Assembly (NCBI GenBank): GCA_038896535.1
Contig: JAWACY010000002.1
Span: forward strand, 160,001-224,000
DNA: 64,000 bases
Source: Candidatus Anstonellales archaeon
GTDB lineage: Archaea; Micrarchaeota; Micrarchaeia; Anstonellales; J096
Reading direction: 5' to 3'
In this document: positions 1 to 64,000 of the stretch, piece after piece
Layout: every line of letters begins with the position of its first letter
Position numbering within the stretch: position 1 is the first letter of the stretch
The notes under the pieces: model-generated
Database searches by the model: none
What the model saw: the letters and a program-made list of their open reading frames with translations, nothing else
Told to the model about the DNA's origin: nothing
Made by a program: the position numbers and the translations under genes

Positions 1-946
1 CAATGCTTGTCAAGGCATTATTTAGCTCTTCCTTTTTTTCCTCTAAATGTGATATATTAGCTTCAATTATCTTTATTTCTGCTTTCTTTTTTTCTAATTC
101 TTTGAACAGCTCATCTCTCTCTCTTAATCTTATAAGTTCCTTATCAATGCTTTCTCTTTGCTTGTCTATTTCATTTATTTTTTCCAGCACATAATTTAAG
201 TTCTTTTCTATTTCTGCCTTTTCTTTTTCTTTCTCATCTATTTCTTTTTCCTGCATTTTTAATGTCGCGCTTATTGAATCATGCTGCATCTTTATAATTG
301 TGCCTTTTATATCATTCCTCTCTTTTAATAAGCTTTCATATTCACTCATCTTTTTAATATCTTGCTCTAATTGATTAAGCATATTTAACTTCTCGCCCAA
401 TATTAGATTTATTTCCCTTATCTTACCATTAACGATTTCAAGCTCTTTCATTGCTTCTGCCCTTTTTATTGTGTAAACAGCAGTTTCTGCAAGCTCTTCT
501 AAATATTGCTTTCTCTCTTTTGGCTTCATTTTTACTATTTTCTGTATTTCTCCTTGAGGGATTATTGCATTTCTTATATTCCCTATGCCATTCAAAACAA
601 GGAAGTGCTTTAGCTCCTTTATTTTTATTTTTTTACCATTTAGCATTATTCTTGTTTTTCCATCCCTCCTTATCTGCCTTGTTATTACATATTCTTCTTT
701 TCCATTTGTTGGACATAGCATTAATGAAACAGATGCAACTTTTGAATTCTTATTTACAAGGTTTTCAAGCTTCTCTGCTCTAAGCTTTGATAATGATGTT
801 TCTCCCAAAGCAAACATCACTGCATCTATTATATTGCTTTTTCCAGAGCCATTTGGCCCCATTATTGCAGTTATGCCTTCAGATAATTGTATATTTGCTT
901 TTTTGAATGATTTAAAATTTGATATAGATATTTCTTTTATTCTCAT
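1..946 (-). CDS. smc: Chromosome segregation protein SMC, N-terminal part (runs off the window)
   Basis: Not in the ORF track. Manual translation from ATG at 946 gives MRIKEISISNFKSFKK...IMGPNGSGKSNIIDAVMFALGE...IIPQGEI (Walker A and Q-loop of the SMC head), followed by coiled coil. Confidence 0.93.
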   Translation of the reverse strand, partial: MRIKEISISNFKSFKKANIQLSEGITAIMGPNGSGKSNIIDAVMFALGETSLSKLRAEKLENLVNKNSKVASVSLMLCPTNGKEEYVITRQIRRDGKTRIMLNGKKIKIKELKHFLVLNGIGNIRNAIIPQGEIQKIVKMKPKERKQYLEELAETAVYTIKRAEAMKELEIVNGKIREINLILGEKLNMLNQLEQDIKKMSEYESLLKERNDIKGTIIKMQHDSISATLKMQEKEIDEKEKEKAEIEKNLNYVLEKINEIDKQRESIDKELIRLRERDELFKELEKKKAEIKIIEANISHLEEKKEELNNALTSI

Positions 947-947
947 T

Positions 948-2654
948 TTAAGAACTCCATATAAATAATGGCTCCTGCCCTTTTTTATCAAGCCTGCAAA
1001 AACAAACTCTTTCAAATTGTATAATGCTGCCTTCATCAAGTTCATTTATATTCTTTTCTGCTATGCCTTTATGCATTATTAAACTATTATCATTGAACTC
1101 CCCATTATCATGCAAGGGTTGCTTTGGTTCGATGATTGTTGCATTTACAAAGAAATCCTTTGCTATCCATTGTATTTTTGGCAATCCTTTTGGCTCGCCT
1201 TTTTCTAGCAATAGTTTTTTATTTTTCTTATCAACAACTGCATTTGAAAATTCCTTTAATCTTATTATTTCTCCATCAACAAATGAATCCCAATCAGCCC
1301 TTTGAACATATATAATGTTGTTAACCATAACAATCCTATGCTCCTGCTTGTTTGGATTTTTTCTTATTAAAATACTTTCCGGGATATCAAAATCTGATTC
1401 AATGCTAACCTCAATTGGTTGTTCAACAAAGAAATATCTATTAGCTATTTTATCCAATATCGCTCTGTTTTTCTGCATTAATATTGATATATCAGCTGGA
1501 TTTTCTTGCTTTCCTAAACCAAATGATAAGGAGAACTCTTTTATTGCTTCTGGCATTACCCCTCTTCTTTTCAATGCCTTTAATGTTAAAAGCCTTGGGT
1601 CATCCCATGATGCTATCTTGCCCTGTTCTATTAATGCCCTTATCTCCCTTTTGCTTATAGGATAGCCAGGAACAAACAAGCGTGAAATGTGTATAAGCTC
1701 AATGTCTTTTTCTGGAAACATATCTTTTAATAGTGCATAATAAAGCTCGCCAAAAAGCTCGTATTCTTTGCTTCTTATTGCATGTGTTATGCCTTGCATT
1801 GCATCCATATAAACAGAAGCAAAATGATAAGTTGGCCATAGCTTATATTTATTGCCGTGCCTAAAATGATATGCATCCATTATTCTTGCTATTGCTGGAT
1901 CCCTTAATGCTGTATTATTACTTTTTATATCTCCTTTATATAATAATACTGCCTTTCCTTTCTTTACTTTGCCTTTTATCATATCGTTAAAAATTTCTAA
2001 ATTCTCATTCACTTCCCTGTTTCTATGTGGGCATTCCATCTTTTTTGCTCTGTAATTTGCTATTTCCTCATCTTCGCATTCACAGATAAATGCCTTGGCA
2101 TTTATTATTAGCTCTTCAATCTTTTTATACATACCTTGAATAAAATCTGAACTAAATGATATGCTCTCTGGTTTTATGCCAAGCCAATTTAGATCATCCA
2201 TTATTGCATTAACATATTCCTCCTTCGATTTTTCTGGGTTTGTATCATCAAACCTTAAAATCATCCTCCCCTTGTTTTCTTCTGCAATTGCATAGCTCAA
2301 AAATGCTGCCTTTGCATGCCCTATGTGTAAAAATCCTGATGGCTCTGGGGAGAATCTCGTTATAATATCTCTCCCAACATCTCTTATGATATATTTTTTC
2401 TTCTCTTGCTTTTGTATTTTTGAATGCTCTTTTATTTTCTCAGCATTCAATGCTATTTCCTCAATTGGCATTTTATTTACTTCTTCAACAATGGCCTTTA
2501 TCTCATTCACAATTGCTTTTATTTCATCTTTCATATCAGGAAATTTGCCAAACAATTTTGGTAGCACAAAATCTATGCTTGTTTTGCCATATTTTGCAGC
2601 ATTTATCATTGCAATATTTCTTGCTTCTTCTATTAGCTTTTCTTTTGCATGCAT
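948..2654 (-). CDS. gltX: Glutamyl-tRNA synthetase (archaeal type)
   Basis: TRFSPEPSGFLHIGH (HIGH), LRFDDTNP, ISKR, WDDPRL, C-terminal QFER. Confidence 0.97.
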   Translation of the reverse strand: MHAKEKLIEEARNIAMINAAKYGKTSIDFVLPKLFGKFPDMKDEIKAIVNEIKAIVEEVNKMPIEEIALNAEKIKEHSKIQKQEKKKYIIRDVGRDIITRFSPEPSGFLHIGHAKAAFLSYAIAEENKGRMILRFDDTNPEKSKEEYVNAIMDDLNWLGIKPESISFSSDFIQGMYKKIEELIINAKAFICECEDEEIANYRAKKMECPHRNREVNENLEIFNDMIKGKVKKGKAVLLYKGDIKSNNTALRDPAIARIMDAYHFRHGNKYKLWPTYHFASVYMDAMQGITHAIRSKEYELFGELYYALLKDMFPEKDIELIHISRLFVPGYPISKREIRALIEQGKIASWDDPRLLTLKALKRRGVMPEAIKEFSLSFGLGKQENPADISILMQKNRAILDKIANRYFFVEQPIEVSIESDFDIPESILIRKNPNKQEHRIVMVNNIIYVQRADWDSFVDGEIIRLKEFSNAVVDKKNKKLLLEKGEPKGLPKIQWIAKDFFVNATIIEPKQPLHDNGEFNDNSLIMHKGIAEKNINELDEGSIIQFERVCFCRLDKKGQEPLFIWSS

Positions 2655-2670
2655 AAAAAATCACCAAGCT

Positions 2671-4317
2671 CTATTTTTCATTCTCATCTGATTGCCATAA
2701 TTGCATTAAAAATTGCTCGACCTTCTTTCTTTTTTCATCAAACTCTGATATCTGCGCTTTTGCCTCTTCAACCTTCTTTCCTCTTTCCTCTTTTCTTAAA
2801 TCAAGCAACTGCATTTGTTTCAATAGCAAATTTATATTCTTCTCAAGTTTTTCATATGCTTGTTTCAGCTCGGCCAGTTTGTTATAAAATTCATTAAGCT
2901 TGTCAAAAGAATATGATATCTCTTCTGCTTTTTTAACGATTGCTATAACATCATTTGATAACAACCTTTTCCTTGCTTCTTCCATTCTTTTCTCTTGCTG
3001 CTCACTTATGCTATTAAGCTTTGCTTTTAATTGTTCAGCATTTTGATTAATATCTGATATCTGCTTCAAATATAAATTTAAAGAAGAAACAAGTCTATCT
3101 TTTATTGTTGTATAAGTGCTGTATGTCTTTATTTCTTCATCAAGAGCAGAAAAAAGATCGCCAACTTCTTTTATTACTGCTTTTTTCTGCTCATTTATTT
3201 TTTCACTCATATTAGCTAATTCTTTAATTATTCTGTCAATATCTCTCATTTGTTTTATTGCCACTTCAAGCTGTTCTATGTCTTGCGCTTTTTTATGCAA
3301 CCCCTCTATTTCATGCTTTATGCTCTCGGCATCAAACTTAAATTCAGACATTGCAGATTTCATTGTTTCTATTGCAAAGCGTATTTCCTCTAAATCTTTC
3401 AGCAATTTTTCCTTCCTATTTATAACTTCTTTTATCTCATCACTTGTCTTAACATTATTTGCATCGACTTTGAGCTTTTCTATCTCTTTCTTTTTCTCTT
3501 CTAACTCTTGCTCTAATGTAGCTTTTAATTTTGCAAACTCTCCAATTTGCTGAAATGCTGGCGTTTTTAATTTTTCTAAAGCATTGTTTATTTCTTCTTT
3601 AAGTTGTTCAAACTCATTTAGCTTTGCTGATAAAAGTTCTGCATTTGACAACTGCTTTTCTGCTTGTTTTATCGCATCTAGCATGTTTGACATATTGCCA
3701 ATTAAGTTATCAAGTTCTCCTTTAGCTTTTTTAACTTGTTCTATTTTTTGGTCTATTTTTGATGCTTTTATGCTGTCTTGGAATGTATTTATTTCTCCAG
3801 CAACAACTTTTATATCATCGCTAATAAGGCTGAGCTTCAAACCAAGCTCTTCTACTGATTTCTTTATTTCAATATATTCTTTCTGCTCTTCTGCTGATTT
3901 CTTTATCTCATCTGCTGCTTGTTTTAATTTCATCACATCTTCTGCAAGCATCTTTATTTTTTCCCCTGTTTTAACATACAGCTCTTCAAGCTTGCCTTTT
4001 TCTTCTTCTAATTTATCAAATATCGGCTTCGTTTCTTCTATAACCGTTGTTTTAGTTCTCTCTACTTCTTTTGACAAAGCTTCTATTTCTTCAGGTTTTG
4101 CTTTTTTCCATTTAACAGTAATTTTATATACTCCATACTTTACTTCTATAATGCCCTCTTGCTCCAATATTGTTGCCCATTCTTCAAGCTGTTTTATTGG
4201 TATATTGAGCTTTTGTGAAGCATAATTAAGGTCAAGCTCTCCTTGTTCCATGACAAGCTTGATAAAAGCATCTATTGGGGTAGAAACAAGCAAATCCTTA
4301 AATTCTTCTCCTGCCAT
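2671..4317 (-). CDS. Hypothetical protein: N-terminal winged-helix-like domain plus long coiled coil
   Basis: N-terminal TPIDAFIKLV...IKQLEEWATILEQEGIIEVKY, then about 450 aa of E/K-rich heptads. Confidence 0.75.
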   Translation of the reverse strand: MAGEEFKDLLVSTPIDAFIKLVMEQGELDLNYASQKLNIPIKQLEEWATILEQEGIIEVKYGVYKITVKWKKAKPEEIEALSKEVERTKTTVIEETKPIFDKLEEEKGKLEELYVKTGEKIKMLAEDVMKLKQAADEIKKSAEEQKEYIEIKKSVEELGLKLSLISDDIKVVAGEINTFQDSIKASKIDQKIEQVKKAKGELDNLIGNMSNMLDAIKQAEKQLSNAELLSAKLNEFEQLKEEINNALEKLKTPAFQQIGEFAKLKATLEQELEEKKKEIEKLKVDANNVKTSDEIKEVINRKEKLLKDLEEIRFAIETMKSAMSEFKFDAESIKHEIEGLHKKAQDIEQLEVAIKQMRDIDRIIKELANMSEKINEQKKAVIKEVGDLFSALDEEIKTYSTYTTIKDRLVSSLNLYLKQISDINQNAEQLKAKLNSISEQQEKRMEEARKRLLSNDVIAIVKKAEEISYSFDKLNEFYNKLAELKQAYEKLEKNINLLLKQMQLLDLRKEERGKKVEEAKAQISEFDEKRKKVEQFLMQLWQSDENEK

Positions 4318-4390
4318 TGAACATATTTAAATAACAATATTAATAAATGTTTAGTTTTATAATATAAAAGCATTGAAAGGTGGTTTGTAA

Positions 4391-5725
4391 ATGCGCGTTA
4401 AAAAGATAGAAGAAAGTTATTTACAAAAATTTAAGAATCAAGTAAAGATAAGCAAAATGTTTGGTAAAGATGCTATAAAAGTTTATAATGCAGTATCAAA
4501 AGATGAATGGATAGATGAGAAAGCAGTAGCTAAATTAACTGGACTTGATGAAAGTAGTATATTAAAAATATTTGAATTCATGGAAAAAGAGGGCATGTTG
4601 GCAATATATAAAGAAGTAAGCGAGAAGGTTGGCGAAAAAGAAATAAAAGAAGAAATAAAAGAAAGGCCTGAAATAGAAGCAAGAGAAGAAAAAGTAGAAA
4701 TTGAAAGAGAAGAAGCTAAAAGGGAAGAAGCTGAAAGGGAAGAAGCTTTAGGAGAAGGATTAGAAGGTGGTGAAGAAGCTAAAGAGTTTGCTGAGGAAAT
4801 AGAAAAAGAAGTTGAAGAGGAAAAAGCAGAAATACATGAAGGAAAAGCACATGAAATAGAATTTGAAGAAGAAATAAAACCAGAATTTGAGACAGGTGGG
4901 ATAGTTGAGAAAAAGCCAGGCAAAGAAGAATTGCCAACTGAAGAAATAAGAGAAAGAGAGACAGCAAAATTAAGTGATGAAGAAAGGGATGTTTACAATG
5001 TATATGGCGAAACAGGAGTTGATGTGCTGAACAAATTAAAAGAGGGAAAAACAACAAAAGAAATATCATTAGCCCTTGGTATGGAAGAAAGAGATATAAA
5101 AGAAATAGAGAATTTTCTATTAAATAAAGGTTATATAAAGGCTAAAGAAGCAGTAGTTGAAACAACACAAAAGGCTGAGCCTGCTGAAGAGGATAAATAT
5201 GCCCCATTAACAGCAAAGGGCGAAGAACTTGTATCAGCTGTAAAAGATGAAGATGCAATAAAGTTAATAAAAATGAAAAAATTAAGTTTTTTCGATAAGT
5301 TGAAAAATAAATTCTTTATTGTATTGAGACACAAAAAATTTGGAAGGCTTATATTTGAGACAATTGATAAAGAAAAAGAAGTTGATACAATAACTTTAGT
5401 AGAGAAAAACTTAATAGATATAAAAAAGGTTGAAGCTGTTATAGAGGATATGAAAAAGGCCGGCATAATTGAAATAAGCCAGTTATCTAGAGATGAAATA
5501 AGGAAGAAATTTGGTTATGATTCATTAAGCATATATAGAAAATATGGAAAGGCTGGAGTCATAATGTATGATCTTGTTGGTAAAGACCTCCGCTTAAAAG
5601 AAATTGCAAACTTAGCTGGCTTGACTGATAAAGAAAAAATATATGAAATCTTCTCTTTTATCCATAGATTGCTTGGTATAGAAATCCCATTAGACAAAAC
5701 GCTCATTATGAAACAATTAGAGTAA
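4391..5725 (+). CDS. Hypothetical protein with about four winged-helix-like repeats and an acidic linker
   Basis: Repeated (F/Y)G..G..(V/I)...IA...G.....I..I..F....G.I pattern; Glu-rich region about aa 75-195; GGTGG RBS. Confidence 0.7.
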   Translation: MRVKKIEESYLQKFKNQVKISKMFGKDAIKVYNAVSKDEWIDEKAVAKLTGLDESSILKIFEFMEKEGMLAIYKEVSEKVGEKEIKEEIKERPEIEAREEKVEIEREEAKREEAEREEALGEGLEGGEEAKEFAEEIEKEVEEEKAEIHEGKAHEIEFEEEIKPEFETGGIVEKKPGKEELPTEEIRERETAKLSDEERDVYNVYGETGVDVLNKLKEGKTTKEISLALGMEERDIKEIENFLLNKGYIKAKEAVVETTQKAEPAEEDKYAPLTAKGEELVSAVKDEDAIKLIKMKKLSFFDKLKNKFFIVLRHKKFGRLIFETIDKEKEVDTITLVEKNLIDIKKVEAVIEDMKKAGIIEISQLSRDEIRKKFGYDSLSIYRKYGKAGVIMYDLVGKDLRLKEIANLAGLTDKEKIYEIFSFIHRLLGIEIPLDKTLIMKQLE

Positions 5726-5984
5726 ATTATGAGATTAAAATATTAATGTAAAAAATTTCCTGAAAGATACAAGATAATGATTTAACTAATAAAATAAACA
5801 ATGGCAATAGGAGTAAATATAATAATATGACGAAAGAACGAATCAATAGCTAATGAATAATTAATAATTAATAGAGAAATTAATGAATAGAGAAAGATTA
5901 AAATTTATGATAATTTAATTTAACTTTTGATCTGCCATGTAATGTGCTATGTAATCTGGCATTAGCTTTGCATTGGCTTTATAT

Positions 5985-6443
5985 TCAAATTATTTTTATT
6001 TCAGTTATTGGTAGGGCTTTTAATAAAAGGCCAGAATTTCTAGCATGGCTTATTATCTCAGCTGGAATTTTCGCATCAGGACAGATAATATAAAAAATAT
6101 AACCAAAATGTGATGAATGTTCATATGCATTGCATGAATGATGCTTTATATAATGCTTTAATTGCTCAAATTTTTCTTTTCCTTCAATAGATGCTAAAGG
6201 ATTTTCTATATGCATGATAAGTAAATAAGCCCTGTCTTTATATTTATTTTTCTCTTCTTTCATTATTATTTTAAAACCTTTTATGACCCCATTTTTCTGC
6301 ATCTTTGCTATTCTTTTTTTGACTGCTGTTACGCTTATGCCAATGCTTTTGGCAATATAAGATAAAGGCGCTCTTGCATTTTCTCTTAATATTGATATAA
6401 TTTTTTTATCTTTTTCATCCATATTAGAAAGTTCCTGTTGCAT
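5985..6443 (-). CDS. Lrp/AsnC family transcriptional regulator
   Basis: MDEKDKKIISILRENARAPLSYIAKSIGISVTAVKKRIAKMQKNGVIKGF is an AsnC-type HTH; real start may be 6422. Confidence 0.88.
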   Translation of the reverse strand: MQQELSNMDEKDKKIISILRENARAPLSYIAKSIGISVTAVKKRIAKMQKNGVIKGFKIIMKEEKNKYKDRAYLLIMHIENPLASIEGKEKFEQLKHYIKHHSCNAYEHSSHFGYIFYIICPDAKIPAEIISHARNSGLLLKALPITEIKII

Positions 6444-6471
6444 TTTTAAACTTTATTATATCATTCAAATT

Positions 6472-7065
6472 ATGGCAATAGAAACATCAATGGAAGAGCT
6501 TAATGAATTGCTCGGCCCAATAAAAGAAGGAGACATTATATTAATAACATTTAATGATAAAAATACTGCCAGGATATTCAGCCAATATCTAGTGCCAAAA
6601 AAAGGGAATGCAATAATAATAAGTACAGATTTTAAACCTGATACAATAAATGCAAATGCAATTTTTATAGATGCTTATTCATTAGAGAGAGGGGTTAAGC
6701 CAAGAGAAGGGGATAGAGCAGTTTATGTTAGTTCCATTAATGATATATCATTGGAAACATCACAACTCATTTCTGATAAGCAGATAAATGCTGTTATCAT
6801 TTTATCTATTTCAACATTGTTAAAAAAGAATCCAAAAGATGCTGTTATGAGATTTATAGATCTAATATCTGCAAGAATAAAGGAGACTGGTGGAGCTTTA
6901 ATATTATTATCTGATGAAAAGGGGGAAGATATTGATACACTTGAAGCATTAGCAAATATAAATATAAAATTAACGACAAAAGATAATAATGTATTATTAA
7001 CAAGCAATGCTTTTCCATTTCCACTTGAATTAATTATTTTTGCTGATAAAATGGTGGTAAAATGA
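6472..7065 (+). CDS. Degenerate RecA/KaiC (RAD55)-like ATPase-fold protein
   Basis: IETSMEELNELLGPIKEGDIILI, FIDAYS and VIILSISTLL resemble the KaiC-like fold; Walker A is not intact. Confidence 0.6.
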   Translation: MAIETSMEELNELLGPIKEGDIILITFNDKNTARIFSQYLVPKKGNAIIISTDFKPDTINANAIFIDAYSLERGVKPREGDRAVYVSSINDISLETSQLISDKQINAVIILSISTLLKKNPKDAVMRFIDLISARIKETGGALILLSDEKGEDIDTLEALANINIKLTTKDNNVLLTSNAFPFPLELIIFADKMVVK

Positions 7066-7322
7066 AAACAATAAAAATAAAAGGAGGAAAAATAACAAAG
7101 AATGAACTATCTTTGAATGATATTGAATTAGAGGCAATGCAAAAGATTTTTTTACATGTAAAAAGCACTATAGCATCAACTGGTGATGTATTAAAGTTTA
7201 TAAAAATAAAAGCTAAAAAAGGCACATTCATAATAAGTGGGGCTGAAGATGAATTAAATATATCCATGCCAGATAGTGAAGGAGAAGAGGTAAGCTTGAT
7301 AAATGAAATTATGAAAAAATAA
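7062..7322 (+). CDS. Hypothetical protein
   Basis: 86-aa ORF overlapping both neighbours, GGTGG RBS, typical codon usage. Confidence 0.65.
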   Translation: MKTIKIKGGKITKNELSLNDIELEAMQKIFLHVKSTIASTGDVLKFIKIKAKKGTFIISGAEDELNISMPDSEGEEVSLINEIMKK

Positions 7323-8587
7323 TGATGGATAACATATTCTTTTATGAGAACTTTTATAAAGGAAGCAGGCCTATTATTGAAATAAAAAAAGAACCAGATG
7401 CATTCATTGTTGAAGAAATAACAAAAGATGGAAGGCAACTTGAAATTAATAAATACAATGGTTTTACTGGAGGAGAAGGCGATTTTCTCTATTTTGTAAT
7501 GCAAAAAAAAGACTGGGCCACTGATATTGCTATAAAAAAAATTGCAAAATCTTTGTATCTATCTAAAAAACGTTTTAGTTTTGCTGGTAGTAAGGATAAA
7601 AGGGCTTTAACTGTTCAGCTAGCTTGTTTATTTGCGGGGAAAAATGCAAAAGAGCATCTGATAGAAGAAAAATTATTAAACATAAAAATAAAAGGCATAG
7701 ATATATTAGAATGTTATTACAGCAATAAAAAATTAAATATTGGAGATTTAAAAGGCAATAGATTCACAATTAAAATAAATGACTATAGCAGATATAGCAT
7801 AAAATTTTTGTCAGAACATGGAAATGTTTTTCCAAACTATTTTGGCCCGCAAAGATTTGGTGAAACTAGGATGATATCTCATATCATAGGCTACTTTATA
7901 GTAAAGGGCCTATTCAAAGAAGCAGTTATGACATATTTAACTTATACAAGCAACTCAGAACCACAAAAAATAAAAGAAGCCAGGCATATGCTGAAAAATG
8001 AGCAGAACTTCAAAGAGGCATTAAAATACTTCCCAAAGTCATTAAAACATGAGAGAACATTGCTGGCACATCTTTCAAAGTATGAAAATGATTATGTAAA
8101 TGCATTGAGGCATTTGCCAAGACAGACATTGCTTATGTTTGTGCATGCATTACAAAGTTATATATTTAATATGCAGCTATCTTATAAGTTATTAAATGGC
8201 ATAACAAAAGAAGAAAACGAATATTACTGTAAGAAAGATGCTCTTGGCTTTCCTCTTATTGAAGAAAAAACAGAGAATAATGGTTATTTATGCATGCCAA
8301 TAATAGGCTATGAAACAAAAACAACAAAGGAGCAAGATGAATTATTAGCAAACATTGGGATAAAAAAAGAGGACTTTAAAATAAGATCAATACCAGAACT
8401 TTCATTAAAAGGCAGTTATAGGGTTTGCTTTGCTCCTTTTATTGATTTTAAAGAACTTGACGGCAATGTAAGCTTTAAATTGCCTGCTGGCAGTTATGCC
8501 ACAATATTTCTTAACGAAATAGCACAAATAAAAGATTTCAAGCTTTATAACATTGTAAATATAAAAGAATTCATAAAAGAATTTTAA
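7322..8587 (+). CDS. truD: tRNA pseudouridine(13) synthase TruD/Pus7
   Basis: F.VEE, FAGSKDKRALTVQ (catalytic Asp), GDLKGNRF, PNYFGPQRFG, F.LPAGSYAT. Confidence 0.95.
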   Translation: MMDNIFFYENFYKGSRPIIEIKKEPDAFIVEEITKDGRQLEINKYNGFTGGEGDFLYFVMQKKDWATDIAIKKIAKSLYLSKKRFSFAGSKDKRALTVQLACLFAGKNAKEHLIEEKLLNIKIKGIDILECYYSNKKLNIGDLKGNRFTIKINDYSRYSIKFLSEHGNVFPNYFGPQRFGETRMISHIIGYFIVKGLFKEAVMTYLTYTSNSEPQKIKEARHMLKNEQNFKEALKYFPKSLKHERTLLAHLSKYENDYVNALRHLPRQTLLMFVHALQSYIFNMQLSYKLLNGITKEENEYYCKKDALGFPLIEEKTENNGYLCMPIIGYETKTTKEQDELLANIGIKKEDFKIRSIPELSLKGSYRVCFAPFIDFKELDGNVSFKLPAGSYATIFLNEIAQIKDFKLYNIVNIKEFIKEF

Positions 8588-8647
8588 TGGTAATTTAGAG
8601 AATTTTATAATAATAAATATTAAAATAAAAAATGAAAAATAAAACAA

Positions 8648-8947
8648 ATGAGTAAATTTAAATATTTTATGCAAAAACAAAAATACATGCAAAAAACACA
8701 AAAAAGGATATTTAGCATCAGCGTTTCTGGTGTTTCAAAAAAGATATCATTATCATTAATAGAAGATAAAACGCCTTTTGGCGTTTATAACATTCTGGAT
8801 GCCAGAAATACAGGATTGCCAAAAGCAGTGCTGGTAAAAATAGCTAATGAGAATAACATTCCAATATTATCTGATTTTGGAAAAATTTTCCCTGATGGTA
8901 AAACTGCCAGAGATTTTATAGTTGTAAAGAAAAAAGATGCTAAATAA
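8648..8947 (+). CDS. Hypothetical protein
   Basis: 99-aa ORF in a co-oriented run, no recognisable motif. Confidence 0.6.
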   Translation: MSKFKYFMQKQKYMQKTQKRIFSISVSGVSKKISLSLIEDKTPFGVYNILDARNTGLPKAVLVKIANENNIPILSDFGKIFPDGKTARDFIVVKKKDAK

Positions 8948-8966
8948 CTCAGGAGGAACAAATATT

Positions 8967-10226
8967 ATGGATGAATTAACTGCATATATTGTAGCATATA
9001 CTAAAGACAGAAGATATGCTTATTTTATTTCAAATGGGCATGAAATTAAAGCAAGGGCCTCAATAAATGTTAATGAAAAAACCCTGGTTAAAGGATATTT
9101 AAATGGAGAAGAATTCATGATTAATGAATATTGGCAACCAGATGATAAAGAAATGCAAAATTTTATAAAAGAAACAGAAAAAAATATTAAAATTGTAAAA
9201 GAACCTGCTGTAAAAAGTATAGAAAATGCGGCGAGAATAATAAAAACAGCACAGCTTTTAAGGAGGCAGAACATAATAAGGTTTCATAATGACGCTGATG
9301 GCATTGTTTCTGCTCTTCTTATTGGGCAAGTATTGCAGGGCAATAAAATAGCACAGCATGCTGCGGTCTATTCATTAAAAGATGCTTTTTCTGATATTGC
9401 ATTATTGAGATATGGAGATATGCCAATTGCTGTTTTTCTTGATTTTGGTGGCAGTAATGAATGTAAAGATGCTTATGAATTATTAAAATATGATAATATT
9501 GATGTCCTAGTAATTGATCATCATCCAGTAGATGAAGAAATAAAAAATCTTGTCAACATAGCAAATCCATTATTAGAAGGTAAAACTTCTGACTACACAA
9601 CTGGCTATTTATGTAATGAACTCTTATTATGCCTTGGCATCAACCCATCATTTGACTATACAGTTTCTCTTGCTGGTGATAAAAGCTCTCTTGCATATAG
9701 TGATAAGGCAAAAAAAACAGCGCTTGCTTTGGATTATGCTGCTTTTTATTCTGCACATAGCAATGCAATTGCTCTATATAAAGAAATAATGACAAACGAT
9801 GGATTTATGGATTCAATAGCACAAAAAGCGAACGAAAAGATTTTTGAATCACTTATAGAAATAAAAAAGAATCAAAAAAAGAGAACAATTGGCAATTTTT
9901 CTCTTTATTACATAGATGCCGAACAACAAGAGAAATCTTTCCCGCCATCTGGTAAAATTGCCAGCCTGCTTGCTGAAGATGTTGATGAGCCAGCTTTAAT
10001 AGTTAGCTGCTCTAAATATTTATGCTCTTTCAGATTAAGCAAAAAAGCAAAAGAACATTATAACATAGATTTAAACATGCTTGTTAATGAGATGAAAAAA
10101 AGGTCTGATATCGTTATTTCAGGAGGGGGCCATAAAAATGCAGCAAGCATAAAAATAAATGAAAATGCAAAAGATTTGGTCATTGATATAACAGAAGAAA
10201 TAATAAGGCATTTATTGGAAAAATAA
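8967..10226 (+). CDS. DHH-family phosphoesterase (RecJ-like)
   Basis: HNDADG, FLDFG, IDHH and DHHA1 SGGGHKNAA motifs; AGGAGG RBS before ATG 8967. Confidence 0.88.
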   Translation: MDELTAYIVAYTKDRRYAYFISNGHEIKARASINVNEKTLVKGYLNGEEFMINEYWQPDDKEMQNFIKETEKNIKIVKEPAVKSIENAARIIKTAQLLRRQNIIRFHNDADGIVSALLIGQVLQGNKIAQHAAVYSLKDAFSDIALLRYGDMPIAVFLDFGGSNECKDAYELLKYDNIDVLVIDHHPVDEEIKNLVNIANPLLEGKTSDYTTGYLCNELLLCLGINPSFDYTVSLAGDKSSLAYSDKAKKTALALDYAAFYSAHSNAIALYKEIMTNDGFMDSIAQKANEKIFESLIEIKKNQKKRTIGNFSLYYIDAEQQEKSFPPSGKIASLLAEDVDEPALIVSCSKYLCSFRLSKKAKEHYNIDLNMLVNEMKKRSDIVISGGGHKNAASIKINENAKDLVIDITEEIIRHLLEK

Positions 10227-10233
10227 AATAAGG

Positions 10234-10350
10234 TAGCAGCAGCAACCGCTCTTCCCGGGCATAAGCCCAGTAAAAAGCTGGTCGTGAAGAGGCTTAGCTT
10301 CCGTGTTCGATATGGGAACGGGCGTTTCCCTCTTCCTGTGGCCGCTGCTA
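10234..10350 (-). rRNA. rrf: 5S rRNA (stand-alone)
   Basis: Minus strand TAGCAGCGGCCACAGG...CCCGTTCCCATATCGAACACGGAAGCTAAGCC...GCTGCTGCTA: conserved CGAAC loop, paired terminal helix, about 117 nt, TTTAAAAA box upstream. Confidence 0.93.
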
Positions 10351-10403
10351 ATTATATAAGATAAGAAAAGTATTTTTAAACATTTGCCTAGCCTTATTAA
10401 ATT

Positions 10404-10943
10404 ATGGTGAATAATGCTATTAATGTTATAGATTTTGAGAGAGAAAGAAGAAAAAGAACAAAGCATATTTTCGGCAAAATGAGATTTGGCTTATCGAGAT
10501 ATTTAAGGGAAAGGGTTGATTTGAATTTGATAAATATAAAGAGCAGCCAGACACAGAGTTTAAATTATCTCTTGAGTATGCATTTTTACCTAAAAATAGC
10601 ACAATTGCTTGGCTTTGGATGGACATACAACAAGGCAGTTGAACTTTCTAAAGATGTAGATAATGATTTATCTTTTTTAGGGCTTAAAATATTGTCTGCA
10701 TATTATAAAGATAAACAAAAAAGAGAAAAAATAAGGAAAATCATGGTAGATGCATTAAAAAGGCATTATATTTATATTTATGAACTTGCTTGTATGCTTG
10801 CAGTAAAATATAGGGATAAAGAGTTATTAGAGGATATAATAGCAAATCATAAGTTAATAGAAAATCAAAACTTTAAAAGAATAACTGCTAAGTATATAAA
10901 TAAAGCACAAAGGCAATTAAGAAATGAATGGAAGAATAAATAG
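10404..10943 (+). CDS. Hypothetical protein
   Basis: 179-aa ORF, basic and helical, no motif recognised. Confidence 0.6.
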   Translation: MVNNAINVIDFERERRKRTKHIFGKMRFGLSRYLRERVDLNLINIKSSQTQSLNYLLSMHFYLKIAQLLGFGWTYNKAVELSKDVDNDLSFLGLKILSAYYKDKQKREKIRKIMVDALKRHYIYIYELACMLAVKYRDKELLEDIIANHKLIENQNFKRITAKYINKAQRQLRNEWKNK

Positions 10944-11052
10944 AAAAGAATATAAAGATAGTAAATATAGTCAAAAGACAAGTATAGTCAAAAGGTAAGC
11001 TATTCAGAGCCATAAAAATAACTTTATAAAACATCTTGCATTATATGGGAAT

Positions 11053-12477
11053 ATGGAAAAAATTGGTAATTGTATATATAAAATAGAAAAAAATGAAAAT
11101 ATGAACGTTGATGCTATCGTTATAGCTAATGAAAAACTCTTACAATCAATACAAAAAGATAGAACATTATGGCAGATAAAAAATGTTGCTTCATTGCCAG
11201 GGATTGTTGATAAAGCTGTTCTTATGCCTGACGCACATGAGGGATATGGGTTTCCTGTTGGAGGAGTTGCAGCATTTGATGCAAACAATGGCATAATATC
11301 GCCAGGCGGTATTGGGTATGATATAAATTGCGGAGTAAGGATTGTAAAAACTCCACTAACATATGACGATGTAAAAAATAAATTGAAGGACATTGCTGAA
11401 ATGCTATTTAAAAATATACCAACTGGTGTTGGAGCAAGCACTGGACAAAAAATTAGTTTTGATGAACTTGATGAAATAGCAACAAACGGCATAAAATGGG
11501 CAATAGAAAAAGGCTTTGGCATTGAAAAAGATATTGAGTTTATTGAAGAAAATGGCTGCATAAAAGGGGCTGATCCTAAATATGTATCACAAACAGCAAA
11601 ATCAAGGGGAAGGGAACAAATAGGCACGCTTGGGGCTGGTAATCATTTCCTTGAAGTTCAAAGGGTAAGCAAAATCTTTTATGATGAAGCAGCAAAACAT
11701 TTTGGCATTTATGAAAATCAAATAGTAATAATGATACATAGCGGGAGCAGGGGCTATGGGCATCAAATAGCAAGTGATTATATAAAAGATTTTATGCCAA
11801 TTGCAAAAAAGCTCGGCCTTTATTTACCGGATCAGGAACTTGTTTACCTTCCAATAACGCATGAAAAAACAACGCATTATTTGAATGCAATGAAATGTGC
11901 CATAAATTTTGCCTTTACAAATAGGCAGGTAATGTGCCATAAAGCAAGGGTCGTTTTTGAAAAGATATTCGGGCTTGATTACAATGATATGCCATTGTTA
12001 TATGATTTAGCACATAACATAGCAAAAATAGAAGAGCATGACACATCAGAAGGAAAGAAAAAGCTTATAGTGCATAGAAAAGGGGCAACAAGAGCATTTC
12101 CAAAGAATAGGGATGAAATACCAAATGCTTATAAAAGCATAGGACAACCAGTTCTCATACCAGGTAGTATGGGGACTGCAAGCTATATACTTATTGGCCA
12201 AGAAATGGGCATGAATATAAGCTTTGGCTCAAGCTGTCATGGGGCTGGCAGAGAACTCAGTAGGAGTGCAGCATTAAAGCAATTTAAAGGAGAAACAATA
12301 GTTAAGCAATTACTTGAGAAAAAAGGCATATATGTAAAGCCAAAAACATACAAAGTAGCTGCAGAGGAAGCTCCAGAGGCTTATAAAAATGTTGATGAGG
12401 TAGCAAAATCTGTAGAGCAAGCAGGCATAAGCAGGATAGTAGCAAAGCTTGAGCCATTAGCTGTTATAAAAGGCTGA
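11053..12477 (+). CDS. rtcB: tRNA-splicing ligase RtcB
   Basis: MPDAHEGYGFPVGG, GYDINCG, GTLGAGNHFLE, HSGSRG, HRKGAT, PGSMG, SCHGAGR, EEAPEAYK. Confidence 0.98.
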   Translation: MEKIGNCIYKIEKNENMNVDAIVIANEKLLQSIQKDRTLWQIKNVASLPGIVDKAVLMPDAHEGYGFPVGGVAAFDANNGIISPGGIGYDINCGVRIVKTPLTYDDVKNKLKDIAEMLFKNIPTGVGASTGQKISFDELDEIATNGIKWAIEKGFGIEKDIEFIEENGCIKGADPKYVSQTAKSRGREQIGTLGAGNHFLEVQRVSKIFYDEAAKHFGIYENQIVIMIHSGSRGYGHQIASDYIKDFMPIAKKLGLYLPDQELVYLPITHEKTTHYLNAMKCAINFAFTNRQVMCHKARVVFEKIFGLDYNDMPLLYDLAHNIAKIEEHDTSEGKKKLIVHRKGATRAFPKNRDEIPNAYKSIGQPVLIPGSMGTASYILIGQEMGMNISFGSSCHGAGRELSRSAALKQFKGETIVKQLLEKKGIYVKPKTYKVAAEEAPEAYKNVDEVAKSVEQAGISRIVAKLEPLAVIKG

Positions 12478-12539
12478 TAAATTATAAGCCAGATAATAAA
12501 TGAAAATTTATAAAATGTTATCAATAAATACCATAATCA

Positions 12540-12612
12540 GGGCCTGTAGTCGAGAGGTTAAGACGTCCGCCTTACACGCGGAAGAGCCCAGGTTCGAATC
12601 CTGGCAGGCCCA
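12540..12612 (+). tRNA. tRNA-Val(TAC)
   Basis: Acceptor GGGCCTG/CAGGCCC-A; anticodon arm TCCGC-CTTACAC-GCGGA; T arm GGTTCGAATCC. Confidence 0.96.
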
Positions 12613-12623
12613 TTAAATATTTA

Positions 12624-13151
12624 TTAATTTAAAAAGTTTTCAAACAATATTTTAATCTCTGGCTTTAAATTTATAATATTTGTTTTTCTATCTTTATTCA
12701 CAATTATTATGCCGTTTTTCTCAAGCCTTTTTACTGCCCTATGTGCTTTAAGCCTTGAGTTAAGCAATTTTGATATATCAAACTGCGTTAATGTTCCATT
12801 CTTTTTAACTGCGTATTCTATTATTTCTATATCTTCTTTTGGGAATAATTTGAGCAAAGTCGAGAAATGCATTTTTTGCAATGCCTTTTTCTGCTGTTTT
12901 TCACCATTGTATTTATTGTAAACTCTATATATAATAAGTCCTGAAAAAATGCCTATCAAACCAGACAGGAACATAAGCTCGATATGGAAATCTAAGAATA
13001 TTTTGAGTAAAAAAGGCATTGATAATGGATCAATAGCTTTGTTTTCAATCATATAATAAGCAATTGACAGACCTGATAGTATGGATATAAGCAAAAATAT
13101 TAGTATAACAAATACTGAGAACTCCAAATAATTCCTATCTTTAATATTCAT
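12624..13151 (-). CDS. Membrane-anchored winged-helix transcriptional regulator
   Basis: Two N-terminal TM segments; C-terminal GTLTQFDISKLLNSRLKAHRAVKRLEKNGII wHTH; divergent from the copper genes. Confidence 0.78.
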   Translation of the reverse strand: MNIKDRNYLEFSVFVILIFLLISILSGLSIAYYMIENKAIDPLSMPFLLKIFLDFHIELMFLSGLIGIFSGLIIYRVYNKYNGEKQQKKALQKMHFSTLLKLFPKEDIEIIEYAVKKNGTLTQFDISKLLNSRLKAHRAVKRLEKNGIIIVNKDRKTNIINLKPEIKILFENFLN

Positions 13152-13226
13152 AAGAACACCTTAAAAACACCTTGTAATTATTGCTATTATATTACTATTT
13201 AGCTCGTTTCATGCATATTTAAATAT

Positions 13227-13246
13227 TGTTTCACTTAAATGAAACA
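13227..13246. promoter_or_regulatory. Candidate operator: perfect 7-6-7 inverted repeat TGTTTCA-CTTAAA-TGAAACA
   Basis: Lies between the divergent regulator and the copper operon, between AT boxes; extra half-site GTTTCAT at 13206-13212. Confidence 0.55.
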
Positions 13247-13293
13247 TTATAAACAAAAGTTTAAAAATAGATCGCTTGTAGTTTGGTGATTTT

Positions 13294-13791
13294 ATGGGCA
13301 GTGATTTAACAAATGGTAAATTAGAAAGCAATAAAGATGATGATAGCATAAGTATAAGCAAAACAACCTTTATTTATTTATTATTATTTATAGCTGTTTT
13401 TGTTGGCCTATTTCTAGCTTATTTCATGCCAAAAAATGATTTGGGTAGTTTAATAAATAATAATGAAAAAATAAATAATAATGAAAATGCTGAAAATGGC
13501 AATGAAAAAAGCATTATAAATGGCGGTTTTCAAGAAATTTATATAAAGGCAACACCTTATGGCTATGATAAAAAAGTTGTAAGAGTAAAGAAAGGAATAC
13601 CTGTAAAATTATATTTTAGTGCTGATAAATATGCTGGCTGTGGAAAAATAATGCTTATTAGGGAGTTTGGCATAACACTTGAATCTTATGATGGAGAAAC
13701 AGTACAGGCAACATTCACACCAAATAAAGAAGGCAGTTATGAATATTCATGCGCAATGAGAATGTTTAGAGGAACGCTGATTGTAGAGTAG
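13294..13791 (+). CDS. Membrane-anchored cupredoxin-domain protein (CupA-like)
   Basis: One TM helix, then V.KGIPV.L.F...GC...FTP.KEG.YEYSCAMRMFRG.LIV. Confidence 0.85.
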   Translation: MGSDLTNGKLESNKDDDSISISKTTFIYLLLFIAVFVGLFLAYFMPKNDLGSLINNNEKINNNENAENGNEKSIINGGFQEIYIKATPYGYDKKVVRVKKGIPVKLYFSADKYAGCGKIMLIREFGITLESYDGETVQATFTPNKEGSYEYSCAMRMFRGTLIVE

Positions 13792-13800
13792 CGTGATAAA

Positions 13801-14556
13801 ATGGAAGAAAAAAATGACAGAACATTGGAGAGGGGAAATATAAAAAATGTTTATAGCTATATCAAACTTATCCTATCTGCTGACTTAAAGTTAGAGAATG
13901 CATTATTTAATTATTTGCTTATATGCCTTATATCAACAATCTTTATTGGATCTATAATAATAGTATTTCTTAATCTCAGTTTAAAAAATTACTTACCATT
14001 TTTGCTATTTTCTTCTTTTAGTTCTTGTTATATTGTATATTCATATATTCACATGAAATTATATAAGGGTTATATAAATTGTAATATTGGCATGATGTCT
14101 GGTATGATAACTGGCATGCTATCTGGATTTATGGCTGGACTTTTAATTGGAGCAACAAATGGCCTGTTTGTTGGCTCTGTATTTGGCATTATCATAGGCC
14201 TCTTATTTGGCCTCAAAGCAGGAAAAATGTGCGGTATAATGGGAGCATTAGAGGGCATTCTTGCTGCATTAATGTCTGGGCCTATGGGTGCTATGATCTC
14301 TGTAATGATGATATATGATAACCTTATAACATTCCTTTATATCGCCCTTCTTATATCAATTATTGGAATGCACGGCCTTTCCTATATGCTTTATAGAGAA
14401 TTAAAAAAGCCAATACATGAAATACACGATATTGAAAATGAATTTAAAAAACATAAAATGCTCATTAAAATGTTAATAACAAGCAATGCATTGAATTTTA
14501 TTAACATATTTTTGATCATATTTGGGCCAAAGAGCAACTTGATTTTTCCTATTTAA
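13801..14556 (+). CDS. Met/Gly-rich polytopic membrane protein in the copper operon
   Basis: CNIGMMSGMITGMLSGFMAG...CGIMGALEG...MSGPMGAMISVMM; several TM segments; operon context. Confidence 0.7.
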   Translation: MEEKNDRTLERGNIKNVYSYIKLILSADLKLENALFNYLLICLISTIFIGSIIIVFLNLSLKNYLPFLLFSSFSSCYIVYSYIHMKLYKGYINCNIGMMSGMITGMLSGFMAGLLIGATNGLFVGSVFGIIIGLLFGLKAGKMCGIMGALEGILAALMSGPMGAMISVMMIYDNLITFLYIALLISIIGMHGLSYMLYRELKKPIHEIHDIENEFKKHKMLIKMLITSNALNFINIFLIIFGPKSNLIFPI

Positions 14557-14565
14557 GGTGGAAAT

Positions 14566-17019
14566 ATGGGGAATAAACAAATGAAAAAAACTCAATTTCT
14601 TATAACTGGAATGCACTGCGCAACATGTGCACTTAATATAGAGAAAAAGCTAAAAAATATAAAAGGCATAGCAAATGCGAGCGTGAGCTTTGCAAGCAAT
14701 AAAGCTTTTGTTGAATATGACAATAGCATTTTGGGCCTTGGTAATATAAAGGAGGCAATTGAATCACTTGGTTATAAAGCAGAAATAGAAGATATGGGAG
14801 ATGTAAAAGGTTTGGACAAATTATATATTATTGTAAGCGGTATAAGTAATAAAGAAAGGGCGAATTTATTTCAGAGCATTATTAAATCATTGAATGGTAT
14901 TAAAGAGGTAAATGTTGATTATCAGTTAGAAAAAGCAATAATAACATATGATAGAGGAGTATTAAATTATAATAAAATAAAGGAAGCACTTAAAAGAAGA
15001 GGATTTGAAATAGAAATAGCATCTCCAGATTTAGAATTTGACAGAGAAAAAGCTGCCAGAGAAAAAGAAATTAATGAACTAAAAAATATTGCTACATATT
15101 CATTTTTATTCGCAATACCAACATTTATTTTATCTCTGCCTTTTATGCTACCCTCTTTATTTGATTATGGGCCTTTTGTTAATTACATATATTACATTCA
15201 ATTCCTATTAACATCTGCTGTTGTATATATAAATAGGAATATGTTCGTAAGCGGGATAAGAAACTTAATAAGCAACATGCCGGATATGAACAGCCTTGTT
15301 GCTCTTGGTGTTGGGGCTGCTTATTTATATAGTACTGTTGTAATGCTATCTGTTTTTAGTGGCCATGTTTATTTTGAAATCGCTGCTTTATTGCTGGCAT
15401 TTATTGTTTTAGGAAAATATTTTGAAACTGTTGCAAAAGGAAAAACATCAGAGGCAATAAAAAAACTTATAGGTTTACAACCAAAAACTGCCATAGTGTT
15501 GAGAAACAATAAAGAAATAGAATTGCCAATAAATGAGGTTAAAGTTGGCGATTTAGTAATGATAAAACCAGGGGCAAAAATTCCTGTTGATGGCGTTGTT
15601 ATTTCAGGATCAAGCAGCATAGATGAAAGCATGATAACAGGAGAAAGCATGCCAGTACATAAAAGAAAGGGCGATATTGTGATAGCTGGCACAATAAACA
15701 AAGTCGGGTCATTAAAAATAAAGGCAACAAAAATAGGTAAAGACACAATGCTGGCACAAATAATAAGAATGGTTGAAGAAGCACAGGCAAGCAAACCACC
15801 AATACAAAAGCTTGTTGACATTGTTGCTGGAAATTTTGTTAAAGTTGTTATAATCATTGCTTCTCTGTCATTTATATACTGGTATTTCATAGCAATGCAG
15901 CCATTTGCTTTTGCCATAACAATATTTGTTGCTACTCTTGTTGTTGCTTGCCCTTGTGCTATGGGACTTGCAACCCCTACTGCTGTTATGCTATCATTAG
16001 GAAAAGCAGCAGAAAATGGCTTTCTTGTAAAAGATGCATCTGCACTTGAAAAATTTGCTGATGCAAAAATAATAGTTTTCGATAAAACTGGAACAATAAC
16101 AAAAGGTGAGCCAGAGGTAACTGATATAATAACAAACATGGATGAAACAAATTTCCTTTACCTTGCTGCAAGTGCTGAAAAGAATTCAGAGCATCATTTA
16201 GCAAATGCTATATTGAATAAAGCAAAAAAAATGAAAATTAAAATATCAAATCCAAAAAAATTCAAAGCACTGCCTGGGATGGGCATAACCGCAGAAGTTG
16301 ATAAGAAAAATGTTATAATTGGAAACGAGGCGCTAATGAAGAAATATAAATTAAAGGGCATTGAATCATTTATTGATAAGGCATATAGCCTTGAAGAACA
16401 AGCAAAAACAGTGGTTTTTGTTGCTATTGATAATTATGTTAGGGGTATAATTGCAATATCAGATACTATAAAAGAAAGCTCAAAACAAGCAATAAAAACA
16501 TTAAAAGATATGGGCTACGATGTTTATATGATAACTGGCGACAATGAGAAAAGCGCTTATGCAATAGCAAAACAAGTTTATATAGATAAAAAGCATGTTT
16601 TAGCTCATGTTTTCCCTGATGATAAAGCAAATGAAGTAAAAAAATTACAAAAACATGGCATTGTTGCTTTTGTTGGAGATGGTATTAACGATGCAATAGC
16701 TCTAACACAAGCAGATGTTGGCATAGCAATAGGAAAAGGCACTGATATAGCAATAGAATCAGCAGGCATTGTTTTAGTAAGAGATGACTTAAACATCCTT
16801 ATAAAAGCAATAAAATTGAGCAAATACACTTTATGGAAAATAAAAACAAATCTGTTCTGGGCTTTTATTTATAATATTATTGCAATCCCAATTGCAGTCG
16901 GCTTATTTTATTATTCATATAATATTTTGTTAAACCCGTTAATAGCTGGTATTGCAATGGCATTAAGCTCATTAAGTGTTGTTACAAATACATTGCTTAT
17001 GAAAGGATTCAAGCCATAA
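14566..17019 (+). CDS. copA: Cu(I)-translocating P1B-type ATPase
   Basis: GMHCATC HMA domain (second HMA lacks CxxC), TGES, CPC, DKTGT, SEH, GDGIND, YN and MALSS motifs. Confidence 0.95.
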   Translation: MGNKQMKKTQFLITGMHCATCALNIEKKLKNIKGIANASVSFASNKAFVEYDNSILGLGNIKEAIESLGYKAEIEDMGDVKGLDKLYIIVSGISNKERANLFQSIIKSLNGIKEVNVDYQLEKAIITYDRGVLNYNKIKEALKRRGFEIEIASPDLEFDREKAAREKEINELKNIATYSFLFAIPTFILSLPFMLPSLFDYGPFVNYIYYIQFLLTSAVVYINRNMFVSGIRNLISNMPDMNSLVALGVGAAYLYSTVVMLSVFSGHVYFEIAALLLAFIVLGKYFETVAKGKTSEAIKKLIGLQPKTAIVLRNNKEIELPINEVKVGDLVMIKPGAKIPVDGVVISGSSSIDESMITGESMPVHKRKGDIVIAGTINKVGSLKIKATKIGKDTMLAQIIRMVEEAQASKPPIQKLVDIVAGNFVKVVIIIASLSFIYWYFIAMQPFAFAITIFVATLVVACPCAMGLATPTAVMLSLGKAAENGFLVKDASALEKFADAKIIVFDKTGTITKGEPEVTDIITNMDETNFLYLAASAEKNSEHHLANAILNKAKKMKIKISNPKKFKALPGMGITAEVDKKNVIIGNEALMKKYKLKGIESFIDKAYSLEEQAKTVVFVAIDNYVRGIIAISDTIKESSKQAIKTLKDMGYDVYMITGDNEKSAYAIAKQVYIDKKHVLAHVFPDDKANEVKKLQKHGIVAFVGDGINDAIALTQADVGIAIGKGTDIAIESAGIVLVRDDLNILIKAIKLSKYTLWKIKTNLFWAFIYNIIAIPIAVGLFYYSYNILLNPLIAGIAMALSSLSVVTNTLLMKGFKP

Positions 17020-17079
17020 AGAAAATGGAGCATTCAAATTTTAATTAAAAGCTTTAAATATGCTTGCCCAATTCTATTT

Positions 17080-17499
17080 ATGGGGCAATATGAATTCCTT
17101 GAGCATACTGCTGATATAAAAATAAGGGCAAAAGGGAAAAATTTTGCTGATGCAATGGAAGGAGCATTTAAGGCAATTATCAGTATAATAAATGAAAAAA
17201 AAGAAAAAAGGGAAAAAGAAGAAAAATTAATAATAGAAGTAAGAGAAAAATTCCTTGAAGATGTTGTTGTAAATGCTCTTGAAAAACTTATAACATATTC
17301 AGAAATAGAAAAAATAATGCCTTATGATGTAAAAGTAATATCATTTGATGAAATGAACAATTTTTATTCATTAAAAGCAATAGTTTTTGGCTATAAAGTC
17401 AATGAAATAGAAACGCCAATAAAGGCAGTAACATACCATCAGCTTGTTATTAAAGAAATTGAAAATGAAACAATAATAGAATTCATTATTGACATCTAG
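17080..17499 (+). CDS. Archease (RtcB cofactor)
   Basis: YEFLEHTAD at the N-terminus; IKAVTYH and terminal IDI. Confidence 0.93.
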   Translation: MGQYEFLEHTADIKIRAKGKNFADAMEGAFKAIISIINEKKEKREKEEKLIIEVREKFLEDVVVNALEKLITYSEIEKIMPYDVKVISFDEMNNFYSLKAIVFGYKVNEIETPIKAVTYHQLVIKEIENETIIEFIIDI

Positions 17500-17500
17500 C

Positions 17501-17992
17501 TTATTTATGCCTGAATGAACTTTTTATATACTCCTTAAGAAGCTTTATTACATACGCATTTGGATTGCCTGTATGTGTTTTTCCATAATAGCCATCATAG
17601 CTATTTATTTCCTTTTCTTTTATTTCTCCACTGCTTTTCAATAAAAAGAGATATAAATTAAGGGATGCAATATTGCAAATTGCCTTTAAAATAAGCCTTG
17701 TACTTTCCATTGCCTTATTATCAAGTGCAGCAATAAGCAAAAAATCATTTACCGCCATAATATTTCTCCAGATATGGCTAAAATGCCCTGTTTCAATATT
17801 CTTATTTTCAAAATGCTCAAATTGCTCTGCCTTCATTACTGCTTTTTTATTTGCCCTGCTTATTGAATTAATTACCAATTGTTTTAAAATGCCCATTAAT
17901 ATTAATATGAAAAAACGCTTTTTAAAACATTCATATTGAAGTATTTTAGCAAAAGCCAAAAAACTAAAGGCAGTGTTTAAAAAAATAAACAT
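17501..17992 (-). CDS. Hypothetical protein (start probably internal, MGILKQ)
   Basis: Fills the gap between archease and DUF35 genes; no motif. Confidence 0.5.
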   Translation of the reverse strand: MFIFLNTAFSFLAFAKILQYECFKKRFFILILMGILKQLVINSISRANKKAVMKAEQFEHFENKNIETGHFSHIWRNIMAVNDFLLIAALDNKAMESTRLILKAICNIASLNLYLFLLKSSGEIKEKEINSYDGYYGKTHTGNPNAYVIKLLKEYIKSSFRHK

Positions 17993-18004
17993 TTTATTAC
18001 ATTC

Positions 18005-18400
18005 ATGAAGGAAAGCATACCTCTAAATTGGAGGAGGATCCCTTATAGGTATAAGCTTGAAGGCACAAAATGCTTGAATTGCAATAGCCATTTTTTCCCG
18101 CCCAGAATTGTATGTCCAAAATGCAGAAGGCAGGGGAAGATAACAACGCATAAATTCTCTGGTTATGGTAAAATATTAACTTTTACAAAAGTTTTTGTGC
18201 CTCCTGCAGGATTTGAGGAAATAGCCCCATATTATGTAGGCATAATAAAATTAGATGAAGGCCCTTGCATAACTGCACAGATTGTTGATTCTGAGAATGT
18301 TGAGATAGGAAAAAGAGTCAAATTAGTATTTAGAAGGTTGCAGCAAGACGGAGAGCATGGACTTATACATTATGGATTTAAATTTACTGTATTTGAATAA
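18005..18400 (+). CDS. DUF35-type Zn-ribbon/OB-fold protein
   Basis: CLNC...FFPPRIVCPKC, G.ILTFT, PYYVGIIKLDEG, YGFKF. Confidence 0.9.
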   Translation: MKESIPLNWRRIPYRYKLEGTKCLNCNSHFFPPRIVCPKCRRQGKITTHKFSGYGKILTFTKVFVPPAGFEEIAPYYVGIIKLDEGPCITAQIVDSENVEIGKRVKLVFRRLQQDGEHGLIHYGFKFTVFE

Positions 18401-19127
18401 GCCTGCTCTTGCCTTCTTCTGTTTGGATCATTGCATTATATATTAACCATTGCCCCCTATTCCTTAATCCTTTGCTTTCTGGTAATGAATACATAAATTC
18501 TCTGTTATTTGATATGACTTTTAACAACAACACCTTTGGTTTGTAAACAAAGCTTGAGAATACTGAAGTAAAGCTTTTGGTAGTTAAAGGCAATGAATAC
18601 ATAAGCTCTGCTTCAATGCCATTTCTTTCTATTTTATTTAAAATACTGCTTATAAAAGAAAATGCTTCACTCATACTTTTTACATATTGCCTAAATTGCC
18701 TTCTATTTTTATCAAATATCTTATCAAGAAATGCAATCATATATAAAGAACCCAAAACGCTAGAGAATGCTTCTATTTGTGCTGCATGTGATAAGAAAAC
18801 AGAAGATTGCCATGAAGGTTCCATCAAAGCATTAAATGCTTGTCTTGCTTTTTCATCATCAGAAATAAGCCTGAACTTGCCGTTTTTATCAGTAGTTATA
18901 GCCCCATAATATGATAGTATGTAAGCAATATGTGCTAATATTTTGCTGTTAAAATAAACTGTATTCTGCCTTACTTGCTTTCTTATGGCAATTTCCTTTT
19001 TGCGAAAATAATTGTTAAAAACCCTTTCCAAGCTGTTTTTTCTCCTTACACTAGAAAACATGAAGTATGGCAATCTTATAACCTCAACATTCCTGCTATA
19101 TGCTTCATCACAATTTTTATTATTCAT
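18384..19127 (-). CDS. Hypothetical protein translationally coupled to the RelA/SpoT-domain gene
   Basis: 247-aa ORF with a 4-nt ATGA overlap with the upstream gene. Confidence 0.6.
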   Translation of the reverse strand: MNNKNCDEAYSRNVEVIRLPYFMFSSVRRKNSLERVFNNYFRKKEIAIRKQVRQNTVYFNSKILAHIAYILSYYGAITTDKNGKFRLISDDEKARQAFNALMEPSWQSSVFLSHAAQIEAFSSVLGSLYMIAFLDKIFDKNRRQFRQYVKSMSEAFSFISSILNKIERNGIEAELMYSLPLTTKSFTSVFSSFVYKPKVLLLKVISNNREFMYSLPESKGLRNRGQWLIYNAMIQTEEGKSRLIQIQ

Positions 19128-20350
19128 TCTACCACCACTACAAAAGCATTGTTTTGTTTAATAACTTTTATATCTGGTTTTTCTGTTTTAATAACAGCAT
19201 TTATACATTGCTCTATTATCATTTCTGATTTCGCATTGTCAAAATAATGTAATAAAAATTCTCTTAAACAATTTCTTACTACCCTTTCATCTCTAAAACA
19301 TCTTATTTCATGTCTTGCTCTTAAGCGCCTTCCCAAATCATTGATTTTTATTTCTATATTAATATTCACTGTTCCTTTTTTTATCACTTCTAGATGCTGC
19401 ATTAAATACTTTTGAATGCCATGTATTGTTTCTATGCTGTTTTCCAGTCTTCCATAATTTTCATGGGTATCAACTTGCAATTCAACTGGAATAAATAGGC
19501 TTTTTTCTTCGCTCAAAAATTTGCATATTATATGTAATCTATTATAACCATTATCTTTTGGTTTAAGATAGTATTCCTTAATGCTATTATCTGTTGTAGC
19601 TGGATCTGTATCTATGAATAAGGCCGGATTTTTTTGTATATATTTTATTAAAGCATCTTCTAAAATACACATTTGCTTTTCCCTTTCTTTTTCCATAAAA
19701 ACAAGCCTTATCCCAACAAGGTCATGTAATTCAAATATGTGGTTCTCATCAAGGCCATATTGGCTTAATTTTTCATAAACATCAAATGGAGCTTTAATCC
19801 TTAACTCATAAAAAGCTAAATCAAAATCTGCTTTTTGCTTTATGTATTTCGATATTTCCCCTATTGTTTCAATAAGCGGCTTTATTTTCTGTCTTAACAT
19901 GATGCCATAATTTATGCGTCCATAATTAAAGCCATAGCTTGTACGCAAAAATAAATTATTAATAAAGAATTTCGGTATTCTGTGCAGACCAAATGACTTT
20001 GCCATCCCTCTTATCGCTGTTGCTTCTTCTACAACATGATAGCAAGTATTAATATCATAACCAGCAACTTCGTAAAGAAATAATGCAAATGCATTTAATG
20101 CTTTTTCTTTATCCCTACTGAGCAAAACAAAAAATTTATCAATAAATGGATTGAGGCCATCCCAATAAGATTTAAATAATATATTTCTAAATTCTGCTGT
20201 TTTTTTATCAAGAGAAAGTGCTTTTACATCTTCATCATTTGCATATTCCAATTTTTCAATTACTTTATTTCTATACCTAAGTCTCCTATAAAATGATGAT
20301 TTAGGTTTTATTTCCGGGTATCTGTAAAAAAATGTTTTTATATTGCCCAT
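19124..20350 (-). CDS. RelA/SpoT-homologue synthetase-domain protein
   Basis: RIKAPFDVYEK, HDLVGIR, KEYYLKPKDNGYNRLH, VELQVDT and H...K follow the order and spacing of RSH synthetase motifs. Confidence 0.78.
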   Translation of the reverse strand: MGNIKTFFYRYPEIKPKSSFYRRLRYRNKVIEKLEYANDEDVKALSLDKKTAEFRNILFKSYWDGLNPFIDKFFVLLSRDKEKALNAFALFLYEVAGYDINTCYHVVEEATAIRGMAKSFGLHRIPKFFINNLFLRTSYGFNYGRINYGIMLRQKIKPLIETIGEISKYIKQKADFDLAFYELRIKAPFDVYEKLSQYGLDENHIFELHDLVGIRLVFMEKEREKQMCILEDALIKYIQKNPALFIDTDPATTDNSIKEYYLKPKDNGYNRLHIICKFLSEEKSLFIPVELQVDTHENYGRLENSIETIHGIQKYLMQHLEVIKKGTVNINIEIKINDLGRRLRARHEIRCFRDERVVRNCLREFLLHYFDNAKSEMIIEQCINAVIKTEKPDIKVIKQNNAFVVVVE

Positions 20351-20395
20351 ATTTTACATAATATGTATAAAAGTGTTTTTAAATATTATTGACTA

Positions 20396-20483
20396 TGGGG
20401 CCACGAGGATTTGAACCCCGACTTACAGGTTTCTCTTATTTTTATCTGGAGCCTGCCGTGCTGCCAGATTACACCATGGCCCC
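20396..20483 (-). tRNA. tRNA-Trp(CCA) with 15-nt intron at 37/38 (20431-20445)
   Basis: Acceptor GGGGCCA/TGGCCCC-A; GCAGG-CTCCAG^ATAAAAATAAGAGAA^A-CCTGT; relaxed bulge-helix-bulge. Confidence 0.92.
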
Positions 20484-20535
20484 TTTATTTATATCCAGAA
20501 ATAAATATTAAAAACAATATGCAGAAAAATTATAA

Positions 20536-20796
20536 ATGCTAAAGGTAATTTTCAAAGGTAATGTTCAAGGCGTTGGATTTCGTTATACTGCAAAATATTA
20601 TGCAATGAAAATAAATGCAAATGGCTATGTAAAAAACTTGAATGATGGCTCAGTTGAACTAATAACTGACAAGGAAGAACTTATAAACATGTTAAAAAAT
20701 CATTATAAAGATAATATCACTGAAATAAAAATAGAAAAAATAGAGCGCATAAATGAAAAAACAAATATAAATGGCTTTTCCATTCTATTTGATTAA
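20536..20796 (+). CDS. acyP: Acylphosphatase
   Basis: GNVQGVGFR and [12 protein letters not shown] signatures. Confidence 0.92.
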
Positions 20797-20817
20797 CCCC
20801 TACCATAATCTTTATTC

Positions 20818-21966
20818 TTATTTCTCCGCCTGTTCTATTCTTATTTCTAATACATCCGCCGGCCTTTCTTTTTTTTGCCCATCAATTCTTGCTTTCGGCT
20901 TGTCGTTTTGTGGGTCATATTCTATTATATTTGAGCTAATATCAAGGCCGTGCTGTTCAAACAAGCCCTCTAATATTTCTTTAACTCTATCTATCCTTCT
21001 ATTGCCAACTTTTTTTTCATCTCTTCCCCTATGCAAGAAATAAAGCACTAACTTCTCTGTCTTTTTAAATTCCTCTACTGCTTTCTTGTAAGCATCAATA
21101 TTTACCCCTGTCATTTTTAATTGAGTGATAGTCTGCTCGGATAATAAAACTTCATCGGCAAATTTTTTCCTGCCTTCTGTAGTTGTTAAATCATATTGAG
21201 TTGTTGTTGCTTGAGGTGTTGTTGGTGGTGCTGTTGCTTGAGAGGGTGATGCTGGAGGAGGGCTGCTAGATGGTTCTTCTTCTCTATACCCTTTTGTTAA
21301 TTGAGCCAATTTCCAAAGCCAATATAAAAAAGCCTTTTTATCTTGTTCATCATTAAATTTTAAGTCTAAAGCTGCCATGGGTCTTTCTAAAGAGGTCTTA
21401 TCATCTTTATGAGCGTTATAAAAATCTTCAAACCCTTTACTTCTAGCGTCATCCAATAAAGAATTAAATCTATCTAATCCAGTTGCTGATGCTGTTGCTG
21501 TCTCGCTTGCTACACTTGCCCCAGTTCCTTGTGCGGCTGAACCAGTTCCTGTAGCTTCACTTTTAAACTCTGTAACACCAAACTCTAAGATTGCCTTCTT
21601 GGCTTTTTCACCAAACTTTCCATTAGTTATCTCTTCAACAAAACCTCTAGAACCAATAACAGGATTGCTCTCATTTTGCATATATTCTTTTATCTTATCT
21701 TCTTTTACTCCTGCTTTAAGTAAAAAAGCCACCCATAACATTAATAGCTCTTGTGCCTGGTCTGTTTTTAAGGGATTTCCATCTGCACCTTTTAATTGCT
21801 GCATGCGTGTTATATGGCTAGTAAACCATTGTTGATTTTGATGAGCTGTTATAAAATTATTTGCTGCATTGCCACCAAATCTCTCATTAAATGCAGTTCT
21901 AGCCTCTTCTTCAATGTTTTGCGTTTCCTGTTGTTGCTGTATCTGAGCTTGTTGGCTATTTGTCAT
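20818..21966 (-). CDS. Hypothetical modular protein with low-complexity linkers
   Basis: Q-rich N-terminus, T/A/G and P/S/T linkers, apparent internal duplication. Confidence 0.7.
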   Translation of the reverse strand: MTNSQQAQIQQQQETQNIEEEARTAFNERFGGNAANNFITAHQNQQWFTSHITRMQQLKGADGNPLKTDQAQELLMLWVAFLLKAGVKEDKIKEYMQNESNPVIGSRGFVEEITNGKFGEKAKKAILEFGVTEFKSEATGTGSAAQGTGASVASETATASATGLDRFNSLLDDARSKGFEDFYNAHKDDKTSLERPMAALDLKFNDEQDKKAFLYWLWKLAQLTKGYREEEPSSSPPPASPSQATAPPTTPQATTTQYDLTTTEGRKKFADEVLLSEQTITQLKMTGVNIDAYKKAVEEFKKTEKLVLYFLHRGRDEKKVGNRRIDRVKEILEGLFEQHGLDISSNIIEYDPQNDKPKARIDGQKKERPADVLEIRIEQAEK

Positions 21967-22014
21967 AAAAACATAATAACAAAAATATTTAAAAAAGCTC
22001 TTTTTTATTTTTTT

Positions 22015-22794
22015 ATGCAGGTTTATAATGATTTTGATTTAAGCAAGGCAATAAATGTTTTAATGAATAGGATGCCAAATCCTTATAATCTAATAACATT
22101 ATCTTTAATCATAATACTGGCTATAAACATATTTTTTGGATTTGATATAAATAAACTATTAAGCCCTTTAATTGCAGTTATAACAGCAGTTATTTTTGAT
22201 TATTTAATTACAATGTTAAAAACAAAAAAAGGCCAGATAAAGCAAACTGCATTGATTACAGGGCTTATAGTTGGCTTCGTAGTAAATTATAACATGCCAT
22301 TATACGCTTTTCTTTCTTCTGCACTTGCAATAATAATAAAGCATATAATAAGACATAATAATTCAAACATATTTAATCCAGCAGCTTCTGGTATGATAAT
22401 AACTTTTTTAATCAATAGAAATGCTGAACTTTGGTGGGTATCTGCTCCAAACATATTAATACTTGCTCCTATGCTAATACTTGGCTTTCTTGTTTCATTA
22501 AGAATAATGAGATTATATGCTAGCTTATCTTACATAATAGGGGCAATCATTATAATAATTGCTTTTAGGGGCTTTGAAAATTTCAACATCTTTTATGTTC
22601 CAATGTTCGGACCATTTTTCATGATCACTGAACCAAAAACAAGCCCAATAAAAGCATGGCAACAAATAGTATTTGGCTTTGCAATAGCAATAGTTGATGC
22701 TATTTCAGGTTATTTAAACTTATTACAATCGACATTTCTGCTTGGACTTTTATTTGGAAATTTAATGAATGCATTCCTTTTTAGGCGACTTTGA
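22015..22794 (+). CDS. RnfD/NqrB-like membrane protein (stand-alone, short)
   Basis: TALITGL, IFNPAA and FFMITEPKTSP motifs; ATG at 22015 chosen to avoid overlap. Confidence 0.75.
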   Translation: MQVYNDFDLSKAINVLMNRMPNPYNLITLSLIIILAINIFFGFDINKLLSPLIAVITAVIFDYLITMLKTKKGQIKQTALITGLIVGFVVNYNMPLYAFLSSALAIIIKHIIRHNNSNIFNPAASGMIITFLINRNAELWWVSAPNILILAPMLILGFLVSLRIMRLYASLSYIIGAIIIIIAFRGFENFNIFYVPMFGPFFMITEPKTSPIKAWQQIVFGFAIAIVDAISGYLNLLQSTFLLGLLFGNLMNAFLFRRL

Positions 22795-22796
22795 TG

Positions 22797-24026
22797 TTAT
22801 TTAATAAAAGCATTTTTTATGTATGTCAAACCTTTAACACATGAAGCTGCTTTGTTTAATGCTTCTTCCGCTTTTTGTATGCTTTCATCTCTTGTCACAA
22901 GTGCAATACTCCTTGAAGGGCTTGAATAATAAACGCCGTTTTTCTCATTGAGGCCTTGAAAAAAATATCTTACTCCTAAAGCCCATATGCATTTTTCATT
23001 TATCTCTATCTTTACTGGCTTTTTCGCTCTTTCAGGATAACCTTTTGCAAACATAAATTTGCATACATTTGGCACTGTATTGAATCTTATTTCTTTTAAC
23101 TCTTTATTTATTATATCAGCAAAAACGCTTGCTATCTCATCATACATTAGTTGCAATATATTCAATGCTGCAGGGTCATTGAATGTTGAACTAAAACCAG
23201 TTAAAAATATCCCCTTTTCTGTCTTTATGAATTCTCCGCCTATGCTACCATTAAAAAATATAAAATTCTCATCAAAATATTTAACTACTTTCATTATCTG
23301 GTTTTTGCAATATTCTATATCATCCTTAGTCAAAAAATCTAATGCCTGTCCTGTTGTATAGCTAGCATAACCCTGACTTGAATAGCCATTATAAAATCTC
23401 AATACATAAACTGGTGGAGCAATACTTACTCTCTTTCCATCAGTAAAAGATAGCAAAACAAAATTTTTCCCATTTATCCTTGGCTCAATTATAACATTAG
23501 CATCTTTATTCTTTAATAATTTCCTGCAATAAGAAACTGCCTTTTTATCATTAGCTTTGAAAAATCTTGTGCCCCTACCCATTGTGTAGTAATTTGGCTT
23601 TATTGCAACCTCCATATTACTAAAATCATTAAGTATATTCTTTGCTTCTTCTATACTATTAGCCTTTTTGTATGGCACTGTCTTTATATCAAGCTTTGAG
23701 CATATTTCCTTTGCATAAACTTTATCTGATTCAATTTTTGATGCCTCAATGCCAGAACCTATAACACTTACATATTTTTCTAATTCATCAACAACACCAG
23801 CATTTATAAAAGTTCTTGAAAGCACAACAGCATAGCTTATTCTATGTTTTTTAACAAAATCTGCTATCTGCTTTGGCTCTGGCTTTTTTTGTATCAAATA
23901 TGAAATACTAAGCCTTCTTATTCCTGGATTGTCCCTTCTCATTACAGCATAAAGCTCTGCACTTCTAGCTACTCTATCACTAACTGTATGCGAAACTGCA
24001 TTATCGCCAATGACTAAAACGCGCAT
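22797..24026 (-). CDS. Divergent phosphoribosylamine-glycine ligase (PurD)-like ATP-grasp protein
   Basis: MRVLVIG, NPGI, AGVVDEL, ASKIESDKVYAK, FTDG, FNDP and GYP match the PurD layout, but the catalytic motifs are eroded. Confidence 0.7.
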   Translation of the reverse strand: MRVLVIGDNAVSHTVSDRVARSAELYAVMRRDNPGIRRLSISYLIQKKPEPKQIADFVKKHRISYAVVLSRTFINAGVVDELEKYVSVIGSGIEASKIESDKVYAKEICSKLDIKTVPYKKANSIEEAKNILNDFSNMEVAIKPNYYTMGRGTRFFKANDKKAVSYCRKLLKNKDANVIIEPRINGKNFVLLSFTDGKRVSIAPPVYVLRFYNGYSSQGYASYTTGQALDFLTKDDIEYCKNQIMKVVKYFDENFIFFNGSIGGEFIKTEKGIFLTGFSSTFNDPAALNILQLMYDEIASVFADIINKELKEIRFNTVPNVCKFMFAKGYPERAKKPVKIEINEKCIWALGVRYFFQGLNEKNGVYYSSPSRSIALVTRDESIQKAEEALNKAASCVKGLTYIKNAFIK

Positions 24027-24098
24027 AAAACATTTATTTAATTGTAATTTAAAAATATGACGCTCCAATTTTTTATTGCCCAACTCTAAAACTCTAAG

Positions 24099-25139
24099 CT
24101 ATGGGGCCAAATTTTTTAGTGTTTCAAAATACTTCTCCAAAAGTTGATAAAGTTTGTAATTTGCTCTTGCATAACCGCCAGTCTTATAAGTAGTTTTATT
24201 ATCAAGAAATAATAAAAGTGCATCATTCATATTTTGAAGGCTTTTATTGCCATTCTTTTTATTCTCATAATAATAAATAAACTCTTTCAATAATCGCTTA
24301 AATTCTGGCAGCCCTAAATTATGTAAAGAAGACACTAATATAGATACAAATTTCTTTCTTTGCTCGACATTTGCGCTTTCCCAGAGTTTATTAAAAAATT
24401 TGTTTGAATTTAGATATTCTCCAATAGAGCCTAACTCATAATAGTTAAGTAATAAAGTTGCTTTTGCTTGGCAATGAAAACTTACACAGTCATAAAAATT
24501 TTTATTTAGATGCCCTTCGAATAAGTTTACTAAGCCATTATAAGTTGCTTCTCTCATTTGAAAAGCCCCAATGCTATTTGCTTTATCTAATGAAGGAAGA
24601 GCATTCCAGGGAAATGAAGAAAGAGCATAAAATATATTGAGCATAGCTTCCTCATCATTAATAATTTGTTTTCCTACTATTTCGCCCATTGTCAAGCTTA
24701 ATATAAACTTTATATCAAAGAACTTTTGTATTTCGCTTCTAATCTTAATAATATTTTTTATTTCCATTTCTTTTAGGCTTTCTATTACTTTTATATATTC
24801 AGGCAATCTTGGTGGGAAAACTAGCACATACTTACCATCCTTTATAAAAAAAGGGTGAAGATTCCTATAGAAATATTTTGCACTTTTATACATAGCCATT
24901 TTTTCATTCCATAATCTTTCATTATGCATTATCCAATAAGTAAATTTCTCGCCATTTTTATAATATAAGATAATTTTATCTTTATAAAGCTCCATATAGC
25001 TTACATTTGGCGTTATCCCCTTTATCCAAACTGGAAATTTTTTAACGATTTTGTATTTTTCTCCGCTTGAAGGTTGATTTGTTTTCGTTTCTTTTTTCGG
25101 TTCTTTTAATGCATGCATAATATTTAAAATAGTTATCAT
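24099..25139 (-). CDS. Hypothetical protein with possible lysozyme/lytic transglycosylase-like fold
   Basis: LTMGE ... SIGAFQMREATY ... SLHNLG ... TGGY resemble SLT motifs E / GxxQ / AYNxG / TxxY. Confidence 0.5.
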   Translation of the reverse strand: MITILNIMHALKEPKKETKTNQPSSGEKYKIVKKFPVWIKGITPNVSYMELYKDKIILYYKNGEKFTYWIMHNERLWNEKMAMYKSAKYFYRNLHPFFIKDGKYVLVFPPRLPEYIKVIESLKEMEIKNIIKIRSEIQKFFDIKFILSLTMGEIVGKQIINDEEAMLNIFYALSSFPWNALPSLDKANSIGAFQMREATYNGLVNLFEGHLNKNFYDCVSFHCQAKATLLLNYYELGSIGEYLNSNKFFNKLWESANVEQRKKFVSILVSSLHNLGLPEFKRLLKEFIYYYENKKNGNKSLQNMNDALLLFLDNKTTYKTGGYARANYKLYQLLEKYFETLKNLAP

Positions 25140-25150
25140 ATTAAAATTTT

Positions 25151-25732
25151 ATGCCTTTAAGCAAGACAGATAAGAAGTTTTTTGAAATCATAGCAATAAA
25201 TGGCCTTATTGCTATTTTAAGCATTTTATTAATAATATTTACGCAAAAAGGAGAGGAAGGGCATTATCATATTCACATAGATTTCAAAGTTTTTTTAGAT
25301 GGGCAAGAAGTAAATTTTTCAAAACCAGAGTATATGAGTGAAGAAGGAAAGGAATTAAGCAAAATTATACATTTACATGATATGAACGGAAATGTTTTGC
25401 ACATACACTCTGAAAATGCTAAATTAGAAGATTTTTTTAAGAGCATAAATATGACATTAACAGATAATTGCTTAATAACAAAAAACAAAAAATATTGCGG
25501 TTTAAAGCTCTATGTTAATAGAGGGGTTTTATTTTGGATTGAACAGAATATAAGCACATATAAACCAAAAGATTTGGATAGGATATTAATAACTGACGGA
25601 AAAGGGAATATAGAAGAACAAAAAAATGCTGTTACAGATGAAGCGTGTATACCTTCAAACAGATGTTTTTGGAGGGGCGTAGCAAAAGAGGAAAGCAGTT
25701 GCTCATCAAATTCTGTCAGCTGTCCTGTATAG
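25151..25732 (+). CDS. Membrane-anchored His/Cys-rich hypothetical protein
   Basis: TM helix, HYHIHID, IHLHD, LHIH, C-terminal Cys cluster. Confidence 0.7.
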   Translation: MPLSKTDKKFFEIIAINGLIAILSILLIIFTQKGEEGHYHIHIDFKVFLDGQEVNFSKPEYMSEEGKELSKIIHLHDMNGNVLHIHSENAKLEDFFKSINMTLTDNCLITKNKKYCGLKLYVNRGVLFWIEQNISTYKPKDLDRILITDGKGNIEEQKNAVTDEACIPSNRCFWRGVAKEESSCSSNSVSCPV

Positions 25733-25820
25733 CTTTCGCTCTATTCAATCTTAATATTCAGATTTTTTAATAACGTGCTATTCTTTAACTCTTTATCCTT
25801 TCAGCTTGCTTTTTTATATA

Positions 25821-27356
25821 TTAAATAGACTTTAATTTATTCATCACATAAACTATCTGCGGAACTTCTGAAGCAAGTTTCTCTATTTGTGCAATTATTA
25901 TAAATACTTTTCCCATGCTGCCTTTGTATTCTTTCTCAAATCTCAATATAACATGCTTATAGTAATTATCTGCAAGCTTATAAAGATTGTCTCTTATTTG
26001 CTTTGCTTCTTCTTTGCTTGGCTTTTTCTTAATATTCCTTATCCATGACATCAAAGTTTCCATTGATTCAATAATTATATACCTTTCAGTAGTATCCATA
26101 TGGTAAAAATTCATTGAATCATTTATGTTTTTTAATCTTTTTGCCAGATCTTTCAGCAAAACTGAAAATTTCGATAAATAAGCAAGCATTTCTGCATGTT
26201 TTTTGTCTGTTTCCTTAATTGAAGTTTTCGCTATATAATATGATATCTCATCATAAATAAATTCAGAGTAAGCATGGTATTTATTAACAATTACCTCATT
26301 ATTTTTTTGCTTTTCTGCCCCATCTCTTATCTCTTTTGCCATTTCCTCAATTGCATTCATATAATCAAGAAGTTGTGTCCTTATATTTTTTATTCTCCTA
26401 TTTACATCCTTTTCTGCTTTTAAGTATTTTACTTCAAATATTGTTTGCTGTGGCAGTTCATTAATTTCTCTTAACTTCCTTTCAATATGTGAAGAGAAAA
26501 ATGTCATTACAAAGGCAGCAAGGATATTCAATAACGTATGGGCATTGGCAACAAACCTGCCAGGATCATTTGATATATTTGATACTATATCATAAAGCTG
26601 ATTTATGAATAATATGCCTATTAAAACAACTATGACATTGAATAAAACATGGAATTGAGCTACTGTCTTCCCAAATTTATCTGAATGCCTTGAAGCAATT
26701 AAGGCAGTCGATACTGTACCAAGATTTCCTCCAAATATTACGAAAAATGAGTTATACAATGATATTAAGCCAGAAGAAGAAAGCAAAACAGCAATTGATG
26801 TTATTATCCCGCTTGATTGAACTATTATTGTAGCAACCAAACTAATGATAAATAGCAATAAAGTATCTTTTGTTTCAAAGAATTGAGTTAAATCTGCATT
26901 TCTCTTTATTATATCCTGTGCATATTCCAAAGAAAATATAACAAGCCCAAACATAAATATAGCCCTTCCTAAAATTGAAAACCTTCTAAAAAAAGATATT
27001 AAAAATCCAATTATTATTAAAGTTGGGGCTATAAAGAACAATTTAAATGAAACTATCTGGGCAGTCATTGTAGAACCGATATTAGCACCTATTATTAAGG
27101 CAAAGGCCTGTCTTAAAGTAATGGCTGAAGATGCTGTTAATGAAATTACAAGAACAGAAAAGGCACTGCTTGACTGTAAAATTGCAGTTATAATAAAGCC
27201 AGCTATTATATTTACCCAAAAATTCCTAAATTTTAATAATTTATTTTTTACTTCTTCTTTAACAAAGATTTCTGTTTCCTTTGTTAGTGCTTTAATTGAA
27301 TATATGAACAATGCTATTGCTGCCAAAAATGCAAGGCCTGCTTCTATTGTAATCAT
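25821..27356 (-). CDS. Na+/phosphate cotransporter (PNaS family) with PhoU-like C-terminus
   Basis: Two QSS repeats, GANIGST, GGNLGT, ANAHTLLN. Confidence 0.9.
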   Translation of the reverse strand: MITIEAGLAFLAAIALFIYSIKALTKETEIFVKEEVKNKLLKFRNFWVNIIAGFIITAILQSSSAFSVLVISLTASSAITLRQAFALIIGANIGSTMTAQIVSFKLFFIAPTLIIIGFLISFFRRFSILGRAIFMFGLVIFSLEYAQDIIKRNADLTQFFETKDTLLLFIISLVATIIVQSSGIITSIAVLLSSSGLISLYNSFFVIFGGNLGTVSTALIASRHSDKFGKTVAQFHVLFNVIVVLIGILFINQLYDIVSNISNDPGRFVANAHTLLNILAAFVMTFFSSHIERKLREINELPQQTIFEVKYLKAEKDVNRRIKNIRTQLLDYMNAIEEMAKEIRDGAEKQKNNEVIVNKYHAYSEFIYDEISYYIAKTSIKETDKKHAEMLAYLSKFSVLLKDLAKRLKNINDSMNFYHMDTTERYIIIESMETLMSWIRNIKKKPSKEEAKQIRDNLYKLADNYYKHVILRFEKEYKGSMGKVFIIIAQIEKLASEVPQIVYVMNKLKSI

Positions 27357-27428
27357 AAAATGTTTTTTTTATTCCTGTTTTTAAAATTTTCTTTTAAAAT
27401 TTTCTTATTTATATCAATAAGTAATGAA

Positions 27429-29390
27429 TCAATAATTAATATCAAGAGAATTTGCCATTCTCTTTATATGATTATTTTTAGATGCTCTTGCTTTGTTTAT
27501 AATGAAACTTACCCTTGCCAAAATATCATAAAATCTTAATTTCTTCAAATTTTCTCTTGTTGTTTTATGAGTAAATTCAATAAAAATTTCAAACTTTTCT
27601 TTTGAAGCGTTTTCATCTCCGCAATCTTTTTCAATTTCATCCAAGCATTTCATAAGCACATGCTTAACAAGCATTCTTTTTTCCCTGTTATTTATATTTT
27701 CAGGGTCTATACAACTAAAAAATAACTTAAATGCTTTTATGAAATTGTCCCTAATAGCATCATTAGGGAATTTCATATGTGCATATTTCTCCAATGCATA
27801 AATAGAAACATTAAATTTTTCATCTAATAAGATTGGCATTATATATGGGTATGTCATTTCATATCTGGAATCAATAAATGATGACATAATATTAAGAAGG
27901 TTCTTCACAGCTGGCTCATAAGTCTGCTTTTCTAAGTGAAAATCTTCATGCCCAACATTTTTAAACTTCCTTACAATATATCCTAACTGGTGTTTAAAAA
28001 TAAATTTTAACAATTTTTCTCTCTCTTTCAAGCTATGCCAATATGCAAAAAATAAAGTATGCCCAATAAGGTATCTGTATTCATTATATTCTGATGCAAC
28101 AACAAAATGTTTAAGTGCTATTTCCCCTCTTATATTTTTTAACTCCTTTTTTAATATTTTATAAATAACTCTAAACAATGGACGTGCTTCTTGCCAATCT
28201 TGTTTTTCCTCAAAATTTAAACTTTGGCTTGGAATGTTTGATGCATTATTAATGTTATTAATATTATTAACGTTATTAATGTTAAATATATCATAAATAT
28301 GCGGGATAACAAAAACTAGCTTTTCACTTTGATTATTATTCTGATTTGGTTGCACAGCTATTGGCAAGCCATATGGCCCATATTGTTCATCCCAAGCTTG
28401 GCTGCTATTTGGCTTGGATAAGAATTTATTTGCCATGCTTCTTATTTCCTCATCATCAATAATGTCTATATAGAACTGCTTTAAAAATGCCATAAATTCA
28501 TAATTATATAAAATTTTCTTTATTCCAAAATAAGACATCACGGCATGAACATCAAAATATGTTTTTATCTTCTCCTTATGTTTATATATAAATGGTTTGT
28601 AATATGGAAAATTTCCAATGGCTTTAATTTGCACATTCTCATCAATATTTTTTGCTGTTGCAAATGGACTAGCATAAAATGCATTTCTTGCATGATCAAA
28701 AAATGCGAGGGGCATGATTAAGGCATATTTTTCATTATTAAATTCTACATATGTTTTTAATAATGCCATATTTCTCAATTCACATAAAGCTCTGTTGAGC
28801 AGCATTTTTATTATGTGATTTCCTGGAATGTTATTAAGAATTTTTGCTTTTACAAGCAGCGCATCATAACCATTTATATAAGTCAGGTTTAATAAATCAA
28901 GCAAAAATGCTGGATTATATACAATGTCTTTTGCAACAAGGCATGTTAAATTTTGTATATTGACAGCATTATCATTAAATAACATTGCTACATCAATGCC
29001 AGTTTTAGGCTCAATGATAAAATGGCTTGGTTTTAAGTTCTGTTCAAAATTATGGCTCTGGCCAAGGAATGACTTTATCAAAGCAATCTCTGCTTGCCTG
29101 TATTCAAATGCCCTTAAATGCTGCGCACTTCCATCAAATATTGATGAAAGAATGATAGAAAAATACTTAGCCTGCCTTTCCTGGCTTCTATGGAATGATA
29201 AATATGGGTTGTAACATTTGCAATAATCAATAAAATCATTTATTGATAATGATTCAATGCTCAGAAATTTTTCTAGCAAAGGCCTTATTCTCTCATATTT
29301 TTTGTTTTTTATTGCTTCCTTTATTGCACTTGCACAAGCATTCTTATAATCTTTTTTCTCAAGCAATACCTTCCATTCCATTCCCGGCAT
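27429..29390 (-). CDS. Hypothetical protein (653 aa, Asn-rich insert)
   Basis: Long ORF with no recognised motif; NINNVNNINNINN stretch. Confidence 0.7.
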   Translation of the reverse strand: MPGMEWKVLLEKKDYKNACASAIKEAIKNKKYERIRPLLEKFLSIESLSINDFIDYCKCYNPYLSFHRSQERQAKYFSIILSSIFDGSAQHLRAFEYRQAEIALIKSFLGQSHNFEQNLKPSHFIIEPKTGIDVAMLFNDNAVNIQNLTCLVAKDIVYNPAFLLDLLNLTYINGYDALLVKAKILNNIPGNHIIKMLLNRALCELRNMALLKTYVEFNNEKYALIMPLAFFDHARNAFYASPFATAKNIDENVQIKAIGNFPYYKPFIYKHKEKIKTYFDVHAVMSYFGIKKILYNYEFMAFLKQFYIDIIDDEEIRSMANKFLSKPNSSQAWDEQYGPYGLPIAVQPNQNNNQSEKLVFVIPHIYDIFNINNVNNINNINNASNIPSQSLNFEEKQDWQEARPLFRVIYKILKKELKNIRGEIALKHFVVASEYNEYRYLIGHTLFFAYWHSLKEREKLLKFIFKHQLGYIVRKFKNVGHEDFHLEKQTYEPAVKNLLNIMSSFIDSRYEMTYPYIMPILLDEKFNVSIYALEKYAHMKFPNDAIRDNFIKAFKLFFSCIDPENINNREKRMLVKHVLMKCLDEIEKDCGDENASKEKFEIFIEFTHKTTRENLKKLRFYDILARVSFIINKARASKNNHIKRMANSLDINY

Positions 29391-29435
29391 TAATAGAATA
29401 ATAGCAAAAACTTAAAAATTGTTATCTCTTGCTAT

Positions 29436-30326
29436 TTATTTAGAAAATGATTTCTTATAAACTTGAACAAGAGTCTCTACAATTTTTATTGCATTATCAT
29501 CTCCTATTGCATTTCTTGTTTCTTCTGGAATCACGCTTAATGCTTTTTCATACAGCGAGCTAGTGTCTGCTTTCATGCTAAATTGTGAATTTTCGAGCTC
29601 AACATTTTTTATAACTCCGGATTCAGTGCTTGATGATATTTCAACATGTGAACCTGCTTTTTTTGCCTTTAGAACTTCATAAGATCCTTCTTTTTCTACA
29701 ATTTTTATATTATATGCTTCCAAATCAAGAAATACTTCCTCAACATGTTTTAACACCTTTCCAAGGTCTGCATTTTCAATTGTAACATTATAACCAAGTT
29801 CTGCTGATACAATTGCACTTATTACCTCTTTTAATGCTTCCCAGTTAAAATCTTTCTTGAATTCATCTCTTATCTTAAACATTTGCTGTCCCTTATCATC
29901 TTGCCCTTCATACTCAACAGCTATATTTAAAGCAAGCTTGTCTATTGCTTCTTCAATAAGATGGACAAATGCCAGTATTTGGGCGTTTTCATTATTTTTA
30001 TTATCGCCCAGCAATTTCTTTATTTCATCTTTTAGTAAATGCATTTCTTCCTTTATTGATTCATAGTCCATATTTGCTAGCTCACCAGCATATTTTATTG
30101 TTTCCAATATTCTTCTGCTTATTTGTATTGTTGTTTTAGCCCCAGTCTCATCTGTTATTTCAAGCTCAACTTTTTCTTCATCACTCTCAACCAATCTTTC
30201 ATTCAGCTCCTTTAACCTTTCTTCTTGCGCTTCTAATAAACTTTCTATTCTTTTCAGTGTTTTTCTTATATCTGGCTTTCTTATGTTTTGTTCTTGCTGT
30301 TTTTTTTCACCAAACTTCTTTACCAT
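29436..30326 (-). CDS. Hypothetical acidic/coiled-coil protein
   Basis: 296-aa ORF with GAGGGGGAG RBS, directly downstream of the AAA gene. Confidence 0.7.
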   Translation of the reverse strand: MVKKFGEKKQQEQNIRKPDIRKTLKRIESLLEAQEERLKELNERLVESDEEKVELEITDETGAKTTIQISRRILETIKYAGELANMDYESIKEEMHLLKDEIKKLLGDNKNNENAQILAFVHLIEEAIDKLALNIAVEYEGQDDKGQQMFKIRDEFKKDFNWEALKEVISAIVSAELGYNVTIENADLGKVLKHVEEVFLDLEAYNIKIVEKEGSYEVLKAKKAGSHVEISSSTESGVIKNVELENSQFSMKADTSSLYEKALSVIPEETRNAIGDDNAIKIVETLVQVYKKSFSK

Positions 30327-30364
30327 ACTCCCCCTCTTAATAATTAAGACTAATTTAATTAAAA

Positions 30365-32800
30365 TTAATTCGTTAATATTTCCCCGCTTCCTTTCTTACT
30401 GCTTTCATTCCCTTGTTTTGTTCCGCCTTTTATTCTTCTTATAAATTCTCTTGCTTTTTCTTCTATATCATGCTTAAAATTACTGTTCTCAAGAGAAAAT
30501 TCAGTGAGCCCTAAAACAAGCTTTTTCACTTCTTTATGTGATTTTAAATATCTATCAAGCCCATAACCGCCCATCAATGCACTAGATGTTCTCACATATT
30601 CATGGCCAAATCTTGCAGGATCTGCTAAATTTTCCGTTTTAACAAGCTCTGTTAGCTTTCTCAATATGTTATTATATTCGCCATAAAATTCCTTATACAA
30701 TTCAATTTTTGTCAGCTTGCTGTTGTTCAATAACTCTATGAAATCCCGCTCTCCTTTTATATGATCAGTGCTTTCACTCACAAACAGCATTAAACCATAA
30801 TCTGTATTATCAATAATTATTTGTCCGCCATAAATTAAAATATGTCCTTTTGTCCTTGCCTCTCTTACCAGCTCATTAAATTTGGGCGTATGCTCCATAT
30901 TAAAGGTGCCAGTTCCAAATAATGTCTCTATGTTTTTAATATAAATAAGTAAATTCTCTGCTTCAATAAGCTTTTCTTTTACTTCTGATATGTTTTTTGG
31001 CGTTACAGAAACAATACCATGCAAAAGCTCTGCTCCATCTACTTTTACTCCTATATATGGGTCTTCCCTACTTTTATGTTCTATAACTTTCTTTAATGAT
31101 AAATACTGCATTGATTCTAAAACCTTTGACGATATTAGTTCATCTCCAAAACCCATTACCCTGCCTTTTTTTTCATCCATTGATTTTTGCAAGTAATCTA
31201 TTACATGGGATAATGCTGTGCTTGTTGGCAATGCCCTTGTCAAAACATTATATATCATAACAACTGTATCTTCAACCAACCTTTCTTCATCTATTTCCCC
31301 AGTGCCTTTCCTTAATCTTGCATTAAATAGAGATTCAATAATTGAGAGTGTTAAGCTATCAATGTTTTCTTTCAATGCATCAAAAAATGCCCTTCTCATT
31401 GTTATCAATGCTGGCTCTTCTTCAATTTTATCTTTATTATAGAGTGCTTCAAGCAAGTCAAGCCTTCCAGACACTTCCATGAATCTGCCTAATCTGATGC
31501 TATCTTCATTAGCATTTTTTAATAATTTGTATATTTCTTCATTATTTATATTTATAGGGCTGTCAAATTTATCTCCTACCCTTTTTTGTATAACCATTTC
31601 TTCAAGCATTCTTTTTATATCTGCTCCTGTCACAAATGGAATAGAAGCAAATGTTTGTATTGCTCCTTGCTTATCTTTAAATACTATAGCAGGGTCTTCA
31701 AAACGTTTTATTAGAGTTTCTGCAATCTTTATTCTTGCTTGCATTGAAGGATAAGGCATATGCACTACTCTTAACCTACCAGACCTTGTTAAAGCTTCAT
31801 CAATCATAACAGGCCTGTTAGTTATGCCAACAACTGCTATGCCATTATTGAATGATGCCAATGAACTTGAATCTATCTGCTGCAAAAGCTGGTTTAAAGG
31901 AGCATTGCTCATTAAATCTCTTGAACCGACTGCATCTATTTCATCTATAAATATTATTACAGGAACGCCAGGAACAATTTTATTAATCAGAGAGATAAGG
32001 TAATTCTCAGTTATCCCATCATTATTGCCTTTTTTTGCAAGTTCTTTATTTATATCTTCTTTTAAACTTGTTATAAGCCTGCTTTCTGTAGCTTCTGATG
32101 GCTGTATAATATTAAGAAAAGAATCCGTATCCTTTATATGATTTGCAATCAAATTGCTATCTAAATTAACATTTTCAGCTATCTTGCTTATTATATCAGC
32201 AACTTTTATATTTTCTTCAAGCATTTGGGTTATTATTGATGCCCTTCTGAATAATCTTGAAATAAAAAATGCTGATTCTATTACTGAAGGATCTGCTAAA
32301 GTTGATGCTGTTAAAGTTATCTGTTTAACTCCAGTAAGCCTTGATAGCTCATTGACCAAATAGCTCTTACCAGTGCCTGGTGGTCCTTTTATTAATGTAT
32401 GTGGTTTCACTTCTGGTGGGTAATATTGAGGAGCAATCATTGGTATAAGCCTTAATATAATTTCATTCTTTATTCTGTTATCTATTGCATACCTGCCTTC
32501 AAACTTTTGTTCCAGCCATTCTACAAATGAATTATATTGCAATGCTTCTCTGATTGAGGCATTATACATTTTATAGTGTTTTTTTGCTTCTTCCTCAATT
32601 TTACTGTAATCAGCTTCATAATTGCCCCTTGGACTTTTTCCATCTTGTCCAATTACTGTCATCCCGCCCTCTGAATTTGCATTGTCTCCAAAATTAGGTT
32701 TATCTCCATTATTGCCCTCATTTCTATTGCCTTTATTCCAATTTCCTCTATCGCCATCTCCTTTTCTCCTATCATCATCCCCCAAATCCCATCTTGCCAT
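30365..32800 (-). CDS. AAA+ ATPase (classic clade, Cdc48-like) with a probable degenerate second module
   Basis: GPPGTGKS, IIFIDEIDAVG, LNQLLQQID, GITNRP, DEALTRSGRL, VTGADI. Confidence 0.85.
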   Translation of the reverse strand: MARWDLGDDDRRKGDGDRGNWNKGNRNEGNNGDKPNFGDNANSEGGMTVIGQDGKSPRGNYEADYSKIEEEAKKHYKMYNASIREALQYNSFVEWLEQKFEGRYAIDNRIKNEIILRLIPMIAPQYYPPEVKPHTLIKGPPGTGKSYLVNELSRLTGVKQITLTASTLADPSVIESAFFISRLFRRASIITQMLEENIKVADIISKIAENVNLDSNLIANHIKDTDSFLNIIQPSEATESRLITSLKEDINKELAKKGNNDGITENYLISLINKIVPGVPVIIFIDEIDAVGSRDLMSNAPLNQLLQQIDSSSLASFNNGIAVVGITNRPVMIDEALTRSGRLRVVHMPYPSMQARIKIAETLIKRFEDPAIVFKDKQGAIQTFASIPFVTGADIKRMLEEMVIQKRVGDKFDSPININNEEIYKLLKNANEDSIRLGRFMEVSGRLDLLEALYNKDKIEEEPALITMRRAFFDALKENIDSLTLSIIESLFNARLRKGTGEIDEERLVEDTVVMIYNVLTRALPTSTALSHVIDYLQKSMDEKKGRVMGFGDELISSKVLESMQYLSLKKVIEHKSREDPYIGVKVDGAELLHGIVSVTPKNISEVKEKLIEAENLLIYIKNIETLFGTGTFNMEHTPKFNELVREARTKGHILIYGGQIIIDNTDYGLMLFVSESTDHIKGERDFIELLNNSKLTKIELYKEFYGEYNNILRKLTELVKTENLADPARFGHEYVRTSSALMGGYGLDRYLKSHKEVKKLVLGLTEFSLENSNFKHDIEEKAREFIRRIKGGTKQGNESSKKGSGEILTN

Positions 32801-33140
32801 AAAACTAAATGCATAAGAAATATTTATAAATTTATACTTAATGATAAATCGTTATAAATCATTATTATAATTAATGATAAATTATCGCTTGCTAAATCTT
32901 GCTTCTGCTAAACCAAACATAACAAACATAAATAACTCTTGCTTTATTTTATTTTTTATTTCAACCTTTTTATTAAGCTTTTTATTAAATTACAATAGAA
33001 ATAGAAAAATTGGGGGACTGATTTCCCCATTCCCCAAAACCCTATCAATTCGGCTTAAATAATTAATAAACCGTAAATTTTATAAACTTTTCTTTTATTA
33101 TTTATGTTTTTTATTTATGTTATATAATTGATATTTTTTA

Positions 33141-33773
33141 CTATATTTCTATAAAATCTACTTCAACATCGTTTTTATTTACTCTTATTACGCCTGCTTT
33201 TCCTTCTTTTGCTGGGGGCAAGTTAATAAAATATGTATTTTCATGCTTTTCTATGCCAACAACTTCATGAATATGACCAAACACATTTAACAAAGGCTTT
33301 TTTTCTTTTATTATTGATGATATGGAGATGCTACCATAACCTTTATCCAAAATACCTTTCGGCGGACAATGAGTTATTAATATTGTATTATTATCAATAT
33401 CGAGATTTTTCATCTGCCTCATTATTTCATCTTCCTCAAGTTCTCCTGGAGTCTCAAATGGCGTTATTGGTGAAAAACCAAAACCAGCTATTTTATAAGA
33501 TTTAAAATTTACAACTTTATTATGTATGCTTAAACCAGCATCTCTATATTTCCGCTCAATTTCAAAACTCTCATTATTGCCAGGCACATAAAAACACGGC
33601 AGGCCTATTGATTTAACTACATTTATGACTTGATCAGCGAATATATAATATGAGCTTATATCTCCTGCCATTATGATAGCATCAAAACCAGAAAAATCAA
33701 ATGATTTTATGTTCATCAATACATTTTCTCTATCATGCAGATCAGCAATTGCAAAAAATTTTATACTTGCCAT
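33141..33773 (-). CDS. Calcineurin-like metallophosphoesterase
   Basis: ADLH, AGDI, VPGNNE, THCPP, FGHIHE. Confidence 0.9.
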   Translation of the reverse strand: MASIKFFAIADLHDRENVLMNIKSFDFSGFDAIIMAGDISSYYIFADQVINVVKSIGLPCFYVPGNNESFEIERKYRDAGLSIHNKVVNFKSYKIAGFGFSPITPFETPGELEEDEIMRQMKNLDIDNNTILITHCPPKGILDKGYGSISISSIIKEKKPLLNVFGHIHEVVGIEKHENTYFINLPPAKEGKAGVIRVNKNDVEVDFIEI

Positions 33774-33780
33774 ATTACCA

Positions 33781-34368
33781 TCAATTTTCTATCTTGTCAA
33801 ATGCACCATTCTTATAAAGGGCAAATAAAACAATTGATATTGCTATAATATTTATTTCCCATGTGTATTTTGAAAGTATCGTCAACATGCTTGCTGGCAA
33901 TATAAAAACTGCGAGAGTTAAGCATGTTGGGCAGGTTGAAACAAGCAATGTTGAAATAAATGATAAAGATGATAATGGCATCATATGAAAAGTATTTTTA
34001 ACTAATTTTCCATTATTTTTGGTCTCTTTATTATTGTCTTTTACTTCAATACATATGGGGTTTTTCAATAAATAGAGTTGATATGAGAATGATAAGCCAA
34101 AAAGCAAAGATAAAGCAAATACAAATAAAAGTTGATAAATATTTAGTGTTGAAATCCAGAAACCAATGTTATCGATCAAGCCAAAAACTTGGAAATATGA
34201 ATAAAAAAAGAAAAATGCAATGCTGAAAATTAAGAATGCTATAAAATAAAATGGGCTTGCTAAAATGCTTAATATCCTGTATTTCATATTCATATATTTA
34301 ACATTATCACTCATATGATTATTACTTATTATTAATATTTTTAAACTTTCCTCCATTATTTTTTCCAT
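33781..34368 (-). CDS. Membrane protein with a CPTC motif (start probably internal)
   Basis: Four hydrophobic segments; STCPTC. Confidence 0.65.
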   Translation of the reverse strand: MEKIMEESLKILIISNNHMSDNVKYMNMKYRILSILASPFYFIAFLIFSIAFFFFYSYFQVFGLIDNIGFWISTLNIYQLLFVFALSLLFGLSFSYQLYLLKNPICIEVKDNNKETKNNGKLVKNTFHMMPLSSLSFISTLLVSTCPTCLTLAVFILPASMLTILSKYTWEINIIAISIVLFALYKNGAFDKIEN

Positions 34369-34654
34369 TTATCCAGGCAGCATAATCTTTTGAAGCATTT
34401 GCTTTGAAATATATAAATTCGGGCAATTCATAATTTGAAAGCCTTTTTACTTCCTTCTCTATTATTTTAACATTCTGGTTCTTTGCCTTTATTATGATCA
34501 AATACTCTTTTGATTTTTGCTTTTTGCCTTCCCATAAATAAAAACTTTGCATGCTTATGATTTGTACGCATGAGGCAATATTTTTGCTTATCAATGCATT
34601 TGCTATGTTTTCTGCAACACTCTTTTTATCTGTTGTTGTGAAAGCAACAAGCAT
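34322..34654 (-). CDS. cutA: Divalent-cation tolerance protein CutA
   Basis: IASCVQI, S.Y.WEG, E..IIIK, YELPE, Y.AW. Confidence 0.9.
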   Translation of the reverse strand: MLVAFTTTDKKSVAENIANALISKNIASCVQIISMQSFYLWEGKKQKSKEYLIIIKAKNQNVKIIEKEVKRLSNYELPEFIYFKANASKDYAAWINGKNNGGKFKNINNK

Positions 34655-34701
34655 ATTAATTATTTAGCAATGTTTAAAAATAATTTATATACATTAATTA
34701 A

Positions 34702-35373
34702 ATGGAGATATTAAACAACGTGCTTGATAATGAAGCTTTATTGGGCAATTTAAAATTATCAATAAACGATGGCTTGTTATATCTGGGAAAAGGCAGTAAA
34801 TTTTTTATAATAGCGCCATCAAGATTGGGGCTAAGGGAAATAACAATTGATGCCAGAATACTTAAAATAAATGAAAAGCAAGCATATGTTTTTGATAAAA
34901 CAAATAAAGCATTTGTTATAAGCCCAAAAGAAGAGCATGGTGAATTAAAAATAGATATAAAGGAACTGACTTTGCCTTTTATTTTATCAAATCATTTTAG
35001 GGGATGCTCATATAATACAAATTTCCTTATCATAGACATAAAAAATGGCTCTTATATTATGCTTGTTGGTAATAATATCATTAGCAGCAAAATATCTATA
35101 TCAGATAAAGCAATGCCTTTCATGGTTAATGATGTAGGCGTAATAATAGATAAAAAAGACATGCACGTTATAAAAAATGGCATCAGAAATGTTTTGGTAT
35201 TAGCAAAAGCATTGAACACATCTTCATTAATGATAGATTATGAAAAAAGGAGAGGGGAAACAACAATATTCATATCTGATGGGACTTATGATGTTAAGAT
35301 GGTAATAAGCGATAATGGAAATATAAAATATGGAGAAAGGGCCAATATATTTTTCGAAAGCAAAAAAGAATAA
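34702..35373 (+). CDS. Hypothetical beta-rich protein
   Basis: 223-aa ORF, no motif recognised. Confidence 0.6.
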   Translation: MEILNNVLDNEALLGNLKLSINDGLLYLGKGSKFFIIAPSRLGLREITIDARILKINEKQAYVFDKTNKAFVISPKEEHGELKIDIKELTLPFILSNHFRGCSYNTNFLIIDIKNGSYIMLVGNNIISSKISISDKAMPFMVNDVGVIIDKKDMHVIKNGIRNVLVLAKALNTSSLMIDYEKRRGETTIFISDGTYDVKMVISDNGNIKYGERANIFFESKKE

Positions 35374-35432
35374 AGCATGGATAATTGGAAAATTGGAAAA
35401 AAGAGATATAGAATATAAAAATAGTGGTTTAA

Positions 35433-36230
35433 ATGGCAGGTTATAAATTGTTAAATTTTTTATCTTTGCCTAATTCATATCCATACAAATATGCATTAAT
35501 ATTCTTTCCATACGAGAAAAGCACTGGGTTTATGAAAGGCACTTCTAAATCATGGAAAGAAATCATAAAGCAGAGCCATAATATAGAAACATACGATTTT
35601 GAGCTTGGTACAAATGCTGTAGAAAAAGGCATATCTGCATTCTTAATAAGTAATAAGGATGATTTAAAAAATGTCATTGAAGAAACTAAAAAGCATAAAG
35701 CATTCAACATATTTATTGGAGGAGAGCATACTATAAGTTACTGGTCATCTAATTTTTTTCATTTCAATACATTTTTCTTATTCGATGCACATGCTGATTG
35801 TATGAATTTATATAAAGGCAAGAGCCTTACCCATGCAACATGGTTAAGAAGATTAATAGAAAAAAAACAAAAAAACATTGCTTTTTATATATCTGGATTG
35901 AGGATAGCAAGTAAAGAAGAACATTTATTCCTAAAAAGGCATAATGTTAAAACAAGCAAGAGTTTTATAAAATTGCATAATAAGGATATTTACTTATCAA
36001 TAGACCTTGATGCACTTGACATGTCAGCAATGCCTTGCTGCTCTAATCCAGAAGTTGCTGGTTTTTCATGGCACGAATTAATCAATAACATAGCATACTT
36101 AATTAAAAACAATAATGTTGTTGCTGTTGACATAGTTGAGCATAGGCCTATCAAAGGTTTAGAATTTTATAGCTATGCTGTTGGATGGTTAATATATAAA
36201 ATCCTTTGCCTTAAAGAAAAATATGGCTAA
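35433..36230 (+). CDS. speB: Agmatinase (ureohydrolase family)
   Basis: GGEHTIS, FDAHAD, SIDLDALD, NPEVAG, DIVE. Confidence 0.85.
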   Translation: MAGYKLLNFLSLPNSYPYKYALIFFPYEKSTGFMKGTSKSWKEIIKQSHNIETYDFELGTNAVEKGISAFLISNKDDLKNVIEETKKHKAFNIFIGGEHTISYWSSNFFHFNTFFLFDAHADCMNLYKGKSLTHATWLRRLIEKKQKNIAFYISGLRIASKEEHLFLKRHNVKTSKSFIKLHNKDIYLSIDLDALDMSAMPCCSNPEVAGFSWHELINNIAYLIKNNNVVAVDIVEHRPIKGLEFYSYAVGWLIYKILCLKEKYG

Positions 36231-37359
36231 TGTATTAATTGACAATGTAAATGCTTTTAATGTTGAAGAAATTGACACGGGGGAAGTTAAAAAAAGAGAG
36301 GAAGATTCAATAAATAACGGAAGGATAAGTTATAATCCAAAACAACTTGAGAAATGGTCTGGCATTTATGGCATAGTTGGCAATCATTCTGCTGTTCATA
36401 TATGCAAGTATACAAAAGACAGCTTACATGGTAAAGGGGGATGCTATAAAAATAAGTTTTATGGCATTGACACCCATAAGTGTGCTGAGATGAGCCCAGC
36501 AGCTGCTTGGTGTCATGAAGCATGTGTATTCTGTTGGAGGCCAATGGAGTGGTATTCAAGAATTAAAATGCCTGAAAACATGGTTGATAACCCAGAAGAG
36601 ATAATAAATGAAACAGTAAGAGTAAGAAAAAGGCTTTTATCTGGTTTTGGCGGAGATAAAAATGTACAGAAGGAGCTTTTCAGAAATGTTTATGATTCGT
36701 TTCCTAGCCATTGGGCTATAAGCCTCAGCGGAGAGCCTACCATATACCCTAAAATAGGACAGCTAATAAAAATATTAAAAAATACAGAAGGAGTAAAAAG
36801 TGTCTTTCTTGTGAGCAATGGGCAAGAGCCAGATGTATTATTAAAAATGAAAGAAGATAATGCATTGCCAACACAAATTTATATAAGCATAGATGCAAGC
36901 AATGAGGCACTCTTTAAAAAGATCAATAGAAGCTTATACAAAGATGGCTGGCAGAGATTAATGACTACTATAAAAGAAGTGCTGCCAAAGCTACCAACAA
37001 GAAGAGTACTCAGATATACATTAATAAAAGGCATGAATGATATGGAATATTTAGATAAAGAATATGCTGAAATATATGAGAAAAGCAAAGCTGATTATAT
37101 AGAAATCAAAGCTTACATGTTCCTAGGCCAGAGCAGACAGAGATTAAATATCGAAAATATGCCAACATTTGAATATGTTAAATCTTATGCAGAAAGATTA
37201 GTAAAAATCATGCCAAATTACAAAATAATAAATGAAGAAAAAAGGGCCAGAATTGTATTATTGAAGAGGAATGACAGCCCATTCAACGACAGAATAAAAA
37301 ACCCAGATGCATTAAAATCATTAAAAGAAAATGCAACATTGCCAAAAGAATGGGAATAA
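36223..37359 (+). CDS. taw1: 4-demethylwyosine synthase Taw1 (TYW1), radical SAM
   Basis: HSAVHIC, CYKNKFYGIDTHKC, CHEACVFCWR, AISLSGEPT, EIKAYM. Confidence 0.95.
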   Translation: MANVLIDNVNAFNVEEIDTGEVKKREEDSINNGRISYNPKQLEKWSGIYGIVGNHSAVHICKYTKDSLHGKGGCYKNKFYGIDTHKCAEMSPAAAWCHEACVFCWRPMEWYSRIKMPENMVDNPEEIINETVRVRKRLLSGFGGDKNVQKELFRNVYDSFPSHWAISLSGEPTIYPKIGQLIKILKNTEGVKSVFLVSNGQEPDVLLKMKEDNALPTQIYISIDASNEALFKKINRSLYKDGWQRLMTTIKEVLPKLPTRRVLRYTLIKGMNDMEYLDKEYAEIYEKSKADYIEIKAYMFLGQSRQRLNIENMPTFEYVKSYAERLVKIMPNYKIINEEKRARIVLLKRNDSPFNDRIKNPDALKSLKENATLPKEWE

Positions 37360-37441
37360 CAAAATGCTTTTATATTTTATTTCTTTTATTCCACATTTAC
37401 TCTCCTCACCTCAACAAAATAATAACAGCTGCTGGATATTT

Positions 37442-37892
37442 GTAAGAATAGCCATGTATAATCAAATTTGCCTTCTTACGAAGGGCTTAATAGGGGCTGG
37501 AAGTTTGTAAGAAGGCGTGTGTATAAGGGTTAGCGCCTTCTTACAGGGGAGGATAATTGTAAGAAGGCATGTGTAATAGTCAATTTGCCTTCTTACGAAG
37601 GGCTTAATAGGGGCTGGAAGTTTGTAAGAAGGCGTGTGTATAAGGGTTAGCGCCTTCTTACCACAGGGAATAATAGCGGCTGGATAATTGTAAGAAGGCA
37701 TGTGTAATAGGGTTAGTGCCTTCTTACCGGGAAGTTTGTAAGAAGGCGTGTGTAATAGGGTTAGTGCCTTCTTCAATAAGCGTATAATAGGGGCGGGATG
37801 TTTGTAAGAAGGCGTGTATATAAGGGTATTGCCTTCTTACAGGGGGGGAAGATTGTAAGAAGGCATGTTTATAAGGGTTAGCGCCTTCTTAC
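37442..37892 (+). repeat. Array 1: eight 37-38 bp palindromic units GTAAGAAGGC-N17/18-GCCTTCTTAC with related 10-28 bp linkers
   Basis: Units start at 37442 (degenerate), 37507, 37559, 37624, 37690, 37738, 37804 and 37855. Linkers are 27, 14, 27, 28, 10, 28 and 14 bp; linkers 1 and 3 are identical. Confidence 0.95.
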
Positions 37893-37949
37893 CACAAGAG
37901 TAAAGTAAAATTTATATATTCTTCTATTAAAATTTATTTGGTGCTTATT

Positions 37950-38690
37950 ATGAAACTAACATATCCTTCTGCAAAGGGTTTTGCTAAGGCATTAGAAGTT
38001 GTATGGAATATAGTAGATGAAGGGACTTTTAAAGTATCAAAAGAGGGCCTAAGACTGCTTGCAATGGATCCCAGCCAGATATCAATGATCGTTTTTACAA
38101 TGCCAAAAGAACTTTTTTCTGAATTTGATATTACAACAGAGACAAAAAATGTTGGGCTTGATTTGGCTTATACAAAAACAATACTAAAAACGGCAAGACA
38201 GCAAGAAACAATAACTCTGGAAGAAAAGGAAAAGAAGCTTGTAATAACATTCAAAAGCCAGAAATCAAGAAGGCAGTTCGTTGTGCCATTGCTTGATCTT
38301 GGAGAGGGGCCAACAAAAGAGCCAAATATAGATTATAATAATTTTGTAATAATAAAAGCAAGCGCACTGGATGGCATAGTAAATGATGCATCCTTAGCAA
38401 GCCATTATGTAAAATTAGTAATAAGCAATGATGGCCTTGAAATGTATGCAAAAAGTGAAACAGGAGAAAGCAATGCAGTTTTTGAAAAAGGAGATGAATT
38501 AATTGATATAAAGGCAGAAAATGGGGCAAAGGCCTTATACCCAGTCAAATATCTGAATGATATAATAAAAAGTTTGCCAAAAGATTCTGAAGTAAAATTA
38601 TATATAGAGACTGATAAACCATTAAAGTTGGAATCTAATGTAGAAGGAGCAAAAATAAGATATTATTTAGCTCCAGCAAGCGAGTCATAA
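37950..38690 (+). CDS. pcn: DNA polymerase sliding clamp PCNA
   Basis: AMDPSQISM, DKPL, YYLAP; typical length. Confidence 0.95.
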   Translation: MKLTYPSAKGFAKALEVVWNIVDEGTFKVSKEGLRLLAMDPSQISMIVFTMPKELFSEFDITTETKNVGLDLAYTKTILKTARQQETITLEEKEKKLVITFKSQKSRRQFVVPLLDLGEGPTKEPNIDYNNFVIIKASALDGIVNDASLASHYVKLVISNDGLEMYAKSETGESNAVFEKGDELIDIKAENGAKALYPVKYLNDIIKSLPKDSEVKLYIETDKPLKLESNVEGAKIRYYLAPASES

Positions 38691-38735
38691 GAATTTTAAA
38701 TTCTTTGTAATATTTAAATATAAAGGTGGTATTAG

Positions 38736-39137
38736 ATGGACCTAACTAGAATAAGCCCTTATAAACACATATTAAAGACAGCAGAAATGCTTAAAGCAAT
38801 GAGCTTAGAAAAGCCAAGCTTTGTTGATTTTGTTAAATCTGGGGCACATAAACAAAGGCCGCCAGAGCATGAGGACTTTTTTTATATTAGGGCTGCTGCA
38901 ATATTAAGAAAAGCTGCGAAAATGCCTGTTGGCGTAAATAGATTGAGAAAGGCATTTGGAGGAAGGAAAACAGGAAGGGTTAAACCAGAGCATAAAAGAA
39001 AAGCTGGGGGAAAAATAATAAGAGCAGCATTACAAAATCTTGAAAAGCTTGGATTATTGAAAAAAACTGAAAAAGGCAGAGTTATAACGAACAAGGGCAT
39101 GCAATTGCTTTCAAAAGCAGCAAAGGAAGCTAGATAA
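38736..39137 (+). CDS. rps19e: Ribosomal protein eS19
   Basis: FVKSG.HK.RPP, FYIRAAAILRK, G.IIRAALQ.LE, GRVIT. Confidence 0.95.
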   Translation: MDLTRISPYKHILKTAEMLKAMSLEKPSFVDFVKSGAHKQRPPEHEDFFYIRAAAILRKAAKMPVGVNRLRKAFGGRKTGRVKPEHKRKAGGKIIRAALQNLEKLGLLKKTEKGRVITNKGMQLLSKAAKEAR

Positions 39138-39138
39138 A

Positions 39139-39396
39139 ATGACAAAAGAGGATGAAATGGAAAAAATTGCAAAAATAAAGGCAACTGCATTGCAGTTATT
39201 CGAGCCAGAGGCATATACGAGATTTATGACTGTTATGCAGTATAACAGCGAAAAAGCAGTAAAGGCACTTGAATTATGTATGCAGTATTTCTACAAAAAA
39301 CAAAGGAAAATAAATGATGAAGAATTAAAAAATATATTATTTTATTTATCGCAAAATGAAAGGAAAGAGGGAAGCATACAAATAAAAAGAAAATGA
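39139..39396 (+). CDS. PDCD5-like DNA-binding protein
   Basis: PEAYTRF, KINDEELKNIL, C-terminal IKRK; canonical position after rps19e. Confidence 0.8.
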   Translation: MTKEDEMEKIAKIKATALQLFEPEAYTRFMTVMQYNSEKAVKALELCMQYFYKKQRKINDEELKNILFYLSQNERKEGSIQIKRK

Positions 39397-39435
39397 ATAA
39401 AAAAATAAATGATTATGATTTTATAGGGTGTGAAT

Positions 39436-39612
39436 ATGGCAAAAAATAACCTTGGAATAAAAATGAGACTTGCAAAAAAAACAAGGCAGAATAGGAGAGT
39501 GCCAGTATTTGCTTTTTTGAGAAGTAAAAGAAAAGTAAGGAATAATCCAAAACAAAGGAATTGGAGGACAGATAAAATAGGCACTAGAAATTGGAGAAAT
39601 AGAGGTAGATAA
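39436..39612 (+). CDS. rpl39e: Ribosomal protein eL39
   Basis: K.RLAKK.RQNRRVP, RNWR. Confidence 0.93.
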   Translation: MAKNNLGIKMRLAKKTRQNRRVPVFAFLRSKRKVRNNPKQRNWRTDKIGTRNWRNRGR

Positions 39613-39613
39613 A

Positions 39614-39889
39614 ATGACAGATAAAAAAGATAAAGGTAAAGAAAATGAAGAGATTGTTATGACAATAAATTTAAGGAGAGCGTATGAAAAGCCAAGGACA
39701 AAAAGGTTAAAAACTGCTGTAAAACTGTTGAGAGATGCAGTAAAAAGGTTTGCAAAAGTTAATGTTGTAAAAATATCAAACAGCATTAATCAGTTGTTCT
39801 TCAAAAAAAGCATAAAAAAGCCACCAAGAAAATTGAAAATAAAGGTAATAAAAGAAAAAGAGCAAGGAAGAGTTGAAAAAATAGAATGA
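39614..39889 (+). CDS. rpl31e: Ribosomal protein eL31
   Basis: TINLR, KR...AVK, VKIS..IN, KPPRKLKI. Confidence 0.92.
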   Translation: MTDKKDKGKENEEIVMTINLRRAYEKPRTKRLKTAVKLLRDAVKRFAKVNVVKISNSINQLFFKKSIKKPPRKLKIKVIKEKEQGRVEKIE

Positions 39890-40548
39890 TAAAAAAAACT
39901 TCTTATTTTGGAAATCCACACATAGGGATTTTCTGCTTTTGTAATGATAAGGTTGCTATATTGCCCTATAACAATAAGTTTTCAGCAATTATTAAAGAAG
40001 CGCTTGATGTTGAAATTATAGAAACAACAATATCACAAAGCCCATTTATTGGTATTTATACTGCTGGCAATAATGATATATTGATAATGCCAGACATAAT
40101 CTCAAGTTCTGAACTTACGAAAATAAAAAATGGCCTGGATGGAATTGCTGATATTTATTTAATAAAAACAAACATGAATGCACTTGGCAATAATATTGTT
40201 GTAGGAAAAAAGGCAATACTTATAAATCCAAATCTCATGCCTTATAAAGATAGCATAGAAGACATTTTTGGCATTGAGACAATAGCAATTGATATAGCAG
40301 GGTATAAAACAATTGGCTCCTTGCTTGTTACTAATGATAAAGGTTTTGTTGTCTCATACAAAGCAGGTTTAGAAGATTTGGCGCGTTTAGAAAAAATACT
40401 TGGAATAAGAGGAAAAAGAACAAGCATAAATTTAGGCCTTGCTTTTCCTAAATTGGGTATAATAGCAAATAAAAAAGGCATTGTATTTGGTGAATTAACA
40501 ACTGGAATAGAAATAGCCAATGTAATTGAAGGGCTTGATGTTCAATAA
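39886..40548 (+). CDS. eif6: Translation initiation factor aIF-6
   Basis: GNPHIGIF, ALGNNI, TNDKG, ANKKG, TTGIE; operon position. Confidence 0.93.
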   Translation: MIKKTSYFGNPHIGIFCFCNDKVAILPYNNKFSAIIKEALDVEIIETTISQSPFIGIYTAGNNDILIMPDIISSSELTKIKNGLDGIADIYLIKTNMNALGNNIVVGKKAILINPNLMPYKDSIEDIFGIETIAIDIAGYKTIGSLLVTNDKGFVVSYKAGLEDLARLEKILGIRGKRTSINLGLAFPKLGIIANKKGIVFGELTTGIEIANVIEGLDVQ

Positions 40549-40563
40549 TATTTTGGTGGTATT

Positions 40564-40884
40564 ATGCAAGAAATAACATATGAAGATTTCTTGAAAATGA
40601 ATCTTGTTGTTGGTAAAATAATAAAAGCAGAAAGATTGGGCAATAAGATAATAAAGCTCGAAGTTGATATTGGCAATGAAATAAGAGTTATTGCTGCTGG
40701 CATTGCACATTATTACAAAGCTGATGAAATTATAGGAAAAAATGTCATTATTGTAGAAAACATGAGGCCAAAAACAATAATGGGCATAGAAAGCAAAGGC
40801 ATGTTGCTTGCATGCATTGATGGAGATAATGCAGCATTAATAACAACAGATAAAGAAGTTAAAGCAGGCACAAAAGTATCTTAA
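40564..40884 (+). CDS. tRNA-binding OB-fold protein (Trbp111/MetRS C-domain-like)
   Basis: ITYEDFLK, VDIG, AGIA..Y, N..P..IMGIESKGMLLA. Confidence 0.9.
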   Translation: MQEITYEDFLKMNLVVGKIIKAERLGNKIIKLEVDIGNEIRVIAAGIAHYYKADEIIGKNVIIVENMRPKTIMGIESKGMLLACIDGDNAALITTDKEVKAGTKVS

Positions 40885-40946
40885 AAATGTGGATGGTTTA
40901 AATATTAAACCTACATATTTAAATTTTTAATCTGGGCTATTATGAT

Positions 40947-42407
40947 ATGGCTAAAAGTAATGATATAAATGAATATAACGAGAATATCGAAGAAAATATT
41001 GATAATATCAATAATGCGTTGGTAAGCAATAATTATAAATGGGGCTTTAAGGATGATGCTGAATACGAATACAAAGAAAATCTAAAATTGGGAGAGAGCC
41101 TCGTAAAGAATATAAGCAGAATAAAAAAAGAGCCAGATTGGATGCTTGAATTAAGATTAAAGGCAATTAAAGCATTTTTTCATTTAGAGCTGCCAAAATG
41201 GATGCATAATATAGATATTAATTATGATGATATAACATATTATGCAAAACCGAAAATAAACAGTAATGCAAAAGCTAGTTCATGGGATGATGTGCCTGGT
41301 TATATTAAAAATACATTTGAAAAACTTGGAATTCCAGAAGCTGAAAAGAAAGTGCTTGCTGGTGTAGCAGCACAATATGAAAGCGAAGTTGTATATGAAA
41401 AAGTAAGGAGTGATCTGGAAAAATATGGAGTAATATTTTGCAGCATGGACAGGGCATTAAAAGAACATGAAAACATTGTAAAGGCATATTTTTCAAAACT
41501 TGTGCCGTTTTATGATAATAAGTTTGCTGCATTGAATACTGCATTATGGAGTGGTGGGAGCTTTTTGTACATACCAGAAAACGTAAAAATTGAGCAGCCA
41601 TTACAAGCATATTTCAGAATAAACATGCAGGGCATTGGCCAGTTTGAAAGAACATTGATAATAGTTGAAGAAGGAGGAGAAGCTCAATACATAGAAGGCT
41701 GTTCAGCGCCAGTATATAGCAAAGCATCTTTGCATGCTGCTGTTGTTGAAGTATTTGCAAAAAGGCATTCAAAAGTCAGATATACAACAGTGCAGAATTG
41801 GAGTAAAAATGTTTATAATTTAGTAACAAAGAGAAGCATTGCTTATGAAAATGCATACATAGAATGGCTTGATGGGAATATAGGAAGCAAATTAACTGCT
41901 AAATATCCATGCATAATACTTGCTGAGCCAAATGCAAAAGGTAAAATCATAAGCATAGCATATGCTGGGCAGGGGCAAATAATAGATAATGGGGCAAAAA
42001 TAATACATTTAGCAAAAAATACAAGCTCAAACGTTATAAGTAAAAGCATTTCAAGCAATGGGGGAAGGGCAAGCTATAGAGGGCTCGTTAAGGTAATAAA
42101 AGGGGCAAAAAAGAGCAAGGTTTCTGTTAATTGTGATGCATTATTGCTTGATGAAAATAGCAAAACAGATACATATCCAAATATACATATAGCAGAAAAG
42201 GACATTTCAATAGCGCATGAAGCAAGGGTAGGAAAAATAAGTGATGAGCAGCTTTTTTACTTAATGAGCAGGGGAATAGATAAAGAACAAGCAAGGACTT
42301 TAGTTGTTATGGGCTTTCTAGAAGAATTTACAAAAGAACTGCCTTTGGAATATGCAGTTGAATTAAACAGGCTCATAAGCCTTGAAATGGAAGGGAGCGT
42401 TGGCTAA
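40947..42407 (+). CDS. sufB: Fe-S cluster assembly protein SufB
   Basis: KKEPDWML, AQYESE, DNKFAALN, GQFERTLI, YIEGCSAP, HEARVGKI, LPLEYAVE. Confidence 0.97.
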   Translation: MAKSNDINEYNENIEENIDNINNALVSNNYKWGFKDDAEYEYKENLKLGESLVKNISRIKKEPDWMLELRLKAIKAFFHLELPKWMHNIDINYDDITYYAKPKINSNAKASSWDDVPGYIKNTFEKLGIPEAEKKVLAGVAAQYESEVVYEKVRSDLEKYGVIFCSMDRALKEHENIVKAYFSKLVPFYDNKFAALNTALWSGGSFLYIPENVKIEQPLQAYFRINMQGIGQFERTLIIVEEGGEAQYIEGCSAPVYSKASLHAAVVEVFAKRHSKVRYTTVQNWSKNVYNLVTKRSIAYENAYIEWLDGNIGSKLTAKYPCIILAEPNAKGKIISIAYAGQGQIIDNGAKIIHLAKNTSSNVISKSISSNGGRASYRGLVKVIKGAKKSKVSVNCDALLLDENSKTDTYPNIHIAEKDISIAHEARVGKISDEQLFYLMSRGIDKEQARTLVVMGFLEEFTKELPLEYAVELNRLISLEMEGSVG

Positions 42408-43433
42408 ATGGAAGAAATGAAAATAGATGGCATGGAACAATATTTAAGAAAAAGCGCTTATTATGATGAGTATACAGCATTAAAAAGCACAGAATTTTAT
42501 GAACTCATAAGAGCTTTCAATATAGAATTTTTAAAAAAGAAAAATGAAATGAAAAACAAAAAAAACAAAATAAATGACAACATTGCCAATCATTTAAAAA
42601 GCGATGATAATTATGAGACACAATCTTTGATAGATGATTATTTGAATGCTTTAAATAAAGAAACAATGCAAATAGAAAAAACAAAAGCAAAAAATTTTGA
42701 AATAAATGAAAATAAAGGAGGGGCTTTGAGAAAAGAATATGTAATAAAGCATGATGCAATATTAAACATTTTACATGATAAAAATTTTATTGGAACCGAG
42801 CATTTTTTTATATCAGATGGCATCAATGTTGAATTAAACATCATTTATTATGCTGATTTTATTTATGCTTCCAGATTTTTCTATATTGGTAATGATGCAG
42901 ATGTTAAAATAAATATTATGGGCATGAATAAGCATTTTATTGAGAACAGAACATTCATAAATTTTAATGGGATTAATGCAAATGCATTTGAGAATATTTC
43001 AATTTTATCATCAAATGGAAGCATAAGAACTTATACGCAATTAAATCACAAAAAACAGCAAAACAAATCAGATAGTAAAGTGCACATAGCATTATTTAAC
43101 AATGCCTCTTGCTCAATAGAAGGCATGATAAAAATATATGAAAATGCATTCAATAGTGATGCATTTCTTGACCAAAAAGCACTCGTCTGCTCAGATAATG
43201 CAAAAGCTTTTAGCTATCCATCTCTTGAAATAGCAAACAATAATGTGAGGGCAACTCATTCTTCATCAATAATGAGGGTTGAAGAAGAAGACCTCTTTTA
43301 TCTTAGAACAAGGGGCTTAAACTACAAGCAAGCATATGCAGAAATAGTAAAAAGCTTCCTTGGTTTTAATGATATTCTATTGGAGCGTTTAAACAAAAAA
43401 ATTGATGAGAATATTTATTCACTTATAAGTTGA
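42408..43433 (+). CDS. sufD: SufD-like protein
   Basis: PSLEIANNNVRATHSS, LFYLRTRGL; between sufB and sufC. Confidence 0.85.
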   Translation: MEEMKIDGMEQYLRKSAYYDEYTALKSTEFYELIRAFNIEFLKKKNEMKNKKNKINDNIANHLKSDDNYETQSLIDDYLNALNKETMQIEKTKAKNFEINENKGGALRKEYVIKHDAILNILHDKNFIGTEHFFISDGINVELNIIYYADFIYASRFFYIGNDADVKINIMGMNKHFIENRTFINFNGINANAFENISILSSNGSIRTYTQLNHKKQQNKSDSKVHIALFNNASCSIEGMIKIYENAFNSDAFLDQKALVCSDNAKAFSYPSLEIANNNVRATHSSSIMRVEEEDLFYLRTRGLNYKQAYAEIVKSFLGFNDILLERLNKKIDENIYSLIS

Positions 43434-43453
43434 TATAGCTTGAAGGTGATCAA

Positions 43454-44194
43454 ATGGCATTAGAAATAAAAAATTTACATGTATATGTTGAAGATAAGCA
43501 TATAATAAAGGGCATAAATGCAAAATTTGATGATGGAAAGGTTATTGCTATAATGGGGCCAAATGGTTCTGGAAAAACAAGTTTAGGCTATGCAATTGCC
43601 GGGCATCCCAGCTATGTTGCAAGTGGGGAAGTTATATACAATAGTAAAAATATTTTAGAGTTAAAGCCAGAAGAAAGGGCAAAAGAAGGCATATTTCTCA
43701 GCTTTCAAACGCCCCCTTTTCTTGAAGGCATAACAATACAGCAACTTTTAAAGAAATCATTTATAGCAAGGTTTAACCTAGAAGAACAAAGCATGGAAAC
43801 ATATAGAAGGCTCAATGAAGAAATAAATAATGCTATTAATATATTAGGGTTAAATAAAGATTTCATAAAAAGAGAAGTAAATAGAAATTTTTCTGGCGGG
43901 GAAAAGAAAAAAGCAGAAATGTTGCAAATGCTTATATTAAAACCAAACCTTGCATTGATAGATGAAATAGATTCTGGCTTGGATGTAGATTCACTAAGAT
44001 TAGTCACAAATGCAATAAATAAACTTAGAGATAACAAAAGGATATTTATTGTTATAACACATTATAACAGAATTCTGTCATATATAAAACCTGATGTTGT
44101 ATTAATAATGAAAGATGGCATGATAAAAAAGCAAGGCGATGAAAGGCTGGCAAAAGAGATAGAAGAAATTGGTTATGCTGGATTAGATAATTGA
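43454..44194 (+). CDS. sufC: Fe-S assembly ABC ATPase SufC
   Basis: MGPNGSGKT, GHP.Y, FSGGEKK, DEIDSGLDVD, ITHY.RIL. Confidence 0.96.
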   Translation: MALEIKNLHVYVEDKHIIKGINAKFDDGKVIAIMGPNGSGKTSLGYAIAGHPSYVASGEVIYNSKNILELKPEERAKEGIFLSFQTPPFLEGITIQQLLKKSFIARFNLEEQSMETYRRLNEEINNAINILGLNKDFIKREVNRNFSGGEKKKAEMLQMLILKPNLALIDEIDSGLDVDSLRLVTNAINKLRDNKRIFIVITHYNRILSYIKPDVVLIMKDGMIKKQGDERLAKEIEEIGYAGLDN

Positions 44195-44277
44195 ATTAGA
44201 TAATTAGATTAGAAACTAGCTGACTTAATTTTAGCAGTTAAGTTAAGGTTTTAAACACTTATTTAAAATTTTATTTC

Positions 44278-45444
44278 ATGAGCAAGGCATTATATTTAAG
44301 AAAGGTCATAGAATCGGCAAATATATATAATAAAACATTCGAAATAAATGAAAATGAAATATATGGCAGCTCTCCTCCTTCAATCTTTATAGGAAGCTAT
44401 GGTTATCCATATGTTTATGCAGGGCCTTTGATATCAAAGCATGAAGAATGCAGTATTTTTGACACGCCAGAGCATTGGCTAAAAGAAAATCTTAAACAAC
44501 ATGACATAATAAAATTTAGATTAAGTCTTTTAAGAGGGAAGAAAAAAACAAGAGTAAGTGAAAATACAAAATTCATTGAAAATTTAAAAGAGTTAGCATT
44601 AGCTAATAAAGAGCCATATACAATAATGGAAATAAAGAACATGAGTAGCAATATTAATTTTAATAAAGAAATTGAGGAGCATGCACTATATGGCCCATCA
44701 GCAGAGATAAATAATTTTTATATTGATAATACTTATTGGAATCCAAAATTAGAGAAATTTTATTACGATAGAGATGCAGAAGCAAGCACAGCAGTAAAAG
44801 AGCTTTATTTAAATGGCGTGCCTTTTTCTTCAATAACAAAATGTTTTTCTGCTGGTTGCTTTGGGATAGAGAAAAACAGAAAACTCGTGCCAACAAGATG
44901 GGCAATAACTGCTGTTGATTCAATGCTTGGGAATATGCTGCTTAAGAATGTTAGACAATATGAGATAATTGACGAATATAGGATTTATAACTACAATGCT
45001 CTGTTCAATAGCTATTACATACTTCTTGTGCCATCTCATTGGATTTATGAGTGGTTTGAAGCATTTTTACACATTTATGGAGACGAAGAGCTGATATTTA
45101 ATGATGCTGAATTTCATAAAAAAACTGGCTATTCTTCAGTCGGGGGTTGTTTTTATACATGCAGGTTTGCTGTTTTAGAAGCATTGGAAAGAATGAAAAT
45201 ACAGGCTGGTTGTTTTGTTTTCAGAGAGGCTTATAAAGGGTATGTTCCTTTAGGTGTTTTTAATGTCAGGGAATGCGTAAGAGAAGCTATGAAAAAGCAG
45301 TATTTATCTTTTAATACAATGAACGAGGCACTTTCCTACCTAAAATCAAAGTTGAAAATTCCAATGCAAAGATATCTGAAACAAAGCGTGCTATTAAATC
45401 ATTATATAAGTAAAAGGCAGTTTGGGCTGAGTGCTTATCTTTAA
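44278..45444 (+). CDS. nreA: Nre-family DNA repair protein with C-terminal PIP-like box
   Basis: GSSPPSIFIG.YGYP.V..GPL, RKLVPTRWAITAVD, PLGV..VRE; terminal QFGLSAYL. Confidence 0.9.
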   Translation: MSKALYLRKVIESANIYNKTFEINENEIYGSSPPSIFIGSYGYPYVYAGPLISKHEECSIFDTPEHWLKENLKQHDIIKFRLSLLRGKKKTRVSENTKFIENLKELALANKEPYTIMEIKNMSSNINFNKEIEEHALYGPSAEINNFYIDNTYWNPKLEKFYYDRDAEASTAVKELYLNGVPFSSITKCFSAGCFGIEKNRKLVPTRWAITAVDSMLGNMLLKNVRQYEIIDEYRIYNYNALFNSYYILLVPSHWIYEWFEAFLHIYGDEELIFNDAEFHKKTGYSSVGGCFYTCRFAVLEALERMKIQAGCFVFREAYKGYVPLGVFNVRECVREAMKKQYLSFNTMNEALSYLKSKLKIPMQRYLKQSVLLNHYISKRQFGLSAYL

Positions 45445-45555
45445 TTCAGCACTTAATATCTTCATCATTCTATGCATATGCATAGTTCAGCGTTCTCGCC
45501 TTCATCACATTTTGTAAATTAATTAGAAGGCATTAAAAATGCAATAGAAAGAAAT

Positions 45556-46287
45556 TTATCCAGGCAGTAATCTAAGCTCATCAAACTTCTTACCGCCTTT
45601 ATTAATCTGTATAAGGACTGAGTTCACAAATTTAAACTCTATGTATAGTTTTCCTTTTGCTGGTATTACAAATGACCCTGCTGGATAAACAACCATTAAA
45701 TCATCATCAATATAAGATACAAATTGAATTTTTACATCTGTGCCAGGCTTTAACCTTATTTCATTATTAGATAGGCCATTATCTGTTATGTTTATTATTA
45801 AAACATCACTTGGCAGCTCCTTTTCTCTTTGTTTAACTTCAAACATTATTTCTTGACTCCAATAAGGCTTTGTTTTTATAAACCCATAAACTCTGGCATA
45901 ATATGTGCCAGTTTCATTTACATTTATCTGCCTTGTCATTAATCCTGGCGCATTGATTTCAAAAGGTAAAGTTTGAAACTCATAATCATTAATACTAGAT
46001 GGGAATACTACGCTGTTTTTGCCATAAACAATTATTAAAGGCACAACAGTCGGGCTTGAAGCATAAACTTGTGCTGTTATGTTTATTGGCTCGTCTAAAA
46101 AGTACTCTTTCTTGTAATCAGTTATAATAATGTTATAAAACTCTTCTTCTTGTTTTTCTGGCAGTGTTTGGCTTTCATTTAATGATTCATTTTTCTGCTG
46201 TTGCTGTTGCTGCTGGCCAAAACAACCAAAAAGCATTAATAACAATACCAGCAATAAAGAAATAGCAAAAATGTTGTATTTTTGCAT
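45556..46287 (-). CDS. Putative lipoprotein/surface protein
   Basis: Hydrophobic signal ending LFGC, poly-Q linker, beta-rich domains. Confidence 0.7.
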   Translation of the reverse strand: MQKYNIFAISLLLVLLLMLFGCFGQQQQQQQKNESLNESQTLPEKQEEEFYNIIITDYKKEYFLDEPINITAQVYASSPTVVPLIIVYGKNSVVFPSSINDYEFQTLPFEINAPGLMTRQINVNETGTYYARVYGFIKTKPYWSQEIMFEVKQREKELPSDVLIINITDNGLSNNEIRLKPGTDVKIQFVSYIDDDLMVVYPAGSFVIPAKGKLYIEFKFVNSVLIQINKGGKKFDELRLLPG

Positions 46288-46335
46288 AAAAAAAATAAGA
46301 GCAAATATTTAAAATATTTTGGTTTTTATTTTATT

Positions 46336-46941
46336 ATGGACTTTTTTAAGATTTATACAATATTCATTTTTATATTATTAATTTCTGCGTTTCTCACGCC
46401 ATTTTTTGCTTTTTATGGATATAAAGGCATAGCATCATTCTTTTATAATGCGTTTGCTCTTACATGCCATCAATACCCATATAGAAGCCTTGCCTTATTC
46501 CCATTAGATAATAGCATAAATAATTGCATAACAAAAGAAGGCTTACCTGTTTTTACTATGTACACAAAAATATTTGCAAAGGACTACAATGGGCCTTTCT
46601 ACTTCAATAGAAGTGAAATAGGCCTTATAAGGGCGGAGATATGCACAAAAATAAAAGAAGAGACTGGAGATATATTGATAGGCTATAAATTTCCTGTATG
46701 CGCAAGGGATTTAGGCATTTTCATGGGTATGGCATTAACAACATTGGCTTTTAGAAGAGGCGGGGAAAATAAAGATGAAATAAGAATGGCGTATATAATT
46801 TTGCTTATTATTCCACTTGCAATAGATGGCTCAGGCCAGTTTCTAGGATTTTGGGAAAGTACAAATGACATAAGGATCATTACTGGCTTATTATTTGGGG
46901 CAGGGATAACGCTTTTATTCGCAAAAACATTGAACTGGTAA
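46336..46941 (+). CDS. DUF2085-family membrane protein
   Basis: CHQ.P.RS, PVCARD.GI, P.AIDG..Q, ESTN..R.ITG. Confidence 0.85.
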   Translation: MDFFKIYTIFIFILLISAFLTPFFAFYGYKGIASFFYNAFALTCHQYPYRSLALFPLDNSINNCITKEGLPVFTMYTKIFAKDYNGPFYFNRSEIGLIRAEICTKIKEETGDILIGYKFPVCARDLGIFMGMALTTLAFRRGGENKDEIRMAYIILLIIPLAIDGSGQFLGFWESTNDIRIITGLLFGAGITLLFAKTLNW

Positions 46942-46942
46942 T

Positions 46943-47968
46943 ATGGAAAAATTTTCATCTAGGCTTGCTTTATTGCTTGCCTTAATTGGATCTGCTGTTG
47001 GCTTAGGCAACATATGGAGGGTTTCCTATCTTTTCTCATTTTATGGCTCTGCTTTTCTTATTTCTTATATTGTATTCGTTATAATAATTGGCTTGCCACT
47101 AGTTTATTTAGAATTAAAATTATCGGAGCGTTATAAAAAACCAGTAAAAGAACTTTATTCCATATTCGCAAAAAAGCATAAATTAAGCTTCTTCAAATAT
47201 GTGTATTTAATGCCATTAATAACGCTTTTTGTCTTGTCAACATATTATTCAATAGTGCTTGGACAAGTTTTGACTAATATTATAGACATACATATTGGTA
47301 GCTTATTCCTTGTTTGGGCCATAACTATTTATGCAGTATTAAATGGTATAAAAGGCATAGAAAAAGTAAACAATGTATTTATGCTTCTTTTATTTATCTT
47401 ACTTTTGTATTTATTAGCAAATGTAAAAACTTTGCCAAACCTGTTAGCATTTGAAACAAAAGATATTATAGAAAGCATAAAACAAGGCTTGGCACACGTT
47501 TTATTTTCACTTAGCGTTGGGACTGGCCTTCTCTATACTTATTCAATATATTCAAAAAAATCAAATACTTTTGAGAATGCATTTATTGTAAGCCTTTCTG
47601 ATACTCTTGTTGCGATCATATCATTAATTGTTATATTTTCAATGGCCCCACAACCAGACATATTCGTTGCTTTTGAAGGAATAAAAAACAAGTTTTTTGA
47701 AATAGGCCAGCCATTTTTATCATATGTTTTTTTCCTAGCCCTATTTTCTGCTGGCATAACATCGTTAATAGCACTTGCAAAATTTTTATATGATAATGGC
47801 AATATTTACACACTACTTACTGCATTTATATCTTCAGTAATTTTATATTTTCTCCCTCCTGTTATAATACAATTTCTCGATTCAGTATTAGTAACAAGCC
47901 TTTTTTTGATTACATTGCCTATAACAGTCATTGTATTTTTAAGCCTTTTACGAGATAAAAAAAATTGA
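46943..47968 (+). CDS. Sodium:neurotransmitter symporter (NSS/SNF) family transporter, short
   Basis: GSAVGLGNIWR, GSAFL, GLPL..LE, GIEK, FSLSVG; only 341 aa. Confidence 0.82.
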   Translation: MEKFSSRLALLLALIGSAVGLGNIWRVSYLFSFYGSAFLISYIVFVIIIGLPLVYLELKLSERYKKPVKELYSIFAKKHKLSFFKYVYLMPLITLFVLSTYYSIVLGQVLTNIIDIHIGSLFLVWAITIYAVLNGIKGIEKVNNVFMLLLFILLLYLLANVKTLPNLLAFETKDIIESIKQGLAHVLFSLSVGTGLLYTYSIYSKKSNTFENAFIVSLSDTLVAIISLIVIFSMAPQPDIFVAFEGIKNKFFEIGQPFLSYVFFLALFSAGITSLIALAKFLYDNGNIYTLLTAFISSVILYFLPPVIIQFLDSVLVTSLFLITLPITVIVFLSLLRDKKN

Positions 47969-47983
47969 TAATTTAAATACTTT

Positions 47984-48688
47984 CTATTCATACATGCTGT
48001 TTTCTTTATCATGTTTTGCTATTTCCTCTTCTGCTTTAATTACCTCCTGCTCTGAAAGCAAAAGCTCCCTTGTATCTATATTAAAAGAGTACATTTTCCC
48101 AATCGTTTTTAGCAATTTCTCTGTTGCTTTTGCATCAGACAAGCTTTGCTCCTGGTGTGCTATTAATGCATAAGTTGGAAAACCAGAGCTCTGTGCCTTT
48201 ATATATAATAAAGATCCTGCCCCTGTTATTGCCCCTTCATCAAATGCATTTATTTTCAAATTATGAAATTTTTCCTTTAAATAATCTTTACTTGCAATAT
48301 AATAAATTCCCTTTTCCCCTTCAAGCGTCGATAATAAAATGCCTATTTCAGAAACATTGAAGTCTTTTGCTAAATCCAATATTGCATCTGCTGTTTTATT
48401 TGTTGCTGATAATGGCAAGCCTATTTCAGATAGCACTACAATCATATTTAACTTTTCATTTGCCATTATTCTAACTGGAGGCATTGCTATGCTATTATGT
48501 ACAGATATAACAGGAGCAAATAAATCACTACTAAAATAACCTATAATTTCAAAATTAAGTTTTTCAGTTAAATATAAGCCAGCAACTATTGGAACTAAAC
48601 TTGGAGAAGGCATACAAACAATTAATGTCGGTTTTTTCAATTTAATTTCTGTTGCTCTTTTAAAATATATAATATCAACTGATGCCAT
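47984..48688 (-). CDS. PAC2-family proteasome assembly chaperone homologue
   Basis: PTLI...P...LV, PPVRI, G.ITG..., IDT.EL, C-terminal MYE (HbYX-like). Confidence 0.8.
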   Translation of the reverse strand: MASVDIIYFKRATEIKLKKPTLIVCMPSPSLVPIVAGLYLTEKLNFEIIGYFSSDLFAPVISVHNSIAMPPVRIMANEKLNMIVVLSEIGLPLSATNKTADAILDLAKDFNVSEIGILLSTLEGEKGIYYIASKDYLKEKFHNLKINAFDEGAITGAGSLLYIKAQSSGFPTYALIAHQEQSLSDAKATEKLLKTIGKMYSFNIDTRELLLSEQEVIKAEEEIAKHDKENSMYE

Positions 48689-48746
48689 ATGTTAATTCAA
48701 TAATAAATATTTATAAGCCTTTCACTATAAAAATAAATACTAAAAT

Positions 48747-48845
48747 GGGCCAGTAGCTCAGCCTGGCGGAGCGACGGTCTTATAAGATCAGCTCTGCTAC
48801 ATCTAAGACAGCCGTAGGTCCTGGGTTCAAATCCCAGCTGGCCCA
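48747..48845 (+). tRNA. tRNA-Ile(TAT) with 25-nt intron at 37/38 (48785-48809)
   Basis: Acceptor GGGCCAG/CTGGCCC-A; ACGGT-CTTATA^AGATC...ATCTAAGAC^A-GCCGT; canonical BHB (CTTA/TAAG helix, 3-nt bulges TAA and ACA). Confidence 0.9.
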
Positions 48846-48847
48846 TA

Positions 48848-49105
48848 GTAAGAAGGCGCTAACCCTATTATGCACGCCTTCTTACAATCATCCCGTCCCT
48901 ATTATTCCCTGTAGTAAGAAGGCACTAACCCTATTATGCGCGCCTTCTTACAATCATCCAACCACTTTTATTCCCTGTAGTAAGAAGGCAATGCCCTTAT
49001 ATATGCGCCTTCTTACAATCATCCCGTCCCTAATATACGCTTGTGGTAAGAAGGCGCTAACCCTATTACACACGCCTTCTTACAAACTTCCAAACCCTAT
49101 TATAG
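48848..49105 (-). repeat. Array 2: four palindromic units of the same family as array 1, inverted, exact 66-bp period
   Basis: Units start at 48848, 48914, 48980 and 49046, followed by a partial linker; begins 2 nt after the tRNA-Ile discriminator base. Confidence 0.95.
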
Positions 49106-49333
49106 ACTTTGGTTGGGGGGGTAATGGTAGTGGAAATGCTTCTTAATCTTAATCTTAATCATTTAATCTTTTTGATAGGAAAGGGCATGAGTGGAAAAGC
49201 CATAATGGCTTGATAAGAATCAAAAGGCACAATAATCAAATAATCAAATAACAACACAATGGCATTAAATGGCATTAAATTAAGATCAATAGCATTAAAT
49301 AGTATTAATATCAATAATAAAACACAATAATTT

Positions 49334-50200
49334 TTACATAAGCATTGCAAAATCCTCATCTAGGTTTCTGTTAAATATATTGTTATTTTTTATCATTGGG
49401 CCCCTATCAAGTACTTTGAAATCTTCTAAGAAAGTTTTCCTTTGCTTCTGCCAGAATATGCCTACAGGAACTTTTTCAAAATTATTTGTGAAAGGCTCTA
49501 AGCAATAATGCAAAGCTTTTTGAAAATCTTGCCTGTCATTATCTTTTACATAATAAATGTGCTGCTTATACCATTCATAAGTATTCTGCTTATCCCATGT
49601 TATGCAGGGTTGGTAACATTCTATAAAAGCAAAACCTTTATGATTAATGCCCTCTTTTATTACTTCCTTTAAATGCATAACATCTCCAGAATAAGTTGCT
49701 GCAACAAAACTTGCTCCTGCAATTAAGGCAGTTGCACAAGGCATGAATTCATCTATTGTATTCCCTTTAAGATGTGTTTTGCTTTTCATACCTTTTTTTG
49801 TTGTTGGGCTGCTCTGGCCAGTTGTTAATGAGAAGTAATAATTATTTTGCACTATGTATGTTATATCATTGTTCCTCCTGCACGAATGTAAGAAATGATT
49901 CCCTCCCTCTGAAAAGCCATCTCCATCTCCTCCTATAGCTACAACAGTAAGTTCATGATTACTTAACTTTATTGCTTCTGCTGCTGGTAAAAGTCTGCCA
50001 TGCAAGCCTTCAAAACCATATGCCCTTATATAATGTGGTATTTTACTCCCGCAACCTATTCCAGATACTATGCATGTTTTATGGCTTTCTAAACCAAGCT
50101 CTACCAATGCCTGTTTTACAGCTGCTAATATACCAAAATCTCCACATCCCAAGCACCATTGTGTCCTTTCTTTAACATTAAATTCTTCTAATTTGCTCAT
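49334..50200 (-). CDS. korB: 2-oxoacid:ferredoxin oxidoreductase beta subunit
   Basis: WCLGCGDFGI, SGIGC, LHGR, GGDGDG, TTGQSSPT, QPCITW. Confidence 0.93.
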   Translation of the reverse strand: MSKLEEFNVKERTQWCLGCGDFGILAAVKQALVELGLESHKTCIVSGIGCGSKIPHYIRAYGFEGLHGRLLPAAEAIKLSNHELTVVAIGGDGDGFSEGGNHFLHSCRRNNDITYIVQNNYYFSLTTGQSSPTTKKGMKSKTHLKGNTIDEFMPCATALIAGASFVAATYSGDVMHLKEVIKEGINHKGFAFIECYQPCITWDKQNTYEWYKQHIYYVKDNDRQDFQKALHYCLEPFTNNFEKVPVGIFWQKQRKTFLEDFKVLDRGPMIKNNNIFNRNLDEDFAMLM

Positions 50201-52074
50201 ATTCCATACCTCCATGGAGTAAAGAACTCATATTTCTCTATTTCTTCATTCAATGCATAATAAGGCTTTGGTCCATTTTTCATTATATCCAAAACCACTG
50301 AAACGATCTGCTCTGGGAAAAACTGCCTGCCATTGTATTTTGAAACAAGTGTATTAACCTTAACTCCTGTTTCCATCCTGAGCAGATGAGAGAAAATTCC
50401 GGTCTTGTTATTCTCAACCATTATAATATAGCTACCATCAAGCATTGCCCTTATCTTTTGCTCATGCAATGGATAAAGCCACCTGAAATGGGCTATTGGG
50501 ATTGATATATTATGCTCATATTTAAGCATTCTTTGTGCATCAAGTAAAATGTTTAAATGGCTCCCCCAGCAGGATAATAAATAATTATTGCCATTCTTTA
50601 TCTGCATTTCTTTCATAAATTCTTTATTTGCTATTTTTCCATCAATGTATATGTCTGGAAGCCAACTTTCATTTCTTAAGCCCTCCAGTTTCTTTGCCCT
50701 TTTATCAACTTGCATTGCTCTTTTCTTAAAATCTTCTGTAGTAAAGCTATCTTCATCATGCTCATAGCTTGTTGTTACATGCTGCCCGCCTTTTACTCCA
50801 GGAATAGGCCTTGGGCTTATCCCATCTTCTGTTATTTTATAGCGCAAAAACCTTTGGGTCGGAGCAATATTATCAATATCTTGCATTATAATTTTCCCTC
50901 TATCAATATTTACTTTATCCGGTTTTTTCATTGTGAAATGGCTCTCGCTTAAGAACTTATCTGATAAAATAAAAACAGCTGTCTGATATTTTTCTGCAAT
51001 GTTAAATGCTTCTGCAGTATCATAATATGCCTGCTCAACAGTGCCAGGAGCAATAATTGCTCTTGGAAATTCTCCTTGCCCTGCGCCAAGCACTTGGATT
51101 AAATCTCCCTGCTCAGTCCATGTTGGCATGCCTGTAGATGGCCCTGTTCTCTGGCTTACTAAAAACACTACTGGTATCTCTGCCATGCCAAGCATGCTTA
51201 CTGTTTCAGTCATTAATGCGAATCCACCGCCACTTGTTCCGCACATTGCTCTTAAACCAGCAAATGCTGCACCTGCTGCCATTTGTGCAACAGCAATCTC
51301 ATCTTCTGCTTGCACTACTATAACATCATGCTTCTCTGCTTTTTCAGTTATAAAGGCAAGAGCACTTGAAGAAGGAGTCATAGGATAACCAGAATAAAAA
51401 CCAAGCCCAGCAGCAAGAGCGCCCAAAATTATTGCTTCATTTCCACTCAAATAAATATTTTCATTCTTTTTCTCAATAGGCATTATTTGCTTATCTGCCT
51501 TCGTATTCATTTTATTCATGTATTCATAAGCCATTCTTGCAACATTTTGATTCATTTCTATTACTTCTTTTCCTTTTCTCTTGAACTCTTCCTCTATTGC
51601 AGAGAGTAAAAATTCTAAAGGATAAGAAATGCTTGCCAGTGTTGCTGATACAAAGGCTATGTTTTTCATAATGATTGGAGCGTTTGCTTCTTTTAATATT
51701 TGCAATGCAGGAAAAGCAATGCTTTTTGCATTTTTTATATCAAATTCTTCTATATTAACAAGGGCTTTATCATATATAATGAGTGCGTTATCCTTTAACG
51801 CATCTTTATGAAAAAATATTGCATCTTTGCCAAGAGCAATCAACACATCAATATATATTCTTGGAGCTCTTACAGGGCTTTCATCTATTATCACTGAATA
51901 AGCATTATGCCCAGTTCTTATCAAAGAAGGATATTCAGGATAACCATGAACATGATAGCCGCCTCTTAAAAAAAGCTTGCCAAGTGTACGGCCCATTGCA
52001 AATGCCCCTTCTCCTGCCATTGCACCTATCTTTATATGCATTGCCATACAATCACATTGAAATTTAATATTCAA
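50197..52074 (-). CDS. korA: 2-oxoacid:ferredoxin oxidoreductase alpha subunit (gamma-alpha fusion)
   Basis: EYPSLIR.GH, SGNEAI, YPMTPSS, QAEDEIA, TSGGGFALM, GPSTGMPT, VENN; start may be 52047. Confidence 0.93.
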   Translation of the reverse strand: MNIKFQCDCMAMHIKIGAMAGEGAFAMGRTLGKLFLRGGYHVHGYPEYPSLIRTGHNAYSVIIDESPVRAPRIYIDVLIALGKDAIFFHKDALKDNALIIYDKALVNIEEFDIKNAKSIAFPALQILKEANAPIIMKNIAFVSATLASISYPLEFLLSAIEEEFKRKGKEVIEMNQNVARMAYEYMNKMNTKADKQIMPIEKKNENIYLSGNEAIILGALAAGLGFYSGYPMTPSSSALAFITEKAEKHDVIVVQAEDEIAVAQMAAGAAFAGLRAMCGTSGGGFALMTETVSMLGMAEIPVVFLVSQRTGPSTGMPTWTEQGDLIQVLGAGQGEFPRAIIAPGTVEQAYYDTAEAFNIAEKYQTAVFILSDKFLSESHFTMKKPDKVNIDRGKIIMQDIDNIAPTQRFLRYKITEDGISPRPIPGVKGGQHVTTSYEHDEDSFTTEDFKKRAMQVDKRAKKLEGLRNESWLPDIYIDGKIANKEFMKEMQIKNGNNYLLSCWGSHLNILLDAQRMLKYEHNISIPIAHFRWLYPLHEQKIRAMLDGSYIIMVENNKTGIFSHLLRMETGVKVNTLVSKYNGRQFFPEQIVSVVLDIMKNGPKPYYALNEEIEKYEFFTPWRYGI

Positions 52075-52090
52075 TATATTTAAACCTTTC

Positions 52091-53068
52091 TCAAGCCCTT
52101 ATGACGCTTGCCATGATTGACATCGTTATTGTCTTTGCAATATTTATTATTGATTTTATGCCAATACTATTTAAAGCATTTTTTAGGTTTCTTGCAAATA
52201 ATAGCTCCAATAATATGAATATCTTAATTTTCTCTCTTTTTTCTTTCATTGAGATTTCTAACCTTTTTCTCATTATAGGAGGGAGTGAAGATATATGCTT
52301 ATCTAATAATTTGTAATCCTTGCTCTCGGCAGCTTTTTTTGCCTCTTCTAAAACTTTTTCTATTTTCTCAATTTCATTCATAATGTCTTGCTTTCTTTTT
52401 ATGGCCTCATCAATATTCTCAGGCTTTTCTGAAACATATTTGTCTATTGATTTTATCAGCTCTGAATATATGTCTTTTCCAAAAGCAGCTTTTTCTTTTT
52501 CCTTGTTTTTTATTATCTCCATTGTCTCTTTTTGTATCTCTTCTGGCTCTTTTTTTATTACAGGGTCTGCAATATATGCAAGTGCTTTGTCTGCATCTTT
52601 TAAGCTAAATGCCTCATCAACAATCTTTTGCTCTATGCTTGAAAATGATATTTTTACATCTTCTTTTACTACCTCTGCTTTTTGTGTTAATGGATTATAT
52701 GATATAAACGCATACTTGTCTGTTATTTCATGCTCTTTTAAAACAAATTTTTCTTTTTCTTCCTTTTGCCCTATTTTGCCAGCATTTAATTCCTGATTTA
52801 AGTTATTCATAACAATTTTTTGTTCTACCTCTTTTTTCTTTTCCTCTCTTTTTTCTTCTCTAACCTCTTTCAACAACATAAAATTTTTGTCCTTTGGCGG
52901 CATATCTTTTTTTCCTTCTGGCAATTCCAGAGCAAGAAGCCATTTTGCAGCAAGAGCCACAACTACTAAGCCTGCTTCTATCACAAGCTCTTTATTGTTA
53001 GATTCAATAGCCCTTTTTGCCGTATCAATTTCCCTTTTAAATGTCTCTTCCTTAAAGGCTTCATGCAT
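52091..53068 (-). CDS. Hypothetical charged protein
   Basis: 325-aa K/E-rich ORF. Confidence 0.65.
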   Translation of the reverse strand: MHEAFKEETFKREIDTAKRAIESNNKELVIEAGLVVVALAAKWLLALELPEGKKDMPPKDKNFMLLKEVREEKREEKKKEVEQKIVMNNLNQELNAGKIGQKEEKEKFVLKEHEITDKYAFISYNPLTQKAEVVKEDVKISFSSIEQKIVDEAFSLKDADKALAYIADPVIKKEPEEIQKETMEIIKNKEKEKAAFGKDIYSELIKSIDKYVSEKPENIDEAIKRKQDIMNEIEKIEKVLEEAKKAAESKDYKLLDKHISSLPPIMRKRLEISMKEKREKIKIFILLELLFARNLKNALNSIGIKSIINIAKTITMSIMASVIRA

Positions 53069-53103
53069 GTTTATATTTATGCTTTGCTTTTTAAAACAAT
53101 GTT

Positions 53104-53436
53104 TTACTTGCTTTTTTCAACATGTTTGTGCTTCTCAATTACAAATGCAACATACATAACAAGTAAAATCCCTATTAAAGATGAGACTATTGCTATCAAG
53201 CGTGAGCCAAGGTTATGGGCAAGTATAAAAGCAAAAGAAGAAAATCTTAAAGAAGAGAAAGGCATTTCAAAGACGTCCTGCTTAATATAAATCCAATAGA
53301 GCTCTAAAAGCATGAAAAATGGTATAAGCACTTCTAAAACTGGGTCTTCAATTGAGGCAAAGGAGGTAGAAGAAATAAAAAATGCATAAACTGCAAATGC
53401 AGATGATAAAAATAATAGCAATGCAGCACTTCTCAT
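53104..53436 (-). CDS. Small membrane protein
   Basis: 110 aa with three or four hydrophobic segments. Confidence 0.55.
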   Translation of the reverse strand: MRSAALLLFLSSAFAVYAFFISSTSFASIEDPVLEVLIPFFMLLELYWIYIKQDVFEMPFSSLRFSSFAFILAHNLGSRLIAIVSSLIGILLVMYVAFVIEKHKHVEKSK

Positions 53437-53509
53437 GAACTAAATATGTTAATATGATTTAAAAATTTATGCCCATCATAGCTGTAGCAATAATGATTCA
53501 AGAAAAGAT

Positions 53510-54136
53510 TCATTCAAATCTTGATTTTATATAATAAATAGTTGAGATAAGTGCCAATGAAGATAATGTTAGAGCATAAATGCCTATTTTTTTGACACTC
53601 TTATTATTTATCTTTAATTTTTTGTAAAACGTCCTCTCGCATTCTTTTATATTTGATAAATCTCTATAAATGTCTATAGCATAACCAACAAAAGGGCCAT
53701 TTAGCCCTGAGACAATTGCTGCTATCACAGATGCAGTTAATATTTTTTTCATATCTAGTTCTTCATTTGCCATGTATTGTGATAAAGCGTATGTTGGGGG
53801 CATTGTAACAAGATTTAAAATACCCGCATAAATAAAATCATGAAAAGCTTGAATTTTCTCATTAGTTTTTTGATTTACTCTAAATATTTTTCTCCACATG
53901 TCCCTGCCTTTACTGAATATAGTGCCAAAACCAATAAATGTAATAAATGTGCCTAAAATTCTTGAATTCAGAGATGTTTTTACTGATAAGTTAGATATAA
54001 AAACTTCAAAAAATGCAAAAACTGGGTTAGCTTCACTCACTATGGCTATATTGTCTATAAAATATTTTTTAATATCAAAAATCTTATTTGGCTTATCTTC
54101 TTGGACTTGTTTTATTGATTTTTCCATATTACTCAT
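53510..54136 (-). CDS. AlaE-like (L-alanine exporter family) membrane protein
   Basis: D..A......FEVFIS.LS...SL.SR, RD.WR, D......P.Y and G.F.G..ID.YR pattern recalls AlaE. Confidence 0.55.
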   Translation of the reverse strand: MSNMEKSIKQVQEDKPNKIFDIKKYFIDNIAIVSEANPVFAFFEVFISNLSVKTSLNSRILGTFITFIGFGTIFSKGRDMWRKIFRVNQKTNEKIQAFHDFIYAGILNLVTMPPTYALSQYMANEELDMKKILTASVIAAIVSGLNGPFVGYAIDIYRDLSNIKECERTFYKKLKINNKSVKKIGIYALTLSSLALISTIYYIKSRFE

Positions 54137-55779
54137 CTCTTATTGGCATTATCAGAATAAACCTGTTTTTCCACATCAAATTCAACATCTATAAAACCTT
54201 TATCCCTGTCAACTAATATTTTTGTTGATGCGCTTGGCCTTATTGGAGCATAGACATTTATTTTTAATGCTTTTGCCAGCGTTGAAGCGATATTCTTTTT
54301 ATTCCTGCTTCCAGTTTCACAAGAAATGAGTATAGCATTTGCTCCTTTTCTGAATACATATGATAAATCGCTTATTTCATTTTTATCTGATATATCAAGC
54401 TCTTTTTCTTCTCCTTCTCCATCACCAAGCGTTATTGAATTCGCAGAGCCATGCCCAGCAATAATGAGTAGTTCTATTTTTCCATACTCTTCGAAAATAT
54501 CCCTTAGTGCTTGATAAAATTCTTTTTCAGAGGACACTTCAATAATAATAAGCCTAAAGTAATCTAAAAGGCTGTTGAGTGTTCTCCCTTCTCTATAAAA
54601 AGCTCCGTTATAATCACTTTTATTAAACACTGCTAATGCAATCGGCCTTTGCTTAAATTTATCCTTATCTGCAGCAAGCATTAAATGCAAGAGTACTTCT
54701 TTATCATATCTCAAAAAGTAATCTATATTAAATTTCTCATGCAATCTCAATATTTCATCCAACCCCAATATATAAGAGGCGTATAAATAATCCAGCGTAT
54801 ATTCAGGCCTTATGCCATGTACTTCCATAAAATTTCTTATATTTATGAATGCATGCCTTGAACTTAAATTAGATAAGGAATCAAAATAGTTGGCCCATGC
54901 ATAAAAGCTCTGCACAACAATTATTGGATTGCTTGCTTTTTTATCAGTTAACATTAAATAAAGGTCATCTATATTATCAATGTAAAAATTGCTGCGCTTA
55001 AAAAGCGTTGACAATGAATAGCGCATCTCATTTAGGGTTATATAATCATCTTCATAATGCTTGAATAAAATCTCCACTATGTCTCTTATTTTACCTAATT
55101 TTTGGTCAAACATAAAAAAAAGAGAAAAATTATTATTATCAGTTAAACTCTTAAGCAAGTCAAGGAACATTATAAATCTATAATCTCCATCAAACTGCCT
55201 TTTAACTTCATAGAAAGTTTGAAATAGTTTATCTAAATAAGATATATCATATTCTTTTCTCGATATTACATTATTAATAATTGGCAGCATGTACTTTAAT
55301 TCATTTCCGTCAAATTGCAAAGCTGATTCCATATAATTAAGTTCTCTTTCTGTAAAGTTTGGTTTAAATATTATTAAACATGCCTCGCTTATAAGCTTTT
55401 CATTAACCTCCTTTTGCTTTGTTTTCATGCCCAATAACATTATAAATTTATTTATTCTATCTATCATTTCATTCTTTATTTCAGGTTTAATATTACAACT
55501 TTTATAATAATCAACATCGTGCGCATCATTTTCTTTATCAATTATGCTAGCATCTTTTTTATTAATGATTGGCAATAATTTGAAATGCTTTGTATCGCTA
55601 TATATATCAACAATTGGCTCTTTTTGTTTGTAATGATTGTGCGACTCATCATTCTTCATATTACAATGTGTCATAAGAGCAATGCTAACAAAACCAGCAT
55701 AAAAAGCATTTTTTAAATGCTTAATGCCCATTTTCCCAATCCCAATATAAATCCCAGCTATATAATATAAAAATAACAT
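54133..55779 (-). CDS. Putative exported protein with C-terminal clan-CD-like (His-Cys) peptidase domain
   Basis: LLIIAGHGS ... AILISCETG ... IASTLAKAL...VYAP; hydrophobic segment ending in Cys near the N-terminus. Confidence 0.6.
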   Translation of the reverse strand: MLFLYYIAGIYIGIGKMGIKHLKNAFYAGFVSIALMTHCNMKNDESHNHYKQKEPIVDIYSDTKHFKLLPIINKKDASIIDKENDAHDVDYYKSCNIKPEIKNEMIDRINKFIMLLGMKTKQKEVNEKLISEACLIIFKPNFTERELNYMESALQFDGNELKYMLPIINNVISRKEYDISYLDKLFQTFYEVKRQFDGDYRFIMFLDLLKSLTDNNNFSLFFMFDQKLGKIRDIVEILFKHYEDDYITLNEMRYSLSTLFKRSNFYIDNIDDLYLMLTDKKASNPIIVVQSFYAWANYFDSLSNLSSRHAFINIRNFMEVHGIRPEYTLDYLYASYILGLDEILRLHEKFNIDYFLRYDKEVLLHLMLAADKDKFKQRPIALAVFNKSDYNGAFYREGRTLNSLLDYFRLIIIEVSSEKEFYQALRDIFEEYGKIELLIIAGHGSANSITLGDGEGEEKELDISDKNEISDLSYVFRKGANAILISCETGSRNKKNIASTLAKALKINVYAPIRPSASTKILVDRDKGFIDVEFDVEKQVYSDNANKR

Positions 55780-55893
55780 TTATATAAATGTATGCATTTT
55801 TTAATAATATTTTATAATCACTTCATGTTCTAATATATTTTAACTAATATATTTTAATAATACGCTTAATATTGCACTTTTGAATAGATAAAA

Positions 55894-57537
55894 TCATTTA
55901 ACAATGATTTCCATTAATGCTGCATAAGCAGGCCTTGATATTAGTGCTCCTAATATATAGCTTATTATTGTTACAACAGCAAAGCCAATTACTTCAACAA
56001 TATGAGTAAAAAACAAAGGAAGAAAGACTAATATTGCAACAAGCACATTGCTGCTTATTATAGAAAAGGCCTTTTTTATTGCTTCCTCTTTGTTTTTATG
56101 CTTTATTACCTCATCAGTTATTATTACCTGCGCATCTATGCTTACTCCCATTGCTGCTATTAAACCAGCCATAGCGGCCATGTCAATAGAAAAAGAACCA
56201 ATCGCTGCAACAAGTATTATGAGCTCAATGATAGTAATAACAATTACTGGCAGTACAATGCTTAACTTCCTGTATCTTAATGCAACAAAAATTGATACAG
56301 CAATTATTGACAATGCAAGTGCATATATTGAATATGATAAAAATTTCTCGCCTAAAAGTGCTGGTATTGTTTCTTTGCTGCCTATATATAGCTTAACTGG
56401 TAATGCTCCACCTTTTAATACTGATGATATGAACCTCTCTTGCTGTCTTGCAAAGATAGCCTTTTCATTCAACGTTAAATTTGTCGGGGCATTACCAGTT
56501 ATTTGATAAGTCAAGGAAATAGTATTTCCAGAAGTAACGCTTGGGTTCAGTAAAGGAGCGCTCATTAAACCTGCTGCACCCCATCTTACTATTATTAAAT
56601 TATTTCCAGCAACAGACAGCTCTGGATATAAATCTTTTTCATCAACTATTTTAATATTCAAGCTTTTATTATCCGCAATTTTCTCTGCAATACGCTTTGA
56701 TGTTATTATATTATCCCCAATAATTTTTGTTTCATTATCTTTGTAAAGCACAATATTAACATTCCCCCTCTCATCTTTTAATACATCTTCAATCAAAAAT
56801 AAAATATCTGCTGGAGTTACATTTATCCCATTTGCAGAGAGCATTTGAGCATTTGAAATGAGCCATGACTCATCTATTAATATTGTTGCATTGTACGGCT
56901 TGTCCAAAAACAAAAATAATGGCCTGTTTGCCTTTCCTCTTACTTTATTGCTAAATCTTTCCGCTGCTTCTCTTGTTATAGTGAATGAAACGCCCCAATC
57001 TGCCCCACCAAGAGATTGTGATGGCACATTGCTTATTGTGCCTGGAATAATGTCTCTTCCTTCTAAAACAATAATGCCATCAACAACAGCAATGAAAACA
57101 CCCTGCGTTGTTATTGCTTCCTCTATCCTCTGTGCTTGCTCAGGATTTGAAGATGGAATTTCTATAAAAAGCCTGTCATTGCCTATTGGTTTCACTATTA
57201 CTTGCTCCAAACCAAGCGTTGATATCCTAGTTTTTAATTTTTCTGTTATCTCAGCCATAACCTCATTATCAACTGGAGAAGAGAGAAATACTGGTATTCT
57301 TGTTCCGCCATTAAAATCTAGCCCAAACTTTATGCCATTAAATAAAATAATTGTTGCAGAAATAACCAAAAGGCCAGCAAGCAATGCAATTTTTTCATTT
57401 AATGTCTTCGCATAACCAGCTATTGCTCCATAAATGAATATAGAAAATATCAAAACCAGGCCTGCTGTTTTTGGATATATAAGGCATAAAATAACAATTA
57501 TAGCAGTCAAAATTGATATGCCTTTTAAAAAGTTCAT
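55894..57537 (-). CDS. secD: Protein-export membrane protein SecD
   Basis: GIKFGLDFNGGTRI, LKGGALPV, PALLGE, G.IAAMGVSIDAQVIITDE. Confidence 0.92.
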   Translation of the reverse strand: MNFLKGISILTAIIVILCLIYPKTAGLVLIFSIFIYGAIAGYAKTLNEKIALLAGLLVISATIILFNGIKFGLDFNGGTRIPVFLSSPVDNEVMAEITEKLKTRISTLGLEQVIVKPIGNDRLFIEIPSSNPEQAQRIEEAITTQGVFIAVVDGIIVLEGRDIIPGTISNVPSQSLGGADWGVSFTITREAAERFSNKVRGKANRPLFLFLDKPYNATILIDESWLISNAQMLSANGINVTPADILFLIEDVLKDERGNVNIVLYKDNETKIIGDNIITSKRIAEKIADNKSLNIKIVDEKDLYPELSVAGNNLIIVRWGAAGLMSAPLLNPSVTSGNTISLTYQITGNAPTNLTLNEKAIFARQQERFISSVLKGGALPVKLYIGSKETIPALLGEKFLSYSIYALALSIIAVSIFVALRYRKLSIVLPVIVITIIELIILVAAIGSFSIDMAAMAGLIAAMGVSIDAQVIITDEVIKHKNKEEAIKKAFSIISSNVLVAILVFLPLFFTHIVEVIGFAVVTIISYILGALISRPAYAALMEIIVK

Positions 57538-58562
57538 GATTCTCCCTTCTTACTAAATTTTAAAAGCAACACAGCATTTATGCCCCATGTTGCAAATATA
57601 TCCCCTATTAAACCAGCAATGACAACAGCGCCTATCTGGTAATATGTTGCTATTCTAAGATATTGTCCTATAACAAATAAAATAATGAATGCTATTATGC
57701 CAGTTGTTGTCATTGTTAAGCCAGTTTTCATTGCTTCAAATGCCCTATCTTGCTTTTCTCCATCGCTTCTCTTTATTACCCTAGTTGTCAATAATATATC
57801 TGTATCAAGAGAGTAACCAACAAGCATGAGCAAAGCAGCAACGCTTGCTAGTGTTAATGGAATGCCCATTGTCGCCATAAAACCAAGTGCTATTATGATA
57901 TCTGCAAATGCCCCTGATAATACTGCAAGAGAAGCAAATGGCTCTTTAAATATCCAAAAAACTGCTATTATTGCAAGTATTGCGGATATTGCCAATGTTG
58001 TTTTTACTTTTTCTAAAAATGCGCTTCCCAATGCCGGGCTTGTTGTTTGTATTGATACATCTTTAACAAATGGTGATATTGCTGCCCTTATTTTTTTCTC
58101 ATAATCAGTTCTTTTTTCTTCTAATATTTTATCTGCATAGTCCTGTATTTCCGCTGGTGATAAATTTGAAATGTTTTTATTAACAAGCAGCTGCAAATTT
58201 TCTCTTGCCATTTCCAAAAATCTTTGGTCAGATGTTTTTGCATATTCTTCAATATTCTTGTCAATGCCTGCCTTTACCTTTTCTGCTTCAAGAAGCTCGT
58301 TAGTAAATGGCACTTCGACTTCTAATTTATATACATTTTCTATTCTAAAAACAGAGACCTTTGCCTCAATGCCATTCTCAAGAAAAGATTTTTCAACATC
58401 TTCGGGGTTTATGTAATCTCTTATTTCAGCACTTAAAAATGACCCGCCCAAGAATTCCGTTCCAAGCTTTAATTTACTAATATTCAATAATGAGATAACA
58501 ATCATCAATAATGCAATAGCAGTTAATATTAAGTAAAAATTTGTCCTATATATATTTACCAT
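57534..58562 (-). CDS. secF: Protein-export membrane protein SecF
   Basis: LGTEFLGG, SPALG, LLMLVGYSLDTDILLTTR, TGLTMT.T. Confidence 0.93.
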   Translation of the reverse strand: MVNIYRTNFYLILTAIALLMIVISLLNISKLKLGTEFLGGSFLSAEIRDYINPEDVEKSFLENGIEAKVSVFRIENVYKLEVEVPFTNELLEAEKVKAGIDKNIEEYAKTSDQRFLEMARENLQLLVNKNISNLSPAEIQDYADKILEEKRTDYEKKIRAAISPFVKDVSIQTTSPALGSAFLEKVKTTLAISAILAIIAVFWIFKEPFASLAVLSGAFADIIIALGFMATMGIPLTLASVAALLMLVGYSLDTDILLTTRVIKRSDGEKQDRAFEAMKTGLTMTTTGIIAFIILFVIGQYLRIATYYQIGAVVIAGLIGDIFATWGINAVLLLKFSKKGES

Positions 58563-58641
58563 TTAATCATTCTCCTCTCATATAATGTCATTCATATAAT
58601 GTTATGTAATGCTATCTATTCAAACAAACATTTTAAATAAA

Positions 58642-58712
58642 TGCGGCCGCCGGGATTTGAACCCGGGTCTCCAGATTGGCAATCTGGTATCCTACCACTA
58701 GACTACGACCGC
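58642..58712 (-). tRNA. tRNA-Gly(GCC)
   Basis: Acceptor GCGGTCG/CGGCCGC-A; anticodon arm CCAGA-TTGCCAA-TCTGG; GGTTCAAATCC. Confidence 0.96.
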
Positions 58713-58808
58713 TTTTATGCCATTATTCTTTTATACCTATTATTTATAGCAAAAACTTAAAAAGCATATTTAAATTGAATTGGTAGTTGATTAAAGCATT
58801 AATTAAAG

Positions 58809-59615
58809 CTAAAGCTCATTGCCTAACCAAGCATGAAATAAAGATGGGAATATCAATCCTTCAAGAGTTATATAATCATAATTTGTCTTTCCTTCTATCA
58901 TCAATTTTATATCATACCTAGATGGAAAAACGATGTTAATGCCTTTCCCCTTTCCATGTAAAAGGCATTTTTCAAGTATCTTATAAAGCTCATCCACATG
59001 TTCAGGCATTAAATATTCCTTGCCTTTATCCATAATAATAACTGGATGGAATCTAAGCATATAAATTGGCTTTCTTTGAAAATAATCAATAAATAACATT
59101 ATCTCATGATCTTTCGCATTAATACTTGTTAATACAACGTTTATTATCACATTCCTTCCTTTACTTAGCAATTTTTCAATGTTAGAAAGCACAACATCTA
59201 AGCTAATGTTTGCATTTGTTATATGTTTATAAAGCTCATTATTCAAGCTTGGCAAATTAATCTGTATATATAATTTTTTATATACTCCATTATTTTCAAG
59301 CTCATGGTCATTTAAAAGATATGCTGGCATTTTTGTTAAATTTGTTGCAAGCACAATGTTTTCTTTATTTTTACATAACATTAGCATATCTCTTAGATCT
59401 GGATGCAAAATTGGCTCTCCTCCAGATATGCCAACTTTTCTATAACCATCTATTCTTTGTTTGAATTTATCTATATCTAATCTTAAATTCTCATTAGGCA
59501 CGTTACAAAATAGGCAACTTAGATTACACAACCTATTTATCTCAACTATTATGCCAGCTTTTTTCCTTGCCCTTTTATTACTTGTTTCGATTGCTTGTGC
59601 ATTTACTTCTTCCAT
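58809..59615 (-). CDS. Radical SAM protein, substrate unknown
   Basis: CNLSCLFC (CxxxCxxC), ISGGEP, ATN; no C-terminal SPASM cysteines. Confidence 0.88.
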   Translation of the reverse strand: MEEVNAQAIETSNKRARKKAGIIVEINRLCNLSCLFCNVPNENLRLDIDKFKQRIDGYRKVGISGGEPILHPDLRDMLMLCKNKENIVLATNLTKMPAYLLNDHELENNGVYKKLYIQINLPSLNNELYKHITNANISLDVVLSNIEKLLSKGRNVIINVVLTSINAKDHEIMLFIDYFQRKPIYMLRFHPVIIMDKGKEYLMPEHVDELYKILEKCLLHGKGKGINIVFPSRYDIKLMIEGKTNYDYITLEGLIFPSLFHAWLGNEL

Positions 59616-59808
59616 AATATAAAAAAATATCTAAAAGCATTTTTAAAAGAGTAGTAATTTATTTGCTTTGCTAAAAAGAATTAAAAATAAAAAGAATTAA
59701 ATATCATAGACATATAATAGACATCATGAAAGGGCTAATAATAAAATAGTAATATTTTTAAATTGTTTGTTTTATGAATGATATCAGCCCTCCATTCCCC
59801 AATCCCTT

Positions 59809-59849
59809 GAGGTGAGGCTTTAAAGAAATGCTCTTCTTAGCCTCACCTC
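59809..59849 (+). other. Strong GC-rich intergenic hairpin GAGGTGAGGCT...AGCCTCACCTC followed by a T-rich tract
   Basis: 11-bp perfect arms plus inner AAGAA/TTCTT pairing, in very AT-rich surroundings. Confidence 0.7.
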
Positions 59850-60116
59850 CTTATCTTCTTTGCTTTTTGTTTTTATGCTTCCATCTTGGTTTGTTTATGT
59901 TTTTATTTTATTTTGGCTTGCTTTGTATTGCTTTTTATGGCTTTGTATTGCTTTTTATGGCTTTTTATCAGCAGAAGCAAAAGAATTTTTAAATATTTTA
60001 TTTAATTTCTTAAACATAATTTACATAATTTAAATGAGTCATATAATTTAAATGGGTCGTTTAAAATGGGTCGTTTAAAATGCTTTATATAATTGTTTGG
60101 ACATGATTGTTTGGAG

Positions 60117-61352
60117 ATGGTAAAAATGGTAGAATCAATAAATTTATATGCCCCATTATTTTCATTATTCTCATTGTTTGGCATTATTGGTAGTTTTGGG
60201 CAAAGCGCACTTTTATCAGAGTTAATTTTGCCAATTCCTGGAGGAAAGATAACGACTGCCTCATTAGTAGCATTATTAATATTTTTAATTCTTGACCTTA
60301 TTATCTCGATATTTTTAAGTGCTATAACAAAAGTTGCTGAGAAAACAAAAACAGATTTTGATGATGCAATAGTTAGGCTAATAAAGAAAAGAAAAGCTCT
60401 TTTGCTTGCTGTTTTATCTGTTTTCATAGCAGTACAGCTTTTCTATGGAAATATAGAGATTTTCTCAAAAACAATATTTGATTGGTTTTTGGTATTCTTG
60501 ATTATCTATGCTGGCCTGATCTTCTCAGAAATGGCTGATTTGTTATTCTTTTTCTTTATTAAAAATATATCCACAAGCAAAGAGATAAGCCCAGAGGAAA
60601 TTGCTCCATTAGCAAGGAAGGTATTGAAATTCATAATTATATTTATATCAATTATAATAGCTCTTGGCCAGTTTGGAATAGAGATATCTCCATTAATAGC
60701 AGGTCTTGGCATAGGCGGCCTTGCTGTTGGTCTTGCATTGCAGGATACGTTATCAAATTTCTTTTCTGGCATTCATATATTATCAGATAAGCCATTTAGA
60801 AAAGGGGATTATGTAATAATTGGCAATACTGATGGGTTTGTTGAAGAGATCGGCTGGAGGTCAACAAAAATACAAAAGTTCAATAAAAATTTAATTATAA
60901 TAATACCAAATAAAACAATAACTGAAAGTGTAATAACAAATCTTGGTCAAGAAAACATTCCTTATGTGCATACAGTGAATTTCAGCGTTGGTTATGGTGT
61001 GAGCATAAACAAATTAAGAAAAATTTATAATGAAATAATAAAAAAACTTATAGAAGAAAATTTTGTGATTCACGATAAAAATAACAAACCAGAGCTCAGA
61101 TTAACAAATTTTGGAGCTGATGGGCTTGAATTTACTGCTGTTTTTCCAGTTCCTCATTATACAAAAAGGTTTAACACACAATCAAGATTCCTTGAATTGT
61201 TATATAACAGATTAGCAGAGGAAAATATAGACATTCCATATCCACAAAGAGTTATACACATAAAAGATATAAGTGAGATTATGAGATTACAAAATATGAA
61301 ATTTGAGGGAAATATTGGAAAATTAAGAAAAGGAAGGACTGGGAAGAGATAA
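60117..61352 (+). CDS. mscS: Small-conductance mechanosensitive channel
   Basis: AGLGIGGLAVGLALQDTLSNFFSG, KPFRKGD, G.VEEIGWRST, IIPN, IDIPYPQ. Confidence 0.93.
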   Translation: MVKMVESINLYAPLFSLFSLFGIIGSFGQSALLSELILPIPGGKITTASLVALLIFLILDLIISIFLSAITKVAEKTKTDFDDAIVRLIKKRKALLLAVLSVFIAVQLFYGNIEIFSKTIFDWFLVFLIIYAGLIFSEMADLLFFFFIKNISTSKEISPEEIAPLARKVLKFIIIFISIIIALGQFGIEISPLIAGLGIGGLAVGLALQDTLSNFFSGIHILSDKPFRKGDYVIIGNTDGFVEEIGWRSTKIQKFNKNLIIIIPNKTITESVITNLGQENIPYVHTVNFSVGYGVSINKLRKIYNEIIKKLIEENFVIHDKNNKPELRLTNFGADGLEFTAVFPVPHYTKRFNTQSRFLELLYNRLAEENIDIPYPQRVIHIKDISEIMRLQNMKFEGNIGKLRKGRTGKR

Positions 61353-61457
61353 GTAAAGGAATGTAAGTAAAGAGTAAAGAAATGTAAGTAAAGAAAAAGA
61401 AAAGCAAGAAAAGGAAAAAATTTAAAAAGCCATTTTAAAGATATTTTGGGTGAGCCA

Positions 61458-63797
61458 ATGAAATATGTAAAATGGTTCAAAGAGCTGTCAAAAAAGGATG
61501 TAGCAATTGCTGGTGGTAAAGGGGCTAATTTAGGAGAGATGATAAATGCCGGTTTTCCTGTGCCAGATGGTTTTGTAATAACTGCTGATGGTTATAGCTA
61601 TTACATAGAGCAGAATGGCTTAACGAATATCATAATGGATATATTAGCAGCAATAGATGTCAATGATAATAATATGCTGCAATCAGCATCTGAGAGAATA
61701 CAGGATTTAATAATGTCAGGGGCAATACCAAAAGATTTAGAAGAGGAAATACTAAATGCTTATCATGAATTAAATAAAATGGAGGGCAGTGAGCAGTTTG
61801 TTGCTGTTAGAAGTTCAGCAACTGCAGAAGATCTGCCAGAAGCAAGTTTTGCTGGTCAGCAAAGGACATATTTAAATGTCAAAGGAGATTCTGCATTATT
61901 AGAGAGCGTAAAAGGAGCATGGGCATCACTTTTTGAAGCAAGGGCCATATTCTATAGAGAACAGCAGGGGTTTGAGCATGCAAAAGTTAAGCTTGCTGCA
62001 GTTGTGCAGAAGATGGTTAATAGTGAAAAAGCAGGGGTCATGTTTACAGTTGATCCAGTTTTGCAAGATGAAAACATTTTAAGTATTGAAGCTGCATATG
62101 GCCTTGGGGAGGTTGTTGTTTCTGGTAGTGTTACTCCAGATACATATAGAGTAAATAAAAAAACCCTTGATATAGTTGAGAAAGATATAGCAAAACAAGA
62201 ATGGATGTTAATAAGAGCAGAAAAAGAAAATAAAAGAGTTGATGTACAAGAGCCTATGAGAAAAATGCAAAAATTAAATGACGATGAAATAAAGGAGCTT
62301 GCAAAGATTGGTATAAAAATAGAAGAGCATTATAAATTCCCACAAGACATAGAATGGGCATATGAGAATAATAAATTTTACATAGTGCAATCTAGGCCAA
62401 TAACAACATTAAAGAAAGGCAAGCAAACAAAAGCAGAAACAAAGGCAGAAGAGCAAATAAAAATTGAAGAAAAGAAAATACTTTTAAAGGGGCTTGCTGC
62501 ATCCCCTGGCATTGGGGTCGGAAAAGTAAAAATAATAACTAAAAAAGAAGAACTTGGAAAAATACAGCAGGGCGATATACTCGTTACAAAGATGACTAAT
62601 CCAGATTACGTGCCTGCAATGAAAAGGGCAAGCGCCATAGTTACAGATGAGGGCGGGCTAACAAGCCATGCAGCAATAGTCAGCAGAGAGCTTGGAATAC
62701 CAGCAATTGTTGGAACAGGAAATGCAACACAGGTATTGAAAGAGGGCATGGAAATAACAGTTGATGCAAAAACTGGTGTTGTTTATGAAGGCAGAGTGTT
62801 TGAAGCAGTGAAAAAGGAAAAAGAAGAAAAAGCAACTTTTGTTAGTGCTTACACACCATCAACAGCAACAAAAATTTATGTTAATTTAGCAGAGCCGGAG
62901 TTAGCACAAAAGATTGCTGAAATGCCTGTTGATGGAGTTGGCTTATTAAGAGCTGAATTCATGATTGCTGGAATGGGCAAGCATCCAATGGTTTTTGTAA
63001 AGGAAAATAGACAGAATGAGTTTATAAATAAGCTTGCAGAAGGGCTGAGAACATTTGCTGCTGCATTCTACCCAAGGCCTGTTGTTTATAGAGCCACTGA
63101 TTTCAAAACAAATGAATACAGAAATCTGGAGGGCGGCCAGGAATTTGAACCGCATGAAGAAAATCCCATGATTGGTTTTAGAGGGGCAAGCAGGTATATA
63201 AAACAAGAAGAAGTATTTAGGATGGAGTTGAGAGCAATAAAAAAAGTCAGAGAAGAAGATGGGTTAAAGAATTTGTGGCTCATGATACCATTTGTCAGAA
63301 GAACAGGAGAGCTAAGAGCTATTAAACAGATCATGGAATCAGAAGGACTTTATAGAACAAAAGATTTTAAGCTCTGGATAATGGTTGAAGTGCCATCAAC
63401 TGTTTTTAATATAGAGGAATTTATAAAAGAGGGCATTGATGGCGTAAGCATTGGAAGCAATGACCTAACACAGCTTATACTTGGCATTGATAGAGATAAC
63501 GCAATCCTTGGTAGAGATTTTGATGAGAGAAATTCTGCTGTTTTAAAAGCAATAAAGCATGTAATAAAAGCAGCAAGAAAGCATGGCATTACATCAAGCT
63601 TGTGCGGACAAGCGCCGAGTGTTTATCCAGAATTTGCTGAAATACTCGTTGAAGCTGGCATAACCAGCATTAGTGTAAATCCTGATGCAATAGAAAGGAC
63701 AAGAAAAATCGTTGCAAGCGCAGAGAAAAAAGTTATGACGGAAAAATTAAGAATTTTAACAGAAAGAAATGCAGAAAAAGATAATAAGGGGATTTAA
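61458..63797 (+). CDS. ppsA: Phosphoenolpyruvate synthase
   Basis: GGKGANLGE, AVRSSATAED, SFAGQ, GGLTSHAAIVSRE, GVGLLRAEF, SIGSNDLTQ, CGQAPS. Confidence 0.97.
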   Translation: MKYVKWFKELSKKDVAIAGGKGANLGEMINAGFPVPDGFVITADGYSYYIEQNGLTNIIMDILAAIDVNDNNMLQSASERIQDLIMSGAIPKDLEEEILNAYHELNKMEGSEQFVAVRSSATAEDLPEASFAGQQRTYLNVKGDSALLESVKGAWASLFEARAIFYREQQGFEHAKVKLAAVVQKMVNSEKAGVMFTVDPVLQDENILSIEAAYGLGEVVVSGSVTPDTYRVNKKTLDIVEKDIAKQEWMLIRAEKENKRVDVQEPMRKMQKLNDDEIKELAKIGIKIEEHYKFPQDIEWAYENNKFYIVQSRPITTLKKGKQTKAETKAEEQIKIEEKKILLKGLAASPGIGVGKVKIITKKEELGKIQQGDILVTKMTNPDYVPAMKRASAIVTDEGGLTSHAAIVSRELGIPAIVGTGNATQVLKEGMEITVDAKTGVVYEGRVFEAVKKEKEEKATFVSAYTPSTATKIYVNLAEPELAQKIAEMPVDGVGLLRAEFMIAGMGKHPMVFVKENRQNEFINKLAEGLRTFAAAFYPRPVVYRATDFKTNEYRNLEGGQEFEPHEENPMIGFRGASRYIKQEEVFRMELRAIKKVREEDGLKNLWLMIPFVRRTGELRAIKQIMESEGLYRTKDFKLWIMVEVPSTVFNIEEFIKEGIDGVSIGSNDLTQLILGIDRDNAILGRDFDERNSAVLKAIKHVIKAARKHGITSSLCGQAPSVYPEFAEILVEAGITSISVNPDAIERTRKIVASAEKKVMTEKLRILTERNAEKDNKGI

Positions 63798-64000
63798 CTA
63801 ACATAACTCTAAATTAACCAACATAATATAAAATAATATAAACTAACATAACATAAGGCTGATAATATAAGGCCGGGTTTGGCATGGTTTGGTTATTGCC
63901 GGTTTAGCTTGGCAAGTTAAGGAAAATGATAACAATGATTTTTCTGTTTTATTCTTCTGCTTTCTTATTCGTGTTTTCTTGTTTTTCTTGCCAGTAGTTT

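Follow-up and report, generated by a model that had tools for sequence, protein, structure and literature searches.

A strongly divergent RelA/SpoT-superfamily protein with an aspartate at the Syn4 arginine site, encoded together with an overlapping partner gene in a Micrarchaeota genome

Organization of the Locus

The analyzed window comprises 64,000 nucleotides of a contig (JAWACY010000002.1) of Candidatus Anstonellales archaeon, a member of the Micrarchaeota. On its reverse strand, a tRNA-Trp gene is followed by two protein-coding genes, here named A and B (Table 1). Gene A starts with ATG. Its stop codon overlaps the start codon of B in the tetranucleotide ATGA at 19124–19127, preceded by GGTGGT. 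An earlier note on this DNA, made from the sequence alone, had described a 247-aa partner overlapping the stop codon of A, and this arrangement is borne out, B being translationally coupled to A. The same note had placed a tRNA-Trp gene 46 bp from the pair. The tRNA gene is indeed found upstream, but the gap amounts to 45 nt. With introns allowed, ARAGORN identifies it as tRNA-Trp (cca), interrupted at position 37 by a 15-nt intron; with default settings the program misses it.

A promoter and terminator scan of the region revealed no excess over shuffled sequences; the sigma-70-type promoter is bacterial and not applicable to archaea. The GC3 values of A (0.21) and B (0.28) lie inside the range of the neighbouring genes (0.17–0.30) and all four genomes of the genus carry a single copy of A, so that both are read as native genes. 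The stretch is present in six DNA runs of two hot-spring metagenome studies, and no RNA runs with the locus are listed. Contigs of four runs are identical over the locus, free of variants and indels. Two contig joints were set aside, as their sides measure 20–22 nt and the source contigs match short stretches only.

Table 1. Features of the A-B locus; positions refer to the window.
Feature	Position	Strand	Evidence
tRNA-Trp(CCA) with 15-nt intron; a neighbour, not part of the module	20396..20483	-	Rfam tRNA, 51.4 bits; ARAGORN -i
A+T-rich spacer, 45 nt, presumed promoter region of A-B (read by eye)	20351..20395	-	Sequence
Gene A, RSH superfamily, 408 aa: remnant of a hydrolase fold, then SYNTH, then a small domain at the C-terminus	19124..20350	-	ORF, Pfam, AF2 model, Foldseek and VIA-align
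A residues 30–175, all-helical remnant of the HD (hydrolase) domain plus linker of long RSHs, HD dyad missing	19826..20263	-	VIA-align, profile alignment
A residues 176–325, synthetase (nucleotidyltransferase-fold) domain	19376..19825	-	Pfam 184–300, invariant columns of six-member alignment
D190 codon GAT, site of the canonical Syn1 Ser	19781..19783	-	Asp in 4/6 clade members; G001 has Asn and G002 has Glu
R271 codon AGA, site of the canonical NGYxSxH Ser (Ala/Gly in some)	19538..19540	-	Arg in 6/6 clade members, 0/44 other aligned RSH-like proteins
D294 codon GAT, site of the canonical ExQIRT Arg	19469..19471	-	Asp in 6/6 clade members, 0/44 other aligned RSH-like proteins
A residues 326–408, small alpha/beta C-terminal domain, two beta-hairpins around two helices	19127..19375	-	DSSP of model
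Gene B, 247 aa, basic (pI 9.9), no known family	18384..19127	-	ORF; start overlaps A stop

Gene A Belongs to the RelA/SpoT Superfamily

Gene A encodes a genuine and strongly divergent synthetase-domain protein of the RelA/SpoT superfamily. Pfam RelA_SpoT (PF04607) matches residues 184–300 with 38.1 bits, above the cut-off of 27 (E 2.1e-9), and in a six-frame search A, at 39.6 bits, is the only match to this domain in the whole 752-kb genome. Pfam lists none of HD_4, HD, TGS, and ACT for A at E ≤ 1, and the NCBIfam and PHROGs searches returned nothing for it.

The AF2 model of A (pLDDT 88.1, pTM 0.86) has 54 Foldseek matches at E ≤ 0.001, the best one at E 9.5e-7, and the best 26 of these 54 are all RSH enzymes. 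Across Rel, RelA, SpoT, RelP, and RelQ, VIA-align gives Z scores of 12 to 14.8, i.e., the nucleotidyltransferase-type SYNTH fold is present. The highest values belong to the catalytic regions of long Rel proteins (14.8 for 6s2u, 14.5 for 8acu_B, and 13.4 for 7oiw_A), which are matched over model residues ~30–305. Small alarmone synthetase (SAS) chains reach 12–13 over residues 140–325 only; CapRel (9.4), Tas1 (7.2), and FaRel2 (7.1) follow. A profile built from A and its five clade relatives retrieves PDB chains of SAS proteins and of the catalytic part of Rel, with E values between 2.4e-10 and 4e-5. The earlier note had assigned A to the RSH synthetase family, denied it an HD hydrolase motif and a TGS/ACT domain, and proposed a Pfam search and a structure prediction of A alone as checks. 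Both were run, and these assignments hold.

Motifs of the Synthetase Domain

Canonical Syn1, RxKxxxSxxxK, binds the phosphates of ATP. In A this motif reads R184-I-K186-APF-D190-VYE-K194, followed by Syn2 (H-D210-LVG-I-R215), Syn3 with the G-loop (EYYLKPK265-DNG-Y269-N-R271-L-H273), and Syn4 (E290-L-Q292-V-D294-T295). The four motifs quoted in the earlier note and their Ser to Asp and Arg to Asp deviations are all found in the translation, and the codons were checked. In total, the domain holds R184, K186, K194, D210, R215, K265, Y269, H273, E290, Q292, and H310.

A forms a clade with five relatives whose overall pairwise identity is 23–39%. Within this clade, SYNTH is the best conserved part (30–49%), compared to the N-terminal (17–40%) and C-terminal (13–29%) parts. 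Invariant in all six members are R184, K186, E193, K194, H209, D210, G213, R215, Y260, P264, K265, G268, Y269, R271, H273, E290, Q292, D294, T295, H310, G311, Q313, and K314. Thus, Syn1 retains its Arg and both Lys while its Ser is replaced throughout (Table 1), Syn2 retains Asp, Gly, and Arg in all six members, Syn3 retains P264, K265, G268, Y269, and H273 around the exchanged Ser, and Syn4 retains E290, Q292, and T295 but fails the canonical ExQIRT pattern at D294. The 44 aligned RSH-like proteins outside the clade carry R or K at the Syn4 site in 35 cases and S, A, or G at the Syn3 site in every case. Nine of the 44 are without a basic Syn4 residue, and 17 without an equivalent of R215; on these alignments, the whole Micrarchaeota radiation may be drifting from canonical chemistry.

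Residue roles were mapped onto S. aureus RelP by means of the alignments and the RelP text (PMC5794853, in part), which describes the roles of R78, K80, K88, D107, R112, Y151, E174, and H190 and a contact of Ser84 with the ATP alpha-phosphate. The clade-invariant residues include equivalents of R78, K80, K88, D107, R112, Y151, E174, and probably H190. The ATP/Mg residues of RelP have invariant counterparts in the clade, except for S84 and for R91, whose equivalent varies and is Q197 in A.

To our knowledge, the Syn4 arginine is near-universal among characterized RSH enzymes. Due to its absence and to the extra carboxylates D190 and D294 near the donor phosphates, the activity of A or its choice of donor and acceptor could be changed or lost. 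Since the catalytic Glu of Syn4 is kept, the loss of the Arg lowers the standing of A as a canonical member rather than the expectation that it works like one. R271 and D294 sit on neighbouring strands of the AF2 model (272–279 and 286–295). Judging from these strand positions, the paired exchange probably does not delete the Arg but shifts it to the adjacent beta-strand. Decay of the active site appears unlikely from the alignment, because at 23–39% identity none of the residues for Mg and ATP varies, nor does the Tyr of the G-loop, and the Asp itself is found in six of six members.

A Probable Shortened Descendant of a Long RSH

Outside the synthetase domain, A residues 32–175 match, by superposition, the rear part of the long-Rel hydrolase domain (its second half) together with the linker. 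In VIA-align, model residues 32..302 fall on 58..355 of the 6s2u chain (Z 14.8, 247 aligned residues), and in the profile search query positions 64–305 align with 109–335 of 9s6k_B and 45–315 with 87–338 of 1vj7. The front half of the HD domain is absent from A. The HD dyad column shows neither His nor Asp in the clade; many Micrarchaeota proteins of ~500 aa keep the His, but not the Asp. The only invariant residues of the remnant in the six-member alignment are K118, G121, and N131.

Downstream of SYNTH only ~83–85 residues remain in A, and neither TGS nor ACT is matched at E ≤ 1. The same tool detects HD_4, TGS, and ACT_4 in L010, a long RSH of the same phylum. The small C-terminal domain lies outside the coverage of the fold matches and has no family or ESM Atlas match; ESM Atlas features obtained for A 322–408 and for B (scores 0.77–0.82) were rejected, as their query TM values are all <0.5, i.e., at chance level. 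E303...H310-G-x-Q-K aligns with the AExGxxxHWxYK motif of long RSHs as a degenerate version. From the long-Rel fold matches, this motif remnant, and the occurrence of full and partial long RSHs in the phylum, A is best read as derived from a long RelA/SpoT homologue, shortened and with a dead hydrolase. A small alarmone synthetase architecture does not fit the superposition of the N-terminal part on the Rel HD domain and linker or the best structural matches.

Distribution among Micrarchaeota

The RelA_SpoT domain occurs in 85 of 301 Micrarchaeota genomes. As far as genes are concerned, this renders the statement that archaea generally lack a stringent response, taken as established by the earlier note, outdated for DPANN, whose RelA/SpoT genes have been published before (PMC8407392, available part). 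The phylum includes a 652-aa protein with the complete HD_4+RelA_SpoT+TGS+ACT_4 set (L010) and proteins of 514–542 aa with a weak HD_4 and RelA_SpoT (L025, L021). In a FastTree phylogeny of 231 columns, the clade of A is nested among pseudo-HD + SYNTH proteins without the C-terminal regulatory region (CTD), with poorly supported deep branches. A thus appears, by domain content and tree, as part of a large, fast-evolving, phylum-wide radiation, and what is new here at the sequence level is a six-member clade in which Syn4 Arg to Asp and Syn3 Ser to Arg are both fixed.

One copy of the clade is present in each of the four genomes of the genus. Pfam RelA_SpoT lies above cut-off in A and four of its five relatives; the G002 protein has no match to this domain at E ≤ 0.01. 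A BLAST-type search with A matched none of 57 genomes outside the genus and none of the longer Micrarchaeota relatives. Metagenome contig scans with the clade alignment and with P0003 revealed no relative, nor did word-indexed searches with A alone and with the six-sequence alignment, a method which also missed known members.

Between congeners, A is 23–31% identical, as opposed to 59–64% for DNA ligase, S19e, and HMG-CoA synthase, and its locus lies at a different genomic place in each of the four genomes. Rad50, however, is only 35% identical between the genome of the window (G000) and G003, and ligase, Rad50, and HMG-CoA synthase are likewise scattered over different contigs among congeners. 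Fast evolution and lost synteny are therefore not special to A-B. A shared neighbourhood, considered from DUF35 by the window pair and HMG-CoA synthase by the G002 pair, was rejected, as the HMG-CoA synthase of G000 lies on another contig.

Gene B and Its Counterparts

B had been called an orphan. It has no Pfam match at cut-off and no credible NCBIfam, PADLOC, or PHROG match, yet two relatives were found: P0007 (242 aa, 59% identity) and a 247-aa gene downstream of the A homologue in G003 (BLASTP E 9e-6, 20% identity). NCBIfam returned nothing for B, and PHROGs nothing for B, the G003 partner, or P0007. The AF2 model of B (pLDDT 53) is too poor for a fold search.

In all four genus loci A is followed on the same strand by a gene that either overlaps it or begins no more than 27 nt away. 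The slot is occupied by a B homologue in only one of the three congeners (G003), and by unrelated ORFans without detectable homology to B in G001 and G002. Conservation of the partner next to homologues, one of the points the earlier note had asked about, is thus seen in part. Downstream of the longer Micrarchaeota RSH relatives, the ORF maps reveal no B homologue, with a sequence comparison for the genus g5 gene only; this 230-aa gene, overlapping the RSH genes in G014 and G016, was rejected as a B homologue on reading its sequence, unaligned, as unlike B. By eye, it looks like an archaeal 8-oxoguanine glycosylase. B is most likely a lineage-specific accessory protein which would bind or regulate A.

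Comparison with Known Systems

The best structural matches of A are the catalytic regions of long RSHs (T. thermophilus Rel, 6s2u/6s2t; B. subtilis Rel, 8acu and 6yxa; RelSeq, 1vj7 and 24io) over ~240 residues, including the pre-synthetase helices, and the profile alignment extends from the rear half of HD to Syn4. A shares with them the Syn1–Syn4 scaffold and the degenerate AExGxxxHWxYK helix; monofunctional RelA with its inactive pseudo-hydrolase is an especially close comparison. It differs in the missing front HD half and HD dyad, the missing TGS, helical, ZFD, and ACT/RRM regions, and the exchanges in Syn4 (Arg to Asp), Syn3 (Ser to Arg), and Syn1 (Ser to Asp). As A has no ribosome-sensing part, its control must differ from that of long RSHs.

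Within the phylum, A shares the two-domain core with pseudo-HD + SYNTH proteins of 416–678 aa without the CTD (L018 of the same family, L014, L016, L021, and L025; Pfam RelA_SpoT 52–73 bits), which have a longer N-terminus than A and in many cases retain the dyad His.

SAS proteins are single-domain proteins of ~210–230 aa that form tetramers. With RelP and RelQ (S. aureus 6ewz/6fgx, B. subtilis 5ded/5dec) A shares the synthetase fold, but it is extended by a pseudo-HD remnant of 175 residues at the N-terminus and by a further domain at the C-terminus, carries a long-RSH-type motif after Syn4, and has Asp for the Syn4 Arg.

An overlapping gene pair with an RSH domain and a partner without known family is common to A-B, the toxSAS systems (FaRel, FaRel2, PhRel, PhRel2, CapRel), and the T6SS effector Tas1 with its immunity protein. 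The structural similarity of A to these proteins is weaker (Z 7.1–9.4) and its domain make-up differs. Partner homology is seen in one of three congeners, no mobile or defence context is found, and a toxin role of A-B is putative. PADLOC PDC-S33 matches A with 26 bits over profile positions 53–168 of 349, which is the shared SYNTH core only; in the same phylum, true members match along the entire profile with 410–413 bits, and a canonical long RSH reaches 57 bits.

Discussion

Several readings of the pair were weighed. Were A-B a toxSAS-like toxin-antitoxin or defence pair, A would make (pp)pApp or pyrophosphorylate the 3'-CCA of tRNA, and B would be a co-evolving protein antitoxin. The bicistronic overlap is that of toxSAS operons (preprint 10.1101/575399, available part), RSH toxins acting on tRNA are established according to the accessible text of preprint 10.1101/2021.04.30.441581, and the very fast evolution of A and its family-less partner, together with the differently placed loci, points in the same direction. 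So does the lack of an HD_4 hydrolase in the 91%-complete genome. Against this reading stand the long-RSH architecture, the closer fold match to Rel than to CapRel, Tas1, or FaRel2, a PDC-S33 score below that of a long RSH, and the fact that Rad50 diverges and unrelated genes scatter in the same way. Moreover, a single copy in every genus genome and a domain in 85 of 301 phylum genomes look stably inherited rather than like a patchy selfish element, no integrase or defence genes are found near A-B, and B is basic and of a size like many toxins. The toxSAS-like module proposed by the earlier note therefore keeps its overlapping pair, but is weakened by the single congener with a B homologue and by its context, and we consider it unlikely. 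A tie of A-B to tRNA-Trp, by co-transcription, activity on that tRNA, or integration of an element at the tRNA gene, would be in line with the short same-strand distance and with the tRNA modification by some RSH toxins. However, only one of the four genus loci has an upstream tRNA: in L007 and L009 none is present within the 10.9 and 12.7 kb covered, and in L008 a tRNA-Leu lies downstream of the partner. Around the pair, the repeats are short, A+T-rich, and due to chance, without an att-like copy of the tRNA 3' end, and no integrase is present. The adjacency looks incidental and the tie is close to refuted.

A could also be a pseudoenzyme, catalytically dead and kept as a nucleotide-binding or scaffolding protein, with D294 and D190 marking an abandoned site. 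The exchange of the Syn4 Arg and Syn1 Ser for acids, the lost R91 equivalent, and the Micrarchaeota relatives without the adenine-stacking Arg or the basic Syn4 residue are consistent with this, as is the statement in the available part of PMC8646023 that (p)ppGpp has never been observed in archaea. Yet D210, E290, both adenine-stacking Arg, both phosphate Lys, the G-loop Tyr, and H310 persist unchanged in a clade this diverged, SYNTH is the most conserved part of A, and the replaced sites are themselves fixed (Asp 6/6, Arg 6/6), a signature of selection rather than drift. The inactive relic considered in the earlier note is thus quite improbable. With similarly low probability, D294, R271, and D190 would signify a changed chemistry, either a two-metal mechanism or a different acceptor such as an adenine nucleotide or the 3' end of an RNA or tRNA. 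A and its hyper-variable partner would then form a toxSAS-like module for growth control or conflict in archaea, derived from a long RSH instead of a bacterial SAS.

The reading we favour, at a probability slightly above even, is that A is an active, hydrolase-dead pyrophosphokinase accompanied by the lineage-specific accessory protein B. Such a Mg-dependent enzyme would hold ATP by R184, K186, and K194, stack its adenine between R184 and R215, and place Mg on D210 and E290. A purine nucleotide stacked on Y269 would receive the beta,gamma-pyrophosphate at its 3'-OH and so become a (p)ppGpp- or (p)ppApp-type nucleotide. D190 and the D294/R271 pair may retune metal or acceptor binding, and B, coupled, basic, and fast-evolving, would bind or regulate A. 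It speaks against this reading that, with no HD_4 hydrolase and only three Nudix genes found in the genome, an uncontrolled synthetase would be left without a dedicated RSH degrader.

As it stands, A counts as a diverged protein within a known superfamily, not a new kind of system. If the module with changed chemistry proved true, archaea would have their first system of this type, and if A-B proved to be a toxin-antitoxin pair, toxSAS biology would extend to this domain of life. The clade represents a natural experiment on the function of the Syn4 arginine. Being compact and well modelled, with its catalytic set intact, an Arg to Asp exchange, and a paired Ser to Arg exchange on the next strand, A is a tractable enzyme with which to ask whether DPANN archaea make alarmone-type nucleotides.

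Genes A and B in Their Genomic Setting

The window covers positions 160001-224000 of contig C2. Its source genome (752 kb, five contigs, 91%-complete) encodes the RelA/SpoT-like protein A and, overlapping it at the 3' end, the partner gene B. What had been read from the bare sequence largely stands: all four quoted synthetase motifs occur in the translation of A, with codons verified, and the overlap with B is indeed an ATGA. GGTGGT occurs close upstream of the ATG of B. The tRNA-Trp reported upstream of A is recovered by Rfam and by ARAGORN with introns allowed, while default ARAGORN settings miss it; its distance to A is 45 nt rather than 46. GC3 values of A (0.21) and B (0.28) fall within the range of their neighbours (0.17-0.30).

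Features of the window, of protein A and of loci from other Micrarchaeota
Feature	Sequence	Position	Strand	Remarks
Gene A	window	19124..20350	-	408 aa, ORF call
Gene B	window	18384..19127	-	247 aa, ORF call
tRNA-Trp(cca)	window	20396-20483	-	Rfam 51.4 bits; 15-nt intron (ARAGORN)
DUF35-type protein gene	window	18005-18400	+	zf-ChsH2 + OB_ChsH2_C; convergent, 17-nt overlap with 3' end of B
382-aa ORF	window	20818-21966	-	Gln-rich N-terminus, Ser/Pro/Thr/Ala-rich middle
tRNA-Ile(tat)	window	48746-48846	+	Rfam tRNA 56.3 bits; 25-nt intron at position 40, non-canonical site
Back half of hydrolase-domain fold + linker	protein A	30-175
Synthetase	protein A	176-325
Small alpha/beta domain	protein A	326-408		two hairpins around two helices (model)
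Long RSH gene	L010 (genus of kind 1)	604-2562	-	HD_4 145.9 bits, RelA_SpoT 133 bits; intact LHD dyad
EIQIRS protein gene	L015	1207-2364	+	kind 2
EIQIRS protein gene	L017	1294-2373	+	kind 2
230-aa gene	L033 (genus g5)	6421-7116	+	overlaps end of RSH-like gene
230-aa gene	L034 (genus g5)	6386-7078	+	overlaps end of RSH-like gene

The neighbours of A and B are housekeeping genes, encoding archease, a DUF35-type OB/zinc-ribbon protein, acylphosphatase and a copper ATPase. In archaea, proteins of the DUF35 type act together with thiolase and HMG-CoA synthase. A 382-aa ORF, for which no Pfam family reached its cut-off, lies immediately on the far side of the acylphosphatase gene. Elsewhere in the window, the default settings of ARAGORN call a tRNA with a four-base anticodon, which becomes a tRNA-Ile(tat) when introns are allowed. 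The genome as a whole contains three Nudix genes, and no HD_4 hydrolase was found in it.

The surroundings of the A homologues differ among the three congeners: DNA ligase, NurA and Rad50 in G003, S19e in G001, and HMG-CoA synthase in G002. In the source genome, ligase and HMG-CoA synthase are located on contig C1, Rad50 on C3 and S19e 18 kb away; since these genes are themselves dispersed, the scattered location is not special to A and B. Identity between congeners amounts to 23-31% for A, 35% for Rad50, and 59-64% for ligase, S19e and HMG-CoA synthase. Judged by these values, A is a fast-evolving protein, although not uniquely so.

Fold and Architecture of Protein A

A is a genuine member of the RelA/SpoT homologue (RSH) superfamily. 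Pfam assigns RelA_SpoT to residues 184-300 with 38.1 bits (cut-off 27; E 2.1e-9). In keeping with the earlier note, which saw no HD motif and no TGS/ACT domain, no HD, TGS or ACT family is matched at E<=1. An AlphaFold2 model built from A3, the alignment of A with its five relatives (together the window clade), reaches a mean pLDDT of 88.1 and a pTM of 0.86. Foldseek retrieved 54 PDB matches at E<=0.001, the best 26 of which are all RSH enzymes (Rel, RelA, SpoT, RelP, RelQ, CapRel).

VIA-align ranks long Rel enzymes first, each matched through its catalytic N-terminal region: 6s2u (Z 14.8, rmsd 3.8, 247 aligned residues, model 32..302 on chain 58..355), 8acu_B (Z 14.5) and 7oiw_A (Z 13.4). In contrast, small alarmone synthetases (SAS) score Z 12-13 and align only across model residues of about 140-325, while CapRel, Tas1 and FaRel2 score 9.4, 7.2 and 7.1, respectively. 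The A3 profile matches both Rel catalytic regions and SAS chains (E 2.4e-10 to 4e-5), with alignments that begin well before the synthetase (query 64-305 on 9s6k_B 109-335; 45-315 on 1vj7 87-338), and the conserved K118-x-x-G121-L...N131 of A falls on the 'LAHRxGL...LEN' stretch of long RSHs.

Due to these structural and profile matches, we divide A into three parts, its layout being oriented by what we take to be the domain boundaries of RelSeq. The N-terminal part has no conserved metal-binding residues in A3, and the window clade carries neither His nor Asp at the HD-dyad column of a canonical long RSH from Micrarchaeota. For the C-terminal domain, family, fold and Atlas searches gave no match that names it. 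Architecturally, A most resembles a long RSH reduced to its catalytic half, the front of the dead hydrolase domain and the whole regulatory tail having been lost. Secondary shedding of domains is described for some long-RSH groups by Jimmy et al. (preprint 10.1101/575399).

Distribution of RSH-Like Proteins in Micrarchaeota

The clade of A is tiny. An exhaustive phmmer search among 1.84 billion representatives yielded five proteins at E<=0.001: P0001 (423 aa, 40% identity), P0003 (411 aa, 43%), P0004 (428 aa, 32%; encoded in congener G003), a fragment of A itself, and P0005, a weak match with canonical motifs (E 8e-4). As a protein query against 61 related genomes, A found matches in four, namely the source genome and all three other members of the genus, and in none of the 57 genomes from other genera of the family and order.

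The RelA_SpoT domain as such is far more widespread. A six-frame Pfam scan detected it in 85 of 301 Micrarchaeota genomes including the source genome (83 above cut-off); within A's own family 8 of 13 sampled genomes carry it, and within another family 50 of 65. ORFs called on 46 fetched loci revealed three kinds of protein. The first, confined to one genus (genomes G124, G096, G287 and G190; L010-L013), is a genuine long RSH (647-652 aa) in which Pfam, run on L010, identified HD_4, RelA_SpoT, TGS and ACT_4. This stands against Atkinson et al. 2011 (PMC3153485), who found very few RSHs in archaea and none of the long type.

Proteins of the second kind comprise about 355-385 aa and carry EIQIRS (L015, L017, L020, L024, L026). 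The two tested are full-length members of PDC-S33, a candidate single-gene defence system of PADLOC (E about 1e-123), so such candidates occur in DPANN archaea. The third kind is large and very diverse (416-678 aa), with RelA_SpoT in mid-protein and without TGS or ACT; some members show a weak HD_4 (L025 37.5 bits, L021 24.7), and in many the HD dyad is reduced to its His. In a FastTree phylogeny of 50 sequences and 231 columns (L012, L013 and L030, which nearly duplicate L010/L011 and L018, were omitted), the six proteins of the window clade group together within this third set; given the long branches and the weak support at depth, we claim no more specific placement.

A DPANN comparison (PMC8407392) names Diapherotrites, Woesearchaeota, Pacearchaeota and Nanoarchaeota as carriers of RelA/SpoT genes, which it traces to bacterial transfer; Micrarchaeota are absent from that statement. 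The window clade is not described in the excerpts of PMC8407392 and PMC8646023 consulted, and supplements of the RSH census may list related proteins.

Active-Site Changes

Residues of A were placed on S. aureus RelP by pairwise and profile alignments, with roles as given in PMC5794853. The counterparts of R78 and R112 (adenine stacking) are R184 and R215; of K80, K88 and R91 (ATP phosphates) K186, K194 and Q197; of S84 (ATP alpha-phosphate) D190; of D107 and E174 (Mg) D210 and E290; of the G-loop tyrosine Y151 Y269; and of H190 (ribose) probably H310. Among these, only the equivalents of S84 and R91 are not retained in the window clade, the latter position being variable within it. At 23-39% identity, R184, K186, K194, D210, G213, R215, K265, Y269, H273, E290, Q292 and H310 are fixed. 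Within the clade, conservation peaks in the synthetase (30-49% identity to A, versus 17-40% for the N-terminal and 13-29% for the C-terminal part).

The altered positions were compared in a 50-sequence alignment of Micrarchaeota RSH-like proteins. At the Syn4 position all six clade members have Asp, whereas the 44 others have R (29), K (6) or an uncharged residue (9), an acid in no case. After G-Y-x in Syn3, Arg occupies the position in 6/6 proteins of the clade, against S, A or G in 44/44 others. At the Syn1 Ser position the clade has D (4), N (1) and E (1). Of the canonical motif features A lacks one, the Syn4 Arg, and this change is fixed and coupled.

In the model, strands 272-279 and 286-295 are neighbours in a hairpin, with R271 at the start of the former and D294 near the end of the latter. 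We infer that the guanidinium has probably moved across to the adjacent strand, R271 substituting for the Syn4 Arg with D294 as counter-charge, whereby the site near the acceptor would stay basic. Alternatively, the extra carboxylates might hold a second metal.

In 17 of the 44 non-clade proteins the Arg of DxxGxR that stacks on adenine is replaced, mostly by Thr or Met. These 17 still have the Asp that binds Mg, the catalytic Glu and the tyrosine of the G-loop, a pattern suggestive of a change in donor-nucleotide binding across much of the Micrarchaeota RSH radiation.

The Partner Gene

B encodes a basic protein (pI 9.9) that was presented as an orphan. No credible family was found (Pfam below cut-off; nothing in NCBIfam, PADLOC or PHROGs), yet it has two relatives: P0007, with 59% identity across 95% of the length, and a 247-aa gene of G003, 27 nt 3' of the A homologue, which aligns over 190 residues (20% identity, E 9e-6). 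These comparisons mark B as a real gene. Its structure prediction gave no usable model (pLDDT 53).

In G001 and G002 the A homologue is likewise followed by a same-strand gene, one of 586 aa after 17 nt, the other of 228 aa and overlapping. Compared with B, with the G003 partner and with each other, these show no detectable relationship, BLASTP giving short segments at E 0.023 to 3.1 and hhalign probabilities of 0.1-0.2%. On the conservation of a partner beside A homologues, which the earlier note had made a condition of its proposal, the outcome is thus split: it holds for position (4/4 genus loci) and, for sequence, in only one of three congeners. Outside the genus, ORF maps of the fetched loci show different or convergent genes downstream of RSH-like genes. 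In genus g5, the gene overlapping the end of the RSH-like gene (527/535 aa) resembles archaeal 8-oxoguanine DNA glycosylase by eye.

Possible Functions

On balance, A is more probably than not an active pyrophosphokinase, with B as its lineage-specific accessory protein. That A and B form a pair similar to toxSASs, the toxic SASs of two-gene toxin-antitoxin modules, we regard as unlikely. According to Jimmy et al. (preprint 10.1101/575399), these are encoded in conserved, often overlapping bicistronic operons, and FaRel2, PhRel, PhRel2 and CapRel pyrophosphorylate the tRNA 3'-CCA (Kurata et al., preprint 10.1101/2021.04.30.441581); B overlaps A, and its sequence recurs beside one congener homologue.

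Less likely again is a pseudoenzyme, the inactive relic considered in the earlier note: the altered motifs might suggest one, but both Mg carboxylates, the stacking arginines and the acceptor Tyr are kept, the changed positions are fixed, and conservation is highest in the synthetase. A dead site would neither keep these residues nor fix its 'mutations'. A functional link of A and B to the adjacent tRNA-Trp is very improbable; a tRNA lies upstream in one of four genus loci, and no att-like repeat of the tRNA end was found flanking the pair. The value of A is that of a compact enzyme with which archaeal alarmone chemistry, and what the Syn4 arginine does, can be probed.

Follow-up and report, generated by a model that had tools for sequence, protein, structure and literature searches.

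The eight hairpin units found between taw1 and pcn in a window of 64,000 nucleotides (the whole stretch analysed here) from a Candidatus Anstonellales archaeon are a stray, or orphan, member of a repeat family that is at home behind tRNA genes. By combining a relaxed search for the hairpin arms with a covariance model (R1, built from 64 distinct units), 69 units were counted in the genome, distributed over 16 arrays of one to eight units each, the arrays at the end of contig C2 and at the start of contig C4 being taken as one. Thirteen of the arrays follow tRNA genes, always with the same polarity. The explanation that best accommodates these findings, which we hold with moderate confidence, is that the array belongs to a BIME-like, tRNA-linked, non-autonomous DNA repeat that would be tolerated in tRNA trailers, grow by slippage and spread ectopically.

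In genomes of the small size and compactness seen in DPANN archaea, repeats are seldom found. The host genome (Micrarchaeota; 751,790 bp in five contigs, 32% G+C, rated 91% complete), which is represented in runs from hot-spring metagenomes, is approximately 91% coding, and the family fills approximately 4 kb of it. The almost exclusive location of such a family at tRNA 3' ends points either to targeted insertion or to an unrecognised step in the handling of tRNA transcripts.

The array between taw1 and pcn

The unit consists of 10-bp arms, GTAAGAAGGC and GCCTTCTTAC, that enclose a loop of 17-18 nt, and consecutive units are joined by long or short linkers. In the following list the strand given for the repeat is that of its C-rich ('tRNA-sense') strand, which at 37413..37892 is the minus strand of the window.

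36223..37359, plus strand: taw1, with radical-SAM and Wyosine_form domains, left neighbour of the array
37413..37892, minus strand: whole orphan array, a decayed terminal linker and eight hairpin units
37442..37479, minus strand: unit 1, left arm decayed (GTAAGAATAG), weakest match to model R1 (26.6 bits)
37507..37544, minus strand: unit 2, arms exact, 18-nt loop
37559..37596, minus strand: unit 3, arms exact, loop of the AAATTGAC type
37624..37661, minus strand: unit 4, arms exact, identical to unit 2
37690..37727, minus strand: unit 5, arms exact
37738..37775, minus strand: unit 6, right arm GCCTTCTTCA, its last two bases decayed (..CTTCA)
37804..37840, minus strand: unit 7, arms exact, 17-nt loop
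37855..37892, minus strand: unit 8, arms exact, with the pcn promoter region next to it
37938..38690, plus strand: pcn (PCNA), with PCNA_N and PCNA_C domains, right neighbour of the array

The exact pattern GTAAGAAGGC-N17-18-GCCTTCTTAC is present in six of the eight units, with none expected from 100 shuffles, and model R1 recovered all eight on the minus strand, so that the eight units placed by the initial annotation between 37442 and 37892 are borne out, six of them as exact and two as decayed copies. The array itself begins earlier than was then indicated, at approximately 37413, where a decayed linker precedes unit 1. The names given to the flanking genes agree with their domain matches, and the pair just inside the arms is indeed G-C, A-T or G.T, with A.C in unit 8.

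The linkers measure, in order, 27, 14, 27, 28, 10, 28 and 14 nt, and are mutually homologous. They occur in a long form of 27-28 nt and in a short form of 10-14 nt, the latter corresponding to the 3' part of the former when read on the G-rich strand. The side of unit 8 is the end that, in the tRNA-linked arrays, faces the tRNA. The C-rich strand of the repeat is antisense to both taw1 and pcn. Both strands of the array fold far better than shuffled sequences (z-scores of −7.6 and −8.7). An ORF of 104 amino acids that crosses the array has no match in Pfam, and an inverted match of 8 nt was noticed in the flanks, by eye only.

Judging from relatives, the array is an insertion that has lengthened an otherwise short spacer. 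In the relative G003, whose PCNA is 59% identical, taw1 and pcn are also adjacent, with a spacer of 39 nt as opposed to 578 nt here. The gene upstream of pcn is not taw1 in the four other relatives examined, and the spacers upstream of pcn are of 30-123 nt in all five, again versus 578 nt, with no tRNA gene within any of them. Neither an empty-site allele nor a target-site duplication was found for the array.

A repeat family anchored at tRNA 3' ends

With genes called by a simple ORF caller and tRNAs by ARAGORN, all arrays of the family are intergenic, and all units within an array share one orientation. Subfamily 1, with arms [A/G]TAAGAAGGC...GGCCTTCTTAT, accounts for three arrays, all between 31 and 64 kb of contig C1; subfamily 2, with arms GTAAGAAGGC...GCCTTCTTAC, comprises all the remaining ones. 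There are three loop types, each common to many arrays, and the main linker classes are of 28 nt (24 of 48) and 10 nt (9 of 48). The distal end of every array is a linker-like stretch that finishes near CTTGTTGG. An array is thus bounded by a hairpin on one side and by such a linker on the other. For comparison, a MITE is a single element with terminal inverted repeats and a flanking target-site duplication.

The closest relative of a unit belongs to another array in 44 of 67 cases and to its own array in 23 of 67, which indicates both exchange between loci and local duplication. The latter is exemplified at the end of C2, where four units are identical, and at 153 kb of C1, where two-unit blocks alternate. 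Fully identical units were not found across different arrays (best value, 0.98), and there is therefore no sign of very recent movement.

The initial annotation, which had suggested a search of the full genome for copies that do in fact exist, described the taw1-pcn array of the window and overlooked both a second array and the link with tRNA genes:

48747..48845, plus strand: intron-containing tRNA, given by ARAGORN as Ile with the anticodon read as TAT, which anchors the second array
48848..49111, plus strand: second array, beginning 2 nt past the tRNA and made of four units and a terminal linker

The C-rich strand of this second array lies on the sense strand of the tRNA, and the array is oriented opposite to that between taw1 and pcn. 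The tRNA, which is 99 nt long, may be a CAU-type tRNA-Ile2 or one with a misread anticodon.

Genome-wide, 13 of the 43 tRNA genes identified by ARAGORN carry arrays. Twelve of the 16 arrays begin 0-3 nt past the last base of the tRNA gene, and a thirteenth, preceded by a T-arm-like fragment, lies 83 nt beyond tRNA-Leu(UAA); without exception, these 13 have their C-rich strand on the sense strand of the tRNA. If arrays were distributed at random among the approximately 790 spacers of the genome, the binomial probability of finding at least 13 of 16 in tRNA 3' spacers would be 1.7e-14. In line with these values, a perfect hairpin of at least 8 bp at no more than 8 nt from the tRNA end is present on the 3' side of 12 of the 43 tRNAs versus two of 43 on the 5' side (Fisher p 0.007). 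Three arrays are orphans, namely those at C1:166819, which is 6 nt after a protein gene, at C1:320115, between divergent genes, and between taw1 and pcn.

The carriers (five Leu, three Arg, two Thr, two Ile and one Lys) have similar 3' halves, that is, T-arm and acceptor. The T-arm sequence was considered as the sole target and discarded, because tRNA-Thr(GGU) has the same T-arm as the carriers and no array. No target tetranucleotide is common to the 12 tRNA junctions, and arrays are not significantly enriched where genes converge (8 of 12 versus 13 of 30; p 0.31). Most of the tRNAs that lack an array are followed at once by T-runs, and the array-bearing ones have no adjacent T-run. With only approximately 30% of the tRNAs carrying them, the arrays are dispensable for tRNA maturation as such. 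None of the explanations considered below accounts for the precision of the tRNA junction, 0-3 nt.

Assembly support

That the sequence between taw1 and pcn is an artefact, namely a collapsed or chimeric repeat misplaced there during assembly, is highly improbable. The family does break assemblies, contig C2 ending and contig C4 starting inside arrays, and chimeric joints inside arrays are found in contigs from other runs, where they look like repeat cross-mapping. However, a contig of run X6 agrees throughout with positions 37041-37534, from taw1 as far as the second unit; contigs of runs X2 and X6 likewise pass without differences through the junction between the tRNA and the second array; and the taw1-pcn array has its units in an order of its own, its two decayed units not being copies of another array. 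The cross-run contigs, which derive from four runs of two studies (X3 and X5 resembling one data set), support the borders, the number of units in the taw1-pcn array and strain polymorphism being beyond the reach of such short contigs. Array-containing bins have a raised depth, as expected of a repeat.

The contig end at C2:240144-240444 and the contig start at C4:1-93 were seen to lie inside arrays of the same unit, with loop ACTAACCCTATTATGCGC. C2 and C4 probably adjoin each other, and the assembled array behind tRNA-Leu(CAG) probably falls short of its full length. In the same-genus genomes G002 and G003 many tRNA genes are located no more than a few hundred bases from contig ends (e.g. G003 C38:114-185, C54:85-155 and C59:345-415; G002 C13:53-125), a pattern that breakage of assemblies by repeats behind tRNAs would produce. 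By breaking assemblies, as at two contig ends here, such arrays may explain why tRNAs are frequent at contig ends in genomes of this kind.

Hairpins behind the tRNA genes of relatives

The family appears to be species-specific on comparison of genome sequences: the arm pattern was found in none of 40 relatives, and model R1, which gives 70 matches in its own genome, gave none in 60 relatives. Three genomes of the same genus (G001-G003) have different hairpins at tRNA 3' ends, 1-3 nt behind the gene. In G001, tandem hairpins of the AAACTTCTTTT-AGA-AAAAGAAGTTT type, with AATCAAGAAAAC linkers, follow two tRNA-Ala genes; in G002, GGAACCTTTTT-T-AAAAAGGTTCC and then several AAACTTCTTTCTAAGAAGTTT units follow two Ala, one Val and one Ile tRNA; in G003, an element of approximately 150 nt with three hairpins follows tRNAs for Val, Gly (two genes) and Thr. 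When a strict test was applied (a perfect stem of at least 8 bp starting at no more than 8 nt from the tRNA end) to 10 tRNA loci each, out of 43, 44 and 30 matches, hairpins were found on the 3' side of two, four and three of the 10 tRNAs sampled in G001, G002 and G003, respectively, and on the 5' side, taken as control, of none, one and none. Across the order the same test was positive for one of 38 tRNAs from 29 other genomes, as it was for the control (one of 38). The hairpin-carrying tRNAs differ from species to species. The presence, at the same place, of the congeners' own hairpin families suggests a general and undescribed phenomenon, akin to the unexplained TLRs of E. coli.

At two G003 loci behind tRNA-Thr (L141 and L147) an element of approximately 95 nt is followed by an exact copy of approximately the last 23 nt of the tRNA, element and copy being in tandem at L147. 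This arrangement is either the true hallmark of a tRNA-linked repeat or a misread non-canonical intron. A related fragment (..GATTTGAAGCCAAAGGGTTCAAAT) was noticed between tRNA-Leu(UAA) and its array in the host genome (C1:207430-207512). Elsewhere in the order, at loci L174, L183, L185 and L189, a second tRNA 3' half is seen approximately 70-100 nt past the tRNA end set by ARAGORN; these second halves reflect either introns at non-canonical positions that were misread by the program or tRNA-linked repeats.

Fold, strand and a possible role of the RNA

The ten arm pairs are nearly invariant and hence say little about the fold. Between the subfamilies, covariation is seen in the outermost pair (G-C in 47 units, A-U in eight, G-U in four, other in five). 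For the pair just inside the arms, the C-rich strand has A-U in 13 units, G-C in 13, G-U in three and no pairing in 35, and 24 of the unpaired cases are A.C, which is to say G.U on the G-rich strand. Read on the G-rich strand, the inner pair is thus standard in 50 of 64 units, and on the C-rich strand in 29 of 64, counts in which independent events are few, because the units share ancestry. The proposal of a stem-loop confined to the G-rich strand is weak: it finds some agreement in the inner pair and none in the overall folding, the z-scores of which are alike for both strands and give no guide to the choice of strand. The fold itself seems to be maintained, since the outer pair covaries and the relatives keep hairpins while changing the sequence.

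Maintenance of the fold, along with the position of the arrays 0-3 nt past the discriminator base with fixed polarity in 12-13 cases, would also fit with a function of the hairpins in the RNA, either as signals for termination, processing or protection in the 3' trailer of pre-tRNA, or as small RNAs set free by RNase Z together with a nuclease specific for hairpins. We regard such a role as unlikely, albeit the strongest of the alternatives. The covarying outer pair, the hairpins that congeners keep at the same place in spite of the different sequence, and the complementary distribution of arrays and adjacent T-runs among the tRNAs speak for it, as does the precedent of the palindrome behind tRNA genes of Methanopyrus kandleri, for which a function as maturation signal was proposed (PMC5217627). 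The genome also encodes a Cas6 endoribonuclease, but the unit does not resemble the CRISPR repeat that Cas6 would recognise. Furthermore, arrays are present at only 13 of 43 tRNAs, with different carriers in different species; up to eight tandem copies are difficult to justify as a signal; three of the 16 arrays are away from tRNAs, that between taw1 and pcn running opposite to local transcription; the tRNA-sense strand has no consistent run of four or more T; and it is precisely on this strand that the extra inner pair is worse (29 of 64 versus 50 of 64).

Comparison with known repeats and search for enzymes

The architecture of the family recalls that of bacterial REPs and BIMEs, being made of short, species-specific, extragenic palindromes in dozens of copies that are clustered in arrays, with few unit types and few fixed linkers (three loop types and linkers of 28 and 10 nt in the present case). 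It differs from them in the absence of a RAYT gene, in the location of 13 of 16 arrays at tRNA 3' ends and in the DPANN archaeal host. BIME units alternate in orientation and are joined by defined linkers. Here, defined linkers are present, but all units are direct, with neither alternation nor inverted doublets. REPs are described as palindromes with a conserved tetranucleotide, GTAG or CGTC, at one of their ends (PMC3733652), whereas in the present family GTAG is found beside the stem in seven of 64 units and CGTC/GACG in none of 64. In the papers searched, REPs and RAYTs are described for bacteria only.

Accordingly, the archaeal analogue of REP/BIME elements that the initial annotation had envisaged is recognisable in architecture, copy number and species-specificity, and the HUH or RAYT enzyme that was supposed to spread it was not found. 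A six-frame search of the 91% complete genome gave no match to Y1_Tnp (PF01797) at E values up to 1, and no Phage_integrase (tyrosine recombinase), TnpB or IS110 transposase. It was noted that PF00589 is unmatched throughout this 91% complete genome, which thus shows no recognisable XerA-type enzyme. An RNase Z-like gene is present (266 bits).

A true REP/REPIN-type element could still be at work if the single-stranded hairpin were moved by an HUH/Y1 (RAYT-like) or other hairpin-specific enzyme, with the tRNA 3' end as preferred target, and if its gene had escaped assembly, were carried by a plasmid or virus, or belonged to an unrecognised family. The incompleteness of the genome, in which two contig ends break inside arrays, leaves room for it, and the species-specific palindromes, their high copy number, the defined linkers, the insertion of an array into a conserved short spacer and the exact tRNA junction, which suggests targeting, are all in its favour; the wobble asymmetry of the inner pair (24 versus three units) would fit with one active strand. 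With no such enzyme among the matches, the tetranucleotide signature all but missing, no common tetranucleotide at the 12 tRNA junctions and no inverted doublets, this alternative is nevertheless improbable, more so than a role of the RNA.

The initial annotation had not recognised the repeat and had left room for a match with a described family. Rfam yielded none at the gathering score, nor at E values up to 1 for the four arrays so searched, and this applies also to RtT (RF00391). RtT, of tyrT/tyrV, is one of the tRNA-linked repeats (TLRs) of E. coli, which include rrA/rrB/rrF and consist of one to five tandem units directly behind tRNA or rRNA genes, are co-transcribed as trailers, have mostly no known function, and have as their hallmark a repeat whose 3' end duplicates the final 18-19 bp of the tRNA before it (PMC8144298). 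The present arrays are similar in that 12 of 16 start 0-3 nt past a tRNA, with one more at 83 nt, and contain one to eight units, and dissimilar in that three of 16 are away from tRNAs and that the same linkers are found behind different tRNAs. Mimicry of the tRNA end was sought and not confirmed, the right arm and linker giving p values of 0.09-0.96 against shuffles when compared with six tRNA 3' ends. A resemblance of the linker to the T-loop/acceptor of tRNA-Leu (ATCCCACCCC and ATCCAACCCC, respectively) was noticed separately.

The other similar case is archaeal. In M. kandleri a palindrome, CGTTA-N9-TAACG, is found approximately 10 bp downstream of approximately half of the tRNA genes and was proposed to be a maturation signal (PMC5217627). 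Like the present family it is species-specific and limited to some of the tRNAs, which it follows at a short, constant distance; it is, however, single, short and unrelated in sequence, and tandem arrays, linkers or non-tRNA sites are not reported for it. In the available text of an RNA-seq study of the same organism the word 'trailer' is absent and the palindrome is not discussed (PMC3695527). No description of tRNA-linked hairpin arrays in archaea was found in the literature searched, the scope of which did not extend to subscription journals.

With CRISPR arrays the family shares the regular spacing of a hairpin-forming unit of approximately 38 nt. It had been set apart from them on the grounds that the linkers are homologous and that no cas genes are visible. 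The first argument holds, and the hairpin unit has no likeness to the genome's own CRISPR repeat (p 0.43 and 0.78). The second is true for the window and not for the genome, where a complete-looking type III CRISPR-Cas locus is found on the same contig, outside the window and more than 140 kb away (C2 approximately 37,500-48,000; L213 3562-13968). The locus encodes Cas10 with an HD domain, two RAMP proteins, Cas6, Cas1 and Cas2, and its array (L213 9222-9705) has seven repeats of 37 nt and six unique spacers of 36-39 nt.

Origin and spread of the arrays

In the explanation that we favour, namely a tolerated, tRNA-linked DNA repeat, the home site would be formed by the first bases behind a tRNA gene, where the repeat would be read through, in the C-rich sense, as part of the 3' trailer. 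RNase Z could then cut the trailer off, and the repeat would do little harm even in a genome that is approximately 91% coding. Arrays may grow in place by strand slippage or template switching between the inverted arms, which do not vary, and ectopic recombination or gene conversion, favoured by the likeness of the carrier tRNAs in their 3' halves, may take units or blocks from one locus to another. The array between taw1 and pcn would be a block that landed in, or recombined into, a spacer normally of approximately 39 nt. It lies opposite to local transcription, and its effect might at most be that of a passive barrier of hairpins that separates taw1 from the promoter of pcn.

Some of the observations do not sit easily with tolerance and recombination. 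The exact junction, 0-3 nt, suggests that the site is targeted or that the hairpins have a selected role in pre-tRNA; the enzyme searches detected neither a recombinase nor a transposase that would explain movement to non-homologous sites such as that between taw1 and pcn; the lack of identical units across arrays means that no very recent movement is seen; and the seemingly maintained fold also fits with a function.

A bolder proposal can be added. Hairpins that home to the exact 3' end of tRNAs might constitute a distinct class of non-autonomous mobile DNA in archaea with small genomes, each species of the genus having its own fast-evolving family and none of the known HUH, tyrosine-recombinase, TnpB or IS110 enzymes being used. 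We consider it doubtful, though worth stating. Spread would take place, for example, by template switching at replication forks stalled by tRNA transcription, or through an unrecognised enzyme, and the taw1-pcn array would be an off-target landing.

Arms as protein-binding sites and matches in metagenomes

A different role was contemplated by the initial annotation, which listed origin, partition or SMC-loading sites among the candidates. This finds no support in the distribution of the arrays, 13 of 16 of which trail tRNA genes all over the chromosome. In a more general form, the arms, with 10-12 nt, would be recognised by a DNA-binding protein involved in chromosome organisation, topology, or origin and partition functions, an idea that is consistent with the contrast between nearly invariant arms and variable loops and linkers. 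E. coli BIMEs, which bind IHF and gyrase, provide a precedent. Two unrelated-looking metagenome contigs may be added, in which the arms TGTAAGAAGGCG are shared with the family, and loops and linkers are not. The distribution, however, tracks tRNA 3' ends with no chromosome-scale pattern, and the family was found in none of the 60 relatives, although a conserved protein should keep its site; the shared arms of the metagenome contigs may themselves be due to chance, as those arms were demanded by the search. Clustered binding sites are thus a very unlikely explanation.

The metagenome search, which required two consecutive units, had returned three loci, two of them distinct, with the same 12 nt in the arms and with other loops and linkers. 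The contigs concerned (L153 696-860, L154 1130-1340 and L155) have arms TGTAAGAAGGCG/CGCCTTCTTACA, palindromic linkers of 14 nt and 32% G+C. They show very few ORFs, under any single stop reassignment, and gave no match in Pfam or Rfam and no blastn match to the present genome. Public genomes searched for both arms yielded only single hairpins in unrelated bacteria, at approximately the frequency expected by chance according to a hand estimate for this loose pattern, and were set aside. The search of viral sequences with the arm pattern returned two single hairpins.
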